A stretch of 64,000 bases of DNA from Spirulina sp. (GCA_044070495.1 JBIPSI010000006.1:64001-128000), one strand, 5' to 3'. Positions 1-64,000 are shown, counted from the stretch's first letter. Notes: generated by a model not told the origin, from the letters alone. Numbers and translations are program-made.

Positions 1-170
1 CGCCACCATCGGGCTAGAATCAGGGCATTCCCGACCTGGGTGTCCACCAAGAACCCTCCCAGCCTGTCTAGGTCTGCTATCTTTTGCCCATCTCCCGACT
101 CCCATTTCCCTGGTCTGATCCCTTTTTTCTATTCAATTCAATAAAGCGACACAACAACGAGGACAACACC

Positions 171-551
171 ATGACCCCCGACACCGTGACCACCACGCTA
201 CAAAAGGGCTTCCGCGTTACCCTAGGCGCAACGGCCACCCTGCTGGAGGCTATCCAAGATCCCCAGTCCTCCGGTCAGCGATTTTCAGATCTCAGTAACG
301 ATGTCAGTCGCCTCACCGAAACCCTGGAGTCTAAGGGGGAAGTAACGGAACGGGAAGCCCGTCAATTTGTCGATACCCTGCTGAGCCAACTGCCCAGTCC
401 CTTCTCCGAGGGATCCGCTAGTCCGCCCACCGTTGATACCGTGGCTACTCCCGTTGCTGATCCCACCGTCCAGAGTGACCTCGCTGCCCTCACCCAAGAG
501 TTGGCCAACATTCGCCAAGCTATTGAAGCCCTCAAAGGGAAGGAGTCCTAG
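171..551 (+). CDS. Conserved hypothetical protein, possibly phasin-like (coiled coil)
   Basis: ATG at 171 after GAGG; helical protein with a KGEVTEREARQFVD motif and C-terminal coiled coil; family assignment tentative. Confidence 0.6.
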   Translation: MTPDTVTTTLQKGFRVTLGATATLLEAIQDPQSSGQRFSDLSNDVSRLTETLESKGEVTEREARQFVDTLLSQLPSPFSEGSASPPTVDTVATPVADPTVQSDLAALTQELANIRQAIEALKGKES

Positions 552-695
552 GCTGATTCATGGGGGCAATGTAATGGAAATCGGCCCTTTGAACCAGCCA
601 CCAACCCACGGAAAAATCTGGAAAATTGTCATTGCCAGTAGTCATAGCAGACGTCCATGGTCTATAATTATAGACCGTGCACATTCGCAGGCCCT

Positions 696-1061
696 ATGAA
701 CGCAGAGGAAATCATCCGCTCAATTGAAGCGGAGCAGCTAAAGACAGACCTGCCTGAGATTTATGTCGGCGACACCATCCGCGTCGGCGTTCGTATTCAG
801 GAAGGCGGCAAAGAGCGGATTCAACCCTACGAGGGTACCGTGATTGCCATGCGGAATGGCGGCATTAACCGCTCTATCACGGTTCGCAAAGTTTTCCAGG
901 GAGTTGGTGTAGAACGAGTATTTTTGCTCCATGCTCCCAAGCTCGCCGACATCAAGGTCTTGCGTCGCGGTAAGGCCCGTCGTGCTAAGCTGTATTACCT
1001 GCGCGACCGTGTTGGTAAAGCGACTCGCCTCAAGCAGCGATTTGACCGCCCAATCAAGTAA
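696..1061 (+). CDS. rplS: 50S ribosomal protein L19
   Basis: [31 protein letters not shown] and RRAKLYYLR motifs; start moved to ATG at 696. Confidence 0.98.
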
Positions 1062-1112
1062 GCTGGGTATAGAACTGCCATCCAGCTTTAGGCCAGTGAT
1101 TGGCGGCCCTAT

Positions 1113-1185
1113 GCGTCCTTAGTTCAGTTGGTAGAACGCGGGTCTCCAAAACCCGATGTCGGGGGTTCGAGTCCTCCAGGGCGCG
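1113..1185 (+). tRNA. trnW: tRNA-Trp (CCA)
   Basis: Cloverleaf: acceptor GCGTCCT/AGGGCGC, D-arm AGTTGGTAGA, anticodon arm CGGGT-CTCCAAA-ACCCG, T-loop GGTTCGAGT; usual position before secE. Confidence 0.97.
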
Positions 1186-1351
1186 CTGAGTAACCCAGAT
1201 AGTGAGTGCCCAATGACCTTGTTTCCAGAGGTTTCTGGAACTGGTTCTGCGGGCACTTCTACTGACTCCACTCTACGCCGTTAATTGCTTGGGTTCTTCG
1301 CACCGGATGGCATCCCAGTTCTGGCTAAACGTCCAGGAGGAGCTAGTACCA

Positions 1352-1597
1352 GTGGCAAAAAAAGACGCGGCAGTTGAATCAAGCCGAAAAGGAACCGTAG
1401 CAGCTGAGGCTGACAATAGCTTTAGCGCAACTGAGTTTTTCAAAGGCACAAAGGAAGAGCTGGGTAAGGTCGTTTGGCCCAGCCGTCAGCAGTTGATCAG
1501 TGAGTCGGCGGCGGTCATTTTAATGGTTAGCCTCTCTGCCACGCTCATTTACTTAGTCGATCAACTCTTTAGATGGGTTTCACAGCAGGTGTTTTAA
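1352..1597 (+). CDS. secE: Preprotein translocase subunit SecE
   Basis: EELGKVVWPSRQQL motif plus one TM helix; GTG start after AGGAGG; lies between trnW and nusG. Confidence 0.95.
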   Translation: MAKKDAAVESSRKGTVAAEADNSFSATEFFKGTKEELGKVVWPSRQQLISESAAVILMVSLSATLIYLVDQLFRWVSQQVF

Positions 1598-2316
1598 TGG
1601 CGTTGACCTCAGACGACTTGAACGACGATCTATCCGCCTTCGGCATGGACGAAGACAGCGAGATCATGCGTGGCACAGAGGAAGAATCCGCTGAGGAGGG
1701 GGCTTCCGGGCAGTCTCGTCATCGGGCTCGGTGGTACGCCGTCCAGGTCGCTTCAGGCTGCGAAAAAAAGGTGAAAACCAACCTGGAACAGCGTCGCCAA
1801 ACCCTCGACGGGGCCGATCATATTCTCAAGATTGAGATTCCCCAAACGCCAATCCGTAAGGTTAAGAAAGACGGTAGCCATCAGACCGCTGAAGAGAAGG
1901 TCTTTCCTGGCTACGTACTATTGCAAATTCGCCAAAAGTGGGACGATCTACTCAAGGAGTGGAAAGTACCAGAGGACGCTTGGCTGGTGGTTAAAAACAC
2001 GCCCCATGTGATCAACTTTGTTGGTGCCGAGCAACGTCGGGCCTACGGGCGCGGTCGGGGGCACGTTAAACCTATGCCCCTCAGTGAGGGTGAGGTGAGG
2101 CGAATCTTCAAGCGCACCGAGGAGCAGAAGCCCATCATCAAGATTGATATGGCTCCTGGCGACAAAATTACCGTCCTCTCTGGCCCCTTCAAGGACTTCG
2201 AGGGTGAAGTGGTGGAAGTTAGTCCAGAACGAAGCAAGTTAAAAGCATTGCTGTCTATTTTTGGGCGCGATACTCCAGTGGAACTGGAGTTTAATCAAGT
2301 GGAAAAAGAGAGTTAA
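1597..2316 (+). CDS. nusG: Transcription termination/antitermination factor NusG
   Basis: WYAVQVASGCEKKV, VFPGYV, KOW motif GPFKDFEG, SIFGRDTPVELEF; TAATG overlap with secE. Confidence 0.97.
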   Translation: MALTSDDLNDDLSAFGMDEDSEIMRGTEEESAEEGASGQSRHRARWYAVQVASGCEKKVKTNLEQRRQTLDGADHILKIEIPQTPIRKVKKDGSHQTAEEKVFPGYVLLQIRQKWDDLLKEWKVPEDAWLVVKNTPHVINFVGAEQRRAYGRGRGHVKPMPLSEGEVRRIFKRTEEQKPIIKIDMAPGDKITVLSGPFKDFEGEVVEVSPERSKLKALLSIFGRDTPVELEFNQVEKES

Positions 2317-2319
2317 TCG

Positions 2320-2745
2320 ATGGCCAAAAAAGTTGTTGCGTTGATTAAGCTAGCCATTCCGGCTGGCAAGGCTAACCCTGCTCCTCCGATTGGCCCCGCC
2401 TTGGGTCAGCACGGGGTCAATATCATGGCATTCTGCAAAGAATACAATGCCAGAACCCAGGATAAAGTGGGCCTCGTGGTGCCGGTAGAAATTTCGGTCT
2501 TTGAAGATCGGAGCTTCACCTTTATTCTCAAAACCCCTCCTGCCTCGGTTTTGATCAAGAAAGCAGCTGGCATCGAAAAGGGTTCTGGTGAGCCTCGGAC
2601 GAAGAAGGTCGGCTCGATTAGCCGTGCCCAACTGCGGGAAATTGCTGAAACCAAGCTGCCCGACCTCAATGCCAATGACGTTGAAGCGGCGATGAAGATT
2701 GTTGAAGGTACGGCCCGCAATATGGGTGTCACCGTGGCCGACTAG
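2320..2745 (+). CDS. rplK: 50S ribosomal protein L11
   Basis: [29 protein letters not shown] signature. Confidence 0.99.
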
Positions 2746-2821
2746 GTGAATTCACCTTGAGTCTCCCGGTTCTAACCCTAGCTTGTTGATTTTTTGATTG
2801 CCGAGTTTTGTCATTTATTAC

Positions 2822-2851
2822 GGGGGAGAAGAACACCTTCGCCAGTACCCC
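2822..2851 (+). promoter_or_regulatory. Putative L1-binding autoregulatory RNA site in the rplA leader
   Basis: GGGGGAG...TACCCC stem with an asymmetric internal loop directly before the rplA SD (AAGGAG); resembles known L1 operator sites; not model-tested. Confidence 0.5.
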
Positions 2852-2863
2852 AAGGAGTAAACC

Positions 2864-3580
2864 ATGTCTACGAAAGTATCCAAACGGCTGAGAGATGCCC
2901 GTGCCAAAGTTGAAGATCGGTTGTACGAACCCCTAGAGGCGCTGGAACTGCTGAAGGAAACCGCTACGGCTAAGTTCACGGAATCCGTGGAAGCCCACAT
3001 TCGTCTAGGGATCGATCCGAAGTACACCGACCAACAACTGCGGACGACGGTAATTCTGCCTAAGGGCACCGGGCAAACGATCCGGGTCGCCGTCATTGCC
3101 AAGGGCGAAAAAGTGGCCGAAGCCACCGCTGCCGGGGCTGATATCGTTGGGTCTGAGGATCTAATTGAGGATATCCAAAAGGGTATGATGGACTTTGATG
3201 TTCTGATTGCCACCCCCGATGTGATGCCCCAGGTGGCAAAATTGGGTCGGCAACTTGGCCCCCGTGGTCTGATGCCCTCCCCCAAGGGTGGCACCGTGAC
3301 TTTTGACCTACCCCAGGCCATCACCGAATTTAAAGCCGGGAAACTCGAATTTCGGGCTGACAAAACGGGCATCGTCCATGTTATGTTTGGAAAGGCCGAT
3401 TTTAGCGTTGAGGATCTGATGGTCAATCTCAAGGCACTGCAAGAGTGCATTGACCGCAATCGTCCTTCTGGTGCTAAGGGGCGTTACTGGCGCACGGTGG
3501 CCATCGCCTCTACCATGGGGCCATCCATTCGGTTGGATGTAAGTGCTCTGCGGGACTATAAGCTGCCCGAAGCCGTTTAG
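2864..3580 (+). CDS. rplA: 50S ribosomal protein L1
   Basis: [15 protein letters not shown] and STMGP motifs. Confidence 0.99.
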
Positions 3581-3653
3581 TTGCCTCAGCGCCCAAGTTT
3601 CAAGTTTTCACGAAGGAGCCGCGATTGCCCTAACCCCTCACAACTGCATAGAC

Positions 3654-3785
3654 GACCGTAGACAGCAGGTGCATTTTTCCTGCATAAATCCTGCCGAGGT
3701 TGACGTTGCGATGGAGGTTTCCAGTTCTGGACTGGAAACGGCTAATCGTGGGTCTGCCCCGGCGAACTGGTCGGGGCTTTGTTTT
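3654..3785 (+). promoter_or_regulatory. L10 leader (rplJL autoregulatory RNA) with downstream hairpins
   Basis: GACCGTAGACAGCAGGTG...TAAATCCTGCCGAGGT matches the L10-leader core; followed by hairpins GTTTCCAGT/ACTGGAAAC and GCCCCGGC/GTCGGGGC plus a U-rich tail. Confidence 0.75.
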
Positions 3786-3871
3786 GGGAAAAATCGGGAC
3801 ATCATCACCAGCGGCCCTCTGCCCGTGAGTATCCAGTTTTCTATCCCCGCTATAAAGGAGGTGAGATTGAT

Positions 3872-4438
3872 ATGGGGAGAACCCTAGCGAATAAGAAAGA
3901 GATTGTGGGTGAAATTCAGGATCTCCTGAAGGAAGCTCAACTGGCCTTTGTGATTGACTACAAAGGGCTTAGTGTTGCTGAAATTACCAATCTGCGGAAC
4001 CGTCTGCGGCCCAAGGGTGCGGTGTGTAAAGTCACCAAAAATACCCTGATGCGGATTGCCGTGGAGGGCGACAGCAATTGGGAACCGATGACCGAGTTTC
4101 TGAAGGATTCCTCAGCCTTTGTGCTGGTGAAGGAAGACTTTAGTGGCGCGATCAAAGAATACCAAGCGTTCCAGAAGGAATCTAAGAAAACCACCCTGCG
4201 GGGTGGGGTGATGGAAGGTCAGGCGCTGACCGAAGATCAGGTCAAGGCGATCACCGAACTGCCGACGAAGGAAGAACTGATGGCCCGTTTGGCGGGTGCT
4301 ATTAAGGCCATGCCGACCCGTCTGGCGGTGGGTGTCAAGGCGGTGCCGACCAAGCTGGCGGTGGGTATCAACGAAGTTCCGGCTTCGCTGTCCCGTGCCA
4401 TCAAGGCGGTCTCCGAGCAGGGCCAGGACGCGGCCTAA
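3872..4438 (+). CDS. rplJ: 50S ribosomal protein L10
   Basis: MGRTLANK start after AAGGAGGT; DYKGLSVAEITNLR, KVTKNTL, LPTKEEL. Confidence 0.98.
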   Translation: MGRTLANKKEIVGEIQDLLKEAQLAFVIDYKGLSVAEITNLRNRLRPKGAVCKVTKNTLMRIAVEGDSNWEPMTEFLKDSSAFVLVKEDFSGAIKEYQAFQKESKKTTLRGGVMEGQALTEDQVKAITELPTKEELMARLAGAIKAMPTRLAVGVKAVPTKLAVGINEVPASLSRAIKAVSEQGQDAA

Positions 4439-4516
4439 AAGCCCTGGTCTGCTTCAGTTTGACCACAAGTCCGACAACCAACTTTGTTTTTTGTACACAG
4501 GAGTTAAGTCTTAACG

Positions 4517-4927
4517 ATGTCTGCTAAAACCGATGAAATTCTCGAACAGCTAAAGTCTCTGTCTCTGCTGGAAGCTTCTGAACTGGTTAAGCAAATCGAA
4601 GAAGCCTTCGGCGTGGACGCTTCTGCCTCCGCTGGTGGCGGCATGATGATGATGGCCCCTGGCATGATGGGTGGTGGCGCAGGTGCCGCTGCTGCTGAGC
4701 CCGAAGAAGAGAAGACCGAATTCGATGTGGTTCTCGAAGACGTGCCCGCCGATAAGAAGATCGCCATTCTGAAAGTGGTGCGTGGCCTCACCGGTCTAGG
4801 TCTGAAGGAAGCCAAGGAGATGGTGGAAGCTGCTCCTAAGGCTGTGAAGGAAGGCGTGACCAAGGACGACGCTGAAGCCGCTAAGAAAGAACTTGAGGAA
4901 GCTGGCGCTAAGGTGACCGTTAAGTAG
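4517..4927 (+). CDS. rplL: 50S ribosomal protein L7/L12
   Basis: [29 protein letters not shown]. Confidence 0.99.
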
Positions 4928-4960
4928 GTTTAGCCTAAGGTCTGACCCTCAAGGTTTGAG

Positions 4961-4992
4961 AAGCCTCCTGTCATGGTACGGGGGGCTTTTTT
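4961..4992 (+). terminator. Intrinsic terminator of the rplKAJL operon
   Basis: AAGCCTCCTG...CGGGGGGCTT stem followed by a T-run. Confidence 0.8.
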
Positions 4993-5033
4993 GTGGCTTC
5001 GCCCCGGTGAAGGGAATTTCCACCAGCCCCACC

Positions 5034-5063
5034 TTGACGAATGATGGTGCGACTCGCTAGCGT
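5034..5063 (+). promoter_or_regulatory. Putative sigma70-type promoter for the small basic ORF
   Basis: TTGACG-N18-TAGCGT downstream of the rplL terminator. Confidence 0.5.
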
Positions 5064-5120
5064 GAAGACTAATCATCATCAAATGGCGACCGAGCCTTTG
5101 GTCGCATTGAGGAGGACACC

Positions 5121-5342
5121 ATGGCGCAACGGTTGAAGCGATGGGAATCCCCCCGTCGCCCAGGTCGCAACGATAAGGGGCGGGGTGGCAGTGCCCGTCA
5201 ACGACAGCTTCGCAAACGACATCAGGAACTGCGAAACCGCCTTCGCCAGGGGGATACCCCTGCGGAGACAACTAGCACTAGGACGCACGATTCTGGGGAG
5301 GGCCAAGGCTCTCCCTTTTTTGTATCCTTGGATTGTTTCTAA
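5121..5342 (+). CDS. Small Arg/Lys-rich protein; candidate ArfA/BrfA-like alternative ribosome-rescue factor
   Basis: Strong SD GAGGAGG at 5109-5115; 73 aa, very basic; KGRGGS motif; terminator inside the ORF. The CDS is likely real; the function is inferred. Confidence 0.65.
   Translation: MAQRLKRWESPRRPGRNDKGRGGSARQRQLRKRHQELRNRLRQGDTPAETTSTRTHDSGEGQGSPFFVSLDCF
5295..5321 (+). terminator. Intrinsic terminator located inside the small ORF, upstream of its stop codon
   Basis: Stem GGGAGGGC/GCTCTCCC (one G-U pair), CAAG loop, then T6 at 5316-5321; stop TAA is at 5340-5342. Confidence 0.8.
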
Positions 5343-5364
5343 CTGCGCTCTCGGGCAGTTCATT

Positions 5365-5452
5365 CTAAATCCGGCTGGTTTGCCCTCGGTATCAGTGGAC
5401 GAGGAGACCTCGCCCCTACGGCTTGTCGGGTGGGGCATCAGGGTTTTCTAAT
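5365..5452 (+). repeat. Dispersed ~100-bp repeat family A with a REP-like core, copy 1
   Basis: AAATCCGG...GGTATC...GACGAGGAGACCTCGCCCCTACGG...GGGTTTTCTAAT; aligns by eye with copies at 6412, 11596, 16610, 29728 and 47371. Confidence 0.85.
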
Positions 5453-5795
5453 GCAGATTTGCTCTAAAAATAGATTGTTATCTTTGGGGTGTCGCGCTAG
5501 CGGCATGGACGATTGGTATCGGGAGCATTTGTCACTCGGCTATGGTCTACGGTTGTCTGGGTTAGGTGTTGAAGTTCTCTTCTGCGAGTTTGGCATGGCC
5601 CTAGGCTGAATCGGAACTCGATTGTTACCATAGGCGTCAACAGACGCTAGGCTAAATCGATTTAGGTTTAGCTAGTTTGCATCATGGATCGGGATGTCCG
5701 CCAATGGCATCCACGGGAGGCTACCCTTCTCCGGGGAGAGGTGATCCCACCTTATTCGCCACTGCTACTTCGCTACCCAGATATTTCTTGGTTTT

Positions 5796-6275
5796 ATGGT
5801 TAATCCCTCCGCCCTTGGTGTTGCGTTTTTGGTGCTTCTGGCGACGACCACGGTCGTGGGCTCTTCGCCGCCTACTCAACCCTCCTTCCAGGTTGCCCAT
5901 CCCTCCCTTAGCGACTTGATTGACAAGGACCCCATGGGAGGCAAAGCCGAGTTGCTACCAGCAGATACGATTCACCTCGATCAAGAGGGATTAAAAGAGC
6001 CCCAGTGGCTATCGGTACAGGTACCAGAGGGGGCGAGTTTTGAGGGAACCTTGGCGGTGAATGGTGAGGTCAAGTATCGCTTTGGGGCGGAGGGAATCCG
6101 CTTGGATCTGAAGGATATCCTGGCCTTGGGGGCAACGGACGTGGTCCTAGCCGGGAGCTATAGCCCTGGCGATGGGTCAGTTGTGGTGTCTTTCAACAAT
6201 TCAGAAACCACCGTACGTCAGCAGGTGGGGCAACGGGGACAGGTTCACTATCAGATTAATTTTTGGGTAGATTAG
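5796..6275 (+). CDS. Hypothetical exported protein
   Basis: N-terminal hydrophobic signal-like segment and beta-rich C-terminal domain; upstream of wza. Confidence 0.65.
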   Translation: MVNPSALGVAFLVLLATTTVVGSSPPTQPSFQVAHPSLSDLIDKDPMGGKAELLPADTIHLDQEGLKEPQWLSVQVPEGASFEGTLAVNGEVKYRFGAEGIRLDLKDILALGATDVVLAGSYSPGDGSVVVSFNNSETTVRQQVGQRGQVHYQINFWVD

Positions 6276-6411
6276 AGGCCGTCTCCGATGGCGTCTAGGA
6301 TCGAGAACGCTAGGATAGGCCTGATGATGCGGCGGTGTAGGATGTTGCGCTTCCAGGGTGTCAATCACGGCGGGTGGGCGAGGAATTTGCGACATTGGTT
6401 TGGGGCTAATC

Positions 6412-6512
6412 CTGAATCCGGTTTGCTTCCCCCTGGTATCGATGGGCGAGGCGACCTCGCCCCTATCGTTTGTCGGGCTGGGAATTGGGGTTTTCTAATT
6501 CGGACTTGGTAT
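6412..6512 (+). repeat. Repeat family A, copy 2
   Basis: GAATCCGG...GGTATC...GGGCGAGGCGACCTCGCCCCTATCG...GGGAATTGGGGTTTTCTAATTCGGACTTGGTAT. Confidence 0.85.
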
Positions 6513-6560
6513 AGACCGTGGTTTGAGCTGTGCCCTGCGGGACGCCTAGGTTGGGGTGGA

Positions 6561-7820
6561 ATGTTGGGGTGCGGGGTGGCGATTGTCGTTAGTTATCCTG
6601 CCTTGGCCCAGGATCGCCTCCCACTGACGGAGCCTCTCAATCCAGCCCAGCAGCGGTTTGACGATGCCGAGGATGCGGCGACTCCTATTACAGAATGGAC
6701 GGACTCTGGGGGGATGGAGTCGGAACGGCCCTCCGCTCCCCTGGTAACTCCCATTCCTGCCGAAGCGGAGCCTAGGTTCCAGGCTCCTCGGTTGCCCGAT
6801 CCCCTGGGCAATTCTTCCCGCCAACCTAGACCGGATCACTTTGCTCCAGCGGCGACGGATCCCCCCTTTGATCGCTATCGCTTGGGGCCGGGGGATGGCA
6901 TTTTTGTTGGGGTACAGCGGTTTCCGGATCTCAGTTTCCAGGCCACCCTCGATCTACAGGGCAACATTGTTTTACCCTTGGCGGGATCTGTGAACCTGGC
7001 GGGTCTTACCCTCGACCAGGCCCAGGAGCAGATTCGACAGCGGTACGACCAGTATGTGGTTGATCCCGACGTGTCGCTGACTCTGGTGGCCCTGCGTCCT
7101 GTGGAGGTCACCATTGTGGGGGAGGTGCCACGACCGGGGTTTTATCCGCTCCAGGCTCCGCAACTGTCCGTGGCGTTGGTAACGGCGGGCGGGGCCTCTG
7201 CCCTGGCGGATTTGCGGGCTATTGAGATCCAGCGCACCCTCCAGGACGGCACGGTGTTAAGGGAAAACATAGATCTGTTTACGCCGTTGCGTTTGGGACA
7301 GCCGATCCCCGATCTGCGCCTCCAAAGCGGCGATGTGATTTCGGTGCCGCGCCTTGATCCCACCCGCCTAGACGAGTATGACCGGAATCTGGTGGCTACC
7401 TCCACCTTAGCCAAGCCTGAAATGGTGGTGCGTATTCTCAACCGGGCCTCTGGGGCGCGGGGCACGGAGGCCCGCTTTGGGGCCATCACCCTGCGTAATG
7501 GGGGGCGGTTTTTAGATGCCTTGGCCCAGGCTGGGGTAAACCCCGATTTGGCGGCCTACCATCGCATTGCCGTGCTGCGATTTAACCCTGAAAGGGGATC
7601 CGCCGATACGATTGTGGTGGATGCGCGGGCGGCGGTGCAGGGAGACCTCAGCCAGAATATTCCCCTCCAGGAAAATGATGTGATTGTGGTAGATCGCAAT
7701 TTGCTGGCCAATGTCACCTATGCCTTGAACACCTTCACCCAGCCCTTCCGGGATGTGTTAGGCTTTCTGCTCTTTTTCGATTCCCTCACCAATGCTGCCG
7801 AGTCTCTGTTTAGGCCCTAG
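6561..7820 (+). CDS. wza: Polysaccharide export protein (Wza/OPX family, Poly_export plus SLBB domains)
   Basis: YRLGPGD, GNIVLPLAGSVNLAGLTL, GEVPRPGFY, LQSGDVISVP; start uncertain (frame open from 6288). Confidence 0.85.
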   Translation: MLGCGVAIVVSYPALAQDRLPLTEPLNPAQQRFDDAEDAATPITEWTDSGGMESERPSAPLVTPIPAEAEPRFQAPRLPDPLGNSSRQPRPDHFAPAATDPPFDRYRLGPGDGIFVGVQRFPDLSFQATLDLQGNIVLPLAGSVNLAGLTLDQAQEQIRQRYDQYVVDPDVSLTLVALRPVEVTIVGEVPRPGFYPLQAPQLSVALVTAGGASALADLRAIEIQRTLQDGTVLRENIDLFTPLRLGQPIPDLRLQSGDVISVPRLDPTRLDEYDRNLVATSTLAKPEMVVRILNRASGARGTEARFGAITLRNGGRFLDALAQAGVNPDLAAYHRIAVLRFNPERGSADTIVVDARAAVQGDLSQNIPLQENDVIVVDRNLLANVTYALNTFTQPFRDVLGFLLFFDSLTNAAESLFRP

Positions 7821-7910
7821 CTATCTTCTGGTAGGCCTACCCTGATTGTTTGAAGTTCTGGATGTGGTGTTTGTCGTCTTTCCCCGTCCTTTCTGTCCCC
7901 CGCTGAGTCC

Positions 7911-10124
7911 ATGCCCTCCCCCCTGATCAGTCGCTACCTACTTGCCCTCGACCGCTACAAATGGCCCGCCTTGGCCAGTTTGCTGGGGGTGTTGGGGCTG
8001 TCAACGGTGGTGGCCCTACAACCGCCGCCGCCCCCCGTTTATCGGACGGAGGGAATGCTCGTGATGAACGCCCCCGTGGTGGCCCTCACCGCCACGGGAA
8101 CCGAGGTGCAAGAGCGAGGCCAGGGGATTATTTCCACGGAGTTTCTGCTGGCGGATGTGCTCCTAGACCAGGTGGCTAAGGAATTGGCTAGGCGGGAAAT
8201 TTCCCTGTCTTCCCAGGCCATTCGAGACTCGACGACCCTCAAACTAGAGGGCGAAGAAAACGTGGTGCAACGGGTGGTGGTGGTGGTGAAGCGGCCATCA
8301 GCGGAGGAGGCCCAGATCGTCTCGGATTTGCTGGTGGAGGGCATGGTGGAACTGAGCCGAGTCACCAATCGGGCTAGGCTGCGGGCCATTATTACGGCCC
8401 TAGATGATCGATTGCCAGCGGTGGAGGCGGATCTTCGGGCCGCCGAACAGGCGTTGGAAACCTACGACCGCCAGGAAGGCCCTGCGATTCAGGCGGCCCT
8501 AGACGGCAGTTTGCTAGGGGCGATCTCTGGAGGGCAACAGCAACAGCGCCAGAACCAGATCACCCTGGCGGGGCTAGACTCACAAATTCAGAGTTTGCAG
8601 CGGCAACTGGGCCTCACCCCCGGCGAAGCTCTCACCGCCTCAGCCTTGAGTGCCGATCCCATCATTGCCCAACTGCGGGCTCAGATTTTGCAGACGGAAA
8701 CCCAACTGCAACTGCTGGCCCCCACCCTACGAGCGGCCCATCCCACCATTCAGGAATTGCAAACCAGCCTTGCGGCCTACAACCGGCTATTGGCCGAGCG
8801 GGCCTCCGAGGTGGTTGGTGGAGAGGATCTTGCCGCCCTGCCCAGCGTCAGCCAAGTCCGTCAAAGGAGTGCCCTGGATCCGGCCCGCGCCGCCCTCGCT
8901 AACCAACTGGTGGTGCTCTCCAATCAGCGGGAAGCGCTCCTACGGCAGCAGCAAATTTTGGTGGAGGCCGATGGTCAACTGCGGCAGCAGTATGCCAGCC
9001 TGCCCAACAAACAACTGGAGCGCAATCGCCTCGCCCAGCAGGTGGCCCGCACCCAGGCCCTCTACGATCAAATTCAGGCCAGACGCATTGATGCCGAGTC
9101 CGCCGAGGCCGAAACCGTCAGCAGCTTAACCGTGGCCCAGCCCCCCATCACTGCCCTGCAACCCCAGGATGTCACCAGTCCGCTGGTGGTTGTGGCCCTG
9201 GGCGGCGTGATGGGGGTGATCGCAGCGGCGGGCGTCGTATTTTTGTTAGATCTCCTGGATGGCACCGTACGCATCGCGGACGATCTGGAGGCGATTTTTC
9301 GGGATCAAGACATCCCTGTGCTGGGGGTGATTCCCGCCCTGCCCAAGCTGCCCCATCAGCGCCATCCCGTCTTGGTCTCTGCCCAAGCCCCTCACCTGGC
9401 CAGCTACGAGGACCTGCGCACCAACCTGCGCCGCAGCCCCAACCGCCCAGAGGGTGACCAGCACCCTAAGGTGGTTCTGGTCACCAGCAGCCGAGACCAG
9501 GAGGGCAAGACCACCACGGTGATGAACCTGGGTATTGCGGCGGCCCGGGCCGGACGACGGGTGCTAATTGCTGAATGCGATCTCCAGCATCCCTCCCACG
9601 GCACGGCCCTAGGGCTAACCCTACCTCCGGAGGCCGTGGCCTCTCCCCGCCGCTACTACGCAGGCTATCCCAGCGATCCCGTGCAAATGGTGCCCCAGGT
9701 GGAGAGCTTGTACATGGCCCTAGCCCCCGGCCCCCAGTCCCATGCGGCGGCGGTGCTAGAATCCAGCGAAATGCATCAATTTTTGGCCTCCGCTAGGGCC
9801 AGGTTTGATCTGGTGTTACTCGATGCACCGCCCCTCAGCCGCAACAACAACGCCATCACCCTAGCCGCCGAGGCTGATGGGCTGCTGATCGTCAGCCGCG
9901 TGGATTATACGGAAAAGCCCGTCTTGGAGGCCATCCTAGAGGAACTGCTGGAGATGGACGATATCGTGCTGTTGGGGGCTGTGGTTAATGCCGCCCCAGA
10001 AAGCCGTGCCGTGGTGGTCGAGGCTAGCCCACCTTCACCTCAGCCCACGGTAGCTGAACCCGTGCATAGGGCTCCGACTCCAACCCCAGAACCCGCCAGT
10101 CCGCCTTCCATAGACTTCTTCTAG
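7911..10124 (+). CDS. Polysaccharide co-polymerase with tyrosine-kinase-like domain (Wzc/GumC family)
   Basis: Two TM segments flanking a long coiled coil; C-terminal P-loop TSSRDQEGKTT and VLLDAPP. Confidence 0.85.
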   Translation: MPSPLISRYLLALDRYKWPALASLLGVLGLSTVVALQPPPPPVYRTEGMLVMNAPVVALTATGTEVQERGQGIISTEFLLADVLLDQVAKELARREISLSSQAIRDSTTLKLEGEENVVQRVVVVVKRPSAEEAQIVSDLLVEGMVELSRVTNRARLRAIITALDDRLPAVEADLRAAEQALETYDRQEGPAIQAALDGSLLGAISGGQQQQRQNQITLAGLDSQIQSLQRQLGLTPGEALTASALSADPIIAQLRAQILQTETQLQLLAPTLRAAHPTIQELQTSLAAYNRLLAERASEVVGGEDLAALPSVSQVRQRSALDPARAALANQLVVLSNQREALLRQQQILVEADGQLRQQYASLPNKQLERNRLAQQVARTQALYDQIQARRIDAESAEAETVSSLTVAQPPITALQPQDVTSPLVVVALGGVMGVIAAAGVVFLLDLLDGTVRIADDLEAIFRDQDIPVLGVIPALPKLPHQRHPVLVSAQAPHLASYEDLRTNLRRSPNRPEGDQHPKVVLVTSSRDQEGKTTTVMNLGIAAARAGRRVLIAECDLQHPSHGTALGLTLPPEAVASPRRYYAGYPSDPVQMVPQVESLYMALAPGPQSHAAAVLESSEMHQFLASARARFDLVLLDAPPLSRNNNAITLAAEADGLLIVSRVDYTEKPVLEAILEELLEMDDIVLLGAVVNAAPESRAVVVEASPPSPQPTVAEPVHRAPTPTPEPASPPSIDFF

Positions 10125-10222
10125 GTCGCTGGTGACTTGACTTCTTCTAAGTTGCTGGACTGGCCCTTGCCCATTGGTTTGGCCATGGGTTTGCGATAGG
10201 ATCGAAGAGACACTGTACTGAA

Positions 10223-10972
10223 ATGCCGGGAGCGAATCGCTTGCCAACCCTAGGAGTCAACATTGATCACATCGCCACCGTACGGCAGGCTCGTCGCACC
10301 GTGGAACCGGATCCGGTAGCGGCAGCAGTACTGGCGGAATTGGCCGGAGCCGATGGCATCACCGTCCACCTGCGGGAGGATCGCCGCCACATGCAAGACC
10401 GTGATGTGCGGCTGTTGCGCCAAACGGTACGCACCCACCTCAATTTAGAAATGGCCGCCACCGATGAAATGGTCGCCATTGCCCTGGAGGTAAAGCCAGA
10501 TTATGTGACCCTGGTACCCGAACGGCGGGAGGAAGTGACCACTGAGGGCGGACTAGACGTGGCAGGGCAGCTTGACCGGATGGCCCAGGTGGTAGACAGG
10601 CTTCAGTCGGCTAACATCCCCGTGAGCTTGTTTATTGATGCCGATGCCGCCCAAATTAAAGCCTCGGCCCAGGTTAAGGCCCAGTTTATCGAACTCCACA
10701 CGGGCCCCTACGCCGAAGCTAAGGGTGAGGAGGAACACGCCCAACAGTTAGGGATCCTGCAAAGGGGCACCGCCCAAGCCCTCGATCTGGGCCTGCGGGT
10801 AAACGCGGGCCATGGCCTCACCTACTGGAATACCTACCCCGTGGCCTGCATCCCCGGCATGGAGGAACTCAACATTGGCCACAGCATCATCAGTCGGGCG
10901 GTATTGGTGGGCCTAGAACGGGCGGTGCGCGAGATGAAGCAGGTGATCTACGGAGTCCCGCTCAGTCTCTAG
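10223..10972 (+). CDS. pdxJ: Pyridoxine 5'-phosphate synthase
   Basis: [35 protein letters not shown]. Confidence 0.98.
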
Positions 10973-11207
10973 TCCTGACCATTCCCCTTACTTTGTGACC
11001 TTACCTACCGTTTTTCTCCTGTTGGGGGCAAGGCTAGGGCTAAAATGTGATGGTGCTAGGGGAATTTTCCCCCTGGGCAAACCACGGTGCCCGCGAATTT
11101 TTAGGACTGATCGCAGGATGGATCGATAGGGATCGACGCTGAATCGATCTAATCCTTCCCATCCCCGTCACGCTAGACCAACGGTTAGAGATCTTTAGGA
11201 GAACCCG

Positions 11208-11540
11208 ATGACAACCTACTACTACGCTGTTGCCAGTGAAAAGTTTTTGCTCGAGGAAGAACCCTTCGAGGAAGTGCTGAAGGAGCGTCGCCGCTACTAT
11301 CAAGAGCAGGAGCAGGCCCTTGATTTTTGGCTGGTCAAAGCTCCGGCGTTCCTCGACGCCCCTGAATTGGCCTCGGTGAAAGCAAGCTGTCCTCAGCCCG
11401 CCGTAGCGGTGCTTTCCACCAATAAAACCTTCATCACCTGGCTGAAGCTGCGCCTAGAGTATGTGGCCACCGGGGAATTTGAGGCTCCCTCCGCTACCAT
11501 TCCCGATCCCCTGGCTTCGGCGACGGCCCTCCCAGCCTAG
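11208..11540 (+). CDS. ycf54: Ycf54, MgPME-cyclase complex protein
   Basis: TYYYAVASEKFL, EEVLKER, DFWLV, FITWLKLRL. Confidence 0.93.
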   Translation: MTTYYYAVASEKFLLEEEPFEEVLKERRRYYQEQEQALDFWLVKAPAFLDAPELASVKASCPQPAVAVLSTNKTFITWLKLRLEYVATGEFEAPSATIPDPLASATALPA

Positions 11541-11595
11541 GTCTCCCTGGGGGCAGAGGCCAAGATCCGCTGCCCCTAAAGCGTCCCATATACGT

Positions 11596-11702
11596 CTAAG
11601 ATTAAATCCGGCTGGGTTGCTCCCGGTATCAGCAGGCGAGGAGACCTCACCTCTACGGTTTGTCAGGCTGGGAATTGTGGGTTTCCTGTCCGGCTTTGGT
11701 AT
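11596..11702 (+). repeat. Repeat family A, copy 3
   Basis: AAATCCGGCTGG...GGTATCAGCAGGCGAGGAGACCTCACCTCTACGG...GGGAATTGTGGGTTTCC...TTTGGTAT. Confidence 0.85.
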
Positions 11703-11860
11703 CACGTCTTTCGATGACAGGCCCCCCGTTACGGATTTGCCAATCTGAGGTTGAAACCCGCAGGTTTGGGCTAGAATCGCTGGCAGATTGTGGCATCGCG
11801 GCGGCGTAACCTTAGGAGCGTCGTCTAGAGTGCGTATTCAGTAAGGCAGACACAACGGCA

Positions 11861-12703
11861 ATGAGTAACTGGTTTGGGTTATCCACAACAGCGGCTCCCC
11901 ATCGTTCCCTAGGGCGACGAGGATGGCGAACAACCTTCACGCTGGCAACGCTTGGGACGCTGATTACTCCCTGGATGGGTGCCGCCTCGGCCCAGGTGGC
12001 CTTTCCCGCCTGTCCTCCCCCCCAAGCCAACGAGTATCTGCTGTTGGTGCGGGGCAATACCGAGGCCGAGCGGGATCGCGTCCAAGACCTACTGCCCTCT
12101 AGCAGTACGGTGATGGTTTGCAACTACCTCAGCGATACGGTGGTGCGGGCTGGGGGATTTACCAGCCTGGAAAACGCCAACGCCTGGGCACAGTACATGA
12201 CCGAGGTGGAAGGGTTGCAAGCCTTTGTGGCCCGCCCCGCCGCCACCACCGCCACCAATCCCCCGACAACAACCAGCCCAACGCCGACCTCCCCAACGCC
12301 GAGCACCAATCCGGCGGTGCCGCCGACCACCCCCTCTACGGCTAATCCCTCTACAGCTAGCCCTTCAACGCCCACACCGTCTACCGCACCGCCGACATCG
12401 TCGTCTACCGCAGGAAACCCGACCCCCATTGCCTATGCGCCCCAACCCCTCAATACAGGGTTTGCGGTATTGGTGGACTATCAATATCAACCGGAGGCCG
12501 CCCGATCGGTGCAGCGCCAAATTGGGCAGGCGGTAGGTTTGGCGGTCTATCGGCAGCGTCCCTACCTGCTGATTGCCTATAGTCCTAGCCTAGAGGGAGC
12601 CGCTACTACCCTCCAGGTTCTAGGGGGCTACGGCATCTCTGGCTTCATTGTGGACAGCCGTGAGGTGGTGATGCTGACTCCGGCGGTGGCGCTGGCGGAG
12701 TAG
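11861..12703 (+). CDS. Exported hypothetical protein with two small domains joined by a Pro/Thr/Ser linker
   Basis: Signal peptide ending AASA-Q; Cys pair; long PT-rich linker. Confidence 0.75.
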   Translation: MSNWFGLSTTAAPHRSLGRRGWRTTFTLATLGTLITPWMGAASAQVAFPACPPPQANEYLLLVRGNTEAERDRVQDLLPSSSTVMVCNYLSDTVVRAGGFTSLENANAWAQYMTEVEGLQAFVARPAATTATNPPTTTSPTPTSPTPSTNPAVPPTTPSTANPSTASPSTPTPSTAPPTSSSTAGNPTPIAYAPQPLNTGFAVLVDYQYQPEAARSVQRQIGQAVGLAVYRQRPYLLIAYSPSLEGAATTLQVLGGYGISGFIVDSREVVMLTPAVALAE

Positions 12704-12733
12704 AGGATCGGCCCAGAAATCAAGCTGCCGAAT

Positions 12734-12763
12734 GGGTGCATTGCTTCGCGAATGGCACCCTAC
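12734..12763 (-). repeat. GTAG-type REP-like palindrome
   Basis: Minus strand reads GTAG-GGTGCCATTCGCGAAGCAATGCACCC; lies between convergent genes. Confidence 0.6.
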
Positions 12764-12794
12764 GTTGAGCGTGGTGGTACGTCTCTGATTAAAC

Positions 12795-13265
12795 CTAGAA
12801 GCCGTAGGCGGGGGCGGCGAGCCAGGAAATAAACACGCCCAAAATTGACCCGGCGATCACCTGAAAGGGGGTGTGGCCTAGGAGTTCCTTGAGGCGATCT
12901 TCGTTGAATTCGGGCTTTTCTTGGAAGAGTTCGTCGATGATTTGGTTTAATACGCGGGCCTGTTTGCCAGCGGCTTGGCGTACCCCAGCGGCATCGTACA
13001 TGACGATGATGGCAAAGACGCAGGTGGCGGCAAAGAATGGACTGGCCCAGCCGAGGGTTTGGCCAACCCCACAGGCTAGGGCGGTGACTAGGGCCGAGTG
13101 GGCGCTGGGCATTCCCCCGGTTTCCACCATCACCTTGAGGTTGAGCTTGCGGTGGCGCACCAGTTCAATGATGGCCTTGAGAATTTGGGCCGTGACACAG
13201 GCCACCAAAGCCACCAGTAGAACGTAGTTATCGAGGATGTCGCTAAAGTTTTCCATCGTTGGCAT
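12795..13265 (-). CDS. Divergent PAP2 family protein (DUF212)
   Basis: GGMPSAHSA, MYDAAGVR, LKELLGHTP; usual neighbour of crtE. Confidence 0.92.
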   Translation of the reverse strand: MPTMENFSDILDNYVLLVALVACVTAQILKAIIELVRHRKLNLKVMVETGGMPSAHSALVTALACGVGQTLGWASPFFAATCVFAIIVMYDAAGVRQAAGKQARVLNQIIDELFQEKPEFNEDRLKELLGHTPFQVIAGSILGVFISWLAAPAYGF

Positions 13266-13274
13266 GGCTAATCC

Positions 13275-14195
13275 CTAGTAGGTACGGGCAACAATGTAGT
13301 CGGCAATCGCCCGTAGGGGCTGGTTGGCAGGCCCAAAGCCATCCAGGGCCGCCTTGGCTTCGTCAATCAGTTTATCCGCCTGCCGCCGCGATTCCTCCAG
13401 ACCCCATAGGCTGGGATAGGTGGCTTTTTGGGCGGCTACGTCCTTGCCAATGGACTTGCCCAGGGTTTCGGCGGTGGAGGTGATATCTAGAATATCGTCC
13501 ACAATTTGGAAGGCAAGGCCAATGCGCTGGGCGTAGTCCCGCAGATTTTGGATTTGATCGTCGGTGGCCCCGGCCAGGATGGCCCCGGAGGTGACGGAAA
13601 TTTCTAGCAGGGCTGCGGTTTTATGGTTGTGGATGTAGTTGAGGGTTTCTAGGGTGGTATCGGGGTTGCCTTCACTAGCCAAATCCACAATTTGCCCGCC
13701 GACCAGACCTTCGCCACCGACGGCCTTGCCCAGCCCCGCAATCACCCGCAGTACGCGATCCGCCGGAACTCCCTGGGTAGCGGTTGCCACATGCTCAAAG
13801 GCGTAGGTGAGCAGGGCATCTCCGGCCAAAATCGCCACATCGTCGCCGTAGACCTTGTGGTTGGTCAGCCGTCCACGCCGATAGTCGTCGTTGTCCATGG
13901 CGGGCAGATCGTCGTGGATCAGCGACATGGTGTGGATCATCTCCAGGGCGCAGGCGGTGGGCATAGCCACCTCAGAATTGCCACCCATCAGTTCGCAGGA
14001 AGCCAAACACAGAATGGGCCGCAGCCGCTTCCCCCCCGCCAGCAGCGAATAGCGCATGGATTCGTAGAGCGTTTCGGGGTACTGCATCGGCACCGCCGCA
14101 TCTAGGGCCGCCTCCACCTGCGGGCGACGTTCCTCCAAATAGGCTGACAGGTCAAATTCAGTCAGATTCGGGTCGAGGGAGTTTGCGGACACCAT
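13275..14195 (-). CDS. crtE: Geranylgeranyl diphosphate synthase
   Basis: [21 protein letters not shown] and FQIVDDILD aspartate-rich motifs. Confidence 0.95.
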
Positions 14196-14306
14196 AGCGG
14201 CAAAACGGGGCTAAACAGGACGAGGGACAGGAAGGTGAACCAATGCGAGGCTATCTCTGGGATGGCATGGCCTAGGGTGAGGACGGCCTAGGGCGTCGGG
14301 GAACCC

Positions 14307-15173
14307 TCAAATTTGAAGGCGTTGACGGTAGCTGGTGACGGTATTTTCCAACAGCATGGCCACGGTCATAGGGCCAATGCCACCGGGCACCGGGGTAATG
14401 GCGCTGGCCATGGGAGCCACGGCGTCGTAGTCTACATCGCCCACCAGACGGGCCTTGCCATCGGCACTGTCCACCCGGTTAATGCCCACGTCAATCACCA
14501 CGGCACCGGGCTTCACCCAGTCGGCGGTGATCATATTGGGTCGGCCTACCGCCGCCACTAGAATATCAGCTTGGCGGGTCAGGGCTGGCAGATCGACGGT
14601 GCGGGCATGGGCCACAGTAACGGTGGCGTTGGCCTCTAGCAGCATGATGGCCATGGGTTTGCCCACCAAAATACTCCGCCCCACCACCACCGCCCGCTGA
14701 CCCGTGAGGTCAATATGATGGGCCGCCATCAGCCGCATCACACCGTAGGGGGTGCAGCTTCTTAGGCCCTGTTCCCCCCGCAGCAAGCGGCCTAGGTTAA
14801 TGGGGTGCAGCCCGTCCACGTCTTTATCGGGGTCGATGGTGTTCAGCAGAGCCACCGCATCGAGGCCATCGGGTAGGGGCAACTGCACCAAAATGCCGTC
14901 CACATTGGGATCATTGTTGAGGTGCTGAATGAGCGCCATCACCTCAGACTGGGGTACCGTGGCATGGAGGTGATGCACCTGGGAAGCAATACCCACTTTG
15001 CCAGAGGCCCGCTCCTTGTTGCGCACGTAGGCGGCACTCGCGGGGTTATCGCCCACCATAATGACCGCTAAACCAGGGGGACGATGGCCCTGGGCGGTGA
15101 GAGACTGCACCTGCTGCGCGAGTTCATCCTGCACCTGAGCCGCCAGGGCTTTACCGTCGAGAATCTGAGTCAT
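14307..15173 (-). CDS. folD: Bifunctional methylenetetrahydrofolate dehydrogenase/cyclohydrolase
   Basis: [37 protein letters not shown]; start moved to 15173. Confidence 0.97.
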
Positions 15174-15446
15174 GGCACAGACTACTGCTAAACAAAGGGA
15201 TGGAGGGTAAGGGAACACCGACAATGCCTTGATCCCCAAAAGGGCCGGGGTTGCCGTCAGCGCCCAGAGAATTTTGTCACCTTGACAGGATCCTGCGCTA
15301 AGCCTGGGCCGCAAAGCTAGGATAGGACAGGCTGACCTAGAGCCTTTCCCAGTGTCTCAGATTTTGCCCGTTTCGCGGCAGCGGCGCGTCTAGGTTCCTG
15401 ATCTAGGTTGGCTAGCGTTTTGTCCTTGTTTTCCCCGTTCCCTGCC

Positions 15447-15860
15447 ATGTTTAAACGGCTTGCCTACCCCGGTGTGCTTGGGTTAATCCTGATTTCGCTC
15501 ACCCTGGGCGGCGCTAGGGCCAATCCTAGTTTGGGGCTTCTCCTGCGGGAACAGTTGGGTAGCCTGCCTGGAATGGGTTGGCTTAACCCCGCCACCCCCA
15601 TTGCCGATCTAGGCCAACACCGGGGCGGCACCGCCTATTTTGAGGGCCAAGTCACTCGGCATTTGCCCTTGCTAGATGGCGTGTTGTACCAGGTCACCGA
15701 TCCCTCAGGGGCCATTTGGGTGAAGGCCACCACGCCGCCGCCGGATCTCGGTCAACAGGTTTCGCTACGGGCCACCATCCGCTACGAGTCGATTTTGATG
15801 CGGGGTCAGGACATTGGCGAAGCCTACGCCGAAGAACTAGAGCGCACGGTGAGGAACTAA
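15447..15860 (+). CDS. Hypothetical exported protein, probable OB-fold
   Basis: Signal peptide; YQVTDPSGAIWV beta pattern typical of bacterial OB-fold proteins. Confidence 0.6.
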   Translation: MFKRLAYPGVLGLILISLTLGGARANPSLGLLLREQLGSLPGMGWLNPATPIADLGQHRGGTAYFEGQVTRHLPLLDGVLYQVTDPSGAIWVKATTPPPDLGQQVSLRATIRYESILMRGQDIGEAYAEELERTVRN

Positions 15861-16029
15861 TCTCCTGGGCCTAGGGGGATAGGGTACTCGCACGTCTTTT
15901 AGGCATTTTCCTAACGAAAGTCCTGGCGAAATTCCTAACTAAACCCAGGCCGTCCTAAGGGCGATGGAAAATGGTAGTCTCTTAGAAACGCTGTGTAATG
16001 CTTAATTTTGTAGGAGAGGAAAAGGGGAT

Positions 16030-16449
16030 ATGAAACGATTGGTTGGCCTGCTGATTGCCATTGGAGTTCTGGTGGGTTGGTTTGGTGGGTTTGGCATGGC
16101 CCAGCCAGCACTGGCCGCTGGTGGATCTAGCGCCTTTGCCCTGCTGGCCGAGCGCCCCCTCGTCAACGCCGTTGATGCGAAACTGGGCACCGAGTATGGT
16201 GCTAAGCTCGACCTCAACAATGCCAACGTGCAAAACTTCCGCAAATACCCCGGTCTGTATCCCACCCTGGCGGGCAAAATCGTGCAAAATGCCCCCTTTG
16301 ATGCGGTGGAAGACGTGTTGGATATGCCCGGTCTGTCCGAGAAGCAGATCGAAATTTTGGAAGCCAACCTAGACAACTTCACGGTCACCGTGCCCGATCC
16401 GGCTCTGGTGGAAGGGGCCGACCGCTTTAACAACGGTGTCTACAAGTAG
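16030..16449 (+). CDS. psbU: Photosystem II 12 kDa extrinsic protein
   Basis: [27 protein letters not shown]; thylakoid signal peptide. Confidence 0.97.
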
Positions 16450-16609
16450 GTCAAAGTCAAAGCGCTAAGGAATTCCCTTCGCTTGCCCTATCCTGAACGG
16501 ATTCAGGAAAACGGTTCTAGAAAAGAGATTAAGCCCTTGTCGGTAGCCACTCTAATGGTGGGTTTGTTGACAGGGGCTTTCTCACATCTATCCAGGATGG
16601 CTGCTACCA

Positions 16610-16690
16610 ATACCAAATACCGAGTCAGCAAACCCCGATTCCCAGTCCGATGAACCGTAGGGGTGAGATCTCCTCGCCCGCTGATATTTC
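16610..16690 (-). repeat. Repeat family A, copy 4 (inverted)
   Basis: Reverse complement reads ATATCAGCGGGCGAGGAGATCTCACCCCTACGG...GGGAATCGGGGTTTGCT...TTTGGTA. Confidence 0.8.
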
Positions 16691-16711
16691 TAGTACCCAC
16701 AGGAGCACCCT

Positions 16712-18409
16712 TTGGCCCAGCCTATCCCTTCTCCGGCAGTGGCAACCCCGCCCTGGGATTTTGATGTCCTGGTTGTGGGAGGCGGAGCCGCAGGGCTGTA
16801 TGCCGCCCTCTCCATTCCTGAGCAGTGGCGGGTGGGGCTGATTACCAAAGATAATCTCTCCCTCTCGGCCAGCGATTGGGCACAGGGGGGTATCGCCGCC
16901 GCCCTAGGGCCAGATGATTCCGCCCATCTCCATGTGGCCGATACCCTACGGGCCGGAGCCGGACTGTGTGACCCCGATGCGGTGGAACATTTGGTTACCC
17001 ATGCCGCAACTTGCATCCATCGCCTAGTGGATTTGGGCGTGGCCTTTGACCGCAGCGGCCCCGACTTGGCCATGACCCTAGAGGCGGCCCACTCCCGTAA
17101 GCGGGTGCTCCACGCCGCCGACACCACCGGACGGGCCATTGTCTCCATCCTGGCGGAGGCGGTGCTGCGACGGCCCAACATCACCGTGTACGAGGCGGCC
17201 TTTGCTCTAGATCTATGGCTGGAGGACGGCCACTGTCGAGGCATTTCCCTGGTGCAGGGCCACACCCTACGCTGGATCTCGGCCCAGGCCACGGTGTTGG
17301 CCACGGGGGGCGGAGGTCAGGTCTATGCCCAAACCACCAACCCCACCGCCAGCACCGGGGATGGCGTCGCGATGGTGTGGCGGGCCGGGGGACAACTGCG
17401 GGATCTAGAGTTCTTCCAGTTTCACCCCACCTCCCTCTCCCAGCCCGGAGCACCGCCGTTTCTGATTAGCGAAGCCGTGCGTGGCGAGGGGGCGCACCTG
17501 GTGGATAAAGATGGCCGACGGTTTGCCTACGACTACCACCCCGATGGCGAACTGGCCCCCCGTGATGTGGTCAGTCGGGCGATTTTCCACCATCTGCAAA
17601 AAACCGGGGATCGACAGGTGTGGCTGGATATGCGCCCCATCCCCGCCGACAAACTGAACTACCGATTCCCCAACATCATCCGAGTCTGCCGCACCTGGGG
17701 CATCGACCCGCTGACTCAGCCCGTGCCCGTGGCCCCCGCCGCCCACTACTGGATGGGGGGCATTCCCACCGACTGCCACAGCCAAACCCAAATTCCCGGT
17801 CTCTATGCCGTGGGCGAAAATTCCAGCACGGGTGTCCATGGGGCCAACCGTTTGGCCAGCAACTCCCTGTTGGAATGCCTAGTCTATGGGGCGGAACTGG
17901 CGAATCTGCCGCTGCAAGCGGGCTTAGTGAAATCAGATATCCCCACTCCACAATCCCCGCAATCCCCAGAAGTCGATTCCAGTCCTGATCCCCGCCTTGC
18001 GGTTCTCGAACAACAACGGCAGCAATTGACCCAATTGATGTGGGACTATGCCGCCATCAGCCGCCACCAAACCGGGCTAGAAACCGCCATTGCCACCCTC
18101 TCAGACTGGCGCAAAGAAGCCGAACACCGGGAGCTTGACCAAATTTTGCAGCGCCTAGCACCCGATCTTCAGCAGAAGTTACCGGGCCACCTCAGTCTTC
18201 CGGTGCTGCGGGCTTGGGGCGAACTGCGTAATCTGTACGACGTGGCTTGGTTAGTGCTCAACAGTGCCCTATTTCGCACCGAAAGCCGAGGGGGCCACTA
18301 CCGCCGAGACCATCCCAACACCGACCCCGCATGGCAGGCTCACACCCTGGTGCAGGGCAACCAATGGCAGCGGTCGGCCCCGGTGTCTGCCCAGATTTCC
18401 CCGGAGTGA
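16712..18409 (+). CDS. nadB: L-aspartate oxidase
   Basis: GGGAAG FAD motif, AQGGIAA, QFHPT, SEAVRGEG, HGANRLASNSLLE, ESRGGH; TTG start uncertain. Confidence 0.95.
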   Translation: MAQPIPSPAVATPPWDFDVLVVGGGAAGLYAALSIPEQWRVGLITKDNLSLSASDWAQGGIAAALGPDDSAHLHVADTLRAGAGLCDPDAVEHLVTHAATCIHRLVDLGVAFDRSGPDLAMTLEAAHSRKRVLHAADTTGRAIVSILAEAVLRRPNITVYEAAFALDLWLEDGHCRGISLVQGHTLRWISAQATVLATGGGGQVYAQTTNPTASTGDGVAMVWRAGGQLRDLEFFQFHPTSLSQPGAPPFLISEAVRGEGAHLVDKDGRRFAYDYHPDGELAPRDVVSRAIFHHLQKTGDRQVWLDMRPIPADKLNYRFPNIIRVCRTWGIDPLTQPVPVAPAAHYWMGGIPTDCHSQTQIPGLYAVGENSSTGVHGANRLASNSLLECLVYGAELANLPLQAGLVKSDIPTPQSPQSPEVDSSPDPRLAVLEQQRQQLTQLMWDYAAISRHQTGLETAIATLSDWRKEAEHRELDQILQRLAPDLQQKLPGHLSLPVLRAWGELRNLYDVAWLVLNSALFRTESRGGHYRRDHPNTDPAWQAHTLVQGNQWQRSAPVSAQISPE

Positions 18410-18552
18410 TGCCCCCAGAGTGATGGACGCCTACTCATTAGGATCAGAGTTATGGTCTACCCCATCATTTCCTCTGAGCAAGGCGGAATCTAGTCATCCT
18501 GGACTGGGCTTGCTAGGCTAAACGCAGTTGCCCTTCCCCTGTGATACCGCCC

Positions 18553-19449
18553 ATGGTGACCTCCTCCAAACCCCTGTTTGACCAGTTTTTGATGCCCATC
18601 TTCGAGCGGCTGATTGACCGTGAGGCGATTATTCGTCTGCGCCAGCGCATCGACTGGGACACCGAACTAGCCCGCTTCACCAATCCTCAGGTGGCCTATC
18701 CCGACTACTACACCGCCCACAATTTCCATGGGGTGAAAAATGGCTACCTGAATATCGATGCCGCCATCACCTACGACCCTATCACCCAGTACGTGCTGCC
18801 ACCGGGGGAAACCTGGGTACGGGAGAGCCTGGTAAACGCTATCCAGGGCCAACCCCGCCGCATTTTAGACTTGGGCTGCGGCACGGGCAGCACCACCCTG
18901 CTGCTGAAGCGTCGCTTTCCCCAAGCGGAGGTGATCGGGCTAGATCTGTCGCCGCAAATGTTGGTGATGGCCGCCGACAAAGCCAAGGTCGCCCATCTGG
19001 ATATCACCTTCCGCCACAGCAATGCCGCCGAAACTGGATTACCGGAGGACTCCTTTGATGTGGTGTGCATGACGCTGCTGTTCCACGAAACACCCCCCGC
19101 CGTTGCCAAGGCCATCCTAAAAGAGAGCTTCCGATTACTGAGTCCCGGTGGGCAAGTGCTAATTTTGGACGGCAACCAGCGCACCCTAAGGGCCACAGAC
19201 TGGCTCAACCAAATTTTTGAAGAACCCTTCATCCGCGACTACGCCCAGGGCAATGTAGAAGCTTGGCTAGGCTGGGCTGGCTTTGAAACGGTGCGTTCAG
19301 AAGACGTGTTTTGGCTAAATCAGCTCAGCTATGGCCGCAAACCCTTACCCGTCAACGACTACACCAGCACCTCCAAAAACAACTCCGCCGACCAGGATGC
19401 TTCCCCAGCGGCGGAGTGGAACGGCGGATTTACGCCTCAGATCGCCTAG
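18553..19449 (+). CDS. Class I SAM-dependent methyltransferase
   Basis: ILDLGCGTG, GLDLS, FHE motifs. Confidence 0.9.
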   Translation: MVTSSKPLFDQFLMPIFERLIDREAIIRLRQRIDWDTELARFTNPQVAYPDYYTAHNFHGVKNGYLNIDAAITYDPITQYVLPPGETWVRESLVNAIQGQPRRILDLGCGTGSTTLLLKRRFPQAEVIGLDLSPQMLVMAADKAKVAHLDITFRHSNAAETGLPEDSFDVVCMTLLFHETPPAVAKAILKESFRLLSPGGQVLILDGNQRTLRATDWLNQIFEEPFIRDYAQGNVEAWLGWAGFETVRSEDVFWLNQLSYGRKPLPVNDYTSTSKNNSADQDASPAAEWNGGFTPQIA

Positions 19450-20084
19450 GGACAGGGAATCGACGTGACATTGCTACCCTGACCATAGGTGCCCGTGCGG
19501 GCCACCCAGCCCGTGCCGCCACTGCTAAGGGTAACGGCCAGCCAAACGCGGCTGTAGTCGGGGGGGGAATTGGGAGAGGTTTGCTGGGTGGGTGGATTGG
19601 TGGTGGCCACCAGGGTGCTGCCAGCGGGGAAGGCGGTGATCAGGGCCGCATTCGACGAGGCCGCCGTTCGGACATTCAAGGCCGTATTGGCTCGGAAACA
19701 AGCCTTGGTCACCGGGGGCGGGGGCGTACTGCCGCAGGTAGTCAGGGCTGAGGCCGTGATCCAACCCACGGGCTGCACCGAGGACAGGTTTTGGCCTGCC
19801 AAAAAGATTTGGGCGCGACCACTGGCCAACACCCCCGTCAGCCGCACTTGAGTTCCGGCATTTAAGGTTCCAATGCGGTTGGCGGCGGGGCCGAGGTTCG
19901 TGTTGTCAAAAACCTCTACCCCACGGTTGAGTTGGCGACAGCCTCGGATGTAGCTCTGATTTTCGGATAGGCCCCCAACGGTGGTTTGGGCAGTTTGTCC
20001 CCAGGCAGACGTCATCGATAGCGTGCCGAGGGAGAGCGTTGTTGCAATCCCTAGGGCCACAGAGCGTAGGAGGTTGGAGCGCAT
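19446..20084 (-). CDS. Exported protein with two SH3b-like domains
   Basis: Signal peptide; LNVRTAAS...GWVA and a second GWI repeat; paired Cys residues. Confidence 0.7.
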   Translation of the reverse strand: MRSNLLRSVALGIATTLSLGTLSMTSAWGQTAQTTVGGLSENQSYIRGCRQLNRGVEVFDNTNLGPAANRIGTLNAGTQVRLTGVLASGRAQIFLAGQNLSSVQPVGWITASALTTCGSTPPPPVTKACFRANTALNVRTAASSNAALITAFPAGSTLVATTNPPTQQTSPNSPPDYSRVWLAVTLSSGGTGWVARTGTYGQGSNVTSIPCP

Positions 20085-20406
20085 AGCAGTCCTCAGAGAA
20101 ATGAGTGAGCAGATGTAGATCGACAGTCAGGGAGAGACAATCAGGGAAAGACGGTCGGGTAAGGATGACACACCCAGCACCCAGGATAAAAACCGCCAGA
20201 AAGCGGATCTGCATGACGAGAGGCTTGAAAATGCGGTAGAAATCCTGATTTTTGGGTAACTTGGGCCTAGAACCTCACCCATCCAGACTGGCTGTTATCC
20301 TACCATTTGCCCCTTATTCCCTGCGCCAGCCTGTCACATTGCGTAGCGAACACCTAACCCCCCAATCCCCCCCAACAGCCAATAACGAATAACCACCCCC
20401 CCCACC

Positions 20407-22872
20407 ATGCCCACCCCCCTTCCCTTCAACGCCGAACAACAACAAGTCATCCAGCGCCTCCAAGGCAGTTTGCTGGTGCTGGCCCCGGTGGGAACGGGTA
20501 AGACCTCGGTGCTGTCGGCGCGGGTGGTTCATGCTTTGACCAAGGGGGTAGATCCCAATCGAGTCCTGTGCCTGACATTTACCAACCGGGCGTCCAAGGA
20601 AATGGGGGATCGCCTCCAGACAGAGCGACAGGTCACGATCAAAACCTTCCATGGATTGTGTGTGCGAATTCTGCGCATGGGGGCCGAAGCCCTGGGCTTG
20701 CCGTCGGATTTTGTCATCTACGACGCCGACGACAGCGCAGATATTCTGAGGGGCTTTATGCGGCAGAAAGAGAAGGATCGTCTGGAGGATCGGGTGAAGG
20801 AGGTGAAAACAGCGATTAGCCAAGCCAAGGCCAAGGCCCACCCTGACCAACTCACCCTAGATCTGAGCCTAAAGGGGTTGTTTGTCCCCGTGGATGACCA
20901 GGATCGACCCTGGGCCGAACGCTACCAGGCGGAATTGCAGCGCCGCCAAGCCCTGGATTTTGATGATTTGATTTTCTTCACCCGATCCCTACTGCGGTTG
21001 GTGCCAGCGGTGGCGGACTATTGGGCTAACCGCTACCACTTCATTCAGGTGGATGAGGTGCAGGATACCCACCTGGGCGAGTATGAGGTGGTGCGCCACC
21101 TGGCCCAACGCAGTAAAAACCTGGCGATGATTGGCGACCTCGATCAGACCATCTACGCCTGGAGAGGGTCGGAGCCGGAGGTGGTGCTGAATCACTTTCG
21201 GGCGGAGTTTGCCCCCACGGAATACAGCCTCTCGGAGAACTATCGGGCCACCCGTAGCCTGCTGCAAACCGCCGATGCCTTTGCCAACGCCTTTGCCGAC
21301 CGCTACACCCGCATCACCATTCCCGCCGCTAGTGCCCCTGGTAATCCGGTGGTGGTGCACACCGCCGCCGATGAGGATCAAGAAGCCGCCTGGATAGCCC
21401 AGCGCATTAAAGCCCTGGCCCAACACCAGTCCAACTTTGCCTATAACCGCGTGGCGGTGCTCACCCGCACCAATCGGCGTACCGATACCATCGCCCAGGG
21501 GTTGCAACGGCAGAACGTCCCCTGCCTCACCGTGGAGCGCTACCAGTTTTTTATGCGTCAGGAAATTAAAGACGCCCTAGCCTACCTGCGTTTTTTGGTC
21601 AATCCCTTTGATACGGGGGCTTTCAAGCGGCTGTTGGGTACTCCCAATCGGAATATCGGCCTAGAAACCCTGCGCCAAATCTACGGAGAAGGGCGGCCCT
21701 GCGGCCTATGGCTAACGGATATGGCCCTACCCCAACCCTTTGTCAACGACGATCCCCTCGGTGCGGTGATGGATGCCTATCGCCACGGCACCCTAGTGGT
21801 GTTTGACGTAGAGACCACGGGGGTTGCCATTGAGGATGAGGTGGTGGAAATCGCCGCCCAAAAACTGGTAAACGGTCAGCCCGCCGAAACCTTCCATGCC
21901 TACATTAGCGATGCCGCCGACGTGGGCGACTCTGAGCAGGTGCATGGCTACAGTAATGAGTTTTTGCGGCAGCATGGCCAACCCGGTCGTCGGGTTTTGG
22001 AGCAGTTTTTCCAGTTCGCCGAAAACGTCCTGATTGTGGGGCACAACGTGGGCTTTGATATCGGCATGGTGACCACCCAGGCTCAACGGCTGGGGTTGCC
22101 TGCCCCAAATTGGGCCTGGGCCGATACCCTCAACCTGGCCCGTCGTTTTGTGGAAGCTGAAAACTACCGTCTAGGGCACCTAGCCCAAGTGTTGAACCTG
22201 CCCACCACTCCCACCCACAACGCCATGGACGATGTGACGACCACCGTGGAATTGCTTCACGCCTTGATCCCCAAGCTAGAAGCCACCGCCGCCGACCGCA
22301 CCGCCCTGTATTACCGCTATGGCGAGACCTTTGAACCCCTAGCCGAAGCCATTGCCCAATGGAAAACTCTCAGCCATACCCTGCGTCCGGCTGACCTGCT
22401 GAGCCACATTCTAGAAACCTCCGGCCTGCTTCGGCACTACCACCGCGAACCCCAGCGACTCCAAAACCTGGAGCAGATGGTGGACATGTTTGCAAACCAA
22501 GACGACCCCGCCCTGCCCCCCGATCTGTCCCTCCGAACCCTGCTGGAATATACGGCCCTGAGCAAAAACCTGGATCGGGTGTCTGCCCAGGATAACCAAG
22601 TGCTCATCATCACCGCCCATCAGTCCAAGGGGTTGGAATTTGACCATGTTTTTATCGCAGGCTTAGTCGAAGGAGAATTCCCCGACTTTCGTTGCCGCCG
22701 CCCTGAGGAATTGGAGCAGGAAAAGCACCTGTTCTACGTCGCCCTCACCCGTGCCAAACAGTCCCTTTATCTCTCCAGTTTTGAGGAGGATAACTATGGC
22801 CGATCCAAGGATCCCAGCCAATTCATTGCCGCCCTGTCTGACGGTAGGGGCAAGGTCTCCTTACCCTTCTAG
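20407..22872 (+). CDS. UvrD/PcrA-family SF1A helicase with an inserted DEDDh 3'-5' exonuclease domain
   Basis: APVGTGKT, TFTNRA, DEVQD, GDLDQTIY, NYR, HQSKGLEF, YVALTRA; internal DVETTG/HNVGFD/HNAMDD. Confidence 0.92.
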   Translation: MPTPLPFNAEQQQVIQRLQGSLLVLAPVGTGKTSVLSARVVHALTKGVDPNRVLCLTFTNRASKEMGDRLQTERQVTIKTFHGLCVRILRMGAEALGLPSDFVIYDADDSADILRGFMRQKEKDRLEDRVKEVKTAISQAKAKAHPDQLTLDLSLKGLFVPVDDQDRPWAERYQAELQRRQALDFDDLIFFTRSLLRLVPAVADYWANRYHFIQVDEVQDTHLGEYEVVRHLAQRSKNLAMIGDLDQTIYAWRGSEPEVVLNHFRAEFAPTEYSLSENYRATRSLLQTADAFANAFADRYTRITIPAASAPGNPVVVHTAADEDQEAAWIAQRIKALAQHQSNFAYNRVAVLTRTNRRTDTIAQGLQRQNVPCLTVERYQFFMRQEIKDALAYLRFLVNPFDTGAFKRLLGTPNRNIGLETLRQIYGEGRPCGLWLTDMALPQPFVNDDPLGAVMDAYRHGTLVVFDVETTGVAIEDEVVEIAAQKLVNGQPAETFHAYISDAADVGDSEQVHGYSNEFLRQHGQPGRRVLEQFFQFAENVLIVGHNVGFDIGMVTTQAQRLGLPAPNWAWADTLNLARRFVEAENYRLGHLAQVLNLPTTPTHNAMDDVTTTVELLHALIPKLEATAADRTALYYRYGETFEPLAEAIAQWKTLSHTLRPADLLSHILETSGLLRHYHREPQRLQNLEQMVDMFANQDDPALPPDLSLRTLLEYTALSKNLDRVSAQDNQVLIITAHQSKGLEFDHVFIAGLVEGEFPDFRCRRPEELEQEKHLFYVALTRAKQSLYLSSFEEDNYGRSKDPSQFIAALSDGRGKVSLPF

Positions 22873-22883
22873 CTAATCCCTAC

Positions 22884-23807
22884 CTAATATCCAGACAGCC
22901 CCGGATCCCAGTATTGCTCTTGGCGACGGGTGGGTTCGACCCAAATTTGGGTGCGTAGGGGGCCATACTGACGCCGCAGCAGGGCTTCGATTTGCTCGCC
23001 AATGGCGTTGGCCACCTCCATATATTCAGGGTGCAGGGCCAGATGCAGTTCCACCCACACCTGACGGCCCACCATGCCCCGTGATCGGATGCGCTGGCAG
23101 TGGGTGACGCCCTCCACCTGGCCGACCAAATGGGCGATGGCTTCGGGGGCAATGGCCGTGGGTCGCAAGAGCATCGGGAGTTGTTCATTCAGCACCCGCC
23201 ATAGACTGCGGGCCACCAAGGACAACAGCCCCAGGGCAAAAACTGGATCCAGCCAGTGCTGATTGTAGTGAATGGCCATCAACACCGCCACCATCACCAG
23301 GCTCAGCCAAACATCGGCCAGAAAATGCTGGGTGTTCAACCGCAGGGTAAGGCTGTTGAGGTTCCGGGCTTGGTAGTTGGCGTAGACCCCTAGGGCAATG
23401 TTCACAATCACCATCAGCGCCGTTAGCCTCAGAACATGGCCATCCAGGGTAACTGGGAAGGGGTTAGCCGCGCCATTGATGCCCGCCCAAAGCTGCCGCA
23501 GGGCAATGAAGACCAGACTAATTCCCGTAAATCCCAAAAAAGCACAGAGGATCAGCGTTGCCGCCACTTCTCCCCGCCCGTGGCCCCACACCTCTCGGCC
23601 CATTTGGCGCTGGGGGGAAGTGACCGCCACCAAGCTTAGGACGGTGCTAAAACCGTCGATCAAGGTATGCAACGACTCCGCCAGCAGGGTTAAGGAATGG
23701 GTCGCCCATCCCCCAAATACCTCCACCGCCAGCAGCAGCAGCGTAGCCCAAAGGGTAGCTAACAGCAGGCGATAGCTGGTACGACGTTGATATGCGCCTT
23801 CGTTCAT
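22884..23807 (-). CDS. Cation diffusion facilitator (CDF) transporter
   Basis: Multiple TM helices; HTLID and HFLAD metal-site motifs; WGHGRGE; C-terminal RSRG...ELH domain. Confidence 0.88.
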   Translation of the reverse strand: MNEGAYQRRTSYRLLLATLWATLLLLAVEVFGGWATHSLTLLAESLHTLIDGFSTVLSLVAVTSPQRQMGREVWGHGRGEVAATLILCAFLGFTGISLVFIALRQLWAGINGAANPFPVTLDGHVLRLTALMVIVNIALGVYANYQARNLNSLTLRLNTQHFLADVWLSLVMVAVLMAIHYNQHWLDPVFALGLLSLVARSLWRVLNEQLPMLLRPTAIAPEAIAHLVGQVEGVTHCQRIRSRGMVGRQVWVELHLALHPEYMEVANAIGEQIEALLRRQYGPLRTQIWVEPTRRQEQYWDPGLSGY

Positions 23808-24052
23808 AGACAGACGCCCAGGGGGGTACTCCAGCCTGCAAGTCTACCGCCGTGTGACCGATGTGGTGCAGCCAGTTCTCAGTTTGAGAAATTTCCGACC
23901 AACACCACCTTTTGCTGACCTCCGAACGTAGGGTGGACGCCGCCCACCACCAAGGACTATCGCACCACGACAGACAATCCGGCCAGAAGGCAGGGCACCG
24001 CCCATCACCAAGGCCGATCTTGTTGTTCACCCCCGATGGTTCAACCCTGACC

Positions 24053-24901
24053 TCAAGCCACCGCACCGCGAAAAACAAGCTGGGCGGGGCCAGTCATATA
24101 AATGCGATCATCCGCCGCCGACCATTCAATTTTGAGGGGGCCACCGGGCAATTCCACCGTCGCCGCCCGATCACAACGGCCATTCAGCACCCCTGCCACC
24201 AGGGAGGCACAGGCTCCGGTACCGCAGGCGAGGGTAATGCCAGCTCCCCGTTCCCACACCCGCATTTTGAGGTAATCGGGCCGCACGACTTGGATAAACT
24301 CGGTGTTGATGCGCTGGGGGAAGGCGGGGTGATGCTCAAACTGGGGGCCAATTTTCTCTAGGTCAATGGCGGCGACATCCTCCACAAAGGTGATGCAGTG
24401 GGGGTTGCCCATGCTGACGCAGGTGACCGCCCAATCTTGCCCCGCCACCGACAGCGGCAGACTTACGACTTTGTCATCAGGCGTTCCTAAGGTGGTCGGA
24501 ATATCCTTCGCCAGCAGGATGGGAACCCCCATATCCACGGTCACCTGGCCATCGGCTTGCAGGGTGGGGGAAATTACCCCGGCCAGGGTGTGAATGCGGT
24601 AGGTGTGGGGAGCCTGGGGAGCCTTGCCATCGGCGGTTTCTAGGGCTTCCAGGAACTTGGCCAAACAGCGAATGCCGTTGCCACACATCTCCGGTTCCGA
24701 GCCGTCGGAGTTGTAGATGCGCATGGTGTAGTCGGTGCCGTTTTGCCCTGGCAACGCAAAAATCACCCCATCGGCCCCAATGCCAAAGTGGCGATCACAC
24801 CAGGTCGCCGCTGTTTCGGGGCTGATTAGCGGATCGGCCTGATGGCGATTGTCCACCAGAATAAAATCGTTGCCTAAACCGTGATATTTACTGAACTCCA
24901 T
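24053..24901 (-). CDS. dapF: Diaminopimelate epimerase
   Basis: [37 protein letters not shown]. Confidence 0.98.
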
Positions 24902-25298
24902 CGACCGCCCCTTAGCCTGCAAAACATGAATGCTCCCATTATTCATCAAAATTCATCAAAACCCATCTCCCCTGGCCCTGGTTCACCCCCATCGGCCCCG
25001 GTCTAGCGGTGGCCTGTCTGCGGTCCTCCACCCATTGCCCCGGTCATTCCTTTTGCTGATCGTCCTGAGAGGTGCTTGAAAAGGGTTGTCTCAGGGGCGA
25101 TTAGTCTCTAGATTTGGTGTAAATCTACGGAATCCTTGACGGCTGAGGCTGACCTCATCGGTATAACTTGGAATACGCTTTGGCTTTTCAAACCTCCTCT
25201 GAACGGATTACTTCGTCTTAAGAAATTCCCATGCCGTGCGCTGATTGAACGAGATCGAGTTAACGTAAAGGCAGCAGATGTCAAGGGTCTCAGCCACC

Positions 25299-25508
25299 AT
25301 GTCCCAGGAGTTCGCTACCGGCTTTCCCAGCGTTCGGCAAATTCAGACGCTGATCCGCGACAAGACCACCGTCGAGGTCAAGCTACTAACGGGGGACACG
25401 ATCTCCGGACGGGTGCTCTGGCAAGATCCGCACTGCGTCAGTCTGGAGGTGGAAAACCAAGGAAAATACCAAATCTGGAAGCAAGCCATTGGCTTTTTGA
25501 AGTATTAA
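25299..25508 (+). CDS. hfq: Cyanobacterial Hfq-like (Sm-fold) protein
   Basis: TGFPSVRQIQ, VEVKLLTGD, G-x-x-x-WQD, IWKQAI; divergent from dapF. Confidence 0.9.
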   Translation: MSQEFATGFPSVRQIQTLIRDKTTVEVKLLTGDTISGRVLWQDPHCVSLEVENQGKYQIWKQAIGFLKY

Positions 25509-25666
25509 TTTCTCCCCAGACCGTGTAAATCCTTTAGGTTCCCTGTTGCCTGTCCCAGGGTGCATGGGCACAATAAGTCCCATAGACGCCTAAAGGAATG
25601 GCACCGACAGTTTTCTGGCAGCAGCGGCTGCTCACCGTGTTCTTGTTGAATGGAGCGTTTGGCCAA

Positions 25667-26215
25667 ATGACTATTGAAAAAATCGTTGAGCAGGCCCTAC
25701 AGGATGGCTACTTAACCCCGGCCATGGAGGCGGAAGTTGGCCGTATTTGCGATACCGCCTCAGAACTCTCCATTGAAGAGTACATGGCCCTCGACCGTCT
25801 GATGGGAGCCCTGCTGACCGGGGAAGTGGTGGCGGTGCCCCGCAAACAGTTCATCAACGTGATGGAAGAACTGGTGCTGACGGAGGCGATCTCGCGGGTG
25901 GCCGAGATCGAAGCCGCCTCCGATACCACCCTCGATCTGGGCGACATCGCCGCCTATGCCCTCAACCGTTTGCCGCCCCTCTACGCCACCACCGAGGAAG
26001 GGGCCAACTTCCAACGGGAAACGGCTCGCGGCGAACTCGCAACCTTGATTGCCGATCAGGTGGGTCAAGCCATTGCCCGCAACATGGACAAGCCCGAATT
26101 CTTCCCCGAACGTCAAACCATCCAGAAGAAAGGCGGCGACAGCGTCCTCAATCAGGTCAGTTCTCTGCTGCAAGACCACGCCCACAAATTTGAAACCGCC
26201 GACCAAAAGAGCTAA
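25667..26215 (+). CDS. ComFB-family protein (CdgR-like cyclic dinucleotide receptor)
   Basis: NVMEELV and DIAAYALNRLPPLYAT ComFB motifs; N-terminal MTIEKIVEQALQDG domain. Confidence 0.88.
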   Translation: MTIEKIVEQALQDGYLTPAMEAEVGRICDTASELSIEEYMALDRLMGALLTGEVVAVPRKQFINVMEELVLTEAISRVAEIEAASDTTLDLGDIAAYALNRLPPLYATTEEGANFQRETARGELATLIADQVGQAIARNMDKPEFFPERQTIQKKGGDSVLNQVSSLLQDHAHKFETADQKS

Positions 26216-26328
26216 CCCCTGGGGGTTAGCCTAATAACCGAAAAATTCAGCCTCACGCCCACGCCCCAGGGGTTGTTACACTTAAGCCCAACCAATCCTC
26301 AACCACGCTGTTGATCGGCAGGAACGCT

Positions 26329-27663
26329 ATGGGCTATGAGTGGCTATCCATTGTCATGTTCGTGGGCTTTTTCGTCATTTTGATGACGGGCTATCCGGTG
26401 GCCTTTTCCTTTGCAGGAACGGGCCTTGTTTTTGGGCTAATCGGCTGGCTGGTGGGAGCCTTCGACCCGGCTCGCCTATTGCTGCTGCCGAACCTTTGGT
26501 TTGGCACCATGGCTAACTTCACCCTGCTGGCCATCCCCTTCTTTGTCTTTTTGGGGGCGGTGCTCGAAAAGTCTGGCTTGGCGGAGGAATTGCTGGAGAC
26601 CATCGGCATTGTTTTGGGGCCGTTGCGGGGGGGCATGGCCCTGGCGGTGGTGCTGGTGGGTACCCTGCTGGCGGCGGCGACGGGGGTGGTGGCGGCCACG
26701 GTCATTTTGATGGGGCTGCTGTCCCTGCCGATCATGCTGCGCTACGGCTACGACAAACAACTGGCGGCGGGTACCATTGTGGCGGCGGGTACCCTGGCCC
26801 AGCTCATTCCCCCCAGTTTGGTGCTGGTGGTGCTGAGCGACCAGATCGGCGTGTCCGTGGGCGATTTGTTTTTGGGTGCCCTCATCCCAGGGCTGCTCCT
26901 GGCCGGATCCTACGCGGCCTACGTGCTGGCGGTGGCCTTCCTCAAACCCCACACTGCCCCGGCCCTGCCCCTAGAGATGCGCCAAGTGGCAGGGCGCGAT
27001 CTATTCCTCCGTACCCTCAAGGCTGTGGTGCCGCCAATTGGGCTAATTGTGCTGGTGCTGGGCAGTATTTTCTTTGGCCTAGCCACCCCCACCGAGGCGG
27101 GATCTGTAGGAGCCGTGGGAGCCTGCGCCCTAGCCGCCCTCAATGGTCGGCTCAACGCCAAGCTGCTTGCCGATGCCGCCCATGCCACCGCCCTTGTCAC
27201 CGGGGTAGTGATGATCATTCTGATTTGCTCGTCTTTCTTTGGGCTGGTGTTTGATGCCCTGGGGGGCAAAACCCTGATTACCAACTTGCTGGTGAATCTC
27301 CCCGGCGGCTACCTCAGCTTTATGGTAGTGGCCAACCTCACCATTTTTCTGCTGGGGGTGTTTTTAGAATTCATTGAAATTTGCTTTATCGCCCTGCCCC
27401 TGTTAGTGCCCGCCGCCCAAGCCCTAGGGTTGGATATGGTGTGGTTTGGGGTGGTGATGGCCCTGAATCTGCAAACCGCTTTTATCTCGCCGCCGGTGGG
27501 TTTTTCTCTGTTTTACCTGCAAAGCGTCGCCCCAGAGGAAATCTCCACCGAAGATATCCATCGCAGCGCCCTGCCCTTTATGGCCATTCAATTGGCGGTG
27601 CTGCTGCTGGTAATTTTTGTGCCCCAAACCGTGAGTTGGCTAGTGAATCAGGCCTGGCAGTAG
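26329..27663 (+). CDS. TRAP transporter large permease (DctM)
   Basis: [31 protein letters not shown]; highly hydrophobic. Confidence 0.92.
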
Positions 27664-27679
27664 GTGGATCTGCGGCCCC

Positions 27680-28105
27680 CTAGGAAGACCGATGAATTTC
27701 AAAGGAAATGGAGTCGGCCTTAGCGTTGACTCTGCGACGACCTTTTGTTTTTGGCTTCACCGAAGGCGAGTCGATCCCTGGGCTAGCCTTGGTTGTCGTT
27801 TTCGTCTGGGGTTTGGCCTGAGTTGCAGACAGATCCTGCGCCTGGGCGTCCGCTGAGGGGGGCGTAGGGGGGGAGGGCAGGGCCGCTGTATCCGGCGGTA
27901 GGGTAACGGATTTTAGCTGGTCAGGAGTGCGGTTGGCTCCTAACCCCAGGGCCTCGGCATTGGAGAGCACCGCTAACCCAATCCCAGCCAGCACCGTTAG
28001 GGGATGCCAGAGGGGACTTGATCCTAGATCGGGCCAGCCGCCCAAACTTTGCAGCCCCTCAACGGCGGCGAAGATCAGCACAAAACAGAGCAGCCAAAGT
28101 TTCAT
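27680..28105 (-). CDS. Hypothetical membrane protein
   Basis: Two hydrophobic segments, Pro/Lys-rich tail and terminal SISFEI motif. Confidence 0.6.
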   Translation of the reverse strand: MKLWLLCFVLIFAAVEGLQSLGGWPDLGSSPLWHPLTVLAGIGLAVLSNAEALGLGANRTPDQLKSVTLPPDTAALPSPPTPPSADAQAQDLSATQAKPQTKTTTKASPGIDSPSVKPKTKGRRRVNAKADSISFEIHRSS

Positions 28106-28375
28106 GACTTGTTCGGTCTTAGCGGGACATCGGGAACCAGGGGCCAACCGAAAAGCAGGGATCGAGCGGGGGTGATCCCTCCCCAGACGGGTATACCCAA
28201 ACGGGTGTTCTACTTTGGGCCGTTTTGATTATGCCACCGTTAGCCCTAGATGGTGCTGTCTTGGTCATGGGTTTTGGATGTTAGGGATTCTAAGCCGTTA
28301 GGGATTCTAAATCCAACCATGGTGAGGGGGCCAACTCATGGAACGATTGAAAGGTGCCATGGGTTAATTAAGGCT

Positions 28376-29710
28376 ATGACCGTATCACGAACCATTTGCC
28401 TGGGTTTTCTAGTATTTATCTCAGTGGGTACGCTGCTGCTGCTGCTGCCCTGGGCCAATGCCAGCGGCGAGTGGGGCAATCCTCTGGTGGCCCTGTTTAC
28501 TGCGACCTCCGCCGTGTGTGTAACGGGGCTAATTGTGGTGGATACGGGCACCTATTTCTCGCCCCTGGGGCAGGGGATTATTCTGGCCCTGATTCAGATC
28601 GGCGGTCTTGGTTATATGACCGCCAACAGCTTTCTCATGCTGCTGGTGGGGCGGAGACTCAAGCTCAAGGATCGGGTGGCCATTCAGCAATCGATGGACA
28701 ACAGCGAACTGGCGGGCGGTAGTTCGCTGATTGTGTCCATCATTGCCATGACCTTGGTGTTTGAACTCACGGGTATCTTTTTCCTGTATCCCACCTTTCA
28801 GCGAGACTTTGGGGCTGGGTTTGGCCTGTGGCTATCGATTTTTCACAGCATCAGCGCCTTTAATAATGCGGGCTTTAGCCTCTTTGCCGACAGCATTGTG
28901 GGCTATGCCCTCAATCCCTGGGTCAACGTCACGATTACAGGGCTGGTGATTTTGGGAGGGATTGGCTACCAAGTGATTATGGAAATGTTTCTATGGGCGC
29001 GGCACCGCCTCCGAAGAGACCAGCGACGCACCAATTTCTCCCTCAACTACAAGGTGGCGACCAGCACCACCCTCGCCCTGCTCGCCATTGGCACCGGAGC
29101 CTTTTTCCTAATTGAGTTCAACAATGCCGCAACCTTGGGGGGGCATTCTCCCGCTCAAAAGCTGCTGATGGCCTGGTTTCAGTCGGTGATTGCCCGGACT
29201 GCTGGGTTTAACAGCATCGACATTGGGGCCATGGGCGAGGCCTCCCTGTTTATTATGATTGCCCTGATGTTTGTGGGGGCTAGTCCGGGGAGTACCGGGG
29301 GCGGCATTAAAACCACCACCCTACGCATTTTGCTGGCCTGCACCCGCATGGTGCTACAGGGCAAGGAGGATGTGTTGAGCTATCGACGGCAAATTCCCCC
29401 TAGTCGGGTGCTGAAGGCCATTGCCGTGGTGATGGGATCGGGGCTAGTGGTGCTGTCTGCCACCACCCTGGTATCGATTAGCAATCCCACGATCAGCTTC
29501 ATTGCCGTGCTGTTTGAGTCGGTGTCGGCCTTTGCTACCGTTGGCCTTAGCACCGGCATTACAGCGGATTTGTCCGATGTGGGCAAATACGTCATCATTA
29601 TCACGATGTACCTCGGTCGGGTGGGCATACTGTTATTTATGGCCTCCCTGCTGGGCGATCCCAAGCCCACCGCCATTCAGTACCCCGAAGAGGATCTGCT
29701 GATTGGCTAA
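28376..29710 (+). CDS. ktrB: TrkH/KtrB potassium uptake permease
   Basis: Four pore motifs: SAVCVTG, SAFNNAGF, RTAGF, SAFATVG; STGGGIK. Confidence 0.92.
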   Translation: MTVSRTICLGFLVFISVGTLLLLLPWANASGEWGNPLVALFTATSAVCVTGLIVVDTGTYFSPLGQGIILALIQIGGLGYMTANSFLMLLVGRRLKLKDRVAIQQSMDNSELAGGSSLIVSIIAMTLVFELTGIFFLYPTFQRDFGAGFGLWLSIFHSISAFNNAGFSLFADSIVGYALNPWVNVTITGLVILGGIGYQVIMEMFLWARHRLRRDQRRTNFSLNYKVATSTTLALLAIGTGAFFLIEFNNAATLGGHSPAQKLLMAWFQSVIARTAGFNSIDIGAMGEASLFIMIALMFVGASPGSTGGGIKTTTLRILLACTRMVLQGKEDVLSYRRQIPPSRVLKAIAVVMGSGLVVLSATTLVSISNPTISFIAVLFESVSAFATVGLSTGITADLSDVGKYVIIITMYLGRVGILLFMASLLGDPKPTAIQYPEEDLLIG

Positions 29711-29727
29711 GGCCAGACCTCGTCCCC

Positions 29728-29768
29728 AATCCGACTTAGAAAACCCCGATTCCTAACCCAGCCAACGG
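29728..29768 (-). repeat. Repeat family A, partial copy (3' arm only)
   Basis: Reverse complement contains GGAATCGGGGTTTTCTAAGTCGGA. Confidence 0.6.
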
Positions 29769-29835
29769 CGTTGTCTCCCCCCCGACCGCTGTTGCCCCAA
29801 CCTTGACCTAGCCTGTTTTGTTTCTGTCCCTAGCC

Positions 29836-30477
29836 ATGACGGTTTCCTCCTCCCTGCGCCCTACCCTCAAGACCGAACTCCTGACCCGCATTCACCATCT
29901 GGATTCGGCGGAGGCCCTACTTCCCACCAGCCATCCCGACATTGATCAACTGATCCACGACCTAGAGGCCATCACACCCATCGCCCAACCCCTCCAGCCC
30001 GACCACTGGCCCACCCTGCTGGGCACCTGGGATTTGATCTACGCCTCCCAGGGCACCGTGGTTACCCGCCGCATGCCGACCCTGTGGCCCGTGGGTATCC
30101 GGCGGGTGTGGCAGCGGCTCACCCAGTCCTCTCAGGCCACAGCCCCCATTGCCGCTGAGAATGGGGCCGTTGTTAGCCTTCCCCTGGTGGGCGAACTAAC
30201 GGCCATTGCCCAAGGGCTTTGGCGGCCCTACGAAGAAGCCGAAAGTGCCAGTGTGAGCTTTGGAGCCTTTAGCCTGCAACCCACACGACTGTTGGGGGTG
30301 GCGGGGTTACATCTGCCCAAGCTCACCCTGCCCATTTTTGAAACTCTGCGGCGGGAGGCCCTATGGATTACCTCCTACCTGGATGACGATCTCCGGGTGG
30401 GGCGCGGCGCAACGGGAAACCTGTTTGTGTTTCAGCGCACTCCGGTAGAACGCCCTGCCTGGGCCAGTAAAACTTAG
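29836..30477 (+). CDS. PAP/fibrillin family protein
   Basis: LLGTWDLIYAS and WITSYLDDDLRVGRG...GNLFVF. Confidence 0.88.
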   Translation: MTVSSSLRPTLKTELLTRIHHLDSAEALLPTSHPDIDQLIHDLEAITPIAQPLQPDHWPTLLGTWDLIYASQGTVVTRRMPTLWPVGIRRVWQRLTQSSQATAPIAAENGAVVSLPLVGELTAIAQGLWRPYEEAESASVSFGAFSLQPTRLLGVAGLHLPKLTLPIFETLRREALWITSYLDDDLRVGRGATGNLFVFQRTPVERPAWASKT

Positions 30478-31256
30478 GCAGATCGGGTGCGTTTGCCCTG
30501 GGTGGCCGGAATAGTGTTTTTGCTGCGTAGGGTAACGTTGACACCATCGTTGGATTGTTCCACCACGAGCAGCGGGGTGGGTTTGGCCTTTTGATCCCAG
30601 TGCATATAGGCGAGGCGGCCTTGGATGGTGGGCTGCCAGTGGCAATCATCCGACTGAGGACTCATGAAGTTTTCGATGCAGGCAATCAACTGCTCGATGG
30701 TGGCGGAGGTCGCCTGGGTAGGTAGTTTGGCCAGTTTGATTTGGATGCGGAACAGTACCCGTTTCCGGGCCGAGGGGTTGTCGCTGAGGTTGTACTCTAC
30801 GTCAAAAATTTCATCGACGATGCGGGTTTTCGCAGCAACCCCCACCAGCCCAATTTCCGCTTGCTGGGGCCGCAGGGCTACGGTGATTTTTTGCTTCACC
30901 TTCACTTTTAACTGGTTCACAATGGCGGAGTGGAAGCCGTCTTCCTCCATCCGCATCCGCAGATAGTCGAGGTTGCACTCACGGGAGTGAACCAAGTCGG
31001 GGTTGCGCTCCATGCGGGTGATGGTCTCTAGGGCCATCTTGACTTTCTTTTGCAGTTCCTGGTTTTTGTAGGTTTGGAACTTGAGCTGCTTCACCAACTG
31101 CTTGGTTTTGAGGTGAGAGACAATGCCCAGGGCGATGAGCAGAACTCCCAAGCCTCCGGTGGCCAACATCCACGGATTTTCGAGGATCTGCGGGGATTTG
31201 CTAGGAGCAGGGGCCTGAGCAACCGAGGTATATAGAACAACTGAGGAGGTAGTCAT
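30474..31256 (-). CDS. Conserved hypothetical protein with an N-terminal TM helix and coiled coil
   Basis: Host-like codon usage; TM helix followed by coiled coil; start set at MTTSS (frame open to 31502). Confidence 0.7.
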   Translation of the reverse strand: MTTSSVVLYTSVAQAPAPSKSPQILENPWMLATGGLGVLLIALGIVSHLKTKQLVKQLKFQTYKNQELQKKVKMALETITRMERNPDLVHSRECNLDYLRMRMEEDGFHSAIVNQLKVKVKQKITVALRPQQAEIGLVGVAAKTRIVDEIFDVEYNLSDNPSARKRVLFRIQIKLAKLPTQATSATIEQLIACIENFMSPQSDDCHWQPTIQGRLAYMHWDQKAKPTPLLVVEQSNDGVNVTLRSKNTIPATQGKRTRSA

Positions 31257-31446
31257 CGCAGGTTCGCCGCAAAGGGTTTTCTTGGACTTAGGCTTAGGTT
31301 GCCCTGATCTGGCCCAAAGCCATCTACGTTCTACACATTTAGTCGTAATTTCGCGATGCTTTAGCATTTCCTTTATAAAGCCGATTGGAGCGGTCGGGGG
31401 GTAACTGAGGCTGTCTCCGATCCCCAGCGGAGTTTGATGGATCACG

Positions 31447-31809
31447 TTATCCGCGATTCTTACTTTGAATCGAGCTGGATCGAACCCTACCGTGGAAAGC
31501 ACTACTACCGAGGGCTTCGGCCCCGGTCTGAGCGGCAGTCAGAGGATCTCCAGGATTTCCTGTGCGACGGTGGAGGGTGCCGAAATCCTGGTTGACCGAC
31601 AAACTCGCCAGCATCCAGATCCCTCGTAGGGTCAGGAGACCTGCCCCCTGCATTATCCAAAGGATATAGGGGCGCGGTTGCTGTGCCCGGTGCAACGTCT
31701 GTGAGTCAAGCAGGCCGAAATCATCCGGAGCCCTCACCTGTTGCTTTAGGTTATCGGTAGCGGTGGCCAGGGCAACGGCTCCGCACCGTGGACACACCTT
31801 AGACGCCAT
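31447..31809 (-). CDS. Hypothetical protein
   Basis: ATG start, CPRC motif, hydrophobic segment; weak support. Confidence 0.35.
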   Translation of the reverse strand: MASKVCPRCGAVALATATDNLKQQVRAPDDFGLLDSQTLHRAQQPRPYILWIMQGAGLLTLRGIWMLASLSVNQDFGTLHRRTGNPGDPLTAAQTGAEALGSSAFHGRVRSSSIQSKNRG

Positions 31810-31962
31810 GAATCAGACGGAAACGGCTTGATCCGAGACCCACCCGTGTTGGGTCATGGGCCAACATGGCAAATTGGCACCTGCTTTATCAGAAGAGTTG
31901 TTAGATTCAGCTTTGCCTACGGCGAATTGTCAGACAAAACTTGTTAGCTAGATCCTCGGAAG

Positions 31963-32051
31963 CCCTCACCCTAGCCCTCTTTCTCAGGAAGAGGACACTG
32001 GAAAGCTTGATCTGCTCCCCTCGCCCTCTGGAAGAGGGGTTTAGGATGAGG
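31963..32051. repeat. Repeat family B (CCCTCACCC...CCCTCT...GAGG MITE-like palindrome), copy 1
   Basis: Terminal CCCTCACCCTA/TTAGGATGAGG with internal hairpins; resembles 43404-43489 and 55805-55991. Confidence 0.65.
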
Positions 32052-32274
32052 ACTACACAAATGGAATGTACCCTCACAGCCTATCTGGTTAGAACCCATT
32101 CTATAAAAATTGTCTAAAACTTAGAAGAGCCGTGATTTACTGCAAAGCGATTATTTAGCGACTGCACAAAATGTTTATCTATCCTAAAGTTTGCTCTGTT
32201 CTCAAGGTTTCTCTGTTCTCAGAACAGTCGCTGTATGACTATACCTCTAAGGTATCTCTCGGAGTAATCTAGCC

Positions 32275-33327
32275 ATGAGATTTGGTAGCTTTCAGGATCA
32301 TTCCTCAACCTATAAATCGGATATATTGATCTCAGTTGTCTCCCCAATTTGTGATGCTGAGGACTGGATTGAGAGTTACCTTTCGGGCCTCTCTGAACTA
32401 CTATCATCAGAGTTTAAAGACTACGAAATCGTGCTAATTGATAATGGCTCTAGGGACGACACCCTAACTATTGTGAGACAAGCACAGCAAACACTTCGCA
32501 ACATTCAGCTATACGTTTTAGCACGGCCTGTTCCCTATGAAAGTGCCTTTATCGTGGGGCTCGAACAAGCCATTGGTGATGTGGTAATCACGATGGACGC
32601 GGCCTACGACCCAATCGACTGCCTCATGCCAATGATTCAGATGAGTCAGCGAGGGTTCGATATGGTTTACGGATTACGCAGCGATAGAATGCAGCATAGA
32701 CACGGCCTTTATAATTGGCTTAGCATTGCTTTCTTCAAACTCTATCAATCTATCACCCAAGAGAGTTTACCTATTGCAGCGTCAACCCTAAGGCTATACT
32801 CTCGTTATGCGATCAACTCATTCATTGATAACACGGATCGCTATAGCCTTTTTCCAGTTATTGGAGCCTTCTCAGGACTAAAGTATGCGACTTTAGATTA
32901 TCATCGCATCAACCGAACGAACCACGCTGTCAGACAAAGTTATATTGGTGCCCTTGAGAGAGCTTTTTGCTTAATCCTCCTTTCTTCTCACTATCCTCTC
33001 AGGCTTTTATCCTTGCTATCGCTAACTGGGGCTTTCCTAAATATTCTATATAGTCTTTATGTCGTGCTAATCAATTTCTTTAAAGGGCATGTCGCAGAAG
33101 GATGGACAACGTTATCGCTCCAGAATTCATTAATGTTTTTTATTCTATTTATCATTTTGTCAGTACTTTCTGAGTATATCGCTCGCCTCTTTATGAAAAA
33201 CCAAAATCGCCCATTTTATCTCATTAGCAACGAGAGCAAGAGCTTGATATTGCAACGAAAAAACGATATTAATGTCACTGGCATTGCAGCAAAAGACCTA
33301 TCTCGATCTAAGTCCTCAGCATCCTAA
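32275..33327 (+). CDS. GtrB/ArnC-like polyprenyl-phosphate glycosyltransferase (GT2 with two C-terminal TM helices)
   Basis: ISVVSP, IDNGSRDDT, GDVVITMDA, C-terminal TM pair, EYIARLF...RPFY. Confidence 0.88.
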   Translation: MRFGSFQDHSSTYKSDILISVVSPICDAEDWIESYLSGLSELLSSEFKDYEIVLIDNGSRDDTLTIVRQAQQTLRNIQLYVLARPVPYESAFIVGLEQAIGDVVITMDAAYDPIDCLMPMIQMSQRGFDMVYGLRSDRMQHRHGLYNWLSIAFFKLYQSITQESLPIAASTLRLYSRYAINSFIDNTDRYSLFPVIGAFSGLKYATLDYHRINRTNHAVRQSYIGALERAFCLILLSSHYPLRLLSLLSLTGAFLNILYSLYVVLINFFKGHVAEGWTTLSLQNSLMFFILFIILSVLSEYIARLFMKNQNRPFYLISNESKSLILQRKNDINVTGIAAKDLSRSKSSAS

Positions 33328-33377
33328 AAAAACGTTCAGTTTATTATTTTTCATAGCCCGAATAAGGTTGATAAAAT

Positions 33378-35465
33378 ATGGTAGAGAAAAAAAATGATAA
33401 TACTAAGCCGCACACTTTTTTGATTGCGATTGCGATTGCTACCGCATTTCTTTTGATATTTAGAAGCTTAGGTCTATACCCAGGCGTCATGGGTGACGAA
33501 TACCTCCATAGCATTTCTTCTAGATTACTGCCTTTCAATGCTATGATTTATCCGGAATATTTATATTACTCCATATATCGTACAACCCGCATGTGCGGCG
33601 ATGGCTTTCTTGAATGTGCTCGTGTATTAAATGCTGTTTTTTTTGTATCTAGCGCTCCCTTTATATACCTGATTAGCAGAAAAGTCACGGACAAAAGAAC
33701 ATCTCTGTTGATTGCAGCTCTATCTATATTGGGGCCAATTAATTCCTACACGGCATACTTTATGCCTGAATCATTATTTTTCCTGTTTTTCTGGGTTTTT
33801 ACCTGGCTTGTGCTTAGCATGAGTCCTAAACACGGGATTTGGAATTGGTTGAGTTTAGGATTATTTTTTGGCCTAACCTCTTTAGTTAAGCCCCATGCTT
33901 TATTCTTGTTGCCTTCACTTGTTGTTTTTTTCGCTTTCCAAAAACATGATCATCAGCATAATAGTGAAGTTTCTTTCAGAAAGAAGCTTAGACTCTATTC
34001 TGCCTTTTTCGCCTCTGCAATTGCAACCAAGTTTTTGATCGGCTTTATTCTGGCTGGCGAAGCTGGACTAACGCTTTTTGGCACATATGAATCTCAAGCT
34101 CCCGCAGGTCAAAGCTTAGATGATTACGTTAATATCTTTAAACTGTTCCTCGAAAATATTCGAGGACATTTTTTGGGTTTGTCTCTCCTATTCTCTGTAC
34201 CTATTGCCCAAATTCTATCATCGTCCATATTTTCTTTGAAGCAACAGTCAGATCGAGGCTCTTCAATTAATGTGGTTAACATTATACTGTATGCGCTATC
34301 AATTTTTGTATTTATCATACCTATTGCCGCACTTTACACTGGATCAATAGCCTATGCTTATCCAGATTACCAGTCAAATCTTAGGCTTCACATGCGATAT
34401 TATAATTTCGCATTCCCACTTTTTATTATAGTTGGAGCATCACGAATTTTTTGGAAAGATATTAGCAGTTCCTTTAAAAGTAGAGCGATTACTGCTGTCC
34501 TAATTGGCATTGCGATCTTATATGCTGTAATCACGGGTTTGATTCCCTATGAGCCAAGTACTGTCGATAATCCAGAGTTACGTGGAATAATAGCTAACTA
34601 CACTGTATTTTACATCCTCAGTGGGTTCTCTTTGGGGTCCTTAATTTTGTGGGTTTATTCAGCACAAAAGGGTGCCAAGTTATTCGTCTATGTCTTTATG
34701 CCACTGGTGGTCACTTTTTCAGGTTTTCATATTAATCAAGACCTCAGGCAGAACAACCTGATGCCAAGGGAATTCCTTGCTTATGACGTGGGTATCATGA
34801 CGAAACAGTACCTGTACAGTGAGGATCTTACAAAACTTCAAGTGGTTGGGTCAGAGTTATTGCGATTGTACGGCGCTTCATTCTATCTTGACCATGCATC
34901 TTTTGAGGTTATTCCTAAAGATAGCAAATATGATTTATCAACGCTTCCAGTTGGCAAGGAATGGGTTTTAGTACTTGGCGATCATTCTCTCTCAACAAAT
35001 GATGATTTATTTCAGATTCCAATGAATAACGCTACCCTTGTGCATGTGCCTAATCCAGGCAGTGCAGAAATAGACTTTAATAGAACTTCATGGCCAGGCA
35101 TCATTTTCAAAACGCAAGGTTTAGGGTATCCAGCGGGGTGGGGTCGATGGTCTTCAGGTAATGTCGTGACCCTGGAGTTTGTTCAGCCTCTACCCGAGAA
35201 ATTTACCGTTCATCTTTTAGCCCACAGCCATGGGCCAAATGTTCAAAAGGATGGAGATTATGCCATTCATATAGAGGATAGCACCGTGAAATTTAAATTG
35301 GGTGAATCGACTGAGGAAAAAGTGTTTAAATTTAGCAACCCAACACAGTATAAGACTATAAGAATTGACATTCCATTAACGACACTGCCCCAGAATTCGG
35401 GGGAGGTTGGTGAGGATAAAAGGATAGGGATGGCATTGATAAAAATGCGTATAACGGCTTTATGA
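33378..35465 (+). CDS. GT-C fold (ArnT/PMT-like) integral-membrane glycosyltransferase with a C-terminal beta domain
   Basis: Acidic GDE motif in the first loop, MPES, LVKP, MRYY; many TM helices; C-terminal WGRWS...DKRIGMAL domain. Confidence 0.75.
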   Translation: MVEKKNDNTKPHTFLIAIAIATAFLLIFRSLGLYPGVMGDEYLHSISSRLLPFNAMIYPEYLYYSIYRTTRMCGDGFLECARVLNAVFFVSSAPFIYLISRKVTDKRTSLLIAALSILGPINSYTAYFMPESLFFLFFWVFTWLVLSMSPKHGIWNWLSLGLFFGLTSLVKPHALFLLPSLVVFFAFQKHDHQHNSEVSFRKKLRLYSAFFASAIATKFLIGFILAGEAGLTLFGTYESQAPAGQSLDDYVNIFKLFLENIRGHFLGLSLLFSVPIAQILSSSIFSLKQQSDRGSSINVVNIILYALSIFVFIIPIAALYTGSIAYAYPDYQSNLRLHMRYYNFAFPLFIIVGASRIFWKDISSSFKSRAITAVLIGIAILYAVITGLIPYEPSTVDNPELRGIIANYTVFYILSGFSLGSLILWVYSAQKGAKLFVYVFMPLVVTFSGFHINQDLRQNNLMPREFLAYDVGIMTKQYLYSEDLTKLQVVGSELLRLYGASFYLDHASFEVIPKDSKYDLSTLPVGKEWVLVLGDHSLSTNDDLFQIPMNNATLVHVPNPGSAEIDFNRTSWPGIIFKTQGLGYPAGWGRWSSGNVVTLEFVQPLPEKFTVHLLAHSHGPNVQKDGDYAIHIEDSTVKFKLGESTEEKVFKFSNPTQYKTIRIDIPLTTLPQNSGEVGEDKRIGMALIKMRITAL

Positions 35466-35715
35466 CGCTAACCTACTTACCATGAATTGCTGATTCAATT
35501 GTGGGTTTATATTGCCTTACAAAAAACTAAAATAATGCTCTGAGTTCACTCTTTTTTATAAAATAAAACAATTTACTAAAGTGTGGAATAGGATTGGCGC
35601 TAGTTAAGTCTTGAAAGTAAGCCAAAAAACTATGCTTAGTTAGACTATTTTTTCTTTAGCTATGCCGAGGTTTTAATCATGATAACAATTGCTGTAGAGG
35701 GAGGCGAAAAATTTT

Positions 35716-36510
35716 ATGGTGACCAATGGCTTGATCGGTTACACAGGATTTGTAGGGCAAAACCTTTGCCTCTCGACTAAGAGCTTTGATCAACTCTATA
35801 ACACCCAAAATATTCGCTCAATTCGAGGTAAGCAGTTTAATCTGCTTGTGTGTGCGGCCCCACAGGCTAAAAAATGGTGGGCTAATCAGAACCCAGAGGC
35901 AGATTGGTCGATGATTCAAACGCTCATTCAAACCCTAGAGGAAGTCCAAGCTGACCGTTTTATTCTCCTCTCAACAATTGATGTCTTTCCTACCATTATC
36001 AATGCTGATGAATCCTTCGATTGTGCTAGCCGTGAGAATCACGCCTATGGGCGACATCGACTACAGCTTGAGCAGGCTGTGACTAGCCACTTTTCTAAGA
36101 GTCATATCGTTCGCCTGCCGGGTCTTTTTGGCCCTGGGCTGAAGAAAAACGTAATCTTCGACCTACTACACCACAACCAAGTGGATAAAATTAACCCCGA
36201 CAGTCAGTTTCAGTGGTACGACCTTAAAGACCTGTGGCCCGATTTAAATCGCATTATGCAGGCAGAGCTTTCTCTCATTGTCTTGGCAACAGAGCCAATT
36301 TCTACTCGGGAAATCCATCATCGTTTTTTTCCTGAATTAGTTATTGGAACTGAGGCTAGTCCAACCGTTACCTACGATATTCATACTCGTTATGCGGAGG
36401 TATTTAGCAGCCAAAGCGATTACATCCGCTCCAAGGCGCAAATTTTAGAACGTCTCAATCAGTTTATTGCTACTGAAAAAAACGCACCCCATGAAACTTT
36501 CAATTTCTAA
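35716..36510 (+). CDS. NAD(P)-dependent epimerase/dehydratase-like protein (atypical SDR)
   Basis: GYTGFVG Rossmann motif, STIDV, YGRHR in place of YxxxK, VRLPGLFG. Confidence 0.85.
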   Translation: MVTNGLIGYTGFVGQNLCLSTKSFDQLYNTQNIRSIRGKQFNLLVCAAPQAKKWWANQNPEADWSMIQTLIQTLEEVQADRFILLSTIDVFPTIINADESFDCASRENHAYGRHRLQLEQAVTSHFSKSHIVRLPGLFGPGLKKNVIFDLLHHNQVDKINPDSQFQWYDLKDLWPDLNRIMQAELSLIVLATEPISTREIHHRFFPELVIGTEASPTVTYDIHTRYAEVFSSQSDYIRSKAQILERLNQFIATEKNAPHETFNF

Positions 36511-37300
36511 TATTGCCTGGCCTAAAGAAGCAGACAATGCTGTTTATGACCTCCTAATTATCCACGGGGTTAACGCTATTGAAATTGCCCCTACACGCAT
36601 CTGGCCAGATTGGCAATATTCGCCAGCACAGGTTGACGCTGTGAACGCAGATCTAGCTATCCGGGGCCTCCAATGTTCATCTTTGCAAGCCATCGTTTAT
36701 GGACGGCCCCAGTTAAAGGTATTTGGCACCCCTAAAGAAAAGCAAGACCTGGTGCTTCATCTGAAGCAGGTTGCTAATCTGGCAGCACAATTGGGAGTAG
36801 GGCCGCTGGTCTTTGGTGCCCCTAAAAATCGAGATCGTGGTGATAGAAGCGAGGCCAACGCTTTTGCCGAAGCCGTAGATTTGTTTGCGGAGGTAGGAGA
36901 CTATTGTAACCAAGTTGGGGTTTGCCTATGCATTGAACCCAATCCCATAGATTACGGCTGTACTTTTATTACCGATAGTCAAAGTGGTGCTGCCTTTGTT
37001 CGCACGGTGAATTCTCCTGGCCTGCGGTTACACTTAGATGTTGCAGGCATGCATTTAGCAGGAGAATCTATTCCTCAGGCCTTGGAATCTACAGCAGATG
37101 TTTTATATCATATCCACATTAGTGAGCCTTATCTAGGCTCCTTTACCTCTCCTCAAATTGACCATAGGGAGGTAGCCCAGGGCTTAGCTACAATAGGCTG
37201 GTCTAGATGGATATCGGTGGAGATGCGCGCTACCCATCAGCCGATAGCCGATGTGGAACAGGCCATTCAATATGTTCAAGAAACCTATCAAACAATATGA
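36491..37300 (+). CDS. Sugar phosphate isomerase/epimerase (xylose-isomerase-like TIM barrel)
   Basis: IEIAP, IEPNP, LHLD, HIHISE, SVEM metal-ligand pattern. Confidence 0.85.
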   Translation: MKLSISNIAWPKEADNAVYDLLIIHGVNAIEIAPTRIWPDWQYSPAQVDAVNADLAIRGLQCSSLQAIVYGRPQLKVFGTPKEKQDLVLHLKQVANLAAQLGVGPLVFGAPKNRDRGDRSEANAFAEAVDLFAEVGDYCNQVGVCLCIEPNPIDYGCTFITDSQSGAAFVRTVNSPGLRLHLDVAGMHLAGESIPQALESTADVLYHIHISEPYLGSFTSPQIDHREVAQGLATIGWSRWISVEMRATHQPIADVEQAIQYVQETYQTI

Positions 37301-38151
37301 ATCCCGATTCAGACTTTTCGTTCTCTGCTGAGCAGGTAGAGTTCTTTAAATCTCAAAGAGTGTTAATGCCCTCAGACTGGCAGGTGCCGACCTATACTGT
37401 GACCGAGTTCAGGCCTCGGTATGCGCGCTACTGCATCGGGATTCCTGTGATTAACGAAGGGGATCGAATCCAAACCCAGCTTCAAACAATGTATAACTTA
37501 GGGTTGTATGGGCTGGCCGATATCGTCATAGCAGATGGCGGCAGCACAGATGGCTCAATGGCCGATGAACGTCTACGCCCAGTGGCAGTTAGAACGTTGC
37601 TGACCAAAACCGGTAGTGGCAAACTCAGCGCCCAACTGCGTATGTTTTTTGCCTACGCTCTTGGCGAGGGATACGAAGGTATTGTCATTATCGACGGCAA
37701 TAACAAAGACGGTGTGGAGGCCATTCCCTCATTTTTGGAGGCACTTGATCAGGGGTGGGACTACATCCAAGGTTCGCGTTATATTCCCGGTGGCGTTGAA
37801 AAGAATACCCCCTGGATTCGTAAGTGGGCTGTGTTGCTCCTTCATGCCCCGATTATTAGTTTGGGGGCTGGATTTCGATATACCGACACCACTAACGGTT
37901 TCCGGGCCATGAGCCGTCAGTTTTTACTAGACGAGAGACTCGATCCATTTCGCCAAGTTTTCGATACCTATAACTTGCATTACTACCTATCAGTGATGGC
38001 ACCCCGCTTGGGATACCGGGTTAAAGAACTGCCTGTGAACAGGGTTTACCCTGATGCTGGCCCAACACCCAGCAAAATTAAAGGGGTAAAAACCCACTGG
38101 CGAATGTTAGGCCAACTCTTCAAGGCCGCGTTTGGTTTCTATCGTCCCTAA
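37297..38151 (+). CDS. GT2 glycosyltransferase (DPM1-like)
   Basis: IPVINEG, ADGGSTDGS, IDGNNKD, QGSRY, TDTTNGFRA; ATGA overlap with the upstream gene. Confidence 0.88.
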   Translation: MNPDSDFSFSAEQVEFFKSQRVLMPSDWQVPTYTVTEFRPRYARYCIGIPVINEGDRIQTQLQTMYNLGLYGLADIVIADGGSTDGSMADERLRPVAVRTLLTKTGSGKLSAQLRMFFAYALGEGYEGIVIIDGNNKDGVEAIPSFLEALDQGWDYIQGSRYIPGGVEKNTPWIRKWAVLLLHAPIISLGAGFRYTDTTNGFRAMSRQFLLDERLDPFRQVFDTYNLHYYLSVMAPRLGYRVKELPVNRVYPDAGPTPSKIKGVKTHWRMLGQLFKAAFGFYRP

Positions 38152-38160
38152 CGCAAAGAT

Positions 38161-39285
38161 ATGGCAATTACCCAGCAAACTCACCCCTTTGTTGTGATTG
38201 GTGGCGGATTTTACGGCTGTAGTATCGCTGAGTTTTTGGCAAATCACGGTGTTCAGGTGATCTTGCTAGAGCAAGCATCAGAACTTTTAACGCGAGCCTC
38301 TTACAATAACCAGGCTCGTCTGCACGGAGGTTACCATTACCCACGCAGCTTTAACACCGCTTACCGAAGTCGTCTCAACTTTGCTCAGTTTCTTCAGGAT
38401 TATCGACCTGCAATCGCAACAAATTTTCTCAAGTTATATGCGATTGCCCGAACCAGTTCAAAGGTAAGCCCCCAGCAGTTTGAGTTTTTTTGCCGCAACA
38501 TCGAAGCTCCTTTGAAGCCAGCCCCAGACCACCTATCAAGGTTATTTTCACCTCGACTGATTGCCGCCGTCTATGAAACAGAAGAGTACGCTTTCGACGC
38601 TGCGGTGCTACGACAATTGTTGACCGAACGCCTAGAGAGGGCCAGTGTACAGGTTAACCTCGATTACAAAGTGGCTGCTATTAAGTCCAGTTCCTCTCCA
38701 GATCAGCCCATAGAGTTGCTCAACGTAGCTGGTCAGGCCATACTGGCGGACTATGTCTTCAATTGCACCTACTCTGGCTTAAATACGATCCAAGGGCTAT
38801 CTAGTACCGATCACCAACTCAAACATGAAATCACGGAACTTGCCCTAGTTGAGCTGCCCGAATTACTCCAAGATGTTTCTGTGACTGTTATGGATGGGCC
38901 TTTCTTTTCCTTTATGCCCTTTCCAGATCGAGAATTATCGACCTTCACCCACGTACGCTATACCCCCCATGGCGCTTGGATAGAATCCTCTCAGCATTGC
39001 CCTAATCCTTATCTCGTTATGGACACCGTCGATCAGCAATCCAATTTTGGGTTTATGATTCGAGACGCCCAACGCTATCTGCCTTGTCTAGAAGATACCC
39101 GTTACCGCGACTCGTTGTTTGAAGTCAAAACGGTTTTAACTCAAAATGAAGGCGACGATGGTCGTCCGATTCTGTTTGAGGCCAATACACAGCAGCCCCA
39201 AGTTATCTCTGTATTAGGTTCTAAGATTGACAATATTTATGATGTGTTGCTGGCTATAAGCGAATACTTTGGCTGGTTTAAGTGA
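38161..39285 (+). CDS. FAD-dependent oxidoreductase (DAO-like)
   Basis: VVIGGGFYG, ASYNNQARLHGGYHYPRS. Confidence 0.88.
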   Translation: MAITQQTHPFVVIGGGFYGCSIAEFLANHGVQVILLEQASELLTRASYNNQARLHGGYHYPRSFNTAYRSRLNFAQFLQDYRPAIATNFLKLYAIARTSSKVSPQQFEFFCRNIEAPLKPAPDHLSRLFSPRLIAAVYETEEYAFDAAVLRQLLTERLERASVQVNLDYKVAAIKSSSSPDQPIELLNVAGQAILADYVFNCTYSGLNTIQGLSSTDHQLKHEITELALVELPELLQDVSVTVMDGPFFSFMPFPDRELSTFTHVRYTPHGAWIESSQHCPNPYLVMDTVDQQSNFGFMIRDAQRYLPCLEDTRYRDSLFEVKTVLTQNEGDDGRPILFEANTQQPQVISVLGSKIDNIYDVLLAISEYFGWFK

Positions 39286-39299
39286 AGTTATCCAGACCC

Positions 39300-39590
39300 A
39301 TCGGCATTGAGACTAGCTATCGCATCAAAAATCAGGCCCGCATCCGCTCGACCACCAAGAATCCCGTGCTACGGCTGCTCTACGTCGCTCTAGCCTTTAT
39401 CTTGGTGAATCTCTGGGTGTACCTGCTGTGGCAGACCGTCAGCGTGACCCGACGAGGGGGGCGACGAGTCTTTCAAGAACGTTTCCCGCTCAAAACCATG
39501 CTCTCCTTCATCCGCCAGGGTGTTGAGCGACATTTTCCCCTTGTCCGGGCTGTATATCTACCTATGACAGCATAAGTTTGTGATCTACTG
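39300..39590 (+). mobile_element. ISH3-like IS remnant: transposase C-terminus plus right end
   Basis: GIETSYR...RLLY...LVNLW resembles the C-terminal DDE region of ISH3/IS4-type transposases; ends TTTGTGATCTACTG (CAGTAG... on the reverse strand). Confidence 0.75.
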
Positions 39591-39740
39591 ATCCTTGCTG
39601 TATGAGGCGATCCGCATCGGCCTGCGACCCTGAGGGACTTGTGGGGTATGGAAATCGACGGACGCGCCTAGGACGGGGGCCATGTCTGCCGCAAAGATGA
39701 ACAACGGCAGGGATAGAAAAAACGTTGTACGGAGATGCAT
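39591..39740 (-). pseudogene. 5' stub of an exported protein truncated at the IS end
   Basis: MHLRTTFFLSLPLFIFAADMAPVLGA is signal-peptide-like; its last codon and stop (CAG TAG) are supplied by the IS terminus. Confidence 0.5.
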
Positions 39741-40096
39741 AGGAAAAATTACTGAGGGAAAACCTGGACAACCGCTCAGCCTGCCCATTGCGCAAGGGAT
39801 ATCGTCCGAAAACGCAAGCGAACGTTTCAGGAAAAGTTCACCATCCTGGCGTTGCCAATTTCCTGAGGCCGCCATCAGATCCGCAGAAGCGCCCCGTGGA
39901 AGGGGAGAGTCGGAAACTGGAATCAAAGGCTCTTTCCCACAGATCGGGATGAAGGGTGAAGACTTCGAGACCTTTGTGAGTTGCGGAGTACGGTTCACCA
40001 GACCTACTTTCTGATACGTTTTGTTCAATGGGTTTGGTCACAAAATAACTCGATTTTAAAATCTGAGCATTCAGTTAACCCTAGCGAGACAGTAGT

Positions 40097-41251
40097 ATGT
40101 GGCGATGTACTTTGCTGATGGCGGCTACCCTATGGAGCATGGGTTTGGCCGGGGCGGCGGCGGCCTTTACCGACACCATGGGACATTGGGCTAGCCCCTG
40201 CATTGATCAACTCCAGGCCAGGGGCAAAATTGCCGGTTACCCCGACGGCACCTTTCGACCCAATGGGCCAGTGAATCGGGCGGAGTATGCCGCTGTGCTG
40301 CTCAAAGCCTTTCCAAGGGTCGATCATTGGCTTTCGGCCCCAACCGCCCCGGAGGTACTGCGAAATCCTGGCTTTTCCTACTGGTACGAAGACCCCCAGC
40401 GCCCGGAGGATGAACGGCGATCCCCCTACTCCTGGGACCCGCAGCCGGTGAATTTTGTCGATATTCAGCCCGATTTCTGGGGCTATACAGCCGTGCGGCA
40501 GGCGGCAGGGCGGCGCATGTTTGCGGGCTATCCCGATGGCACCTTTCGGCCCAATCAGTTGATCCCTAGGGTGCAGGCCATCGCCGTGCTGGCCAAGGAA
40601 ATGCGCTATGCCGATGCCCCCGATCCAGAGGCCGTGCTGACCCGCTACTTCGATGATGCGGCAGCTATTCCCGGCTATGCCAGAAACGCCATTGCCACGG
40701 CAACGGTGGGACGGCTGGCGGTGAATGGCCCCAATGTGCGCCAGTTTCGGCCCAACCAAAGCACCACCCGTGGAGAGGTCGCGGCGTTGCTCTGTCAGGC
40801 GATGGGCTTAGCCCGGACGGTACCCCTCGACTACATTGCCGCCGGGGATCAGTTCACCATTCCCCCAGAGGCCGGGGGACGTCGCCCCTTTTCCGAAGGG
40901 TTGGCGGTGGCTGAGGTAAATGGCCAATTTGGCTATATCGACACCGAAGGTAATCTGGCCATTCGGCCCCGTTATGAGCAGGCGGGGGACTTTAAAGATG
41001 GCTTTGCCCAAGTGGTGCAGAGTGGACAACCGGGCTTTATCAACCGGGCTGGGGCCTTGGTTACGCCCCCCGTCGGCTATATGCCTGCATCGGAAGATTT
41101 TAACCTGGTAGAACCCTCGGATGGCCTGTGGTTCCGGGCCCACAACGCCCGCATCATTGAGTACATAGTCGGCTTTGGCGGCGAGCAAGCACCCGATTAT
41201 TCCACGCGGGCTGTGGGGGGCATTTGGGGCTATTTCTCCTCGCCCGACTAA
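40097..41251 (+). CDS. S-layer homology (SLH) domain protein with WG repeats
   Basis: Signal peptide; three SLH repeats (GYPDGTFRPN twice, FRPNQSTTRGE); FSEGLA...GYID and FKDGFA...GFIN repeats. Confidence 0.88.
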   Translation: MWRCTLLMAATLWSMGLAGAAAAFTDTMGHWASPCIDQLQARGKIAGYPDGTFRPNGPVNRAEYAAVLLKAFPRVDHWLSAPTAPEVLRNPGFSYWYEDPQRPEDERRSPYSWDPQPVNFVDIQPDFWGYTAVRQAAGRRMFAGYPDGTFRPNQLIPRVQAIAVLAKEMRYADAPDPEAVLTRYFDDAAAIPGYARNAIATATVGRLAVNGPNVRQFRPNQSTTRGEVAALLCQAMGLARTVPLDYIAAGDQFTIPPEAGGRRPFSEGLAVAEVNGQFGYIDTEGNLAIRPRYEQAGDFKDGFAQVVQSGQPGFINRAGALVTPPVGYMPASEDFNLVEPSDGLWFRAHNARIIEYIVGFGGEQAPDYSTRAVGGIWGYFSSPD

Positions 41252-41327
41252 CCCAACCAGCCAGCATTGGTCGTGTAAGCCACCGATATTTCATCGGTCG
41301 TTTAGTCCAGCAAAAAAACAGTCCAGC

Positions 41328-41370
41328 AAAAAAACAGACCGGATTCCTAGGGCAGGAATCCCGGTCTGTT
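41328..41370 (-). terminator. Intrinsic terminator of typA
   Basis: AACAGACCGGATTCCT/AGGAATCCCGGTCTGTT stem with an A-run on the left (T-run on the minus strand). Confidence 0.75.
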
Positions 41371-41410
41371 CTGGGAAGGATCTAATTAGGGCTTGTATAG
41401 CTGGTTATGC

Positions 41411-43201
41411 CTAACGCTTCACCAGTTTCTTCGACACCTTCCGCAGGCGGATGGATTCGGGGGTGATTTCCACCAGTTCCTCAGGGCCGATGTATTCTAG
41501 CGCCCGCTCCAGGCTCATGTCGATGGGGCTTTGGAGCTGCACCAGTTCGTCACCGCTAGCGGCCCGATGGTTGGTGAGCTGTTTGGTTTTGCAGATATTC
41601 AGCTCAAGATCCTGGTTGCGGTTGTGCTCACCCACAATCATGCCCTTATACACCTTAGTGCCGGGGGTAATGAAGAACACGCCGCGATCCTCAGCGTTCT
41701 TGAGGGCGTAGAAGGTGGCCACGCCTTCCTCAAAAGCAATCAACACCCCGTTGCGGCGAGCCTCGATATCGCCACAGAGGGGCCGATAGTCAAGGAAGCT
41801 GTGGTTCATAATGCCTTCCCCACGGGTCAGGCGCATAAACTCACCGCGAAAGCCAACCAGTCCCCGTGCCGGAATCACAAACTCTAGGGTGGCGCGGCCA
41901 TCGCCCATCACCCGCATGTCTTGCATTTCGGCCCGCCGCTGGCCCAGGCGTTCCATACAGCCGCCCACGCCCTCTTCCGGTACGTCCAGAATCAGCAGTT
42001 CGTAGGGTTCGCAGGGTTGGCCGTTCACTTCCCGGTAGATCACCTGGGGCTGAGACACCTGGAACTCGTAGCCTTCCCGGCGCATGGTTTCAATCAAAAT
42101 GCCCAGGTGCAGTTCCCCCCGACCGGAGACCGCAAAGCGATCCGGAGAGTCGGTGGGTTCTACCCGCAGGGCCACGTTGGTTTCCAGTTCGCGCATCAGG
42201 CGATCCCGCAGTTGTCGGGAGGTGACAAAGCTGCCCTCCTGCCCCGCAAAGGGGGAATCGTTGACCACAAAGGTCATTTGCAGGGTGGGCTCGTCTACCT
42301 TAATTAGCGGCAGGGCTTGGGGATTGTTGGGGCAGGTGATGGTTTCGCCAATGTTGGCATCGGCAAAGCCCGCCAACGCAACGATTTGGCCAGCGGAAGC
42401 CTGTTCGATTTCAATCCGGCGCAGTCCTTCAAAGCCCAGCAGTTTGGAGATTTTGGACTTCACCATGCTGCCGTCTTCCTTAATCAGCGCGGCCTGCTGT
42501 CCGGCGGTGATGGTGCCGTTGTGGATTTTCCCGATCACAATGCGGCCCAGGTATTCGGAATAGTCGAGGGTCGTCACCTGGATCTGGAGGGGCTTGTCCA
42601 CATCGCCCACCGGGGGCGGCACATGGTCGAGGATGGACTCGAACAGGGGCTGCATATCGACGCTCTCGTCTTCCAGTTGCAGCTTGGCAAAACCCGCCAT
42701 CCCAGAGGCGAACAGGTAGGGAAACTCGCACTGGTCGTCGTCGGCCCCCAGTTCCAGGAACAGATCCAGCACCTTATCCACCGCGCCGTGGGGTTCGGCC
42801 TGGGGACGGTCAATTTTGTTGATGACGACGATGGGACGCAGACCCTTTTCCAGGGCTTTTTTCAGCACAAAGCGGGTCTGGGGCATGGGGCCTTCGTTGG
42901 CATCCACAATTAGGATACAGCCGTCTACCATGCCTAGCACGCGCTCCACCTCGCCACCAAAGTCGGCGTGACCAGGGGTGTCTACGATGTTGATCAAGGT
43001 GTCTTTATATTGGACGGCGGTGTTCTTGGACAGGATGGTGATGCCCCGCTCCCGTTCCAGATCGTTGGAGTCCATGACGCAGTCTGGAACCTCTTCCCCC
43101 TCGCGGAAAATACCAGATTGCTTGAGTAGCGCATCAACCAGGGTGGTTTTACCGTGGTCAACGTGGGCAATGATCGCGACGTTGCGGATAGGAAGAGTCA
43201 T
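41411..43201 (-). CDS. typA: Translational GTPase TypA/BipA
   Basis: [37 protein letters not shown]. Confidence 0.98.
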
Positions 43202-43403
43202 AAAGGAAAGGTAAGGGGTAAAGCGTCGGCAGTAACAAACGGGCTACGAAACTCAGCCCGAGCGCCCGCTAACCAGAAGCTCAAGATAAGTTCCGAATAT
43301 GCAAAAAGTCTTAACAATTGTAGCGTAATGCACAGAGACCCGTCACGATCTCTATCAACAAACGCGAATAATTAGGTTGGGGGGGATTGTTCAATTCCCT
43401 TGG

Positions 43404-43489
43404 CTCTCACCCTAAATCCCTCTCCCAAGTTGGGAGGGACCTTGAAGCACTTCCGACTCCCTCCTAGGAGAGGAGTTGGGGGTGGGGGT
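43404..43489. repeat. Repeat family B, copy 2
   Basis: CTCACCCTAAATCCCTCTCCCAAGTTGGGAGGG...GAGAGGAGTTGGGGGTGGGG. Confidence 0.65.
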
Positions 43490-43529
43490 TGAGTTAGTCC
43501 AATAAAAGTCCAACCATAAAAAGCCCCAT

Positions 43530-43553
43530 AAAAAAGGGGTGCCGGAGCACCCC
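43530..43553 (-). terminator. Intrinsic terminator of petCA
   Basis: GGGGTGC-CGGA-GCACCCC stem with a T-run on the minus strand. Confidence 0.8.
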
Positions 43554-43590
43554 AGTGATTCATGGTGGCTTGGCCAACGGTGGCTAAGCC

Positions 43591-44589
43591 TTAGAAGCTA
43601 AGTTCGGCGGCTTGGACGCGCTCCACCTGCTTCTTCTTCAGCACCAGCATGATTTGGGTCAGCATGACCGCCGCCACGAAGGCGATCAGACCCTTAATCC
43701 GGTTGGGGCTTTGCAGCACGATTTCGGTATCCATTTGGCCGAAACCGCCCACGTTGGGGTTGGTGGTCAGGGGCTTGCCTGCTTCCACGGCATCGCCTTC
43801 GGAGACGAGGAGTTCGGGGCCAGCGGGGATGGTATCCACGACGGCTTCGCCGTCATCGGTGGTCAGGGTCACGGCATAGCCACCATCGGCTTGAGCAGCA
43901 ATGGCCGTCACGGTGCCAGAGGCAGAGGCGTTGACGACGTAGTTATTGCTGTTCAGACCCGTGGGATACACCTGGCCACGACCCCGGTTGCCGCCGACGT
44001 GGATTTGGTACTTACCAAAGGAAACAGCCTTGTTGTTGGCCGGGTCGGGGGAGAGAATTGGGAAGACGATCTCCTGATACTGTTCGCCCGGTAGGGGGCC
44101 GACAAGGAGGATGTTCTCCTGGGTGTCGCTATAGGGCATAAAGTAGGTGCCGCCCACTTCTTCGGCCAGATCCTCAGGGATCCGATCCGCTGGGGCCAGC
44201 TTAAAGCCCTCAGGCAGCACCACCACGGCACCGACGTTGAGGCCACCCTTGCTGCCATCGCCCAGCACTTGCTGGGTATTCAGGTCGTAGGGGATTTCCA
44301 CCTTCAGGGGGAAAACAGTGTCGGGTAGAACGGCTTGGGGGACTTCTACCTTGGTGGGCTTGGCCGCTAAGTGGCAGTTGGCGCAAACAATTCGGCCCGT
44401 GGCTTCGCGGGGAACTTCGTAGTTTTCCTGTGCCCAGAAGGGATAGGCGGCGGCGGATTGGGGCTGAACCAGCACCCCGCCCAGAACGAGAAGAACGGTG
44501 GCAAAGGCAACGGCAACTGGCCGCCAACGACGCACCGATGAGATGAATGCAGTCATGGGTGTATATGTCATAGCTATGGAGTGTGTCAT
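43591..44589 (-). CDS. petA: Apocytochrome f
   Basis: YPFWAQ mature N-terminus, CANCH heme motif, GGNRGRGQ, C-terminal TM; exact start uncertain. Confidence 0.98.
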
Positions 44590-44614
44590 GGAGACCGGCT
44601 AGGGGCGGTTGACC

Positions 44615-45157
44615 CTAGGCCCACCAGGGGCCTTCGCCAGTGCGGAAGTCGGTTTCCGTCCAGTTGGTGAGGGAAACCTTGTCGTCTTCGGTGACATCGG
44701 CATGGGCCAGGGCCAGAGACAGGGGCGCAGGGCCGCGCACCACCTTACCCGTAGCATCGTACTGGGAGCCGTGACAGGGGCACATAAATTTGTTTTCGCT
44801 GGCGTTCCAGGGCACCACGCAGCCCAGGTGGGTGCAGATGGAGTTGATGCCGTAGCTTTCTAGGCTGCCGTTGTCTTTGACCACCAGGTAGGTGGGGTCG
44901 CCCTTCAGCCCTTGCACCAGGACGCGGTCGCCGGGGTTGTGAGCCGCCAAGAATGAACTGGCGATCACGTCGTTGCCCAGTTCGTTTTTGGCGGTTACAC
45001 CACCGCCGCCGCCGCCGCTAGAGGGCGGGACAAAATATTTGACCACCGGGTAGAGCATGCCCAGGACAGTTCCCGTAGCCGCCCCGAAGGTCAGCAGGTT
45101 CATAAATTGGCGACGCCCCAAATCGGGGACATCGGAGGTTCCAGAAACTTGAGTCAT
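44615..45157 (-). CDS. petC: Cytochrome b6f Rieske iron-sulfur subunit
   Basis: RRQFMN Tat motif, CTHLGC, CPCHGS. Confidence 0.98.
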
Positions 45158-45601
45158 AATTTAAGACTGGTGTACCCGTTCAAATGTATTATCAGCAACT
45201 ATTCACGCTCCCCAGGCTGTGCCACCGCCGACCGAAACTGCGCCGTTACAGCGCCATCGCCTGGGCCGACAGAGCGCAAAACCACTCCCACGGAAGCCTA
45301 GAACTTAACCAATCGTATTATTGCACCATGATGTTCTCAGATTCGTGGCGTTCAACGATGGTCAGCCGAGGGGGAGGAATTGCCTGCCACCTTGACGGAA
45401 GAAAATTGGATTATGCCATGTATCAGGGCTTAAAATGCGTATCTAGTCGGGACTTAGGGCGACGACATCGTGATTTAACTAGCAAATCCTCATTTTTGAC
45501 TGATTACGCTTATTTTTTGCTCCTGAAGATCAAGACTGATTCCGACACCGTATCGTAAAGAAATGTATCAAGCAGGACGGGCGGCAACCCCAGGAGGCGC
45601 G

Positions 45602-45919
45602 ATGACCGGACAGGATCTACACACCCTATTGGTGGACAAGTGGGGCTATTCCTACGACCTTCAACTGCGCCGTACCCAGGGCAAAATTTTTCTTCAGGTG
45701 ATGTGGCGTTACCTAGAGCAGGCTTCTTTTCCCCTCAGCGAGGAGGACTACCTAGCCCATCTCAACCAGGTGGCCCTGTACCTGAATGAGTGGGGCCAAA
45801 GCGCCTACGTCCAAACCTGGATTGCCGAAACCCGCGAAAAGCCCCGCCTGGGCAAGGCCGTGAGTATCCTCCTACCGCTGGGAGATCGGGCGTTGGAATG
45901 GCTGGCGGACGAATTTTAG
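45602..45919 (+). CDS. DUF3067 family protein
   Basis: KWGYSYD, QVMWRYLEQASFPL, PRLGKAVS; divergent from petC. Confidence 0.85.
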   Translation: MTGQDLHTLLVDKWGYSYDLQLRRTQGKIFLQVMWRYLEQASFPLSEEDYLAHLNQVALYLNEWGQSAYVQTWIAETREKPRLGKAVSILLPLGDRALEWLADEF

Positions 45920-46354
45920 GGGGGATATCAGGGCTGAGCCTAGGGGTTGGCGTAGGGCCAGGAAGTCAAAAAGCCTTGGGTAAGGCGGGACAATCATCCC
46001 GACTTTGGTTAATATTTTCTTAATTAATAAATTTTTTAGCTTCGGCGTTTTCAGCACTCTCGACGGCATGGCTTCCATGGCGATTCCGGTGGGCGAGGGT
46101 GAGGCGAAGTGGGGCAAATCTGTCAGCGGGCGATAACACGCCCAGCCGATAGACCGCCACCTTCAACCACGTTTTGGCAGCATTGAAACGGGGCCGCGTA
46201 GGCCGACCTGGTAGAGGTGAGACTCAGCACCAGCGGCAACAATTCGCGTTGTTTCCTAGTGAGATTGATTGCTCCGAATAAGGATAAATGCTCAAAAGGT
46301 TTTGATTTAGGAATGTTAGGATTTCCTAGGTGAACATGCTCAGAGGGGCCTGCT

Positions 46355-47350
46355 GTGATTCGTTCTGCCACCCTACCGGTACAGATGCCGTCGCTTCCCG
46401 CCTTTAGCGACAACAATCGTCTAAAGCTCTTTTCCGGTTCCGCCAACGTCGAACTTGCCCGTGAAGTGGCCCGCTATCTGGGCACCGATCTAGGGCCGAT
46501 GGTGCGTAAGCGGTTTGCCGACGGTGAACTCTACATTCAAATTCAAGAATCTATTCGGGGCTGCGATGTCTATCTCATCCAGCCCACCTGCCATCCGGTG
46601 AACGATCACCTGATGGAATTGCTGATTATGGTGGATGCCTGTCGGCGGGCTTCTGCACGGCAAATTACAGCGGTGGTGCCCTACTACGGCTATGCCCGTG
46701 CCGACCGCAAAACCGCTGGTCGAGAATCTATTACCGCCAAACTGGTGGCCAACCTAGTAGCGAAGGCGGGGGCCAGTCGGGTACTTGCTATCGACCTCCA
46801 CTCGGCCCAAATTCAGGGCTATTTTGATATTCCCTGCGACCATGTCTACGGTACCCCGGTGCTGATTGACTATATCTCTAGCAAAAAGCTGGAGGATTTG
46901 GTGGTGGTATCGCCGGACGTAGGCGGCGTGGCCCGTGCCCGTGCCTTTGCTAAAAAGCTCAACGATGCGCCCCTCGCCATCATCGACAAACGCCGCCAAG
47001 CCCACAACGTGGCGGAAGTCATGAACGTGATTGGCGATGTGCATGGCAAAACGGCGGTGCTGGTAGACGACATGATCGACACCGCTGGCACCATTTGCGA
47101 AGGGGCCAGGCTCTTGAAGAAAGAAGGGGCACGCCAGGTCTATGCCTGCGCTACCCACCCCGTTTTCTCGCCCCCGGCGGTGGAACGCTTGTCCAGCGGC
47201 CTCTTTGAAGAGGTGATTGTCACCAACACTATCCCCATGACCACCGCCCGCCAGTTTGAGCAGCTCACGGTGCTTTCCATGGCCAACCTCCTCGGTGAAG
47301 CGATCTGGCGCATCCACGAAGAAAGCTCCGTTAGCAGCATGTTCCGATAG
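46355..47350 (+). CDS. prs: Ribose-phosphate pyrophosphokinase
   Basis: FADGE, YGYARADRK, DLHSAQIQGYF, VSPDVGG, DDMIDTAGT. Confidence 0.98.
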   Translation: MIRSATLPVQMPSLPAFSDNNRLKLFSGSANVELAREVARYLGTDLGPMVRKRFADGELYIQIQESIRGCDVYLIQPTCHPVNDHLMELLIMVDACRRASARQITAVVPYYGYARADRKTAGRESITAKLVANLVAKAGASRVLAIDLHSAQIQGYFDIPCDHVYGTPVLIDYISSKKLEDLVVVSPDVGGVARARAFAKKLNDAPLAIIDKRRQAHNVAEVMNVIGDVHGKTAVLVDDMIDTAGTICEGARLLKKEGARQVYACATHPVFSPPAVERLSSGLFEEVIVTNTIPMTTARQFEQLTVLSMANLLGEAIWRIHEESSVSSMFR

Positions 47351-47370
47351 ATGGATCGCCGCTCAATGTA

Positions 47371-47430
47371 CCGTAGGGGCGAGATTCCCTCGCCCTACCA
47401 AACTAGAAGTAATCAACCAGGATTTAGGGT
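47371..47430 (-). repeat. Repeat family A, inverted copy (5' arm plus core)
   Basis: CCGTAGGGGCGAGATTCCCTCGCCCTAC...CCAGGATTTAG. Confidence 0.75.
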
Positions 47431-47476
47431 TCGCTCACCAAAACCAGAAATCCAGCGTCAGAAGACCCGTAGCGCT

Positions 47477-48076
47477 ATGGTTGCCGCTTTCAACTACGTT
47501 TCCCCAGAAGACTACCTCGCTGCCGAAGCCGACCGCCCCATCAAGCACGAGTACCGCGATGGGGACGTTTACGCCATGGCCGGGGGCACCGATGCCCATA
47601 ACCAGATTGCGGGAAACCTGTATACGTTCCTGAGAAATCATCTGCGCGGGAGCGGTTGCCGTACCTATTTTGCGGATGTTAAAGCCCGCATTGAAGCCCT
47701 CAATCGTTTTTACTATCCTGATGTGATGGTGACCTGCGACGAACGGGATACAGCCCTCAGTACTTACAAACAGCATCCTTGCCTAATTGTAGAAGTTTTA
47801 TCTGAGAGTACCGAAGCCTTTGACCGGGGCAACAAATTTGCCGATTATCGCCACCTAGACAGCCTGGAAGAGTACGTGCTGATTTCCCAGACGCGACAGC
47901 AGGTGGAAGTCTTTCGCCGCAATGAGGAGGGGCTGTGGGTACTGCATCCCTATAGCGAAGGGGATCGGGTCGTCCTTGCCAGCGTGAATTGGGATGGGGC
48001 GATGGCTGACCTCTACGAGGACGTGGTTTTTTCTCAGCCTGATGCCTCTGAGTCTGGGGAGTCACTAAATCGCTAA
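47477..48076 (+). CDS. Uma2 family (DUF820) putative endonuclease
   Basis: EDYL...HEY.DG..YAMAGG, YPDVMV, VEVLSEST, DRG.KF..Y. Confidence 0.92.
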   Translation: MVAAFNYVSPEDYLAAEADRPIKHEYRDGDVYAMAGGTDAHNQIAGNLYTFLRNHLRGSGCRTYFADVKARIEALNRFYYPDVMVTCDERDTALSTYKQHPCLIVEVLSESTEAFDRGNKFADYRHLDSLEEYVLISQTRQQVEVFRRNEEGLWVLHPYSEGDRVVLASVNWDGAMADLYEDVVFSQPDASESGESLNR

Positions 48077-48080
48077 ATAC

Positions 48081-48113
48081 AGAAGCCCGGTGTCTGCGGG
48101 GAAACCGGGCTTC
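48081..48113. terminator. Inverted repeat between convergent Uma2 and amt genes (probable terminator)
   Basis: AGAAGCCCGG...CCGGGCTTCT. Confidence 0.6.
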
Positions 48114-48121
48114 TAGATTGG

Positions 48122-49600
48122 TTAGTGGGTGATTTCAAATTCGGGGTAGGCTTCCATGGCATGTTCGCCCAGGTCGAGGCCGTTGTGTTCTTCGGTGGCG
48201 GAGACCCGGATACCGATGGAGGCTTTGATGATCAGCCAGCTCACCAGGCTAAACAGCACGGTAAACGCGGCAACGGCCACAACCCCCAGCAGTTGAATCA
48301 GGATTTGGACTAGCCCACCGCCCATGAACAGGCCAGCCAGGGGACCGCCATCGGTGCCGTACCAGGGGTAAATGCCGGGGCCAACGCTGAACAGACCCAC
48401 CGCCAGGGTGCCCCATACGCCGCAGACCAGGTGAACGGAAATGGCTCCCACGGGGTCGTCAATTTTGAGGCGATCCACAAAGGTGACCGAGAACACAACC
48501 AGGATTCCCGCCAGCAGGCCAATCAGCGCGGCGCTGCCCAGATTGACGTAGGCACAGGGGGCGGTGATGGCCACCAGGCCAGCCAGCACGCCGTTGATAA
48601 TCATGGAGAGGTCGGGTTTGCCGAGGTAAAGCCAGGAGGTGACGGTGGCGGCGAGGGCACCCATGGCGGCGGCCAGGTTGGTGGTGACAACAATGTGGCT
48701 GATGGCAAAGGGGTCGGCGGCCATGGTGGAACCGGGGTTAAAACCAAACCAGCCCAGCCAAAGAATCAAACAGCCTAGGGCGGAAAGGCTGAGGTTGTGT
48801 CCCGGCATGGCCACCGGACGCTGTTGGTAGCGCCCTAGACGGGGCCCAAGCAGAATCGCCCCAATCAACGCCGCCCAACCGCCGACGGAATGCACCACGG
48901 TGGAACCCGCGAAGTCATAGAAGCCCACCGTGGCCAAAAAACCGCCGCCCCAAACCCAGTGGCCCGTAATCGGGTAGGAAATGCCCACCAGCAGCAGGCT
49001 GAAGATGAAGAAGGCCAGAAACTTGATCCGCTCGGCTACGGCCCCAGAAACGATGGTGGCAGCGGTTCCAGCAAAGGCCAACTGAAAGAAAAATTTGGCC
49101 TTGAGAGGTATCCCGGCCCAACTGAGGGATTCGTAGGCTCCCTGGTAATCGGCACCGGTGGCGGGGCTGTTATCGGCACCGCTGAGGAAAAAGCCAGAGT
49201 AGCCGAAGACCCCGTTGCCATCGCCAAACATCAGCCCAAAGCCCAGCACCCAAAAGGCCAGGGTAGAGAGGCCAAAGACAATCAGGTTTTTGGCCAGCAG
49301 GTTTACGGCATTTTTGCTGCGACAGAATCCGGTTTCTAACATGCAGAATCCGGCATTCATGAAAAACACCAGAAACCCTGCGACCAGTACCCACAGGGTA
49401 TCCACCGCAACCTGAAGGGATTCGGGCGTGAGGGCGGAGGTCGTCACCATAACCGGGGCTTCTGGCTGGGCAAACACCGAGGGACTGAAGGCCAATGCGC
49501 CGCCGATCCCTAACCCCAGGGCCCAGGTGAGGGCCGTTATCCATCGCTTTCGCCCCCTCACCAGGAAGGGAAGATGCACACTGATACGATGCTGTCCCAT
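48122..49600 (-). CDS. amt: Ammonium transporter
   Basis: [41 protein letters not shown]. Confidence 0.97.
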
Positions 49601-49635
49601 GCGATTTTTTGATCTCCAACGCCAAATCCTTAAGG

Positions 49636-49676
49636 ACTATACCAACTGCGGGAAATTCTGAAGTAGCGGTATATCC
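49636..49676 (-). promoter_or_regulatory. Putative NtcA-activated promoter of amt
   Basis: Minus strand GGA-N8-TAC (one mismatch to GTA-N8-TAC), 21-nt spacer, then TATAGT -10 box. Confidence 0.55.
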
Positions 49677-49778
49677 CATTACCCACAGGATTTCCCGTAG
49701 TCCACAGAACGGTACATCCGTGCAAACTTGGGGAACCCTTGTATTCTGGTAATAGCGGATTGATGGCAGGTAGCCCCC

Positions 49779-50231
49779 ATGAGTGAATGGCTTGACCACA
49801 GCGTAATTGTGGATGTGGATGTTCCGGTAGAAACTTCCTGGGATCTCTGGTGCGATCTAGAACAGATGCCGAAGTGGATGAAGTGGATTGACTCCGTACG
49901 CATTCCCCCGGAGACCCCGGAACTATCGGAATGGAAACTGGCTTCGCGAGGGCTGGAGTTTACCTGGCGTTCCAAAATTACCAATCTAGTAGAACACCAA
50001 ATTATTCAGTGGGAAGCTATTGATGGTCTGCCCAACAAAGGGGCGATTCGGTTCTATGACCGCAAAGAAGGCCAATCCAGCGTCAAGCTAACGGTGTCCT
50101 ACGCTATTCCTTCGATTATTAAATGGATGGATGGGCTGTTTTTGGGTCGTTTGGTAGAAGGTACGCTTCAGTCTGACCTCAACCGCTTTCGCGACTATGC
50201 CCAAACCCACCACCAGCCCCCCGCCGCCTAG
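49779..50231 (+). CDS. SRPBCC (polyketide cyclase-like) family protein
   Basis: W.DLEQMPKWM, WEAIDGLPNKGAIRF, DLNRF. Confidence 0.88.
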   Translation: MSEWLDHSVIVDVDVPVETSWDLWCDLEQMPKWMKWIDSVRIPPETPELSEWKLASRGLEFTWRSKITNLVEHQIIQWEAIDGLPNKGAIRFYDRKEGQSSVKLTVSYAIPSIIKWMDGLFLGRLVEGTLQSDLNRFRDYAQTHHQPPAA

Positions 50232-50241
50232 GGCCAAGGGG

Positions 50242-52791
50242 ATGGATGGGATTCAGAAAAGCCTCGACAATCTAATCCTGGAAACCCTCTTCTTGCAGGA
50301 CTTGGGCTGGGAACCTGTGCCTGAGGCTTGGCCCGATGACGCTTCCCCGATGGCGCTGAGGTTGGCCCAACGGGGGACAGCGACCGTCATTTTGGCGATG
50401 GCGAATGGGCCAGAGGATAGGCTAGATGAGGGGCCAGAGGGTCGAGCGGGGCTAGAATCTCGATTACAACAGATTGCCGCCACGGTGGCGGATCCCCTAG
50501 TGATTATCGTGGCTGACGATGGCCACCGCAGTCTGTGGGCTTGGCGCACCCATCCAGATCGAGATGCCCCCTGGCGCTTGCAGATGGTCATTCGAGGCCA
50601 AGGGGATAGGATTTGGGCCAATCGATTGCGACGGCTGCACGGGGCGCATCAGGATAGGTTTCCTTCCCTTGGATCGGCCCTCAATAGCGACGATCTACCG
50701 GCCACCGCCGACCGCTATCGGGGTTTTCAACAGGGCTGGCACAGCCTCACCCAAGCCTTGACCGACCTGGGAACGGTGGCCGAACGGCGCAGATTTGCCC
50801 TCGTCCTCATGCTGCGGTTGATCGCAGTGGCGGCCCTCCAGCAGCGGGGGTATTTGGGTGGCGATGAGTGGTATCTGCACAACCAGTTTGGCCAAAGTCA
50901 GCAGCGGGGCGCGGATCGGTTCTTTGGGGATATCCTTCAGCCCCTGGCCACCCAGGGCCTAGCATTGCCCATCGAGGAATGGCCCCGACCCCTGCGGGAT
51001 CGCCTTGGCCCCCTACCCTTTCTGCCTCGCCACCCCTTTGGCACCACAGAACTCGACCAGCGCTGGGGCACCCGTCCCCTCCCGGACGACGCCTTTGCCC
51101 CCGCCCTAGAGTGGTTGGGGGATCTGCTGATGGCCCCCGCAACAGTCCTAGGCGACTGGCTGCCCGAACTTCTAGAGCAGTATGTCAATGACCGGGGAGG
51201 TACCGCCCTCGTCACGCCAGAACCCATCCAGACAGGTTTGATCCATCACACCGTCCACGCCCTGCTGATCGATCAGGCTACTCAGGTGACAGGGCAACGC
51301 TATGCCTCGGTAGAGCACCTGCTGCTGACCCTACCCGCCGCCGCCGCCCGTGTCCTCCTGGATCGGTTTGGGCACCTCAGCCTCCTCGATCCGGCCTGTG
51401 GATCGGGGCGATATTTGCGGGTGGCCCTGCACACCTGGCTCTACCTGGCCCAAGCCCTCGCGGCGGTGGCGGGTTTAGATCGAGCCGTTACCCTACCCGA
51501 CTGGATGGGAACCAGGGAGATCCGGTCGCCGGAACGTTGGGGGCTGTACTTTTACCGTCGGTTCGCCAGCCACGGGCTATACGGTGTAGATAGCAGCGCA
51601 GAGGCCATTGATCTCGCCCGTCTGCAAATTTTGCTGGTGGGCATCCAGTACACCCAAAGCGCCCAGGAATTAGCCAGTTTGCCCGATCTCAGCCTCACCC
51701 TAGGCGTGGGCAATGGGCTGATGGGGTTGGTAACAGTGGATGCGGAGCGGTTTGATCAATCCGCCATGAAGGGCCGCCGGGGAACGGGGGGAGAAGCCAC
51801 GGAAGCCATCGCGCCCCCCTTACAGGGCAACCTGTTGCAGCCCTTGATGGCCAACACCTACCAAGCCATTTTGGCCGAACGCCAGGTGCGGGTGGAGCAT
51901 TACCGCAGCCAGATGGAGCTTTTGGGGGAAAGCGGCAGCGTGCCCATCTACGCCCAGGCCGACTTTTTGCGCGACCGTCTAGAGGAACTTAACCAAACCA
52001 CCCAGGCCAAACTAACGGAATTGTTTTGGCAAGAGGCCAGCCAGCAAATGGGGATTCGCGTGCTTCAGTACGATGTCGAGGGACAGCGCCGCATCCGTCC
52101 CCTAGATTTGGCAGACGTGGCGGCGATCCATCCCTTCCACTGGGGCTTTTCCTTTGATCGGCTGATGCAAGAGCGGGGCGGTTTCGACCTGATTATTAGC
52201 CACTTTCCGGGCGGGGTGGTGCAGCCCACCGAGGCCAACTTTTTAGAGGCCCAAGCCGACCTATTTGAAGCCAAGGGCGTGACGCCATCCACCTTTTTGA
52301 ACAACCACAAACAGGTGCTGACCATCGACCCCGACCTCACCCAAGCCTGGGCCAACTATCGCGGCCAGTTTGCCCTGCCCAACCAGTATTTTCGACGATC
52401 CGGCCACTATCCCCACAGCACCCAACCCGCACCGGGCCAAACCCAGTCTCGGCTGTACTGGTCGCGCCTGTTTTTGGAGCGTAGTCTGCAATTGCTGCGC
52501 CCCGGTGGACGGTGTGCAGTGGTGATGGATCCCTTTTGGGCCATGGGCAATAGCGCCCCCCTGCGCCACTGGCTAGAGGCCGAAACCAACCTCGGTGGTG
52601 TAGTGGATATCTCGAACCACAATCATCTTTGGCCGGAATTACCCCCTCGCACCGCCATCAGTCTGCTGTGGCTGACAAAACAAGGCCGCACCCAAGGATC
52701 TCCCTACAGCGCCTACACCCGCACCGACAGGGCACCCACCCCAGAAGGGTTAGCGCCTCTGATGCAACGCCTGATCCACCTGACGGAATAG
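50242..52791 (+). CDS. Degenerate type IIG/Eco57I-like adenine methyltransferase-fold protein
   Basis: LLDPACGSG, LYGVD, GNGL, FHW, GGFDLII, but SHFP where NPPY is expected. Confidence 0.75.
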   Translation: MDGIQKSLDNLILETLFLQDLGWEPVPEAWPDDASPMALRLAQRGTATVILAMANGPEDRLDEGPEGRAGLESRLQQIAATVADPLVIIVADDGHRSLWAWRTHPDRDAPWRLQMVIRGQGDRIWANRLRRLHGAHQDRFPSLGSALNSDDLPATADRYRGFQQGWHSLTQALTDLGTVAERRRFALVLMLRLIAVAALQQRGYLGGDEWYLHNQFGQSQQRGADRFFGDILQPLATQGLALPIEEWPRPLRDRLGPLPFLPRHPFGTTELDQRWGTRPLPDDAFAPALEWLGDLLMAPATVLGDWLPELLEQYVNDRGGTALVTPEPIQTGLIHHTVHALLIDQATQVTGQRYASVEHLLLTLPAAAARVLLDRFGHLSLLDPACGSGRYLRVALHTWLYLAQALAAVAGLDRAVTLPDWMGTREIRSPERWGLYFYRRFASHGLYGVDSSAEAIDLARLQILLVGIQYTQSAQELASLPDLSLTLGVGNGLMGLVTVDAERFDQSAMKGRRGTGGEATEAIAPPLQGNLLQPLMANTYQAILAERQVRVEHYRSQMELLGESGSVPIYAQADFLRDRLEELNQTTQAKLTELFWQEASQQMGIRVLQYDVEGQRRIRPLDLADVAAIHPFHWGFSFDRLMQERGGFDLIISHFPGGVVQPTEANFLEAQADLFEAKGVTPSTFLNNHKQVLTIDPDLTQAWANYRGQFALPNQYFRRSGHYPHSTQPAPGQTQSRLYWSRLFLERSLQLLRPGGRCAVVMDPFWAMGNSAPLRHWLEAETNLGGVVDISNHNHLWPELPPRTAISLLWLTKQGRTQGSPYSAYTRTDRAPTPEGLAPLMQRLIHLTE

Positions 52792-53343
52792 GGTTTCCAC
52801 GTCGCCGGAATTATCCAGTGCCACATCGGCACGGGCAATTTTTTCGGCCAAGGGCATCTGGCTAGCGATGCGGGCCTCGGCCTGCTCCACGGTCAGACCA
52901 TTGCGGGTCATTAACCGCTGGTGTTGTTGCTCTGGAGTACAAGCCACCACCCACGTTTCCGTTACTTGATCCGTCAGCCCTGCCTCAAACAGTAGGGGGA
53001 TCGCCTGCATGACGATGGGCGCATCGGCCAAGTCTGCCATAGCCTGCCTGAAGCATTGGCGCACCACGGGATGAATCTGCTGCTCTAGCCAGCCTTTTTC
53101 CTGGGCATCGTTAAACACAATTTCCCCCAGTCTGCCGCGATTGAGGGAGCCATCGGGATTGAGCATCTCCTCACCGTAGCGGGCCACAATCGCCCCCAGC
53201 ACCGGAGAACCCACCTCCACCGCCTGTCGTGCATAGACATCGGCATCCAGCACCGGGATCTGGTGTTTTTCCTCAAGATACCGGGACACCGTGGATTTGC
53301 CCGTGGCGATGCCCCCGGTTAGTCCGATAATCCGCTGGCCCAT
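52750..53343 (-). CDS. coaE: Dephospho-CoA kinase
   Basis: IGLTGGIATGKSTV, DAD, IHP, IPLLFE. Confidence 0.97.
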   Translation of the reverse strand: MGQRIIGLTGGIATGKSTVSRYLEEKHQIPVLDADVYARQAVEVGSPVLGAIVARYGEEMLNPDGSLNRGRLGEIVFNDAQEKGWLEQQIHPVVRQCFRQAMADLADAPIVMQAIPLLFEAGLTDQVTETWVVACTPEQQHQRLMTRNGLTVEQAEARIASQMPLAEKIARADVALDNSGDVETLFRQVDQALHQRR

Positions 53344-54872
53344 ACCACAATTGCCTCCGTCAGGGCGTCTAGGGTGTATTCGGCGGGTTCAATGTCTACG
53401 CGGCCCAGGTATTCTCGGCAAGTATCCGAGGTTTTGGGGCCAATGGAGGCCACCGCCACACCCTCCAAAGATTGCCGCCAATCTGGGCCAAGCCCCTGCT
53501 CCAAAAGCTGGGCCGTATGCACCACGGTCTTGGAACTGGCGAAGGTGATCACGTCAATCTGGCGCTGGCGAATCGCCTGAATCGCCATGGCATCCGGTAC
53601 TAGGGGACAACCCGATTCGTAGGCCGCGACTTCTACGACCTCGGCCCCAGCGGCGGAAAATTCCTTCACCAGGATCTCTCGCCCGCCGCTCTCCACCCGT
53701 GGGAAGAGAATCCGCCGTCCGGCCACATTTTCAGGAAAATGATTGACCAGAGAATCCGCCACAAAATCTGGCGGCACAAAGTCTGGCAACAGCCCCCGCT
53801 GTTTGAGGATAGTAGCGGTTTTAGTACCCACCACGGCAATTTTGAGTGCGTTCAGCGCCCGCAGATCTCGCCCTAGTTCCAGCAGCCGATCCAAGAAAAA
53901 GTTCACCGCATTGGCTGAAGTCAGAATCAGCCAGTCAAAGGAACCGATCTCGGCAATGGACTGATCCACGGCATCCCAACTCGCCGGAGGCCGAATTTCC
54001 AGGGCAGGAAGCTCGATTACCTGGGCACCTTGGGCGGTGAGGAGGTCGGCAAACGGGCTGTTTTGGCCAGCGGCGCGGGTGATGAGAATGGTCTTTTGGT
54101 GAAGGGGGGAGGGGGTGAAGGGTGAAGGGTGAAGGGGTGAAGGGGGGAGGGGGGAGGTAAGGTAGGGGCGGAGTTTGACCACTTCGCCGAAGACCATCAC
54201 GCAGGGGGAGAGAGTTTGGCCTTTCACTACCTGGCGAATGCTGAGCAGGGTGCCTTCCCAGACTTGCTGTTGGTCGTGGCCGCCCCAGCGAATGATGGCC
54301 ACGGGCATATCGCCGCGACAGCCGTTGTTTTGCAGGCGATGGATGATTTCATCCAGGTGTTGACTGCCCATCAACACCACCAGGGTATGCAGGGCGGCGA
54401 GGGCAGGCCAGTCCAGCAGGTCGGGATCGTGGGCGGTGACGACGCCAAAACCGTGGCTCCACACGGGATCAGTCAAGGGAATCCCCGCCAACAGCGGAGC
54501 CGCCAAGGCCGAGGAAATACCGGGAACCACCTCAAAGGGACAGCCCGCCTCCCGCAGCGCCTGGATTTCCGAGGTCGTGCGCCCAAAAATAAAGGGATCA
54601 CCGCTCTTCAGCCGCACCACCTGATGCCCTGCCTGACAGAGCCGCACCAACAGCGCGTCAATCTCCGCCTGGGGGGTGCTGGGTTGGCCGCCCCGCTTAC
54701 CCACCTCAAACACCTGGCAATGGGGAGGAATCAGGGACAGTAAATCGCTATCCACCAAAGCGTCATACACCAGGCAATCGGCCCGCTGCAACAGATCGCG
54801 CCCCCGCAGGGTGAGGTAATCCATGCGGCCTGGGCCAGCGCCCACAAGGTAAACGGTTCCCGGCTGGGTCAT
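53319..54872 (-). CDS. cobA-hemD: Uroporphyrinogen-III C-methyltransferase / uroporphyrinogen-III synthase fusion
   Basis: LVGAGPG, RLKSGDPFIFGR, PGISS; C-half ILITRA, LTSANAV, FASSKTV, SIGPKT. Confidence 0.93.
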   Translation of the reverse strand: MTQPGTVYLVGAGPGRMDYLTLRGRDLLQRADCLVYDALVDSDLLSLIPPHCQVFEVGKRGGQPSTPQAEIDALLVRLCQAGHQVVRLKSGDPFIFGRTTSEIQALREAGCPFEVVPGISSALAAPLLAGIPLTDPVWSHGFGVVTAHDPDLLDWPALAALHTLVVLMGSQHLDEIIHRLQNNGCRGDMPVAIIRWGGHDQQQVWEGTLLSIRQVVKGQTLSPCVMVFGEVVKLRPYLTSPLPPSPLHPSPFTPSPLHQKTILITRAAGQNSPFADLLTAQGAQVIELPALEIRPPASWDAVDQSIAEIGSFDWLILTSANAVNFFLDRLLELGRDLRALNALKIAVVGTKTATILKQRGLLPDFVPPDFVADSLVNHFPENVAGRRILFPRVESGGREILVKEFSAAGAEVVEVAAYESGCPLVPDAMAIQAIRQRQIDVITFASSKTVVHTAQLLEQGLGPDWRQSLEGVAVASIGPKTSDTCREYLGRVDIEPAEYTLDALTEAIVVWASGLSD

Positions 54873-54898
54873 CGGTCAAACATTCGTCGTAGGATGGG

Positions 54899-55064
54899 CT
54901 AGAACATCAGATCCCAGGGTTCTTTTGCTTGCGGCTAAGACCTTGGGTGAACACCAGAACAGAACCCTGGGATCTTTCCCGATGTTCTAGGTGTGCCAGA
55001 TCCCAGGGTTCTTAATCATGCAGCTAAGGCTTTGGGTAACAGGCCAGACAGAACCCTGGGATCT
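54899..55064. repeat. Two tandem 67-bp elements with 15-bp perfect terminal inverted repeats (family C)
   Basis: AGATCCCAGGGTTCT...AGAACCCTGGGATCT at 54909-54975 and 54998-55064. Confidence 0.85.
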
Positions 55065-55116
55065 CCTGGCATAAGCCCCTCTATCCTACCCCCGTCCTCA
55101 TTGCGAATTTCTAACC

Positions 55117-55773
55117 ATGCTGACCTTTTACCACACGCCGCTGTCTGTAAACTCTCGCCGGGTTTGGGTCGCTCTGCTCGAAAAGGGCTTGACCTTTGAT
55201 GCGGTGGAGATGAACCTGGGCGGCGATCAATTCAAGCCCGAATTCCTGGCGATGAACCCCTTTCACCACATCCCCGTGCTGGTGGATGACGGCTTTTCGG
55301 TGATTGAATCCTTCGCCATTTTGGACTACCTGGAAGCTAAGTATCCCACCCCCGCCCTGCTGCCCAGCGATCCCATCGCCCTAGCCAGCACCCGCATGGT
55401 GGAAATGGTGACCCTGAACGAACTCAACCCCGCCATGACGCCCCTCTTCAAAGAAATGATGGGCTTTGGGGCCGAATCCCCCGAAGCGGTGGCCCAGGCC
55501 AAGCAAAAAATTGAAGGTGTCCTGAGGTTCTATGCCGACAAACTGGGCGATGGCGACTTCTTCGGCGGCGACCAACTCACCCTAGCCGACATCGTAGCGG
55601 GCACCTTCTCCCCCTGGTTTGAAAAACTGGGCCTGCCCATGGCCAGCTATCCCACCCTGCAAGCCTGGACAGATCGCCTAGTGGCCCGCCCCGCCTGGCA
55701 AACCACCCAACCCACCGAGGAGATGATCACCGCCTTCCGGGATCGCATGAAAGCCCGTATGGCCAAGGGGTAA
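55117..55773 (+). CDS. Glutathione S-transferase family protein
   Basis: NPFHHIPVL, ESFAILDYL, GDQLTLADI. Confidence 0.93.
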   Translation: MLTFYHTPLSVNSRRVWVALLEKGLTFDAVEMNLGGDQFKPEFLAMNPFHHIPVLVDDGFSVIESFAILDYLEAKYPTPALLPSDPIALASTRMVEMVTLNELNPAMTPLFKEMMGFGAESPEAVAQAKQKIEGVLRFYADKLGDGDFFGGDQLTLADIVAGTFSPWFEKLGLPMASYPTLQAWTDRLVARPAWQTTQPTEEMITAFRDRMKARMAKG

Positions 55774-55804
55774 GGGATGCCCACCCTGCGGGAAGCAAGC
55801 TACA

Positions 55805-55991
55805 CCCCCAGCCTCTCTCCCAGGGAGGCTACTGCTCATACACACGTCTCTATTCTCTGCTTAGTTCCTAGGGGTGATCCCCCCTATCCCCCCTTATGAA
55901 GGGGGGAACTGGATTCAAAGTCCCCCTTTATATGGGGGATTTAGGGGGATCGACCAGGGATGACGGCAGGAGAGGGACTTAGGGTGAGGGT
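55805..55991. repeat. Nested palindromic repeat cluster (element D at 55876-55951 between family-B arms)
   Basis: Inner GATCCCCCCT...CCCCCTT/AAGGGGG...AGGGGGATC; outer CCCCCAGCCTCTCTCCC and GGAGAGGGACTTAGGGTGAGGG. Confidence 0.65.
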
Positions 55992-56085
55992 GCAGGCTGC
56001 TTGGAGCCAAGTACGGCCTTCCCTAACTTGGCAAAGGCACGGTCACACGGGACAATGGGATCATTGTATTTTTTGACATTCGGCT

Positions 56086-56829
56086 GTGAATAACGCACCT
56101 GTACGCACGGTTTCTGACGCCAAGCGGGAGTTCTACGCTCACCACACCCGCCCCATCAACTCCATTTACCGGCGCGTAGTGGACGAGCTTTTGGTAGAAA
56201 TGCTCCTGCTTTCGGTCAACGCCGATTTTGCCTACGATCCCCTCTATGCCTTGGGTATCGTCACCACCTTTGACCGCTTCATGGAAGGCTACGAACCCGA
56301 AAGCGACAAAGCCTCCATTTTCAATGCCCTCTGCCGTTCGGTTCAAAGCTCCCCCGAACAGTACCGGGGCGATGCCGAAGCCATGAAAGCCGCTGTGGCG
56401 GGGCAATCCCTCGACGATCTCAAAGCCCAGTTTGACAACCTCAACGAAGCAGCCCACAGCGGTGGCTTGCGCGGCACCCTAGGCACCGTGGCCACCAAGG
56501 AAAAATTCAAGTACAGCCGTCCCTTCGGCATTGGCCTTTACACCCTGATCGAAGCCGTCGCTGGGGAAGACACCCTTAAAAGCAAAGACACCTTTGAAAC
56601 CCTGCTGAAGGAACTAACGGGTAAGCTCAACTTCTCGGCGGATAAGCTCTCCAAGGATTTGGAACTCTACCGCAGCAACATCGAAAAGTTTGCCCAGGCC
56701 CAGGAAGTGATGAAGGACATGCTGGCCGCCGAACGTAAAAAGCGCGAAGACCGCCAAAAAGCCGCCGAAGCCGAAGCCGTCGAGGTGGTCGAGACCGTCC
56801 CCGCCGAGGGCAGCGACAACGCGGGTTAG
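56086..56829 (+). CDS. psb29: Psb29/Thf1 photosystem II biogenesis protein
   Basis: RTVSDAKREFY, RPINSIYRRVVDELLVE, FKYSR.F.IGL, KDLELYRSN. Confidence 0.95.
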   Translation: MNNAPVRTVSDAKREFYAHHTRPINSIYRRVVDELLVEMLLLSVNADFAYDPLYALGIVTTFDRFMEGYEPESDKASIFNALCRSVQSSPEQYRGDAEAMKAAVAGQSLDDLKAQFDNLNEAAHSGGLRGTLGTVATKEKFKYSRPFGIGLYTLIEAVAGEDTLKSKDTFETLLKELTGKLNFSADKLSKDLELYRSNIEKFAQAQEVMKDMLAAERKKREDRQKAAEAEAVEVVETVPAEGSDNAG

Positions 56830-56831
56830 TA

Positions 56832-58415
56832 TTAGACGTAAATCGGATCCAGAGCGTAGTCCTTCCAGTCTTGGTGGAAGCGCTCGGATACATGGGGGGT
56901 GAGGACGAATTTGGGTTCCTGGCCCCCTTTTACATCGACCCGCAAAAAGGAGTAGGGGCGGCGATAGTTGGGCTTTTTGCCCGTGCGGCCTAGAAAAAGC
57001 TGGGATTCAGCCACAGGGCGAAACTCAGCGGGGGATTCCGGGGTGAGGCCAGGAAAGGTTTCGCAGAGCGTATTTCCCCCAGAACGTTGGCGACGCAGAC
57101 TGAGGCCGCTGCCGCCGCAGACAATCCAATCCAAATGACCATCGGCGTGGCCCGTATTCAGGGTTTTCAGGTGTTCAAAACAGTGGGCATGGCCGTTGAG
57201 GACAAGGTTCACCGGGGGCGTATCGGGGGGAATCGCAGGCACCGCCGCCACCACCTGATCCAGCACCCAGCGCAGATGGTGACGCACCGCTAGGGTTTGG
57301 CCCTGATTCCACTTGGTCGATTCAGTCACGTAGGGGGGATGGTGGAAGAACACGATTCGCCCCCGCACCGCTGGATCTTGCCAGGAGGCGATCAGCTTAT
57401 CCCGCAGCCACAGCAGTTGTTCGGTGTCAATTTGGGCGGTGGGGTTGGCGTTGAGCTGCTTATCGATGTCGAGCAGCATTTCGTCGTACTGCTCCACCTT
57501 AGCCTGCCAGTCGTCTAGGTCTTCCTGGGCGTGGGCATCCTTGGGGTTGCGATGCCGAGCGGCTTCCTCCACCGCCCGCCGATCCTCCATCACCCGCCGC
57601 CGCTGATCCTGAAGCCACTGGCGATGATCCAGCCCGCCCTGGTGGGCCAACAACGAGGGATCGTTAAAGGTACTGGAATCTAGGGCAAAGAAATCAATCC
57701 CGCCATAGCGAAAGGTGTAGTAGCGGTTGGGCAGGCGGGTATACACGCCGGGACGGTAGCGCAAGCCCTGGGTGCGGCTGTCCCAGGGGCCATAGTGTTC
57801 CCGCAGGTGAGCCGCTAGCCGTTGGTCGGGCATTCCCTGCAAATAGTCCAAAAAGGCACGGGCATAGGCATCCCCCACCCCCGACCCATGCCAGCCCACA
57901 TTCGGGTTGAGGTCGATGCCCAATAGCTTGCGTAGGGGCTTGCTGATCTGCACCAGCAGACTATACAACCGGGGCAGGTTGTAATAATCGTGGTTTCCGG
58001 GCACCGCCAAAAACGGAAACCGAAATAGCATTTGGTCGTAGACAATCTGGTCGGGCTGATCTCCCCCCACCAGCCACTCCCGGTAGGGCTTGATGAAATT
58101 GTCGGGATACTGCTCGCGGGAACCCACCTGATACACCACATCCCCGGTGTGCAGCAAAAAACGGCAGTCCTGCAAGTGGGGCACCATCTGCTCCGCCAAC
58201 CGCCGCTGGGGGTGATGGTCGGGGTGGGGGCCAGATCCACTATCGCCAATCACCAAAAAGGAAAAGTCCTCCGCCTCGGCGTGACCATCCTCCAACATCA
58301 GCCGAGTTTGGTCAATGTGACGGGCCACCAGGGCCGGATGTTGCCAACACACCCGCGCCTTCATCTTGGCGACCTTGGCAGGAATCGGCGGATCGAGGAT
58401 AGAAGCCATAGACAA
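56832..58415 (-). CDS. Calcineurin-like metallophosphoesterase
   Basis: GDSG, HTGDVVY, PGNHD, HHPPY, NGHAH. Confidence 0.9.
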   Translation of the reverse strand: MSMASILDPPIPAKVAKMKARVCWQHPALVARHIDQTRLMLEDGHAEAEDFSFLVIGDSGSGPHPDHHPQRRLAEQMVPHLQDCRFLLHTGDVVYQVGSREQYPDNFIKPYREWLVGGDQPDQIVYDQMLFRFPFLAVPGNHDYYNLPRLYSLLVQISKPLRKLLGIDLNPNVGWHGSGVGDAYARAFLDYLQGMPDQRLAAHLREHYGPWDSRTQGLRYRPGVYTRLPNRYYTFRYGGIDFFALDSSTFNDPSLLAHQGGLDHRQWLQDQRRRVMEDRRAVEEAARHRNPKDAHAQEDLDDWQAKVEQYDEMLLDIDKQLNANPTAQIDTEQLLWLRDKLIASWQDPAVRGRIVFFHHPPYVTESTKWNQGQTLAVRHHLRWVLDQVVAAVPAIPPDTPPVNLVLNGHAHCFEHLKTLNTGHADGHLDWIVCGGSGLSLRRQRSGGNTLCETFPGLTPESPAEFRPVAESQLFLGRTGKKPNYRRPYSFLRVDVKGGQEPKFVLTPHVSERFHQDWKDYALDPIYV

Positions 58416-58771
58416 TACAAACCTAGGCCGCGCCCCACGGCAAACACATTATCTCTCTTTCAGGGTAATCCGATTCGCCCACTCGCGCACCCCAGAACCC
58501 AAGGCTCCTACAGGTAGAACATCCTGAAAAACCCCCGGTATCCACAGCCCAAAAACCACAGAAGGTTATAAACGTGATGTCTAGTTTGTATGTGGGGCAA
58601 ATATCTTAATCCGATAGGATTCTGAGGCGCAAGAGAGTCTATTTGATTAAAAAATACAACATATTTTCAAGACTTTAGCCGAAAGAAGTTCCCTCCCGAA
58701 AAATTTAGGATAGGATTGCGAACGAGTATTTCATAACCTCCCATTTTGTCAAGAAGTGGGAAGATTTAATC

Positions 58772-61153
58772 ATGCATCTACTGGCCCTGCTAAAAAGTCA
58801 CTCTTTTTCTTTATCTTTTCTAGCGCTACTTTTAAATAGCGTTACCAGCCCGATTTTCTTTCCTAGTATTGAAACCTTGGCTGCGGAGCAAAGCGACTAC
58901 TCAGTAGCGCAAAATATCTCAAAAAAGTTTACCTATTTTAACAATAAAGAAGCACTCTCATCGCTTCCAGATTCCCCTCCTAGCTTATCCACTAACTCCT
59001 TTCTTGGAACTAACTTTTTTACCCCTTACCAAGTCGAGATTAGGGAAAATTTGCCAGACAATACCTTCTTTCGCCTACCCACCCACCTACAGCTACTCAA
59101 CGCACCTGAAGGTTATATCCCTGAAGATGCTGCCTTGCAGATTGTTCCTAATCTGAGGGGGGATGGCTTGATGGTCAGCCTCAGACTATGTTCTACCACT
59201 ACGCCCGCAGAAAACTGCGTCATAGGTCACTTTTCTACCCAGCCCCTATCCTCTAGCTCCGCTCAGGCGGATTTAGCCGCCCATCAGTCCATCGGTTATC
59301 CCATCACCCTAGCCCCCGGCATCCAGGCTCATTTCCGAGAATATCGCGATGGCCCCATTGCCTATGCGTCCTTGATGTGGGAACAGGATGGGCAATTTTA
59401 TCGTATCCAATTTCCTGCTGCCGAGCGACAAAATATGCTCTACATGGCATTGGAAATGATCAATAACGAACCCCTCTATCCCTCTGGTTCTGATTCCAGT
59501 TCCATAGCACTAAGGAATGGAGAAGTCAGGCCAGAACCAACCATTGAAATTATCTCCTCAGCGTCTAGTTTGCCCACTGAGACTGTGACGGACTCATCCA
59601 CTGAATCCATCAACCGAGACAGCCTTTATATCTCGGAGTCTAGCATATTTAGTGACGAAGAAATGCGCGGCTGGTTGGCGCAAATTCAGACGTTAAATCA
59701 GAACGCTCCAATTACTGAACTTCGGGATCGCATTACCCAGGAATATATTAATCGTGGCTACATTACCTCAACAGTAAATATTATAGATCAAGACTATCTT
59801 CCCCCCGAATTTGACAATGGAATAGGAATCGTCGAGGGCTTTGTCTCTGATATTTGCGTTATGGAAAGCCAAGACGATGAATGCTCTAGCGACTTCGCTG
59901 CCTACATTCGTTCTCGATTAGATCTAGTCGGTGGGCCGCCACTCAACCTAGATCGCCTCGAAGAAAAGCTACGTCTACTACGGCTAGATCCCCTATTTAG
60001 CAATATAGAAGCCACCCTCAGACCAACAACCGATGAACTCGTTCGCGAGCAGGGTGGAATTGACCTAGTAGTTCGAGTTACGCCAGCCCAACCATTTATT
60101 TATAACGCAAGTATCAATAACGATTCTGCCCCCAGTATTGGCGCAGAGCAATTTGAACTGGGCTTCACCTACCTCAATCCTGGGGGATTTGGGGATTCTT
60201 TCTCAGCCAACTATGCCCATTCCTTTGCGGGTGGACTAGATTACTTTGAAACCGTTTATCAAGTACCTCTTAGCCCAACGGACACAACGTTGCGGTTATC
60301 TGGAGCTTGGATTGGTACTAACGTCGTTGAAGAACCCTTTAACCAACTAGGCGTTTCTGGTAATACGAATCGCTACGCTGTCTGGTTACGACAACCCTTA
60401 ATTAGAACGCCCCAGGAAGAATTGGGTCTTTCCCTTGGGTTTACTCGCACTGCTGGACAAACATTTTTGTTTGATCGTCTGCCTACACCCTTTGGTTTTG
60501 GCCCGGATGCCAATGGTTTTAGCAGTACCAGCGTTATCAGCTTTGCCCAGGACTATGTTTTTCGAGAACCCGATGGTGCTTGGGCCTTTACCTCACAATT
60601 TAACCTAGGTACCAGGCTCTTTAATGCTACGGAAAACCCTGCTCCTATCCCCGATGGGCAGTTTTTTAGTTGGCAGGGGCTGGCCCAACGGGTACAACGT
60701 ATTGGCTTAGATCACTTACTGATCGCAACTTTTAATGTGCAACTTACGCCCCAATCACTTCTACCCTCCGAAAGCTTTACCATCGGCGGCGTTAACTCTG
60801 TGCGTGGCTATCGCCAAGGGGCACGATCCGGTGACAATGGCCTACGGTTTTCTCTGGAAGATCGCATCACAGTTCAGCGAGATGGAGCGGGACGACCTGT
60901 TTTTATTCTCACGCCTTTTCTTGATCTCGGTTCTGTTTGGAATCATCCTACTAATCCCAACGTGATTACAGGGCAGTCTTTTTTAATGGGCAGTGGCCTA
61001 GGGATGATTTTGCAAAATATTGAAGGGCTAGAAGGTGTTAGCTTTCGATTAAACTACGGCATTCCCATTATTAATATGAGTGATCGGGGCAACAATCTCC
61101 AAGATTCTGGCTTCTATTTCGGTGTTGACTACAATTCCGCTCCTAATCAGTGA
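58772..61153 (+). CDS. TpsB (ShlB/FhaC/HecB) outer-membrane secretion/activation protein with an extra N-terminal domain
   Basis: POTRA-like YINRGYITS, VRGY motif, beta-barrel C-terminus LQDSGFYF. Confidence 0.9.
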   Translation: MHLLALLKSHSFSLSFLALLLNSVTSPIFFPSIETLAAEQSDYSVAQNISKKFTYFNNKEALSSLPDSPPSLSTNSFLGTNFFTPYQVEIRENLPDNTFFRLPTHLQLLNAPEGYIPEDAALQIVPNLRGDGLMVSLRLCSTTTPAENCVIGHFSTQPLSSSSAQADLAAHQSIGYPITLAPGIQAHFREYRDGPIAYASLMWEQDGQFYRIQFPAAERQNMLYMALEMINNEPLYPSGSDSSSIALRNGEVRPEPTIEIISSASSLPTETVTDSSTESINRDSLYISESSIFSDEEMRGWLAQIQTLNQNAPITELRDRITQEYINRGYITSTVNIIDQDYLPPEFDNGIGIVEGFVSDICVMESQDDECSSDFAAYIRSRLDLVGGPPLNLDRLEEKLRLLRLDPLFSNIEATLRPTTDELVREQGGIDLVVRVTPAQPFIYNASINNDSAPSIGAEQFELGFTYLNPGGFGDSFSANYAHSFAGGLDYFETVYQVPLSPTDTTLRLSGAWIGTNVVEEPFNQLGVSGNTNRYAVWLRQPLIRTPQEELGLSLGFTRTAGQTFLFDRLPTPFGFGPDANGFSSTSVISFAQDYVFREPDGAWAFTSQFNLGTRLFNATENPAPIPDGQFFSWQGLAQRVQRIGLDHLLIATFNVQLTPQSLLPSESFTIGGVNSVRGYRQGARSGDNGLRFSLEDRITVQRDGAGRPVFILTPFLDLGSVWNHPTNPNVITGQSFLMGSGLGMILQNIEGLEGVSFRLNYGIPIINMSDRGNNLQDSGFYFGVDYNSAPNQ

Positions 61154-61161
61154 GGGCAACT

Positions 61162-64000
61162 ATGTCAGGTGCTTTTTCTGCCACCAAAATTTCGCCATCA
61201 GTTTTCCTAAGCACAGCCCTAGGACTGGCCATAGCATGGATAACCTTACCCACAAAGTCTGTACAGGCGCAACCTATTGTCCCCACACCAAACGGAACAG
61301 GAACCGAAGTAATTCTTAATAACAATCAATGGGATATTTACGGTGGATCGCTCTCTTCGGACCAGATCAATCTCTTCCATCAGTTTCAACAGTTCGGCCT
61401 TACGGAAGGACAAATTGCTAACTTTTTAGCTAACCCCAATCTTCGCAACATTATCTCTACAGTAGATGGCGGCAATCCCTCCCTTATCAATGGTTTGTTG
61501 CAGGTGACAGGGGGCAATCCAAACCTATTTTTGATGAACCCCTCTGGCATTATTTTTGGCCCCAATGCCCAACTGAATGTGCCCGCTAGTTTTAGCGCCA
61601 TCACCGCTGACGGTATTCAGTTTGGCGACCGCTGGCTTAATGCCGTTGGCCCCAACGATTACTCGGCCCTCACGGGCGACCCCACCGCCTTTCGCTTCAG
61701 CAGCGATTTTACCGGGGCAATTGTGAACGCCGGAAACCTGCAAGTCAACCCTGGCGCAGCTCTCGCGCTGATGGGCGGCACTGTCATCAACACCGGACAA
61801 CTGACGGCCCCCCAAGGCCAAATTTTGATCACCGCTGTCCCCGGCGAAAGCCTAGTGCGACTGGCCCTCCCCGGCTACATCCTCAACCTAGAGGTGGAAG
61901 TGCCCCTCACCGAGGGCGACACGCCCCAAACCTGGCAACTGCCCATCACCGCCCTACCCACCCTGCTCACCCAAGGGCTAACCCCAGAACTGCTGGGCTT
62001 GGCGATCAATTCGGCGGGTGAGGTGCAGTTGGCCGATGGCACTCCCATCCCCAACGCGCCCGGTACGGCGATGGTTTCCGGCGGGGTGGATGTCTCTGGC
62101 AACCAGGGCGGCACGGCGGCGGTGCTTGGGGATCGCATTGGCCTGGGGGGTGCCCAAATCGATGCCAGCGGTACCCAAGGCGACGGTGGCCAAATCCTTG
62201 TGGGCGGAGAGTTTCAGGGTAATGGCCCCCTGCCCAATGCCGAACGCACCTATGTGGATGCCAACACCACCCTCAACGCCGACGCTGGTTCCATCGGAAA
62301 TGGCGGCAGAATCATCGTCTGGGCCGACGAAGCCACGGGGGTTTATGGCGATATTACGGCCCGTGGGGGACAACTCTCTGGCGATGGTGGCTTTGCTGAG
62401 GTTTCAGGTAGGGATTACTTGCAGTTTGATGGCACGGCTGATTTATCAAGTGTGAATGGTGAGATAGGAACCCTACTGCTTGATCCAACTACTATCACTA
62501 TAAGCAATGCTGTCGGTACAACACCGGGAGTTCCTTCTACTTTTCCCAACATTCTTTTAAGTAATTTTTCCGGGCAAGATATCACTATTAATCAGACAGT
62601 TCTAGAAAATGCTGCATCAACTAGTCGAATAATCTTGCAAGCAGAGCAAGGAATTATAATAGGTGATCTGAATGCAGTACTTAGGAATCCCAACGATCCC
62701 AGCAGTAGTATTCCGACACTAACCTTGAGTAATGGAGCAACACTTCTAGTCGCAAATGGCCTAATTGAGATTTTAAATCAAAATGCTCGAATTCTTGTTC
62801 ATAACGGTGATTTGGATATTCAATCACCAATTATTGCCAGTGGAAATATAGATATTCAATCACCGATTATTACTAATGGAGGCGATCTAAATATCACAGC
62901 AGGAAGTATTGCCACTGGAGAGATAGTTACCAATAATCCATTTGGTGATGCTGGCGAAGTTAATCTAACGGCTACTCAAGGAGACATAACCACTAACATT
63001 AGAGCAATAGTTAGAAATACCAATCCAACTATTGAGGGCGACGGTGGAAACATAACTCTAATAGCACTTAACGGTGATATTACAGTCAACAATAACCTTG
63101 TCTCATTTTCGGCAAATGGAGATGGTGGAGATATATATGTTGAAGCAGGTGGAAACATCACAATCGTTTGTGGTCAATCAGCGGATTACTGTGTTGAGAG
63201 TTTTGGAGGAGGAATCCCTAACGTGCCTCCAAGAGGAGATAGTGGAGATATACGTTTTATTAGTCGAGAAGGTTCTATCTTAATTGAAAACCCTCCTGCA
63301 GCTATTCCAGGAAATACCGCTATCAATGCAGGAAACAGCATATTTAATGCTGGATCTATTACTGTCGAAGCTGCTGGAGATATAAGGATTGGAGGAGGGA
63401 TCTTTGCTCATGATGTTCAATTGAATTCTAGCGTTCTAGGATTGACAAGTGAATTTAAAATAAATAGTGATTTGGGTTCTCAGTCTGTGCCAGGGAATGT
63501 CAATATTAGTGGCAGAGTAAATGGATCTGAGATGATAGATCAGCAGGGACGTATTACTGTTGCTAATCCAGGCTTGACCATTGATTCTGATCGAGGCACT
63601 ATTAACCTTGGCGATTCAATAGGTTCAACAATTCCTATTGGAAATCTCACTATTTCTGGCCAGCAAGCGACTGTCTCAGGAAATATTCGGACAGCTAACA
63701 GTCCTATTATTTTCAATTCGCCCGTAACTTTAAGCAGTAATTCTCTCCTGACCTTCGATTCGGGAACAGCGACGATCACACTCAATGGCTTAAATGCTGG
63801 AAGCACGCCTTTAACCTTAATTGCCGATGACTTTAACTTCTCTGGAACCCTTCAGGGAAGTAGCACTCTTACCATTCAACCCTCGACGTTGAGCCGTGGA
63901 ATTATCCTGGGCAGTACAGTCACATCAAATTTAAGCCCAGCCGAAATAGCCACATTGCAAGGATTTAGCAATGTCACCATTGGTGGCGGCAGTGGCGACA
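61162..64000 (+). CDS. TpsA filamentous-haemagglutinin-like exoprotein (partial; runs off the window)
   Basis: Hand translation: signal peptide (..VQAQ), NLFHQFQQF, NLFLMNPSGIIFG TPS motif, GG.AEVSG, G.LLLDP, Gly/Asn/Ile-rich beta-helix repeats; absent from the ORF track, consistent with no stop before 64000. Confidence 0.9.
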   Translation, partial: MSGAFSATKISPSVFLSTALGLAIAWITLPTKSVQAQPIVPTPNGTGTEVILNNNQWDIYGGSLSSDQINLFHQFQQFGLTEGQIANFLANPNLRNIISTVDGGNPSLINGLLQVTGGNPNLFLMNPSGIIFGPNAQLNVPASFSAITADGIQFGDRWLNAVGPNDYSALTGDPTAFRFSSDFTGAIVNAGNLQVNPGAALALMGGTVINTGQLTAPQGQILITAVPGESLVRLALPGYILNLEVEVPLTEGDTPQTWQLPITALPTLLTQGLTPELLGLAINSAGEVQLADGTPIPNAPGTAMVSGGVDVSGNQGGTAAVLGDRIGLGGAQIDASGTQGDGGQILVGGEFQGNGPLPNAERTYVDANTTLNADAGSIGNGGRIIVWADEATGVYGDITARGGQLSGDGGFAEVSGRDYLQFDGTADLSSVNGEIGTLLLDPTTITISNAVGTTPGVPSTFPNILLSNFSGQDITINQTVLENAASTSRIILQAEQGIIIGDLNAVLRNPNDPSSSIPTLTLSNGATLLVANGLIEILNQNARILVHNGDLDIQSPIIASGNIDIQSPIITNGGDLNITAGSIATGEIVTNNPFGDAGEVNLTATQGDITTNIRAIVRNTNPTIEGDGGNITLIALNGDITVNNNLVSFSANGDGGDIYVEAGGNITIVCGQSADYCVESFGGGIPNVPPRGDSGDIRFISREGSILIENPPAAIPGNTAINAGNSIFNAGSITVEAAGDIRIGGGIFAHDVQLNSSVLGLTSEFKINSDLGSQSVPGNVNISGRVNGSEMIDQQGRITVANPGLTIDSDRGTINLGDSIGSTIPIGNLTISGQQATVSGNIRTANSPIIFNSPVTLSSNSLLTFDSGTATITLNGLNAGSTPLTLIADDFNFSGTLQGSSTLTIQPSTLSRGIILGSTVTSNLSPAEIATLQGFSNVTIGGGSGD

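Follow-up and report, generated by a model that had tools for sequence, protein, structure and literature searches.

To our knowledge, only two proteins, ArfA and BrfA, are deliberately encoded on mRNAs that lack a stop codon, with levels set by tmRNA, and both have a narrow range. BrfA (YqkK) of Bacillus subtilis is encoded by 71 sense codons with an internal terminator and is produced as a protein of ∼62 aa, which is SsrA-tagged and acts specifically with RF2 (PMC6881298). ArfA (YhdL) of Escherichia coli is 72 aa long and repressed by trans-translation; a stem-loop leads to premature termination or RNase III cleavage of its message, and the full-length form has a hydrophobic tail (PMC8012679). 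Both factors have a basic tail that occupies the mRNA channel, and a Lys-His contact to 16S rRNA is common to them (PMC6881298). The authors of the BrfA study (PMC6881298) and a review from 2021 (PMC8012679) consider that further small, hard-to-find rescue factors probably exist. Table 1 of a survey from 2024, covering 162 cyanobacterial genomes, reports ArfA in 0 and ArfB in 90 of them (PMC11633108). Here we describe a small cyanobacterial gene whose best reading, by analogy with these systems and held with about even confidence, is a third and independent tmRNA-gated rescue factor on a non-stop mRNA.

The window, that is, the whole 64,000-nt stretch of Spirulina sp. DNA that was analysed, contains tRNA-Trp, secE, nusG, rplK, rplA, rplJ, and rplL in a row upstream of the candidate gene, and the protein genes were confirmed by Pfam. 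rplL is the final gene of the secE-nusG-rplKAJL row. The hairpin behind it has a loop of 11 nt, which is beyond the 8-nt loop limit of the terminator scan and left it uncalled; CACGGGGAGCTTTTT is found at this position in related loci. The features of the candidate locus are collected in Table 1. An earlier sequence-only reading had drawn attention to an open reading frame (ORF) with a KGRGGS motif (residues K19 to S24), a GAGGAGG Shine-Dalgarno sequence, and a hairpin followed by six T, and each of these was recovered in place. The hairpin comprises 9 pairs (6 of them G-C) with a loop of 4, and the surrounding 76 nt fold at -24.5 kcal/mol (z = -2.72). As the same reading had noted, the hairpin lies inside the frame shortly before the stop; the T-run spans codons 66-67, and the TAA is found 6 codons beyond it.

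Table 1. Annotated features of the candidate locus and its upstream flank, in window coordinates.
Feature	Position	Strand	Basis or remark
rplL (ribosomal protein L7/L12)	4517-4927	+	Pfam Ribosomal_L12 (2.1e-28) and Ribosomal_L12_N
Terminator-like rplL hairpin, AAGCCTCC ... GGGGGGCTT, plus T-run	4961-4993	+	Read off sequence
Promoter-like TTGACG (5034-5039), 18-nt spacer, TAGCGT (5058-5063)	5034-5063	+	Read off sequence
Shine-Dalgarno sequence GAGGAGG	5109-5115	+	ATG 5 nt further 3'
Candidate gene ORF	5121-5342	+	73 aa, ATG to TAA (5340-5342)
Conserved basic domain, residues 1-42, LKRWESPR..GRNDKGRGGSARQRQ..K...L...L	5121-5246	+	Alignments
Polar linker, unconserved, residues 43-58	5247-5294	+	Not alignable across lineages
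Intrinsic-terminator-like hairpin (5295-5316) and T6 (5316-5321)	5295-5321	+	Codons 59-67
Read-through tail VSLDCF and TAA (5340-5342)	5322-5342	+	Read off sequence

The gene had also been credited with its own promoter, and this holds in part. The TTGACG and TAGCGT hexamers are present, but a promoter consensus scan of positions 4400-6400 called 0 promoters, with this pair under threshold, and the boxes are common to the three closest loci only (L001, L002, and L021). Elsewhere among the relatives, GTATGAT or TAGCAT boxes are located at comparable distances, and from the sequence a promoter of its own is plausible. A Shine-Dalgarno-like tetramer is present at -18 to -4 in 58 of 100 related loci. 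The 5' leader contains an inverted repeat, GGCGACC...GGTCGC, just before the Shine-Dalgarno sequence (5085-5105), which by inspection is not evidently kept in the leaders of relatives. Downstream, at 5796-6275 (+), is an ORF of 159 aa without a Pfam match, followed by polysaccharide export genes; it occupies the same place in the nearest relatives (L002, L003, L022, and L024).

The product belongs to a sizeable protein family that is defined by its N-terminal 42 residues. A word-indexed protein search returned 1102 homologues at E up to 0.01; the named ones are annotated as hypothetical or misnamed, and the named sources are cyanobacteria. Members of the family are known, for example, from Trichormus (Anabaena) variabilis (WP_373867185.1) and Anabaena sp. 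PCC 7108 (WP_016953565.1). An HMM scan of 1.8 billion representative proteins gave 450 clusters at 50% identity, and all 150 matches listed begin, or nearly begin, with the conserved domain; protein lengths are 62-172 aa. Two alignments contain 17-20 invariant columns between residues 5 and 41, and the invariant positions are L5, K6, R7, W8, E9, P11, R12, G15, R16, N17, K19, G20, G22, G23, A25, R28, Q29, K32, L37, and L41. Across 97 distinct nucleotide versions of residues 1-42, the entropy at the three codon positions is 0.57, 0.35, and 1.42 bits, and 2000 random pairs differ by 32757 synonymous versus 14997 non-synonymous codon changes. The variable third position and the synonymous excess indicate that this domain is under selection as a protein. 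It is also where the strongly basic character noted earlier resides, with 16 K/R against 3 D/E and a net charge of about +13; the whole 73-aa protein has 17 K/R against 8 D/E. AlphaFold2, supplied with 40 sequences, predicted coil for residues 1-22, a helix for residues 23-42 (pLDDT 80-93), and disorder for residues 50-63 (pLDDT <50), at a mean pLDDT of 65.9. No functional name for the protein was obtained from Pfam, NCBIfam, a PDB sequence profile, or the ESM Atlas.

In an evenly drawn sample of 401 genomes from the phylum, 117 gave a profile match, with one copy per genome. All carriers belong to the class of the window's genome (117 of 186 genomes), versus 0 of the 215 genomes sampled elsewhere in the phylum. 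No member of the protein family occurs in one taxonomic family of 33 genomes, which are small (1.6-3 Mb). Members were also encountered on MAG contigs labelled Chloroflexaceae, Sericytochromatia, and Acetobacteraceae (loci L028, L099, and L100); since none of the 215 genomes of other classes match, these are probably mis-binned cyanobacterial contigs. A search of sequence runs for the locus returned metagenome contigs, which are uninformative about transcript 3' ends, and one RNA run containing 0.08 of the words.

To compare the architecture of the gene between genomes, 100 loci were collected by tblastn, 20 of them from genomes of relatives and 80 from named records (out of at least 578 genomic matches). 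This first set includes the window itself and some duplicates, and amounts to 94 unique ORFs. In a scan for hairpins with a T-rich tail, 98 of the loci were evaluable, as two ORFs run off their contigs. That homologues should keep a terminator before any in-frame stop had been set beforehand as the test by which the sequence-only reading could be refuted, and the hairpin ends ahead of the first in-frame stop in 97 of the 98 loci, at a distance from stem end to stop of 2-191 nt. In the one remaining locus (L018) the hairpin is perfect, but its T-tract is broken or weak. Among 20 extra loci, chosen as the most divergent matches, 18 have the terminator before the stop, which brings both sets together to 115 of 118. 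In two of the divergent loci, L141 (genome G408) and L147 (G268), the stop comes straight after the domain (50-51 aa) and there is no internal terminator; in L142 (G186) the N-terminal motif is lost or degraded. These three may represent constitutive or decaying versions of the gene.

The reading frame itself appears to be kept open up to the hairpin and no further. From the domain up to the end of the stem, no stop interrupts frame 0 in any of the 94 unique loci; 75 of them lack a stop in frame +1 and 23 in frame +2. Beyond the stem, the median distance to a stop is 43.5 nt in frame 0, compared to 40.5 nt and 38 nt in the two others. The stop in frame 0 is thus found at a chance distance past the hairpin, which argues that its position is not under selection, and this in turn explains why ORF lengths range from 62 to 128 aa. 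Gene callers accordingly show a "hypothetical protein" of variable length, and the family has so far gone unnoticed. The linker has a median length of 12 aa (range 3-26), and the predicted terminated product a median length of 64 aa (range 53-78). Read-through tails are unconserved and vary in length and in sequence among homologues, as had been anticipated. Hence, comparison between genomes shows a coding, conserved, and single-copy gene with a predicted terminator ahead of its stop codon, and a built-in non-stop mRNA is strongly supported by this arrangement.

The structure of the hairpin is better conserved than anything it encodes. The 97 hairpins detected in the first 100 loci comprise 86 distinct sequences, with stems of 7-14 pairs, a median loop of 5 nt, and a median dG of -16.5 kcal/mol. 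Equivalent stem pairs switch between G-C and A-T across loci, and the frame in which the hairpin begins (0, 1, or 2) depends on the locus. The varying frame and the many distinct sequences indicate that it is the RNA structure that is conserved, and not the encoded "GE..SPFF" peptide. RNAalifold gave 0 pairs on a MAFFT alignment of distinct hairpin stretches (62 of 73 listed), because stems of unequal length are out of register, and the evidence for the stems rests on folding each hairpin sequence separately.

We propose that the gene encodes a small ribosome-directed protein whose working part would be the basic residues 1-42, forming an extended N-terminus and then one basic helix. As the transcription terminator sits inside the reading frame, the mRNA would end without a stop codon, and the read-through tail with its TAA is expected to be missing from the terminated transcript. 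Such a non-stop mRNA entails gating by trans-translation, and expression of this kind is, judging from the gene's layout, quite probable. As long as trans-translation works, tmRNA-SmpB would tag the product with ANNIVPFARKAAPVAA and thereby direct it to degradation. Upon saturation or loss of trans-translation, untagged product would build up, bind ribosomes with an empty mRNA channel, and recruit a class-I release factor, which would free the peptide, as the candidate protein has no GGQ motif itself. We infer four steps here, namely termination at the hairpin, tagging of the product by tmRNA, ribosome binding, and recruitment of RF1 or RF2. That the product is a rescue factor dependent on a release factor is an analogy whose chances we rate as even. 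In its favour we count the physical type of the protein (small, strongly basic, and by prediction largely disordered except for one helix), neighbours linked to translation, and the presence of tmRNA, SmpB, RF1, and RF2 in a genome without ArfA or ArfB. Against the rescue reading we count the lack of sequence relation to known rescue factors, the lack of a basic tail and of a Lys-His pair, the lack of complementarity with ArfB, the presence of RqcH, and the two lineages with a normal stop.

The window's genome (G000, 97% complete) contains tmRNA, with the tag given above, and SmpB, and its only two genes with an RF-1 domain are RF1 and RF2. The RF2 gene has a CTT TGA C +1 frameshift site (L102, about 2440-2450 on the - strand, contig C43), which indicates that RF2 autoregulation is present. 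RqcH is present as well, so a back-up to trans-translation already exists. The ArfA profile PF03889 had no match in this genome at E up to 1, and a third RF-1-domain gene, which would be ArfB, is absent from it. Across the 186 genomes of the class, where a third RF-1-domain gene was used as a proxy for ArfB, 60 genomes with the family have at least three RF-1 genes and 57 have two; the corresponding counts without the family are 42 and 27. A distribution complementary to the ArfB-like gene is rejected by these counts.

The main rival reading retains the non-stop mRNA and its control by trans-translation, with a product that does not recruit a release factor. This product could instead occupy the mRNA channel and so silence or hibernate ribosomes, or it could report low tmRNA capacity within a stress or regulatory response. 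The same architecture, seen in 115 of the 118 loci, would serve such a protein equally, and the protein has none of the checkable features common to ArfA and BrfA; the basic C-terminal tail is absent, as residues 43-66 are polar to acidic (1 K/R versus 4 D/E), and the Lys-His pair is absent from the alignments, in which K32 is invariant but is not followed by a conserved His. Nor is there an obvious need for more rescue capacity, given an ArfB-like gene in about half of the carriers and RqcH in the window's genome. Moreover, basic, disordered peptides with one helix bind rRNA in many roles, and the candidate is of this kind. Nevertheless, we consider this alternative unlikely. An inhibitor made at the moment when rescue fails would deepen the shortage of free ribosomes, no regulatory target is indicated, as the protein-coding neighbours differ by lineage, and in the sections of PMC6881298 and PMC8012679 that treat non-stop-encoded proteins, these are rescue factors only.

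A more radical doubt is that the gene encodes an ordinary small basic RNA- or ribosome-binding protein, with the overlapping terminator resulting from compaction or drift. Gating by tmRNA would then be meaningless, and read-through, or release by existing pathways, would yield enough working protein. Overlap of this sort is common in the window's genome, in which 145 of 579 strong terminator-like hairpins lie inside a read-through ORF of at least 40 codons. The single-genome case is therefore not beyond chance, and the argument rests on the cross-genome comparison. The genome scan lists 99 matches, counted as hairpin and frame combinations (e.g., contig C43, 38669-38842, +), in which an ORF with 40-120 codons from start to hairpin reads through a strong terminator-like hairpin; these look mostly like spurious frames of a GC-rich genome. 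L141 and L147, with their normal stops, would also suit an ordinary protein, and so would eight loci in which the stop is found no more than 10 nt past the stem end and might, from its position, still be included on the terminated transcript. However, drift leaves unexplained why the frame is open through an unconserved linker and a hairpin in 115 of 118 loci. A normal gene could easily gain a stop before the terminator, yet only two of the 118 loci have one.

The composition of the hairpin arms also weighs against drift. Purines make up 88% of the 5' arm and pyrimidines 91% of the 3' arm in the family hairpins; for 141 other terminator-like hairpins, taken from these loci as controls, the values are 52% and 55%. 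In 71 of the 86 family hairpins, versus 14 of the 141 controls, the purine content of the 5' arm reaches 80% or more. A purine 5' arm paired to a pyrimidine 3' arm makes TAA, TAG, and TGA impossible within the arms, and this stop-proof design, which an ordinary protein leaves unexplained, fits selection for a translatable terminator. Common descent, or a pausing role of the GGGGAG-type arm similar to that of a Shine-Dalgarno sequence, are alternatives for the composition. The 5' arm (GGGGAG, GGAGG) does resemble a Shine-Dalgarno sequence. Taken together, we regard an ordinary protein as improbable.

The genomic surroundings vary between lineages. Location behind rplKAJL, which had been put forward as part of the description of the gene, is true of the window but lineage-specific; rplL is upstream on the same strand in 22 of the 100 loci, those of the window's lineage, and rplL linkage was rejected as a general functional clue for this reason. 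In 35 of the 100 loci, tRNA-Leu(CAA) is located upstream on the same strand within 700 nt, and in 14 of these the gap between the tRNA and the gene is only 21-41 nt. In L029, for example, the tRNA occupies 2883-2967 and the ORF starts at 2998, and L054 and L080 are similar. So short a gap cannot accommodate a promoter and implies that the gene is transcribed together with tRNA-Leu(CAA), which suggests a joint transcript from which tRNA processing would generate the 5' end of the mRNA. Among protein-coding genes, Peptidase_M48 is the one usually found upstream of the tRNA (20 of 48 ORFs), and FMN_dh is found in 5 of the 48; both look like synteny and not function, and were set aside as functional clues. 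On the downstream side, 13 loci from Nostocales have tRNA-Gln(UUG) next to the gene in the same orientation, and in general the downstream genes differ between loci and are often on the opposite strand. The recurring link is with genes of the translation apparatus, not with one operon.

It is highly improbable that the transcript acts in cis or as RNA, either as a leader peptide with an attenuator or as a small RNA with an incidental ORF, for although a short ORF followed by a terminator looks like an attenuator, tRNA-Gln(UUG) could be a downstream target in the 13 loci, and a screen in heterocystous cyanobacteria recovered terminator-bearing intergenic transcripts, several with small ORFs (PMC4734099), 42 residues are under strong purifying selection across the class and the downstream genes differ, often lying on the other strand. 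The sole small ORF described in the text of that screen, ncl0160, encodes a peptide of 23-25 aa with stop codons and is a different gene (PMC4734099).

Returning to the preferred reading of a tmRNA-gated rescue factor, its fullest version would be that most filamentous and larger-genome cyanobacteria carry a third independent family of non-stop-encoded, release factor-dependent rescue factors, whose genes were ancestrally transcribed together with tRNA-Leu(CAA), contain a stop-proof hairpin, and encode a protein laid out differently from those described. In this version the hairpin would be shaped to be translatable in any frame without a stop. We put this version forward tentatively, as somewhat short of an even prospect. 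If true, it would extend such a family over the greater part of a class within a major photosynthetic phylum, provide a concrete gene for cyanobacterial ribosome rescue, represent a third convergent use of the non-stop trick, and give structural biology a new protein layout to study. More such factors could then be searched for by the signature of this family, in which a conserved N-terminus is followed by an open linker, a stop-proof hairpin, and a junk tail. No ArfA- or BrfA-like factor from cyanobacteria was found by full-text searching of the literature, in agreement with the sequence-only reading, which knew of none; subscription-only papers and supplements (e.g., Table S3 of PMC4734099) may mention the transcript.

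In its proposed role the protein is similar to ArfB (YaeJ)/ICT1, as ArfB is a back-up rescue factor for non-stop ribosomes. In contrast to the protein described here, ArfB has its own RF-1 domain with GGQ; a Pfam search of the 73-aa protein gave 0 families at E up to 10, and the RF-1/GGQ domain is absent. The K-G-x-G-G core recalls the KGG repeat of ArfT/GsiB-like proteins (PF10685, presumably the ArfT-like family), and this profile had no match to the protein at E up to 10 or to the window's genome at E up to 0.01. We know of no non-stop control for ArfT. There is a likeness to ArfT of Francisella tularensis in general type, as ArfT is short, charged, and helical, and recruits RF1 or RF2 (PMC6514570).

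The ArfA profile PF03889 did not match the protein in the same Pfam search (0 families at E up to 10). Both proteins contain a Lys-Gly-rich motif, which in ArfA we take to be KGKGS, a string with 0 occurrences in the ArfA passage of PMC8012679. The two are further alike in length, in their hydrophobic read-through tails and, at the sequence level, in a stem-loop inside the ORF, which here would leave the mRNA stop-less. RNase III also cuts the stem-loop of arfA (PMC8012679), whereas the hairpin here is followed by a canonical T-tract. ArfA is furthermore restricted to Gamma- and some Betaproteobacteria (PMC11633108).

With BrfA the candidate shares a small ORF, a rho-independent terminator inside the coding region, an mRNA that would have no stop, and the size of the product (∼62 aa for BrfA and a predicted median of 64 aa here). 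A profile search against all PDB chains for a relation to BrfA or another solved rescue factor gave two chance-level matches (E 0.31 and 0.8), neither of them a rescue factor, and there is no detectable sequence relation to ArfA, BrfA, or ArfT/KGG. The analogy drawn by the sequence-only reading thus stands for the architecture, but does not extend to sequence, basic tail, or Lys-His pair. BrfA differs in being found only in part of the Bacillaceae, as against 117 of 186 sampled genomes of the class here, and in having its basic residues and Lys-His in the tail, where the candidate is basic at the N-terminus and polar in the tail; RF2 dependence is established for BrfA only. Like BrfA, the candidate lacks GGQ and occurs in a host with tmRNA and RqcH and without ArfB (PMC6881298, PMC11633108). 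The complement of rescue genes in the window's genome matches that of B. subtilis, which has tmRNA, BrfA, and RQC and lacks ArfB, as do most Firmicutes (PMC11633108, PMC6881298). The gene would accordingly be a functional analogue of ArfA and BrfA with an independent origin, and its basic N-terminal domain followed by a polar spacer, unlike the layout of either, would imply that it reads the empty mRNA channel, or engages the release factor, in another manner.
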